DNA of 8,647 nucleotides from PVC group bacterium (GTDB lineage Bacteria > GCA-001730085 > JADFSZ01): assembly GCA_022560555.1 (NCBI GenBank), contig JADFSZ010000069.1, forward strand, positions 1 to 8,647, written 5' to 3'. This document shows positions 1 through 8,647 of this stretch, one piece after another; the first letter of the stretch is position 1, and the number at the start of each line of letters is the position of its first letter. Position numbers and translations under genes: made by a program. Under the pieces are notes generated by a model that saw nothing but the letters and a program-made list of their open reading frames with translations, was not told the origin of the DNA and made no database searches.

Positions 1-35
1 TTAGCTGGCTTTCACTTGGAGCACTTAAAGGGCGG

Positions 36-587
36 ATGTCTTTTGCGAAGAATTTGTTTTCAAATCAATTTCATCGTAAAGACACACAAGCGTTTAGTAT
101 CCGCTCCGTTAACAATATGATGACCATCGTTGTCGTGGCTCTGGCGGGATTTTTGATTATGAATATTGCGACCGCGCTGATGAATATGGGAGGGGGAAGG
201 ATGTTTAAGGTGAAATCTGTTTCGGGCGGAACAACACTTGCGTATGACATCAAGGGGGGATTTGTTAAACCCTTGAACGGGATACTTTTGAAAATCCGCG
301 GTCGGGACATTTTTAAGATGGGGGAATTAAAGAAGTCTCAGACTCAGGAAGCCGTCGCGGAAGAACCTAAGGAAGATCCTCGCGCCAAAGCGTTAGAGGC
401 GGTCAGTCATCTCCGGCTCGTCGGGATATCCTGGTCAAGCGATCCCGACGCGATGATCGAAGACACAAAGGCTGTACGAACGTTTTTTGTCAAGACGGGC
501 CAAAAAATCGGGAAGGTGACCATCGAAGCTATTTTTAAGGATAAGGTTATTTTAGAAGTCCTAGGACAGGAAGTCGAGCTCAAATGA
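36..587 (+). CDS. Secretin-associated bitopic membrane protein, PilP/GspC-like (183 aa)
   Basis: ATG at 36. The protein has a short N-terminal cytoplasmic segment, one hydrophobic helix (MMTIVVVALAGFLIMNIATAL) and an E/P/K-rich linker. Its C-terminal beta-rich module (LRLVGISWSSDPDAMIEDTKAVRTFFVKTGQKIGKVTIEAIFKDKVILEVLGQEVELK) has the pattern of the secretin-binding domain of PilP/GspC. The stop overlaps the secretin start (ATGA, 584-587). The frame stays open back to base 3, so a start outside the window cannot be excluded. Confidence 0.55.
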   Translation: MSFAKNLFSNQFHRKDTQAFSIRSVNNMMTIVVVALAGFLIMNIATALMNMGGGRMFKVKSVSGGTTLAYDIKGGFVKPLNGILLKIRGRDIFKMGELKKSQTQEAVAEEPKEDPRAKALEAVSHLRLVGISWSSDPDAMIEDTKAVRTFFVKTGQKIGKVTIEAIFKDKVILEVLGQEVELK

Positions 588-2365
588 ACCGAACGCGGAC
601 ATATGTTTTTCTCTTGTTTTTATTTTCCTTTTTGGAATTCTGTTCCTTGGGAATGTCGCAAGATTTTTATGGTGATGAATTTGTTATGGATAATCCCATT
701 GATCAAGAAGAGGTGGCTGAAGAAATGCCTTTGGCCGGTATGGAGCAGGATATCACGCTTGATTTACGCAACATAGAGATAGTGGATGCTTTAAAATTTC
801 TAGCCACCAAGGCCGGGATTAACATTATCACTACCAAAAAAGTCAGCGGGCGGGTCTCTTTTATGGTGGAACATGTCAAAGTGAAAGATATTTTTGACTT
901 GATGTTGAGAAGCAATGAACTCGCGTACGCGAAACAGGGAAATATCTATAATGTAATGACAGAAGGTGAGTACAAGGTTCTTTTTGGAGAAAGATTTTCG
1001 GATATCAGACAGGTCAAAACATTCCGATTAAAATACGCGATCCCTGAGCAGGCCTTCACATTGCTCGATACATTAAAAAGCTCGATCGGACGTGTGCTTG
1101 TGGAGCCGGATTCCGGCACGGTTCTGATCATGGACACGCCGGAAAAAGTGATTGAAATCGAACGGGCTTTAGCGACACTGGAGCAGAGAAATCTTGTGAA
1201 AGTAATCAAGCTGAACTATGCCAACGCTAAAGATATTGAAGAGCAGTTAAAACCACATCTGGACGGCAAAAAAGTCGGAACCATTCGGTCGGATGAACGG
1301 TCGAATCAAGTGATCATTCAGGCCTTGCCGGGACGCATGCTCGAAATTGAAATGCTTATCGCTAAATTGGATGAAAAAACTAAACAAGTGTTGATCGATG
1401 CTAAAATCATTAAAATCGGTCTTTCGGAAACAAATGAACGCGGGATCGAATGGGACGGATTGTTTGAAATGGGCCGTCAGTACGGCCTCAATTATCTCGG
1501 GTCCACCCCGTTTGGAGCCATTCAGGCCGCCGGTGATGCATTTCGAACGCGCACAGACGCTTTTAACGATGGCGGTGCGCAAATCGGACAATTTCCTTCA
1601 AGCGGCTTCTCCAACAATTTTGGGGGCCAACAAATTAGACCCGGACAGATCCACGTCGGAATCGTTGATGAAAAGATCGATTTTGATGTGTTGATTAAGT
1701 TTTTGCAGACCATCGGAAACACGCAAATTCTTTCCAATCCAAAACTTGTTGTGACCAATAACCAGGAAGCCCGGATTCATGTCGGGGAACGTCAGGCGTA
1801 TATTACGTCTACCACAACGACCGGGCAATCAACGTCTACGGTTTCCGAAGAAGTGACATTTGTGGATGTGGGGATTCAATTATCCGTGATTCCCACCATC
1901 AACGATGAAGGTTTTATCACGCTTAAGGTGAAGCCTGAAATTTCCAGTGTGATTTCGACTCTGATCACTCCCAGCGGAAACCAAATCCCGATTATCGACA
2001 CATCTACGGCGGAAACAACGGTTATGGTAAAAAGCGGGGTAACCGTTGTGATCGGCGGATTAAGACGGGATGAAAAAACCGAAGTTACGGATCAAGTGCC
2101 TTTTCTGAGCAAGATTCCGTTTTTAGGATTTTTCTTTAAGCAAACCAAGGTTGTGGATCAGCGAACCGAACTTCTTGTGCTGTTGACGCCTTATATTATT
2201 GACGGTGAACATCTTATTTTAGGGGATCCGCGGGATTATGACTTCGGAGCCACCGGGGGGAAAAAATACGCCGAATATACGGCTATAACGGACGATAGTG
2301 ACTATGTAGGGCCTTTAGACAGGCCTGAAGATCGTATTAAGTCTTATCGGGAGTATTCGGAATAA
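584..2365 (+). CDS. Outer-membrane secretin, PilQ/GspD family (593 aa)
   Basis: N-terminal signal peptide (MNRTRTYVFLLFLFSFLEFCSLGMS). An N0-like domain is present (ITLDLRNIEIVDALKFLATKAGINIITTKKVSGRVSFMVEHVKVKDIFDLMLRSNELAY). Two secretin-N type repeats follow (VKTFRLKYA...IERALATLE and VKVIKLNYANA...IAKLDEKT). The C-terminal secretin core is canonical (ILSNPKLVVTNNQEARIHVGERQAYI...VDVGIQLSVIPTINDEGFITLKVKPEISSV...TAETTVMVKSGVTVVIGGLRRDE...VPFLSKIPFLGFFFK...RTELLVLLTPYII). Confidence 0.92.
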   Translation: MNRTRTYVFLLFLFSFLEFCSLGMSQDFYGDEFVMDNPIDQEEVAEEMPLAGMEQDITLDLRNIEIVDALKFLATKAGINIITTKKVSGRVSFMVEHVKVKDIFDLMLRSNELAYAKQGNIYNVMTEGEYKVLFGERFSDIRQVKTFRLKYAIPEQAFTLLDTLKSSIGRVLVEPDSGTVLIMDTPEKVIEIERALATLEQRNLVKVIKLNYANAKDIEEQLKPHLDGKKVGTIRSDERSNQVIIQALPGRMLEIEMLIAKLDEKTKQVLIDAKIIKIGLSETNERGIEWDGLFEMGRQYGLNYLGSTPFGAIQAAGDAFRTRTDAFNDGGAQIGQFPSSGFSNNFGGQQIRPGQIHVGIVDEKIDFDVLIKFLQTIGNTQILSNPKLVVTNNQEARIHVGERQAYITSTTTTGQSTSTVSEEVTFVDVGIQLSVIPTINDEGFITLKVKPEISSVISTLITPSGNQIPIIDTSTAETTVMVKSGVTVVIGGLRRDEKTEVTDQVPFLSKIPFLGFFFKQTKVVDQRTELLVLLTPYIIDGEHLILGDPRDYDFGATGGKKYAEYTAITDDSDYVGPLDRPEDRIKSYREYSE

Positions 2366-2379
2366 AAGGGGAGTTTTTT

Positions 2380-3585
2380 ATGCGGAATAAAAAAGAAAAA
2401 ATGGGTATCATGATTTTAGGTCTATTGTTCTTACCTCTTGTGTTTTCCATGCTGCAAACTCACAGTCTCTTTGGCGAATGGGAATACACTGTTTTCGCTC
2501 AAAATGAAGGCCCGGATGGTGTCGAGCCTGACTCTGTCAGGGCCGCTCCTGAGTACAAAGATCTTATGAAAGAGAATATTACGCTCAAATCTGAGTACGC
2601 AGAACTGCAAAAAATTTACGCGGCCGTACAAGAAAGCGAAGAGTATGTCGCTCAATCGTCAAACATGACCCAACTTGTTACGGAAAACCAAAGCCTTAAG
2701 ACGCAGTTTGATGAACTCGTTGACAAGTACGAGAATCTGGAAAAAGACCGCAACAATATTTTGATTCAGACAAAGCGTTTATTGGAGGAAAAACGAGAAG
2801 TTCGCGATTTAGAAGCGGAACTCGCAAGCTTCAGACAAACCAATGAAAGTCTATTGTCCGCCCAAGAGGATGATCATATGCAGGACTTGAAATGGCAGGA
2901 TGAAATTAAAGAGCTGGAACGCGCGCAAGCCGAATTAACCAAGGAGAGAGATTATTATCAGGAATCGCTTGATAAGGTCAAGAAAGGGACCGCGATTAAA
3001 GAGCTTAAAGCAAAGTTAAAGACATTGGAAAAAGAGAGCCGAAAAACGATATCTTCGCTCGAAAAGGAGAAGAAGAATCTTTTTAAGGATTTTAAGCAAA
3101 CAAAATCTGAGTATCATAAAGTTCTGACCGCGAAAACAGACGCGAAATTAGCCGTCGAAGATTTGAAAGAAAAGCTTGACGATGCCTATAGAAGATTGGA
3201 AGACGCCGTGAATAAGAATATTGCTTTGGAAAAACATATTGAGAAAATTCCTGAGAAGTTTACCGAAATCGCGCGGCAAAATCAGACTCTTGTCAAAGAT
3301 ACGTCCGAGATGCATTACAATCTCGGGGTTTTTTACACTAAGAACCGGGAGTACAAGCGGGCCATTAAAGAATTTGAACAGACGATCGATATCATGCCGG
3401 ATGATGGCCATGCCCACTTTAATTTGGGATACATCTATGCTGAATATTTGGTAAATCGTCCGCAGGCCATCAAACATTTTCGTCAGTACTTGAGATTGGC
3501 AAAAAGCGGTGATGATGACGCGGATTGGGTCAAAAAATACTTGTTAATGTGGGAAACATACGAAGGAATTCCGGCCTCAAAGTAG
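2380..3585 (+). CDS. Signal-anchored/secreted coiled-coil protein with C-terminal TPR repeats (401 aa)
   Basis: A GGGGAG Shine-Dalgarno at 2368-2373 lies 6 nt before the ATG at 2380. The N-terminus has a basic n-region followed by a hydrophobic helix (MGIMILGLLFLPLVFSML). About 250 aa of heptad-like E/K/L/Q-rich sequence follows (LQKIYAAVQESEEY...LEKHIEKIPEKF). The C-terminus carries TPR-like repeats (MHYNLGVFYTKNREYKRAIKEFEQTIDIMPDDGHAHFNLGYIYAEY...AIKHFRQYLRL). Confidence 0.75.
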   Translation: MRNKKEKMGIMILGLLFLPLVFSMLQTHSLFGEWEYTVFAQNEGPDGVEPDSVRAAPEYKDLMKENITLKSEYAELQKIYAAVQESEEYVAQSSNMTQLVTENQSLKTQFDELVDKYENLEKDRNNILIQTKRLLEEKREVRDLEAELASFRQTNESLLSAQEDDHMQDLKWQDEIKELERAQAELTKERDYYQESLDKVKKGTAIKELKAKLKTLEKESRKTISSLEKEKKNLFKDFKQTKSEYHKVLTAKTDAKLAVEDLKEKLDDAYRRLEDAVNKNIALEKHIEKIPEKFTEIARQNQTLVKDTSEMHYNLGVFYTKNREYKRAIKEFEQTIDIMPDDGHAHFNLGYIYAEYLVNRPQAIKHFRQYLRLAKSGDDDADWVKKYLLMWETYEGIPASK

Positions 3586-3678
3586 TTTCTCCGGCGGGAA
3601 AGTTATTAAAAAATCAGATTGAATATGAACCCATTCGCGTACGCTTTATATAAGAGTAACGTGAAAGGCTGTTTTTTT

Positions 3679-4236
3679 ATGCGTATAAAGCTTGTTTCGA
3701 TTGCCCTCGCTCTGTTCCTGCTCATCGCGGCATGGCCCCCTGAGGCCGATGCCATGAAGCGAAGAGAAAGAAAAGTCCGCTCAAAATCCTCCGGCAAGTC
3801 CTCTCTGGTTCTTCTTGTGACTCTTGAGAAAGATGAGGTTAAAAAAGGGGATTCGATTCAACTGAATTTTATTCTTAAGAACAAAGGGCCGGAAGACGTA
3901 ACCATCAATAAGCGCATGCATCTCAATTCTAAGGAAAGCCTTAAAAAATATCGCGAACTCTTTTTAGACGTTGTAGGACCATCGGGCGAAGAGCTGCCCT
4001 GTAAAGTAAATACTGAAAAAGGATATCCCAAAACAGATGAGTTTGTTCTCCTTGCCGCGGGCAAAGAGTATCCGGCGGACCGCCCCCGATATATCCAGCG
4101 TTTTTTTGATTTTGACAAGCCTGGTGTCTATAAAATCAAAGCCACTTATCACAATATGTATGGGAGCGAAATCGGTCTGAAAACGTTTACGGGAAAAATT
4201 GAATCTATTGTGCTGACTTTGACGGTTATTGAATAA
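3679..4236 (+). CDS. Small secreted protein of unknown function, predicted beta-sandwich-like (185 aa)
   Basis: The ORF-track start at 3619 is a TTG. The ATG at 3679 gives a textbook signal peptide (MRIKLVSIALALFLLIAAWPPEADA). The mature part alternates polar and hydrophobic residues in the manner of Ig/CARDB-like folds (LVLLVTLEKDEVKKGDSIQLNFILKNKGPEDVTI...GVYKIKATYHN...IVLTLTVIE). I recognise no family. Confidence 0.65.
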   Translation: MRIKLVSIALALFLLIAAWPPEADAMKRRERKVRSKSSGKSSLVLLVTLEKDEVKKGDSIQLNFILKNKGPEDVTINKRMHLNSKESLKKYRELFLDVVGPSGEELPCKVNTEKGYPKTDEFVLLAAGKEYPADRPRYIQRFFDFDKPGVYKIKATYHNMYGSEIGLKTFTGKIESIVLTLTVIE

Positions 4237-4237
4237 A

Positions 4238-5782
4238 ATGAAAAAACGGTCGTTGGTATATACGTGTATTATTATGTCGCTGTTGTCCTGGGGGCCGGTG
4301 GGCTTAGCGTCTCTCGGAGCCGAGGACGCCCCGGATTTGAAAAAATATGCCGGTGAGGCCTTTGGAAAAAAAATCACGAACAGGGAATTTGCTTATCACT
4401 ATAGGACCGCGGCGATTTTCACCAGATCCGGCAAGGAAGATCGAACGGAGGAAGAAACCAGGGCGGAAGCGTGGCAGAATTATGTTTACCTGAAAGAGGC
4501 GAAAGAGATGGGATTTACCATTAGCCCCGAAGATCTGAAGAGCGAGCTTAAACGTCTTATGGCTCTGAAAAATGTTGAGTACGGTACGGAGAATTACCAT
4601 CAGATTGTACGTAATCAATTTCAGGAGAGCCCGGAAGATTTTGAAAGAAGGATCGAAGATCTTATGATTGTGAACCGGTTTTTAGCGGAAAAATCCAACC
4701 CCGATATTACGGTGACCGAGGCTGAAATGCTTCAAAAATTTCTCAATCAATACAACTCTTTTGAAAGTGAATACCTCCTCTTTGAAGACCGCGCCGAAGC
4801 GGAGGATTTCCATGCGAGGGTAAAAAAAAATCCCCGTCTATGGAAAGACACATGGGATGAAAAAAAGCCGCTCGGCCAAAAGGGGGGTTCCTGGATCAAT
4901 ATCATGAGTTTGGAGGCTTTGATTGATTTATGGAAGATCCCAAAAGACGATGCCTATCGGATCCTGAGTCATGAACCGGGCGAATTTATTGTTGCGAAAC
5001 TCATTTATGGGGATGTGGTGTTTCGCCTATTAAATACGCGCAAAGCTGATATGGAAAAGTATACGGAAAAAAAGCAGGATTACTACAAAGACATGCTTTT
5101 GGGTATAAAGAAACGTAAGCAGGTTCAGGGATACTTCGATGACCTTCTAGAGCGGGCCCAACACCGTGATTATTGGACAGAAAATGAAGAACAAAAAAAG
5201 CGTGAGCTATTGAAAACAAAAGATTTAATTGCCCTCGAAACGAACCATGGTATAATACACGTCAAATTATTTGTCGATGCGGCTCCTTTAGCCTGTGAAA
5301 ATTTTATCGGCCTCGTTGAAAAAGGGTATTTTGACGGGATCATCTTTCATCGTGTGATCAAAGGTTTTATGATCCAGAGCGGTGATCCAACGGGAACAGG
5401 CCGGGGGGGAGATTCTATTTGGGATATTCCTTTTATAAATGAGACGAGTGAGGACCTTTTGTTTGATCGGCCGGGCCTTTTAGCCATGGCGAATTCAGGA
5501 GCCAACACTAATAAGAGTCAGTTTTTTATCACGACAAGGAAAGCCCTTCATCTGAACGGCAGGCACACAATATTTGGTGAAGTCATCGCCGGGTATTCTG
5601 TGGTAAAAGAGATAGAGGGAGTTGAGACCGGTAAAAGTGACAAGCCGAAGGACGAGCAAGTCATTGTCAAAGCCTACATAGGCGATCTGTCAGAAGAGGC
5701 AGAGTTAAGGCTTGCCGGTGAAGAGGAATTTGAAAAAGCTGAAGAAGAGGAGGCGCTGACACATGATGAAAAAAATCAGTAA
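4238..5782 (+). CDS. Periplasmic chaperone/PPIase fusion: SurA-N/PpiD-like domain + cyclophilin-type peptidyl-prolyl cis-trans isomerase (514 aa)
   Basis: The ORF-track start at 4229 is a TTG. The ATG at 4238 lies 1 nt after the upstream TAA (4234-4236) and gives the signal peptide MKKRSLVYTCIIMSLLSWGPVGLASLGA. The N-terminal ~330 aa is helical and resembles SurA_N/PpiD (ITNREFAYHY...EAWQNYVYLKEAKEMGFTISPEDLKSELKRL...FERRIEDLMIVNRFLAEK). The C-terminal ~160 aa is an unmistakable cyclophilin (FHRVIKGFMIQSGDPTGTGRGGDSIW...LLAMANSGANTNKSQFFITT...LNGRHTIFGEV). The catalytic R, F, Q, N, Q-F and H positions are present. The protein ends in an acidic tail. Confidence 0.9.
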   Translation: MKKRSLVYTCIIMSLLSWGPVGLASLGAEDAPDLKKYAGEAFGKKITNREFAYHYRTAAIFTRSGKEDRTEEETRAEAWQNYVYLKEAKEMGFTISPEDLKSELKRLMALKNVEYGTENYHQIVRNQFQESPEDFERRIEDLMIVNRFLAEKSNPDITVTEAEMLQKFLNQYNSFESEYLLFEDRAEAEDFHARVKKNPRLWKDTWDEKKPLGQKGGSWINIMSLEALIDLWKIPKDDAYRILSHEPGEFIVAKLIYGDVVFRLLNTRKADMEKYTEKKQDYYKDMLLGIKKRKQVQGYFDDLLERAQHRDYWTENEEQKKRELLKTKDLIALETNHGIIHVKLFVDAAPLACENFIGLVEKGYFDGIIFHRVIKGFMIQSGDPTGTGRGGDSIWDIPFINETSEDLLFDRPGLLAMANSGANTNKSQFFITTRKALHLNGRHTIFGEVIAGYSVVKEIEGVETGKSDKPKDEQVIVKAYIGDLSEEAELRLAGEEEFEKAEEEEALTHDEKNQ

Positions 5783-6485
5783 ATCGACCGGTTTCGTATT
5801 AACAATTCTATTTGGCTTGAACATGGCCGTTTCCGGCCTATATGCGGCCGAAAAAGAAGATGAGGCCGCAAAGGCTAAGAAAGCCGCGCAGGAAAAGAAG
5901 AGGGAAATGATCCAAGAGGCCAAAGATAGCTTTAATAATACGGATTGGGCCATTAAGCTGATTCCGACAGGAGAGGATAGAGAAAGCAGAAAGGAAGAAG
6001 AAGATATTCTGCATTTTTCCGGATACAAATTCAGGTCCGACAAATTGATTAATGAGACTTTTAAACCCACCAATTACACGGTCCGCCTTAAGGGTAAGGA
6101 TGGGTCCCGCGTCATATGGGAGACCATGCAAACGAGTGAAAGCAAAGGAGTCGCGTTTTGGCGGGGAGAGTTCCAAAAAGATGGTAGTGTGCAGGGTGTT
6201 CTCTCATGGCATGTGAGTGATGATGACAGGAGGGATTATTCTTTTTCAGGTGAAAAGACAGTCATTGTTGAAGAAGTGCCAACGGAAGAGCCTGCTGAGG
6301 GGTCTGAGTCCGGCGAAGAGCTTATCACTGAGTCTGTCGTTGAGGCTGGTACGGATGTTCCAGAGGTTGTAACAACTGAAGCCGAGGCCGAAGCAGCCAT
6401 AGAAGTAGAAGAAACCCCGGCCCCGAAAGAAGTTGAAAAGAAGGAGCCTGCTTCTAGAGAAAGGCGAGGTCGTAGAAAATATTGA
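5763..6485 (+). CDS. Secreted protein of unknown function with acidic low-complexity C-terminal region (240 aa)
   Basis: A GAGGAGG Shine-Dalgarno at 5747-5753 lies 9 nt before the ATG at 5763. The start overlaps the upstream gene by 20 nt. Signal peptide: MMKKISKSTGFVLTILFGLNMAVSGLYA|AE. A compact central domain follows (WAIKLIP...ILHFSGYKFRSDKL...VIWETMQTSESKGVAFWRGEFQKDGSVQGVLSWH). The C-terminus is an E/T/V/P/A-rich acidic tail ending in the basic RERRGRRKY. Confidence 0.7.
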   Translation: MMKKISKSTGFVLTILFGLNMAVSGLYAAEKEDEAAKAKKAAQEKKREMIQEAKDSFNNTDWAIKLIPTGEDRESRKEEEDILHFSGYKFRSDKLINETFKPTNYTVRLKGKDGSRVIWETMQTSESKGVAFWRGEFQKDGSVQGVLSWHVSDDDRRDYSFSGEKTVIVEEVPTEEPAEGSESGEELITESVVEAGTDVPEVVTTEAEAEAAIEVEETPAPKEVEKKEPASRERRGRRKY

Positions 6486-6545
6486 TATGATGTATGATCA
6501 TGCTTGTTGTTAATTTTTAAGTCATTTACCATTAATAGTTTATTC

Positions 6546-6574
6546 TTGACATATTCACGCAACTTGCCTATATT
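6546..6574 (+). promoter_or_regulatory. Near-consensus sigma70-type promoter (-35 TTGACA, 17-nt spacer, -10 TATATT)
   Basis: TTGACA lies at 6546-6551. An exact 17-nt spacer follows (6552-6568), then TATATT at 6569-6574, which matches TATAAT at 5 of 6 positions. The upstream ~50 nt is AT-rich and UP-element-like. The predicted start is near 6581-6582, at the foot of a GC-rich 5' hairpin (AGGCCT 6584-6589 pairs with AGGCCT 6603-6608). Confidence 0.6.
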
Positions 6575-6611
6575 ATACGCGATAGGCCTGGGTCTTCTGA
6601 TAAGGCCTTAG

Positions 6612-6638
6612 TTTCCGATGAGTCAAGCTCATCGGAAA
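6612..6638 (+). other. Array hairpin HP1: perfect 11-bp stem, 5-nt loop
   Basis: TTTCCGATGAG (6612-6622), loop TCAAG, CTCATCGGAAA (6628-6638). It is followed by TA and then ATGCAC. Confidence 0.8.
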
Positions 6639-6699
6639 TAATGCACGAGCTACTTGGGCAGCCGGTTCGGGAGAAACTGCGCTTCTCAAACACCTAATG

Positions 6700-6724
6700 T
6701 TTAGAAGAGCCGAGCTCTTCTAAA
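6700..6724 (+). other. Array hairpin HP2: perfect 11-bp stem, 3-nt loop, stem sequence unrelated to HP1/HP4
   Basis: TTTAGAAGAGC (6700-6710), loop CGA, GCTCTTCTAAA (6714-6724). It is followed by ATT and then ATGCAC. Confidence 0.8.
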
Positions 6725-6809
6725 ATTATGCACGAGCTTATCAGGTTCCAGGCTCATGTTGAAATCATGCACAAGCTTATTGGGCAACAATTTCGGGAGG
6801 ACGCCTGGA

Positions 6810-6837
6810 TTTCCGATAAGCTGGCGCTTCTCGAAAA
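6810..6837 (+). other. Array hairpin HP3: imperfect stem with 10 of 12 positions paired, 4-nt loop
   Basis: TTTCCGATAAGC (6810-6821), loop TGGC, GCTTCTCGAAAA (6826-6837). The mismatches are T6817/C6830 and C6813/A6834. It is followed by CC and then ATGCAC. Confidence 0.6.
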
Positions 6838-6881
6838 CCATGCACGAGCTTGGTGGGTTCCAGGCTCGGGGGGACGCCTTA

Positions 6882-6908
6882 TTCCCGATGAGACCAGCTC
6901 ATCGAAAA
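6882..6908 (+). other. Array hairpin HP4: 7-bp perfect core (6886-6904) with U/A extension
   Basis: CGATGAG (6886-6892), loop ACCAG, CTCATCG (6898-6904). TT at 6882-6883 can pair with AA at 6907-6908 across a 2x2 internal loop. It is followed by TA and then ATGCAC. Confidence 0.7.
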
Positions 6909-7028
6909 TAATGCACAAGCTTATTGGGCAACAAGTTCGGGAGGAACGCTGCTTGACCATTTTCATTTATAACTTATAATTCTTTTACCGTCATAGCCAT
7001 CAACTCATGGACATTTCTACCTTATCTC

Positions 7029-7982
7029 ATGAACTTTTCTGTGATTATTCCTGTTCGAAATGGGGCCGATACCTTGGCCTTGTGCTTGGAGGCCCTCAAC
7101 AAGATCCGGGGCGATAAAACAGAAATCATCGTTGTAGATGATTTAAGCCAAGATGCTTCTGTGGAGATCGCCGAGGGTTTGGGCGTCCGCGTGATTTCTC
7201 TTACGACAAGACACGGATCCGCCGCCGCCAAAAATATCGGGGCCAAAGAGGCCACAGGGGAGATTCTGTTGTTTGTTGACGCGGATGTAGTGGTTCCTAA
7301 AAACACATTTGATCTTATTTTGCAAACCTTTCGTCAAAACCCAGCCATAGCGGCTATTACGGCAAATGTTTCGTTAGAAATCCCTTTCAAGGGGTTTTTC
7401 ACTCAATACAAAAATTGTTATATGCATTTTGTGCTTTCACGGGCCAGCTCTCAGGCGGATTTCTTTTATGGCTCGCTCATCGCGATACGAAGGAAGGAAT
7501 TTATGCTTTTTGACGAAAAAACGCGCGTGGAGGACACAGAGCTCGGTCAGCGTTTGCATAAACAGGGGAAATCCATTTATCTGGACCATCAATTACAAAT
7601 CACTCATTTAAAACAATACTCCCTTATCAGCGCCTTGAAAAATGATTTTTTTGTTCCCTTTTGGTGGAGCCGCACATATCTTTTACATAGCGGAATAAAA
7701 GATGTTGTCCGGAAGAAAACTTTTGCTCATGCGCGTCTCACACAACTCTTCAGTATTTTAGCCGTGTTTTTGACGTGTTTGTTTTTCGTGTTGGCTATGG
7801 AACAACTCGGGAGTTTATTTTTATTGGCTTTTGTCATTTGTAACGCGAGATTTTTCGGATTTCTTATGAGACAAAGAGGCTTTGTGTTTTTTTTAAAAGC
7901 TCTTGTCTGGACCTTTATCGATCAAATTGTGATGGGATTCGGGGTTATGGCAGGGATGATATATTTTAAGGTTAGAAAATAG
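7029..7982 (+). CDS. Family-2 (GT-A fold) glycosyltransferase with C-terminal transmembrane helices (317 aa)
   Basis: The N-terminus carries the GT2 signature (FSVIIPVRNGADTLALCLEAL...EIIVVDDLSQDASVEIA...GSAAAKNIGAKEATGEILLFVDADVVV, with DAD as the DXD motif). The C-terminus is hydrophobic (LTQLFSILAVFLTCLFFVLAM...LFLLAFVICNARFFGFL...LVWTFIDQIVMGFGVMAGMIYF). Size and topology resemble polyprenyl-phosphate glycosyltransferases (GtrB/ArnC/DPM1-like), but the substrate cannot be inferred. Confidence 0.88.
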   Translation: MNFSVIIPVRNGADTLALCLEALNKIRGDKTEIIVVDDLSQDASVEIAEGLGVRVISLTTRHGSAAAKNIGAKEATGEILLFVDADVVVPKNTFDLILQTFRQNPAIAAITANVSLEIPFKGFFTQYKNCYMHFVLSRASSQADFFYGSLIAIRRKEFMLFDEKTRVEDTELGQRLHKQGKSIYLDHQLQITHLKQYSLISALKNDFFVPFWWSRTYLLHSGIKDVVRKKTFAHARLTQLFSILAVFLTCLFFVLAMEQLGSLFLLAFVICNARFFGFLMRQRGFVFFLKALVWTFIDQIVMGFGVMAGMIYFKVRK

Positions 7983-8017
7983 AATTCGAACCCGCGCAGG
8001 GGGTATGATTTCTCTTA

Positions 8018-8647
8018 TTATTTATCAATCATTTGGAGATGCTTTTCGATATCATACTGCCCGGACTCTGACCTTGTTTCCTTAAACACTTGTTTTTTAT
8101 ATCGCATGGTTATTTCAATTTTCTCAATAGCCGTGAGTTTTTCCTCTTCGGATAAGTCAGAATTATTTTTGATTTTTTCGATTTTATTTTGATCCGCTTC
8201 CGTCATCAGACTTGCCATATATTCCATACTTTTATTCCAAAGATCCCTCTGCCGCGCATTAAACTCCCCTGTATGGGCTGATGTGTCCGGCCCCTCATTT
8301 TCTCCATATTCTTTTTTTAGCTTCTCCATGACACTCCCGGCTAGATTCTTAACATCGCTCACATAGTCTTCTTGGGAGATAACAACAATATGTTCCGGAA
8401 TTTCAAATAATGATTCATCAAGTTCGATATTTTCCTGTATTTCCAGGACCTCTGTCAAAAGATACCTGTTCGCAATTCGAATTTCCTCCTTCAGCAAGAG
8501 ATTATTCCAAACCCAATATTTCGAATCTTTCGACTCATAAACATGACAAGAGCGGCCAAAAAAATCATCTTGTACAATCTGTCGGCCAGTGTCAATTTGA
8601 CGGTAGCCTAATCCAAGTTTATAGGTGCTTTCAGCCGGAGTATATGT
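8018..8647 (-). CDS. Hypothetical protein, 5'-truncated by the window edge; possible LolA/DUF4412-like beta domain plus acidic helical C-terminus
   Basis: The ORF-track start at 8497 is a TTG. By my own translation the minus-strand frame stays open all the way to base 8647 (...TYTPAESTYKLGLGYRQIDTGRQIVQDDFFGRSCHVYESKDSKYWVWNNLLLKEEIRIANRYLL...), so the gene continues beyond the window. The motif KYWVW...LLLKEE...VLEI...IELDESLFEIP resembles the C-terminal strands of LolA-like lipoprotein-carrier folds. The last ~100 aa are E/K-rich and helical. The TAA stop lies at 8018-8020. Confidence 0.65.
   Translation of the reverse strand, partial: TYTPAESTYKLGLGYRQIDTGRQIVQDDFFGRSCHVYESKDSKYWVWNNLLLKEEIRIANRYLLTEVLEIQENIELDESLFEIPEHIVVISQEDYVSDVKNLAGSVMEKLKKEYGENEGPDTSAHTGEFNARQRDLWNKSMEYMASLMTEADQNKIEKIKNNSDLSEEEKLTAIEKIEITMRYKKQVFKETRSESGQYDIEKHLQMIDK

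Follow-up and report, generated by a model that had tools for sequence, protein, structure and literature searches.

An 8647-nt stretch of DNA (the window) carries, in its only sizeable intergenic gap (6486 to 7028), a mosaic tandem array of about 370 bases in which a hairpin-forming module is present in five to six copies. The array is tentatively read here as a lineage-specific intergenic mosaic repeat, comparable in kind to the BIME and NIME elements, that would be transcribed as a long structured leader of the GT2-family glycosyltransferase gene behind it; on the comparative evidence set out below, this reading has a probability of roughly 0.45. The window is a complete contig of an NCBI ‘PVC group bacterium’ MAG, where the array is unannotated, and its cyclophilin gene (product MCH7504886.1) places it in Candidatus Omnitrophota. 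Members of this abundant, uncultured phylum have very small cells, and to our knowledge almost nothing is known about their non-coding elements.

The array and its flanking signals

The array is preceded by an operon of T2SSC-like, secretin, TPR, and cyclophilin genes that is closed by a gene encoding a 240-aa acidic protein of no known family (5763 to 6485, + strand). Homologs of this last gene also close the operon in relatives (L084, L087, L103, and L105), and in the window no terminator follows it. On the other side lies the GT2 gene (7029 to 7982, + strand; product MCH7504888.1), which is the downstream neighbor in all three array-bearing strains. Neither the 240-aa protein nor the GT2 protein is on record in exactly the form translated here, since other start codons were called there. 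A first-pass annotation of the letters had named both flanks, and they are placed as it described, the secretin operon running to 6485 and GT2 starting at 7029.

The whole array, consisting of a partial unit (u0) and five units (u1 to u5), occupies 6581 to 6952 on the + strand, as delimited by repeat finding, TRF, motif counts, and folding. Each of the five units opens with an exact copy of the 11-mer ATGCACRAGCT, hereafter the head; the copies start at 6641, 6728, 6767, 6840, and 6911, all on the + strand, and no other is present within the window. When one mismatch is allowed, 0.14 occurrences would be expected by chance, and five were reached in none of 200 shuffles. Repeat finding returned the same 5-copy family with spacings of 87, 39, 73, and 71, and recovered the hairpin families too, while TRF reported a period of 71 with 2.5 copies and a score of 207. 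A tandem array of five heads had been proposed from the letters alone, and the motif scan, shuffles, repeat finding, and TRF agree with it to the exact coordinate. The bodies behind the heads are ordered A, B (truncated), A, B, A; over head and body, u3 and u5 are identical at 34 of 35 positions and u2 and u4 at 27 of 35. This alternation, together with one deleted unit (u2) and one expanded unit (u1), had likewise been noticed before and can be seen in the sequence. No exact repeat inside the array is longer than about 25 nt.

Unit-like sequence begins at about 6586, some 5 nt past the transcription start predicted at about 6581 and earlier than the first head. This partial unit, u0, is a tail (GCCTGGGTCTTCTGATAAGGCC, 6586 to 6607, + strand) that resembles the tail of u3 (6803 to 6824) and forms an AGGCC/GGCCU stem in the fold. 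The first copy of the long hairpin, SL-H (6605 to 6644, + strand), has a perfect 11-bp core (UUUCCGAUGAG/CUCAUCGGAAA) and an outer stem in which GCC pairs with the AUGC of head 1 (ATGCACGAGCT, 6641 to 6651, + strand, located by motif scan). Unit u1 continues with the shorter stem, SL-B (6646 to 6669, + strand), in which CGAGCU of the head pairs with GGUUCG, and with a purine stretch, GGGAGAA (6669 to 6675, + strand), that was read from the sequence and from ensemble pairing; the unit, expanded at 87 nt, also carries a remnant tail and a second type of hairpin. Compared with copy 1, SL-H copy 2 (UUUAGAAGAGC/GCUCUUCUAAA, 6692 to 6731, + strand) shows compensatory pair changes. Unit u2 (6728 to 6766, + strand; 39 nt) comprises head 2 and a truncated B body and resembles u4 minus a stretch between two GCTC repeats. 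The A-type unit u3 (6767 to 6839, + strand) consists of head 3, SL-B (6772 to 6795), GGGAGGA (6795 to 6801), and SL-H copy 3 (6803 to 6843). The B-type unit u4 (6840 to 6910, + strand) follows with head 4, a 9-bp SL-B (6845 to 6868), GGGGGGA (6868 to 6874), and SL-H copy 4 (6876 to 6914). The last unit, u5 (6911 to 6952, + strand), is again of A type, with head 5, SL-B (6916 to 6939), and GGGAGGA (6939 to 6945), and is without a hairpin tail. Every purine stretch overlaps the end of SL-B by one base, and (A)CGCC or AGGCC stands ahead of the hairpins, with CTAC found once only, in u1.

Two promoter-like sites bracket the array. The distal one, P1 (TTGACA-17-TATATT, 6546 to 6574, + strand), matches consensus at 11 of 12 positions and ends some 7 nt ahead of the first module, with transcription predicted to begin near 6581; it had been recognized as a promoter next to the repeat in the first-pass annotation, which did not mention the proximal site, P2 (TTGACC-16-TATAAT, 6953 to 6980, + strand), at the right edge of the array. 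P2 also matches at 11 of 12 positions, and the two sites are the best promoter-like matches on either strand of the 8.6-kb window. Between 6300 and 7200 there is no intrinsic terminator on either strand, and transcription begun at 6581 would therefore continue into GT2. Relatives use canonical terminators.

Module fold and variation between strains

An alignment of six modules, to which the window contributed four and a contig of another strain (L100) two, was analyzed by RNAalifold and explicit pair counting. The module is ordered as the long hairpin SL-H, the shorter stem SL-B, and the purine-rich GGGRGGA(C). Helix 1, within SL-H, comprises 16 pairs between the GCC ahead of the U-rich arm, at one end, and the AUGC at the opening of the next head, at the other; part of the head thus doubles as the hairpin's 3′ foot. 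In six of the pairs both partners have changed with pairing kept, examples being C-G to A-U, U-A to A-U, and, in the outer stem, UA/AU to GC; such compensatory changes among copies mark SL-H as a maintained structure. Helix 2, SL-B, joins CRAGCUU of the head with (A/G)GGCUCG or GGUUCG and has one-sided changes only. Over both helices 89.8% of cells are paired, compared with 82.3% in shuffles (0 of 500), and sliding the partner by 1–3 columns brings pairing down to 26–47%.

Folding of the whole array gives z-scores of −6.2 (+ strand) and −7.0 (− strand), and together with the covariation among copies these values bear out the earlier description of strong hairpins. The U-rich and A-rich flanks then assigned to the hairpins are present but are not separate elements, as they belong to an outward-extended stem. 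Since SL-H is palindromic, it folds equally on both strands, and the compensatory changes fit a structure-dependent element on either of them; the balance of G·U against C·A mismatches (9 and 10 cells) gives no strand signal. In the ensemble of the array, two of the four GGGRGRA stretches have a high unpaired probability and the other two a low one.

Three other contigs of the same species-level lineage reach the array, and all three, which are short-read contigs from other samples, end at it or in it. L083 stops at window-equivalent 6496, 11 nt past the operon, and L100 (ENA ERZ23499143) begins at window-equivalent 6637, with the span of P1 falling between these related contigs. L100 and L107 (ENA ERZ23486734), from two different samples, have the same array ahead of the same GT2; L107 begins at window-equivalent 6897 and retains u5 and P2. 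P2 is identical in L100 and differs by one change, in the −35, in L107, and the head and body of u5 are the same in both. Given how short the exact internal repeats are, these breaks hint at populations that are structurally heterogeneous, and the array is apparently one reason for short-read assembly breaks at this locus.

Module copy number varies between strains. At 324 aligned array bases L100 and the window differ in 5, four of which lie in u2, and their GT2 coding sequences are 97.5% identical; L100 nevertheless has one extra module of 72 nt, which combines a type 2 hairpin with a truncated B unit. The presence of one more module in so close a strain accords with the ongoing unequal recombination that had been proposed from the mosaic. 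The extra module differs from its paralog at 8 of 75 positions (10.7%), a divergence indicating an old module that the window lineage has since lost. It also contains the sole variant of the head (ATGCACGGGCT), all heads in the window being invariant.

In the L100 alignment a mismatch-free block of 294 nt spans u3 to u5 and extends over P2, the 5′ UTR, and the first part of GT2, and elsewhere mismatch-free runs reach about 180–210 nt. The L107 unit has 1 difference in 49 positions compared with 11 in 48 for the adjoining non-repeat DNA (p = 0.002), a contrast that holds against that hyper-diverged flank only, and conservation falls sharply at the end of u5. Conservation of the L107 unit is not above that of third codon positions in GT2 (p = 0.49). 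The contrast within L107 thus hints at constraint on the unit, short of clear purifying selection.

Relatives and database searches

Relatives at about 55–63% cyclophilin identity have kept the secretin operon and have neither the GT2 neighbor nor the array. In two of these (L087 and L105) a GT9 gene follows the operon, within about 35 nt or past one small ORF. In others (L084/86, L103/104, and L102, which is rearranged) the last gene of the operon is followed by a gap of about 480 nt containing a sigma-70-type promoter, a c-di-GMP-I riboswitch, and a canonical terminator, beyond which lie a RAYT-like gene of 418–422 aa and then a giant protein. The RAYT-like protein matches NF047646 with an E-value of 2e-19 at 69.9 bits, under the curated cut-off of 80. 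Its locus carries REP-like palindromes unlike the palindrome of the array, and no RAYT gene was found in the window; the gene and palindromes in these relatives do indicate that hairpin-repeat systems occur in the phylum. Neither the head motif nor a covariance model built on the module (R1) matched at these relatives’ loci, and an 8/11 likeness between the head and the flank of a palindrome in L084 is at chance level. The nearest other GT2 homolog, at 45% identity, lies in an unrelated glycosyltransferase cluster.

The array is confined to one species-level lineage having this gene junction. The first-pass annotation had regarded relatives with both flanking genes and no array as evidence against an RNA; no such genome is among the relatives examined, and those without the array have also lost GT2. 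It had also put forward copies scattered through genomes in the manner of MITE or REP sequences as a sign of selfish repeats, and none was found in any searchable data. Copies of the unit outside the array are absent from the window, L083, L100, L106, L107, and about 130 kb of related loci, and model R1 recovered the array itself only (window and L100), with nothing in about 130 kb of Omnitrophota loci.

Searches for a known family were equally empty, in agreement with the earlier view that the array belongs to none. Rfam 15 gave no match at gathering threshold in the whole window, CsrB/Rsm families gave none, and at E ≤ 10 the region 6450–7050 returned only three chance snoRNA/HIV matches, outside the array or at its edges; ARAGORN found no tRNA or tmRNA gene. 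A riboswitch was rejected on the lack of an Rfam match, and a hammerhead ribozyme (CGAUGAG…CGAAA), a c-di-GMP-I aptamer, a sigma-54 promoter, and attC on the lack of model support and broken consensus. A CRISPR array, which the period of 71–73 would fit, was rejected as well: the repeats are 65–95% alike, the spacers are mutually homologous, and cas genes are absent.

In the GTDB representative genomes, where the host species may be unrepresented, blastn of the window found nothing and a two-head pattern gave 82 matches, all by chance. A single-unit pattern had 10 matches in JGI metagenomes, none resembling the array (eight in one coding gene from related samples, two in unrelated contigs). 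Three patterns gave 0, 0, and 26 matches in IMG/VR, none of them homologous to the array; the two contigs examined contain 12-nt coding repeats (GCTAATGCACAA), and the head spacings in the other matches suggest similar short repeats. The phage and plasmid collections had no blastn match, and phage, plasmid, and defense-protein searches on the window returned nothing. When the translation of the array ORF was compared with 5.8 billion clustered proteins and with 1.84 billion representatives, the syntenic ORF of L100 was the only real match, that to a 3209-aa repeat protein being spurious. PADLOC models and Pfam toxin families did not match GT2, a convergent protein of 209+ aa, or the 240-aa protein.

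Likely nature of the array

In the reading preferred here, tandem duplication, deletion, and recombination would have acted on a module of about 71 nt (long hairpin, short stem formed with the invariant head, purine stretch) at the point where the secretin operon meets GT2, its new neighbor, and the array would be young. As no terminator separates P1 from GT2, the array between P1 and P2 is most likely transcribed at the 5′ end of the GT2 mRNA as a long and highly structured leader, with read-through from the secretin operon as a possible second source. An effect, if any, would probably be exerted in cis at the RNA level, where stable hairpins may slow exonucleases or create processing sites in a REP/BIME-like manner; as DNA, the array behaves as a variable-number tandem repeat.

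REP sequences are of 20–40 bp, bear a GTAG/CGTC tag, and form mosaic clusters (BIMEs) with linker motifs (PMC2817692; PMC3733652); there are more than 100 copies per genome, in alternating orientation within clusters (PMC2817692). REPs and BIMEs lie at operon ends, are transcribed with their neighbors, act on mRNA 3′ ends, and vary between strains (PMC2817692; PMC3733652). The array shares with them its intergenic position at an operon end, its imperfect palindromes (four hairpin copies), and its mosaic make-up. It differs in its two-stem module of about 71 nt, the hairpin stem exceeding that of a typical REP, in the absence of the GTAG/CGTC tag, in the direct orientation of all copies, and in being known from one locus. 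NIMEs, which have tandem units of 50–150 bp with dRS3 inverted repeats flanking RS units at many loci, lie beside surface-structure genes, and their repeat number and length vary between strains as expected of recombination substrates (PMC1797815). Here the likeness is one of architecture, and extends to syntenic arrays that differ in repeat number, L100 having its additional 72-nt module; there is no relation in sequence, ATTCCC-N8-GGGAAT was not found, the inverted repeat of the array is a hairpin of 2 × 11–17 bp, and no link to a recombinase is known for the array. The array is thus not a member of the BIME or NIME families, from which its orientation and its missing tag and dRS3 motifs set it apart, and any kinship would be one of kind.

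Several of these differences also count against a mosaic repeat as such. REP, BIME, and NIME elements are defined by dispersal, and a second locus with these units has not been seen; all units of the array run in the same direction, unlike those of BIMEs, and carry no tag. A near-consensus promoter about 7 nt ahead of the first module is unexpected for a passive repeat, and the better conservation of the L107 unit relative to the adjoining DNA hints in the same direction. The first-pass annotation favored a dedicated non-coding RNA, in which a P1-driven transcript of about 380 nt with four to six two-hairpin modules would titrate or scaffold an RNA-binding protein by way of the head or the GGGRGGA motif, or be cut into units. 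P1 is at 11/12 the best promoter-like site of the window, and in relatives a promoter of this type drives a genuine riboswitch. The array folds strongly (z −6.2), with covariation in the hairpin, and has been retained ahead of GT2 in three strains; the invariance of the head despite differing A and B pairing partners suggests recognition by sequence. Such an RNA is nonetheless unlikely. It would be without a terminator or other defined 3′ end, its conservation ends at one species-level lineage, it tolerates degenerate and chimeric units, Rfam holds no match for it, CsrB/Rsm included, and a gene for a partner protein is not adjacent. The equally good fold of the minus strand, with neutral wobble asymmetry, and the inconsistent exposure of the GGA-containing purine linker add to the missing terminator in arguing against a free-standing multi-module RNA. 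Quite unlikely, too, is an undescribed modular RNA of about 380–450 nt, again with four to six two-hairpin modules transcribed from the near-consensus promoter, that would sequester an RNA-binding regulator or give units of about 71 nt; its modules would each bear an invariant AUGCACRAGCU and GGGRGGA, and would be gained and lost as the RNA evolves. If a promoter-driven modular RNA were true, it would represent a new RNA class with a module number that varies between strains.

The array might also be a neutral local minisatellite, a functionless hairpin-bearing intergenic piece amplified by slippage or unequal crossing-over, with promoters that belong to GT2. Consistent with this are the variable module number of the strains, the presence of deleted and chimeric units, the confinement to one lineage, and the absence of measurable excess conservation over synonymous sites; it is made unlikely by the six stem pairs that have changed on both sides and remain paired among paralogous copies, by the head being the same in all window copies, and by the sharp drop in conservation where u5 ends in L107. 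The invariant head, always direct, 71–73 bp apart in the regular part, and situated between two promoters, could alternatively be bound by a regulator about every seven helical turns, as in an iteron, centromere, or operator-like array on DNA. This is improbable, given that irregular spacings of 87 and 39 are tolerated, that the unit is mostly hairpin with covarying arms, which points to a folded single strand and not duplex recognition, and that no gene for a DNA-binding protein is adjacent. Translation as a chain of micro-ORFs is very improbable: heads start with ATG, two hairpins end in TAATG stop-start overlaps, ORFs of 83 aa (6728 to 6979) and 18 aa begin at heads, and a gene caller predicted a 61-aa ORF in L100, yet unit lengths of 87, 39, 73, and 71 break the reading frame, ORF ends vary between strains, and the translation has no Pfam match and, in the protein collections searched, no relatives beyond the L100 array and a spurious repeat protein. 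A type III toxin-antitoxin locus, in which the array would supply the RNA antitoxin, is already largely refuted. ToxI has 36-nt tandem repeats with a −35/−10 ahead of them and a terminator hairpin and a gene for a ToxN/CptN/TenpN-type toxin after them (PMC3401426), and the constitutive-looking P1 followed by about 5.5 tandem RNA repeats recalls the promoter and repeat layout of toxIN loci (PMC3401426). The unit of the array is instead about 71 nt, no terminator hairpin follows the repeats, and in place of an endoribonuclease toxin gene there is an ordinary GT2, which like the convergent 209+ aa protein has no PADLOC or ToxN-type Pfam match.

Two further systems resemble the array in part. The mycobacterial MIRU-VNTR elements are tandem intergenic repeats of about 50–80 bp within gene clusters that are oriented with the genes and vary in copy number between strains; MIRUs occupy about 40 dispersed loci and contain translationally coupled small ORFs, and we know of none dominated by a long hairpin, as the array at its one known locus is. 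The CsrB/RsmY/RsmZ sponges have their own promoter and repeated hairpin modules with a GGA motif over some 350–400 nt. The array likewise has a promoter-like site, repeated hairpins, a GGA-containing purine motif, and a similar total length, but its GGA lies in or beside a stem and not in hairpin loops, with exposure that differs between units, and it has no terminator and no conservation across genera.

Even if only a BIME/NIME-like repeat, the array would be a first example of mosaic hairpin arrays in Omnitrophota and a useful strain marker. The DNA that follows the conserved c-di-GMP-linked secretin operon holds this array in one lineage and, in others, a riboswitch cassette, a RAYT-like gene, and a giant protein.

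Gene order around the secretin operon

The secretin operon has a gene order that is conserved across Omnitrophota (window 1-6485; relatives L084-L087 and L102-L105). It runs from an AAA ATPase through a T2SSC-like protein, the secretin, a TPR protein, a protein of 170-205 aa and a SurA_N-cyclophilin fusion to an acidic protein of 226-273 aa. The cyclophilin domain is the sole match of the fusion in Pfam, NCBIfam and PADLOC, and the acidic protein closing the operon, which belongs to no known family, is without a match in these three collections.

In several of the relatives, a protein of 418-422 aa is encoded at a fixed position adjoining the operon (L084 11646-12914; L086 7464-8732; L102 17480-18736; L103 12723-13991; L104 11312-12580). 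Its N-terminal ~140 aa match the REP-associated tyrosine transposase (RAYT) model NF047646 with an E-value of 2e-19, under the curated cut-off. The fixed position of the gene among relatives suggests that the product is a domesticated, rather than mobile, Y1 transposase. It is followed by a gene of ~145 aa and by one for a giant protein (950 to >3600 aa) that extends beyond the loci.

A c-di-GMP riboswitch at the array-equivalent position

The intergenic spot equivalent to that of the array is occupied in Omnitrophota relatives by a c-di-GMP-I riboswitch (RF01051, 51-59 bits; L084 11443-11530, L103 12461-12550, L102 18884-18987), preceded in L084 and L103 by a TTGACT-17-TATACT promoter and followed by a canonical terminator. 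Genes for a PAS-kinase and an EAL response regulator lie upstream of the operon, and the locus as a whole thus appears to be tied to c-di-GMP. In three divergent relatives a palindrome, AAAGTGCC(A/T)GGCACTTT, is conserved on either side of the promoter-riboswitch-terminator cassette; it measures about 15-17 bp, and its two copies are spaced 257-306 nt apart (L084 11325-11338 and 11582-11598; L103 12323-12339 and 12616-12632; L102 18736-18753 and 19042-19059). This palindrome, which could be REP-like or an operator, is missing from the window.

Immediately 3' of the last operon gene, L103 carries an inverted repeat of 26 bp without mismatches, bordered by runs of A/T (12248-12315), a predicted hairpin resembling a bidirectional terminator. 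The window, in contrast, has no counterpart of this repeat 3' of its 240-aa gene, and read-through from the operon into the array is therefore possible.

Head-motif matches and the flanks of the GT2 gene

Six IMG/VR contigs returned by a pattern scan with the array's head motif bear no relation to the array. In L114 and L132, the two contigs whose sequence was read, the motif falls by coincidence within 12-nt tandem repeats, GCTAATGCACAA, situated in an apparent gene and reading Ala-Asn-Ala-Gln in one frame; the heads in L113, L116, L117 and L126 show the identical 12-nt spacing.

Within the array lineage, local divergence was compared between window 6946-7028 and L107 50-131. The short stretch from the last array unit to the promoter-like site P2 differs at 4/7 bases, and the GT2 5' UTR has 7/41 bases changed plus a 1-nt deletion, both far above the divergence of GT2 itself (3.1%); the P2 spacer and -10 are unchanged. 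The divergence here marks a local hot spot or a segment that was imported. Convergent on GT2, an open frame of 209+ codons runs off the window end (8018-8647, minus strand); it has no family match except a weak one to DUF1542, and the same gene is present in both L100 and L107.

Follow-up and report, generated by a model that had tools for sequence, protein, structure and literature searches.

Decoy small RNAs such as CsrB and RsmZ (for CsrA) and CrcZ (for Hfq/Crc) are noncoding RNAs of a few hundred nucleotides that have their own promoter and in which hairpins alternate with a single-stranded motif. REPs are extragenic palindromes, 20–40 nt long, that can fold into a hairpin and that flank an active tnpA-REP gene. 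A GT[AG]G (or CGTC) tetranucleotide is conserved at the foot of the hairpin (PMC6006769, PMC3733652), and TnpA-REP, a protein with a Y---NP catalytic tyrosine motif (PMC6006769), reads REPs through a fixed flanking motif while the stem sequence is free (PMC3479197, PMC6006769). RAYT subclasses with a large C-terminal extension are reported to be REP-less (PMC6006769).

Here we describe an intergenic array of five degenerate tandem units that lies between a sigma-70-like promoter (P1) and a GT2 glycosyltransferase gene. The array fits no described family, and resembles decoy sRNAs, REP clusters and hairpin-punctuated precursors. By analogy with CsrB, RsmZ and CrcZ, it may be read as a series of degenerate repeats with a promoter, A-rich linkers and a tolerant repeat number. 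However, its repeated motif, here termed the head, is AUGCACRAGCU rather than ANGGA or AANAANAA, there is no Rfam Csr/Rsm match at E values up to 10, and GGA occurs only in a GGGRGGA stretch after the second stem and in none of the hairpin loops (UCAAG, CGA, UGGC and ACCAG).

The likeness to REP/BIME clusters lies in extragenic palindromes of 25–28 nt that are grouped downstream of an operon, with pairing kept and linkers conserved, and in a RAYT-like gene that neighbours the array in a close relative. Unlike in REPtrons, the copies are direct, untagged and undispersed in the loci searched, they have long non-palindromic parts, and the neighbouring gene product is without the catalytic tyrosine. 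A promoter-driven array with a hairpin every 70–90 nt beside a handle-like sequence also recalls CRISPR pre-crRNA, but the hairpin-plus-head repeats are only 74–80% alike, the 'spacers' are mutually homologous and the spacing is irregular, and a domain search of the window detected no cas genes. Type III toxin–antitoxin (ToxI-like) loci share with the array a promoter, tandem RNA repeats and, in one relative, a terminator before the next gene. The repeats here are degenerate and irregular, however, and the next gene encodes GT2 (in the window) or a RAYT-like protein (in that relative) rather than a ToxN/AbiQ-type protein.

Architecture of the repeat array

The window, which is the whole stretch of DNA analysed, is a contig of 8.6 kb from an uncultured member of the Omnitrophota, and homologues of the encoded proteins are named Candidatus Omnitrophota. 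Its features are as follows.

Window, + strand: GspC-like protein and secretin
Window, + strand: TPR protein and a protein without assigned role
Window, + strand: cyclophilin-type isomerase
5763–6485, + strand: protein 6, 240 aa, no Pfam family
Between protein 6 and GT2: intergenic region of 543 nt, holding the repeat array
6546–6574, + strand: P1, TTGACA-17-TATATT, a sigma-70-like promoter directed into the array and matching the consensus at 11 of 12 positions
6584–6608, + strand: leader hairpin AGGCCT...AGGCCT, 6 bp plus an inner 3 bp, in MFE and ensemble folds
6612–6638, + strand: hairpin HP1, TTTCCGATGAG-TCAAG-CTCATCGGAAA, perfect 11 bp, 5-nt loop, −16.2 kcal/mol
6641–6699, + strand: unit 1, A-type variant with head ATGCACGAGCT, a weak second stem, GGGAGAA and a small GAGAA/TTCTC hairpin
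6700–6724, + strand: hairpin HP2, TTTAGAAGAGC-CGA-GCTCTTCTAAA, perfect 11 bp, 3-nt loop
6728–6766, + strand: unit 2, short B-type, 39 nt, without a GGGRGGA tail and without a following hairpin
6767–6809, + strand: unit 3, A-type with head ATGCACAAGCT, a GGGCAA loop and GGGAGGA
6810–6837, + strand: hairpin HP3, 12-position helix with 10 of 12 positions paired on this strand, mismatches C×A and U×C, loop TGGC
6840–6881, + strand: unit 4, B-type, containing the 8-bp helix 6846–6853/6860–6867
6882–6908, + strand: hairpin HP4, 7-bp core CGATGAG/CTCATCG identical to that of HP1
6911–6952, + strand: unit 5, A-type, its tail overlapping the −35 element of P2
6953–6980, + strand: P2, sigma-70-like promoter TTGACC-16-TATAAT before the GT2 gene, 11 of 12 consensus matches
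7029–7982, + strand: GT2 glycosyltransferase gene (PF00535, 5.5e-28)

The head, AAAYNATGCACRAGCT (ATGCACRAGCT), occurs five times, starting at 6641, 6728, 6767, 6840 and 6911, with irregular head-to-head spacings of 87, 39, 73 and 71 nt. A-type units (1, 3 and 5) carry GGGCAACAAGTTCGGGAGGA and B-type units (2 and 4) carry GGGTTCCAGGCTCGGGGGGA; a unit alignment shows the two types to be homologous column by column. Units 3 and 5 are 95% identical over 40 nt. The 5′ part of the leader hairpin, TTCTGATAAG (6595–6604), recurs in the 5′ arm of HP3.

An earlier reading of this DNA from the letters alone (the sequence-only reading) had placed a hairpin in an equivalent slot just upstream of an A-rich linker and a head. 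This arrangement holds for heads 1, 2, 4 and 5 but not for head 3, which follows the truncated unit 2. The equal hairpin-to-head distance that it described is true to within 1 nt, the gap being 2 nt after HP1 and 3 nt after HP2, whose helix is shifted by 1 nt relative to that of HP1. HP1–HP4 have stems of 7–11 bp. The common stem sequence of HP1 and HP4 was correctly recognized and comprises the 7-bp core; beyond it, the lower stem of HP4 has two C×A mismatches on the + strand followed by two closing U-A pairs. HP3 had been called a decayed HP1, and it does carry two mismatches, but it also carries one G-C to A-U double change relative to HP1.

The main hairpin keeps its pairing while its sequence changes

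A perfect 11-bp hairpin arises in only 4 of 5,000 dinucleotide shuffles of 6486–7028, whereas the real region contains two, bearing out the hairpins as first described. The six arm differences between HP1 and HP2 fall into exactly three pairs in which both members have changed (C-G to U-A, C-G to A-U and U-A to A-U), with none left unpaired. When six substitutions are placed at random in the HP1 arms, the 10 shared pairs all survive in 0.12% of trials if G-U is allowed and in 0.01% if only Watson–Crick pairs are counted.

MAFFT alignment of the hairpin-plus-head segments leaves the arms in register, and the in-register alignment comprises six copies: four from the window, one extra copy from the relative L123 and one HP3-like copy from the relative L002. 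Across these six, 84.7% of cells are paired, compared with 36–46% when the partners are slid, and 4 of 12 pairs show a change on both sides. The covariation score exceeds that of all 500 shuffles, and RNAalifold recovers the same helix unaided, with three compensated pairs. The hairpins thus keep base-pairing while the stem sequence changes.

Aligning the orthologous arrays revealed no stem-disrupting substitution in HP1–HP4, and indeed no substitution falls within HP1–HP4. These arrays are only 2–4% diverged from the window, so the evidence for the hairpin is paralogue-to-paralogue rather than phylogenetic; the restriction of homologues to a species-level clade makes phylogenetic covariation impossible. 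Replication template switching can make and maintain perfect palindromes without selection and mimics compensatory change (PMC8794818). Compensated palindromes among paralogues and orthologues this close therefore cannot separate selection on RNA structure from single-stranded DNA (ssDNA) recognition or template-switch mutation. The earlier inference of selection at the level of structure stands for the main hairpin in so far as its pairs are compensated and outscore every shuffle, and it shares the field with these two other sources of the same pattern.

A second helix, within head positions 7–28, behaves differently from the main hairpin. Both the 8-bp helix at 6846–6853/6860–6867 and its 6-bp counterpart at 6734–6739/6750–6755 exist as originally described. 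They are not specific to B-type units, because the same columns can pair in A-type units too. Over eight distinct units 66.7% of cells are paired, a value that 116 of 500 shuffles reach, with a single compensated cell, so that covariation is absent. Orthologous arrays contain uncompensated breaks: T6754C in L123 turns an A-U pair into A×C, a C-G pair is broken in the extra L123 unit, and the terminal unit of the relative L194 destroys the helix while keeping the sequence GGGTTCCAGGC. Uncompensated breaks in orthologous arrays are what the sequence-only reading had itself named as grounds for giving up its claim, which on those grounds fails for the second helix.

Promoters, terminator and strand

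P1 has a predicted start near 6581–6583. The promoter is also present in L194 and its region is kept in L002 and in L193; it is conserved in four relatives overall. In L002 the P1 region is 1.7% diverged, compared with 4–7% in neighbouring genes. In the window, no intrinsic terminator-like site was found on either strand between the array and the GT2 gene. In L194, a hairpin followed by U8 (−18.4 kcal/mol) lies downstream of the array and forms a predicted + strand terminator, and P1, three units and this terminator make up a discrete + strand unit of about 365 nt. With P1 upstream and the L194 terminator downstream, a + strand noncoding RNA is the best reading.

Pairing itself is slightly better on the minus strand, where 88.9% of hairpin cells are paired versus 84.7% on the + strand. 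On the minus strand HP3 has 11 of 12 positions paired, including one G-U (−10.2 versus −6.6 kcal/mol on the + strand), and the two C×A mismatches of HP4 become G-U, giving a full-length helix (−11.1 versus −9.6 kcal/mol). This gain amounts to a net three cells, perhaps from two or three mutational events, and is therefore only suggestive. Whole-array folds are equally stable on the two strands (z of −6.6 and −6.8), and the heads are inconsistently unpaired in the global fold. The predicted promoter and terminator thus favour the + strand, whereas the pairs alone would leave the strand unsettled.

The array varies between close relatives

Among the databases and loci searched, the array is confined to a species-level clade. 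L123 contains the window units plus an in-line extra unit of 72 nt, made up of HP2b (a 10-bp variant of HP2) and a short B-type unit. L194 has P1, the leader, HP1, unit 1, HP2 and unit 2, then a degenerate unit with head AGGCACGAGAT and about 150 nt of unrelated sequence before the hairpin–U8. In L002, the leader is apparently fused with an HP3-like hairpin in which both sides of a C-G pair have changed to give U-A, the leader hairpin being the apparent recombination point. Unit number is thus variable between strains: one extra in L123, three in L194 and fewer in L002. HP1 is identical in L194, and HP2 is identical in both L123 and L194. The head is altered in two of the 11 head-bearing units in the relatives: the extra unit of L123 has ATGCACGGGCT and the terminal unit of L194/L002 has AGGCACGAGAT. 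Unit 2 is the least conserved and takes four of the five array substitutions between the window and L123, whereas the first 36 nt of unit 5 are identical in the relative L191, with five changes in the 14 nt of the tail. Overall, the array is 0–4.7% diverged between the window and its relatives and the flanking genes 2–6%; this similarity gives no clear sign of extra constraint.

Contigs with a 91–98% identical protein 6 or a 96% identical GT2 end inside or beside the array, and the contigs of at least five assemblies break there, which is compatible with multiple copies. L194 and L123 come from the same sample and have units 1 and 2 in common, with small differences, before they diverge. The arrangement in the window, with GT2 at the place where L194 has a riboswitch/RAYT-like cassette, could reflect a deletion, or it could reflect an assembly collapse between two arrays flanking such a cassette.

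Searches for the array elsewhere were negative. Rfam returned only noise over 6300–7200, which holds the array, at E values up to 10, and blastn against plasmids and phages gave no match. The head pattern gave only single chance matches in viral contigs. A two-head DNA pattern hit at least 120 loci in metagenome contigs, and among the matches listed all were unrelated satellites or coding repeats. Searches of 66 syntenic Omnitrophota loci (482 kb) with nhmmer and with covariance model R1 found no array outside close relatives; in the window and close-relative contigs (about 16 kb of the lineage), R1 matched nothing beyond the arrays themselves. No analogous array emerged when the corresponding intergenic regions of distant relatives were scanned with TRF and for hairpins and repeats.

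A riboswitch and a RAYT-like gene occupy the site in related loci

In many Omnitrophota loci the gene for the protein 6 homologue is followed by a long intergenic region that holds a c-di-GMP-I riboswitch (48–64 bits), and the gene after the riboswitch encodes a RAYT-like protein of about 430 aa. The N-terminal domain of this protein matches Y1_Tnp, and its best NCBIfam match is REP-associated tyrosine transposase, at 57–72 bits and so below the cutoff of 80. Beyond this domain lie a membrane segment, a coiled coil and a C-terminal domain like protein 6. In an alignment with E. coli TnpA-REP (4ER8), the protein has the HUH motif (as HLH) but carries His or Phe in place of the catalytic tyrosine of Y---NP. 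In L194 the riboswitch/RAYT-like cassette, its gene split, lies right after the array at the place that GT2 occupies in the window; the array stands on one side only, about 500 nt upstream of the RAYT-like gene. The window itself has no Y1 gene in a domain search and no match to the c-di-GMP-I riboswitch (RF01051, RF03167) within 6300–7200 at E values up to 10.

An origin of the array from the c-di-GMP aptamer was considered and rejected: there is no covariance-model signal, and the common 7–8-mers are expected by chance. Several other identities were also dismissed. The head is without the GG of a sigma-54 promoter (TGGCAC-N5-TTGC), a promoter scan found no tandem sigma-70 promoters, and irregular spacing and differing palindromes argue against iterons or centromere repeats. 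The units are too short for integron attC sites and there is no integrase, and a search for intrinsic terminators found none on either strand.

Weighing the alternative explanations

Three rivals to a noncoding RNA are still to be taken seriously: a REP/BIME-like cluster, functionless repeat DNA and a GT2 leader. The RAYT-like gene and riboswitch at this position in relatives keep alive a reading in which the array is a REP/BIME-like cluster and a Y1 HUH (RAYT-like) protein would recognize the hairpins as ssDNA, perhaps of the minus strand, by their shape and a conserved flanking motif. The gene lies just downstream of the intergenic region in L194 and many Omnitrophota loci, which looks like an ancestral-type arrangement; free stem sequence beside a fixed flanking motif resembles how TnpA-REP reads REPs; on the minus strand, G-T/G-U pairs complete the helices of HP3 and HP4; the contig breaks fit; and GTAG-tagged palindromes do occur in other Omnitrophota loci. 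We nevertheless judge this reading unlikely. No GT[AG]G or CGTC tag stands at the hairpin foot (the 5′ flanks are CCTTAG, CCTAATG, CCTGGA and GCCTTA on the + strand and GTGCAT(W)ATT on the minus strand), and a GT[AG]G-plus-stem scan that picked out elements in the Omnitrophota loci L132 and L133 found none in the window. All copies are direct repeats, the units also conserve more than 40 nt that is not palindromic, and no copy occurs outside the array in the window, in L194 or in the Omnitrophota loci searched (482 kb). At the catalytic position the RAYT-like proteins carry His or Phe, and they bear a large C-terminal extension, as in the REP-less subclasses (PMC6006769), and the window lacks their gene. 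A variant that takes these proteins as former transposases seems very improbable to us: the hairpin-plus-head modules would be ligands of a tyrosine-less, riboswitch-controlled, membrane-anchored RAYT-like family, in which a domesticated HUH domain would read the hairpin shape and the fixed AUGCAC/GTGCAT flank in ssDNA or RNA, and the array would serve as a multivalent tether or decoy linking second-messenger signalling to a hairpin binder. That the array may instead be functionless repeat DNA, a segment amplified by unequal crossing-over whose palindromes were perfected by template switching rather than selection, is likewise a minority possibility. Template switching is known to turn quasi-palindromes into perfect ones (PMC8794818), close strains differ by the gain, loss and recombination of units, the divergence of the array is close to that of its flanks, HP3, HP4 and unit 2 have a decayed appearance on the + strand, and no homologue exists elsewhere in the searched loci and databases. 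Such DNA would not, however, readily account for a conserved near-consensus promoter pointing into the array and a terminator closing it in L194, for a nearly invariant head and an A-type unit whose first 36 nt stay identical in L191 while its tail varies, or for two independent perfect 11-bp stems at the same slot.

If P1 transcripts crossed the array into GT2, it could be a cis-regulatory 5′ leader in which alternative pairings, of the hairpin 5′ arm with an upstream UCGGGRG and of the A-type AAGUUCGGGAG with the GT2 start region, gate read-through or translation. The missing terminator between the array and GT2 would allow this, and 6933–6943 is complementary to 7026–7036 at the GT2 start codon (9 of 11 Watson–Crick plus one G-U), as is 6876–6888 to 6937–6949. 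We regard such control as quite unlikely, because GT2 has a strong promoter of its own, P2, downstream of the array, because in L194 a terminator and other genes come after the array, and because complementarities this long are expected by chance; the complementary positions do not vary among the relatives. Least credible of all are tandem small open reading frames (ORFs), each ATGCAC head starting a short peptide (MHEL... or MHKL...). Every head is an ATG after an A-rich stretch and a gene caller predicted a 61-codon ORF here in L123, but two of the unit periods (73 and 71 nt) do not divide by 3, head 4 falls in a different frame, units 3 and 5 differ by a 1-nt indel, no Shine–Dalgarno sequence is present, and the ORFs that start at the heads overlap and range from 18 to 83 codons (18, 83, 70, 23 and 22). 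Exhaustive protein searches with the 83-codon array ORF returned only the L123 copy and one match judged spurious, to a 3209-aa Listeria–Bacteroides-repeat protein that owes its score to eight 12/33 matches added together.

A candidate modular noncoding RNA

We tentatively favour, at less than even confidence, the explanation that the array (approximately 6582–6952) is a lineage-specific, fast-rearranging noncoding RNA gene or long 5′ leader, transcribed as the + strand from P1. A full module would consist of a U-A-closed hairpin of about 11 bp, an A-rich linker, the single-stranded head AUGCACRAGCU and the purine-rich GGGRGGA stretch. The repeated head would be the working element, as a putative site for protein binding or for seed pairing with another RNA. 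The hairpins would act as structural punctuation that may keep the heads exposed, block exonucleases or mark cleavage in the A/U-rich linker, and for such a role only their pairing, not their sequence, would need to be kept; this would explain stems that stay paired and are otherwise free to change. The RNA may be a multivalent decoy or a polycistronic precursor of units of about 70–90 nt, and either role would tolerate the gain and loss of units. The hairpins with their compensated changes, the conserved promoter, the terminator of L194 and the variation in unit number are present in the DNA; transcription of the array, its working strand and a decoy or precursor role are inferred.

Beyond the array, the comparison of loci reveals a conserved arrangement in Omnitrophota, in which a c-di-GMP-I riboswitch precedes a tyrosine-less RAYT-like membrane protein. 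The array is also a caution on how compensated palindromes from paralogues and close orthologues are read. To our knowledge, the Omnitrophota have no cultured model and almost no described noncoding RNAs. If the array is a functional RNA, it would be among the very few candidate regulatory RNAs from this group, and would provide a clean, small case of a helix that is kept through complete pair swaps between paralogous modules.

Junction and GT2 start

The metagenome contigs of close relatives that we compared (L001, L002, L123, L191, L193 and L194) all terminate within or next to the hairpin array, which in the window lies in the 6486-7028 region between protein 6 and the glycosyltransferase gene GT2. 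L194 and L123, which come from one sample, have units 1-2 in common and diverge thereafter. Because of these contig ends and this divergence, the protein 6-array-GT2 junction in the window could be a real deletion or an assembly collapse between two arrays.

A direct repeat (CTCATGGACATTTCT / CTCATGAACTTTTCT; 7004-7018 and 7026-7040, 22 nt apart) lies around the GT2 start, and the annotated ATG (7029) falls inside its second copy; in one relative, the gene model (P0065, 324 aa) begins further upstream. The A-type motif of unit 5, AAGTTCGGGAG (6933-6943), is complementary to CTCATGAACTT (7026-7036) across the start codon, with Watson-Crick pairs at 9/11 positions plus one G-U, a length of complementarity that chance could explain.

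The array ORF matches P0071, a 3209-aa Listeria-Bacteroides-repeat surface protein, with E=1.7e-10 (residues about 2086-2913). We rejected homology because this score is only the sum of eight weak (12/33) matches to 87-aa repeats, so that the significance is inflated by the repeats.

Protein 6 and its genomic neighbourhood

Protein 6 (5763-6485) has a low-complexity acidic tail and belongs to a family in which certain W, F, R and G residues never vary (WETMQTS...GVAFWRGE...LSWH). The family has no model in Pfam or NCBIfam and is apparently largely limited to the Omnitrophota. A secretin/TPR/cyclophilin cluster always precedes protein 6. In the window, an 8-bp hairpin (TTTTTTAT-GCGGA-ATAAAAAA; 2374-2394) overlaps the TPR gene start codon (2380), in the 14-nt gap 3' of the secretin gene.

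At eight relatives' loci, c-di-GMP-I riboswitches (RF01051/RF03167, 48-64 bits) lie immediately 3' of the protein 6 homologue, and each is followed by a protein of ~430 aa with a Y1_Tnp domain resembling REP-associated tyrosine transposases (RAYT-like). This synteny is conserved across the listed loci. The window contains neither a c-di-GMP-I riboswitch nor a RAYT-like gene.

c-di-GMP-I riboswitches (RF01051/RF03167), RAYT-like genes and palindromes in relatives' loci
L126 4837-4939, riboswitch; 5077-6369, RAYT-like gene
L128 4951-5071, riboswitch; 5337-6716, RAYT-like gene
L133 4846-4942, riboswitch
L134 4691-4795, riboswitch
L135 4776-4865, riboswitch; 4990-6258, RAYT-like gene
L140 3771-3860, riboswitch
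L163 4786-4870, riboswitch; 4998-6218, RAYT-like gene
L194 1851-1931, riboswitch; 2066-2500 + 2561-3385, RAYT-like gene, split in two
L133 2255-2284, GTAG...CTAC palindrome
L133 4702-4731, GTAG...CTAC palindrome
L132 2474-2499, GTAG...CTAC palindrome

The palindromes, found in two other Omnitrophota loci, have the 'double-foot' form of the REP type. The L133 pair, ACGTAGCGCAGGC-TTAA-GCCTGCGCTACGT and ACGTAGCGGAGCC-TTAA-GGCTCCGCTACGT, differs by two pair swaps, and one member of the pair is flanked by the protein 6 homologue and the riboswitch.

The riboswitch-controlled RAYT-like proteins retain the HUH motif, whereas in their Y---NP motif the catalytic Tyr is replaced by His or Phe (RHIHLNP, compared with DYIYINP in E. 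coli). Their fusion partners are a membrane segment, a coiled coil and, at the C-terminus, a domain homologous to window protein 6. This combination suggests a domesticated HUH protein without catalytic activity.
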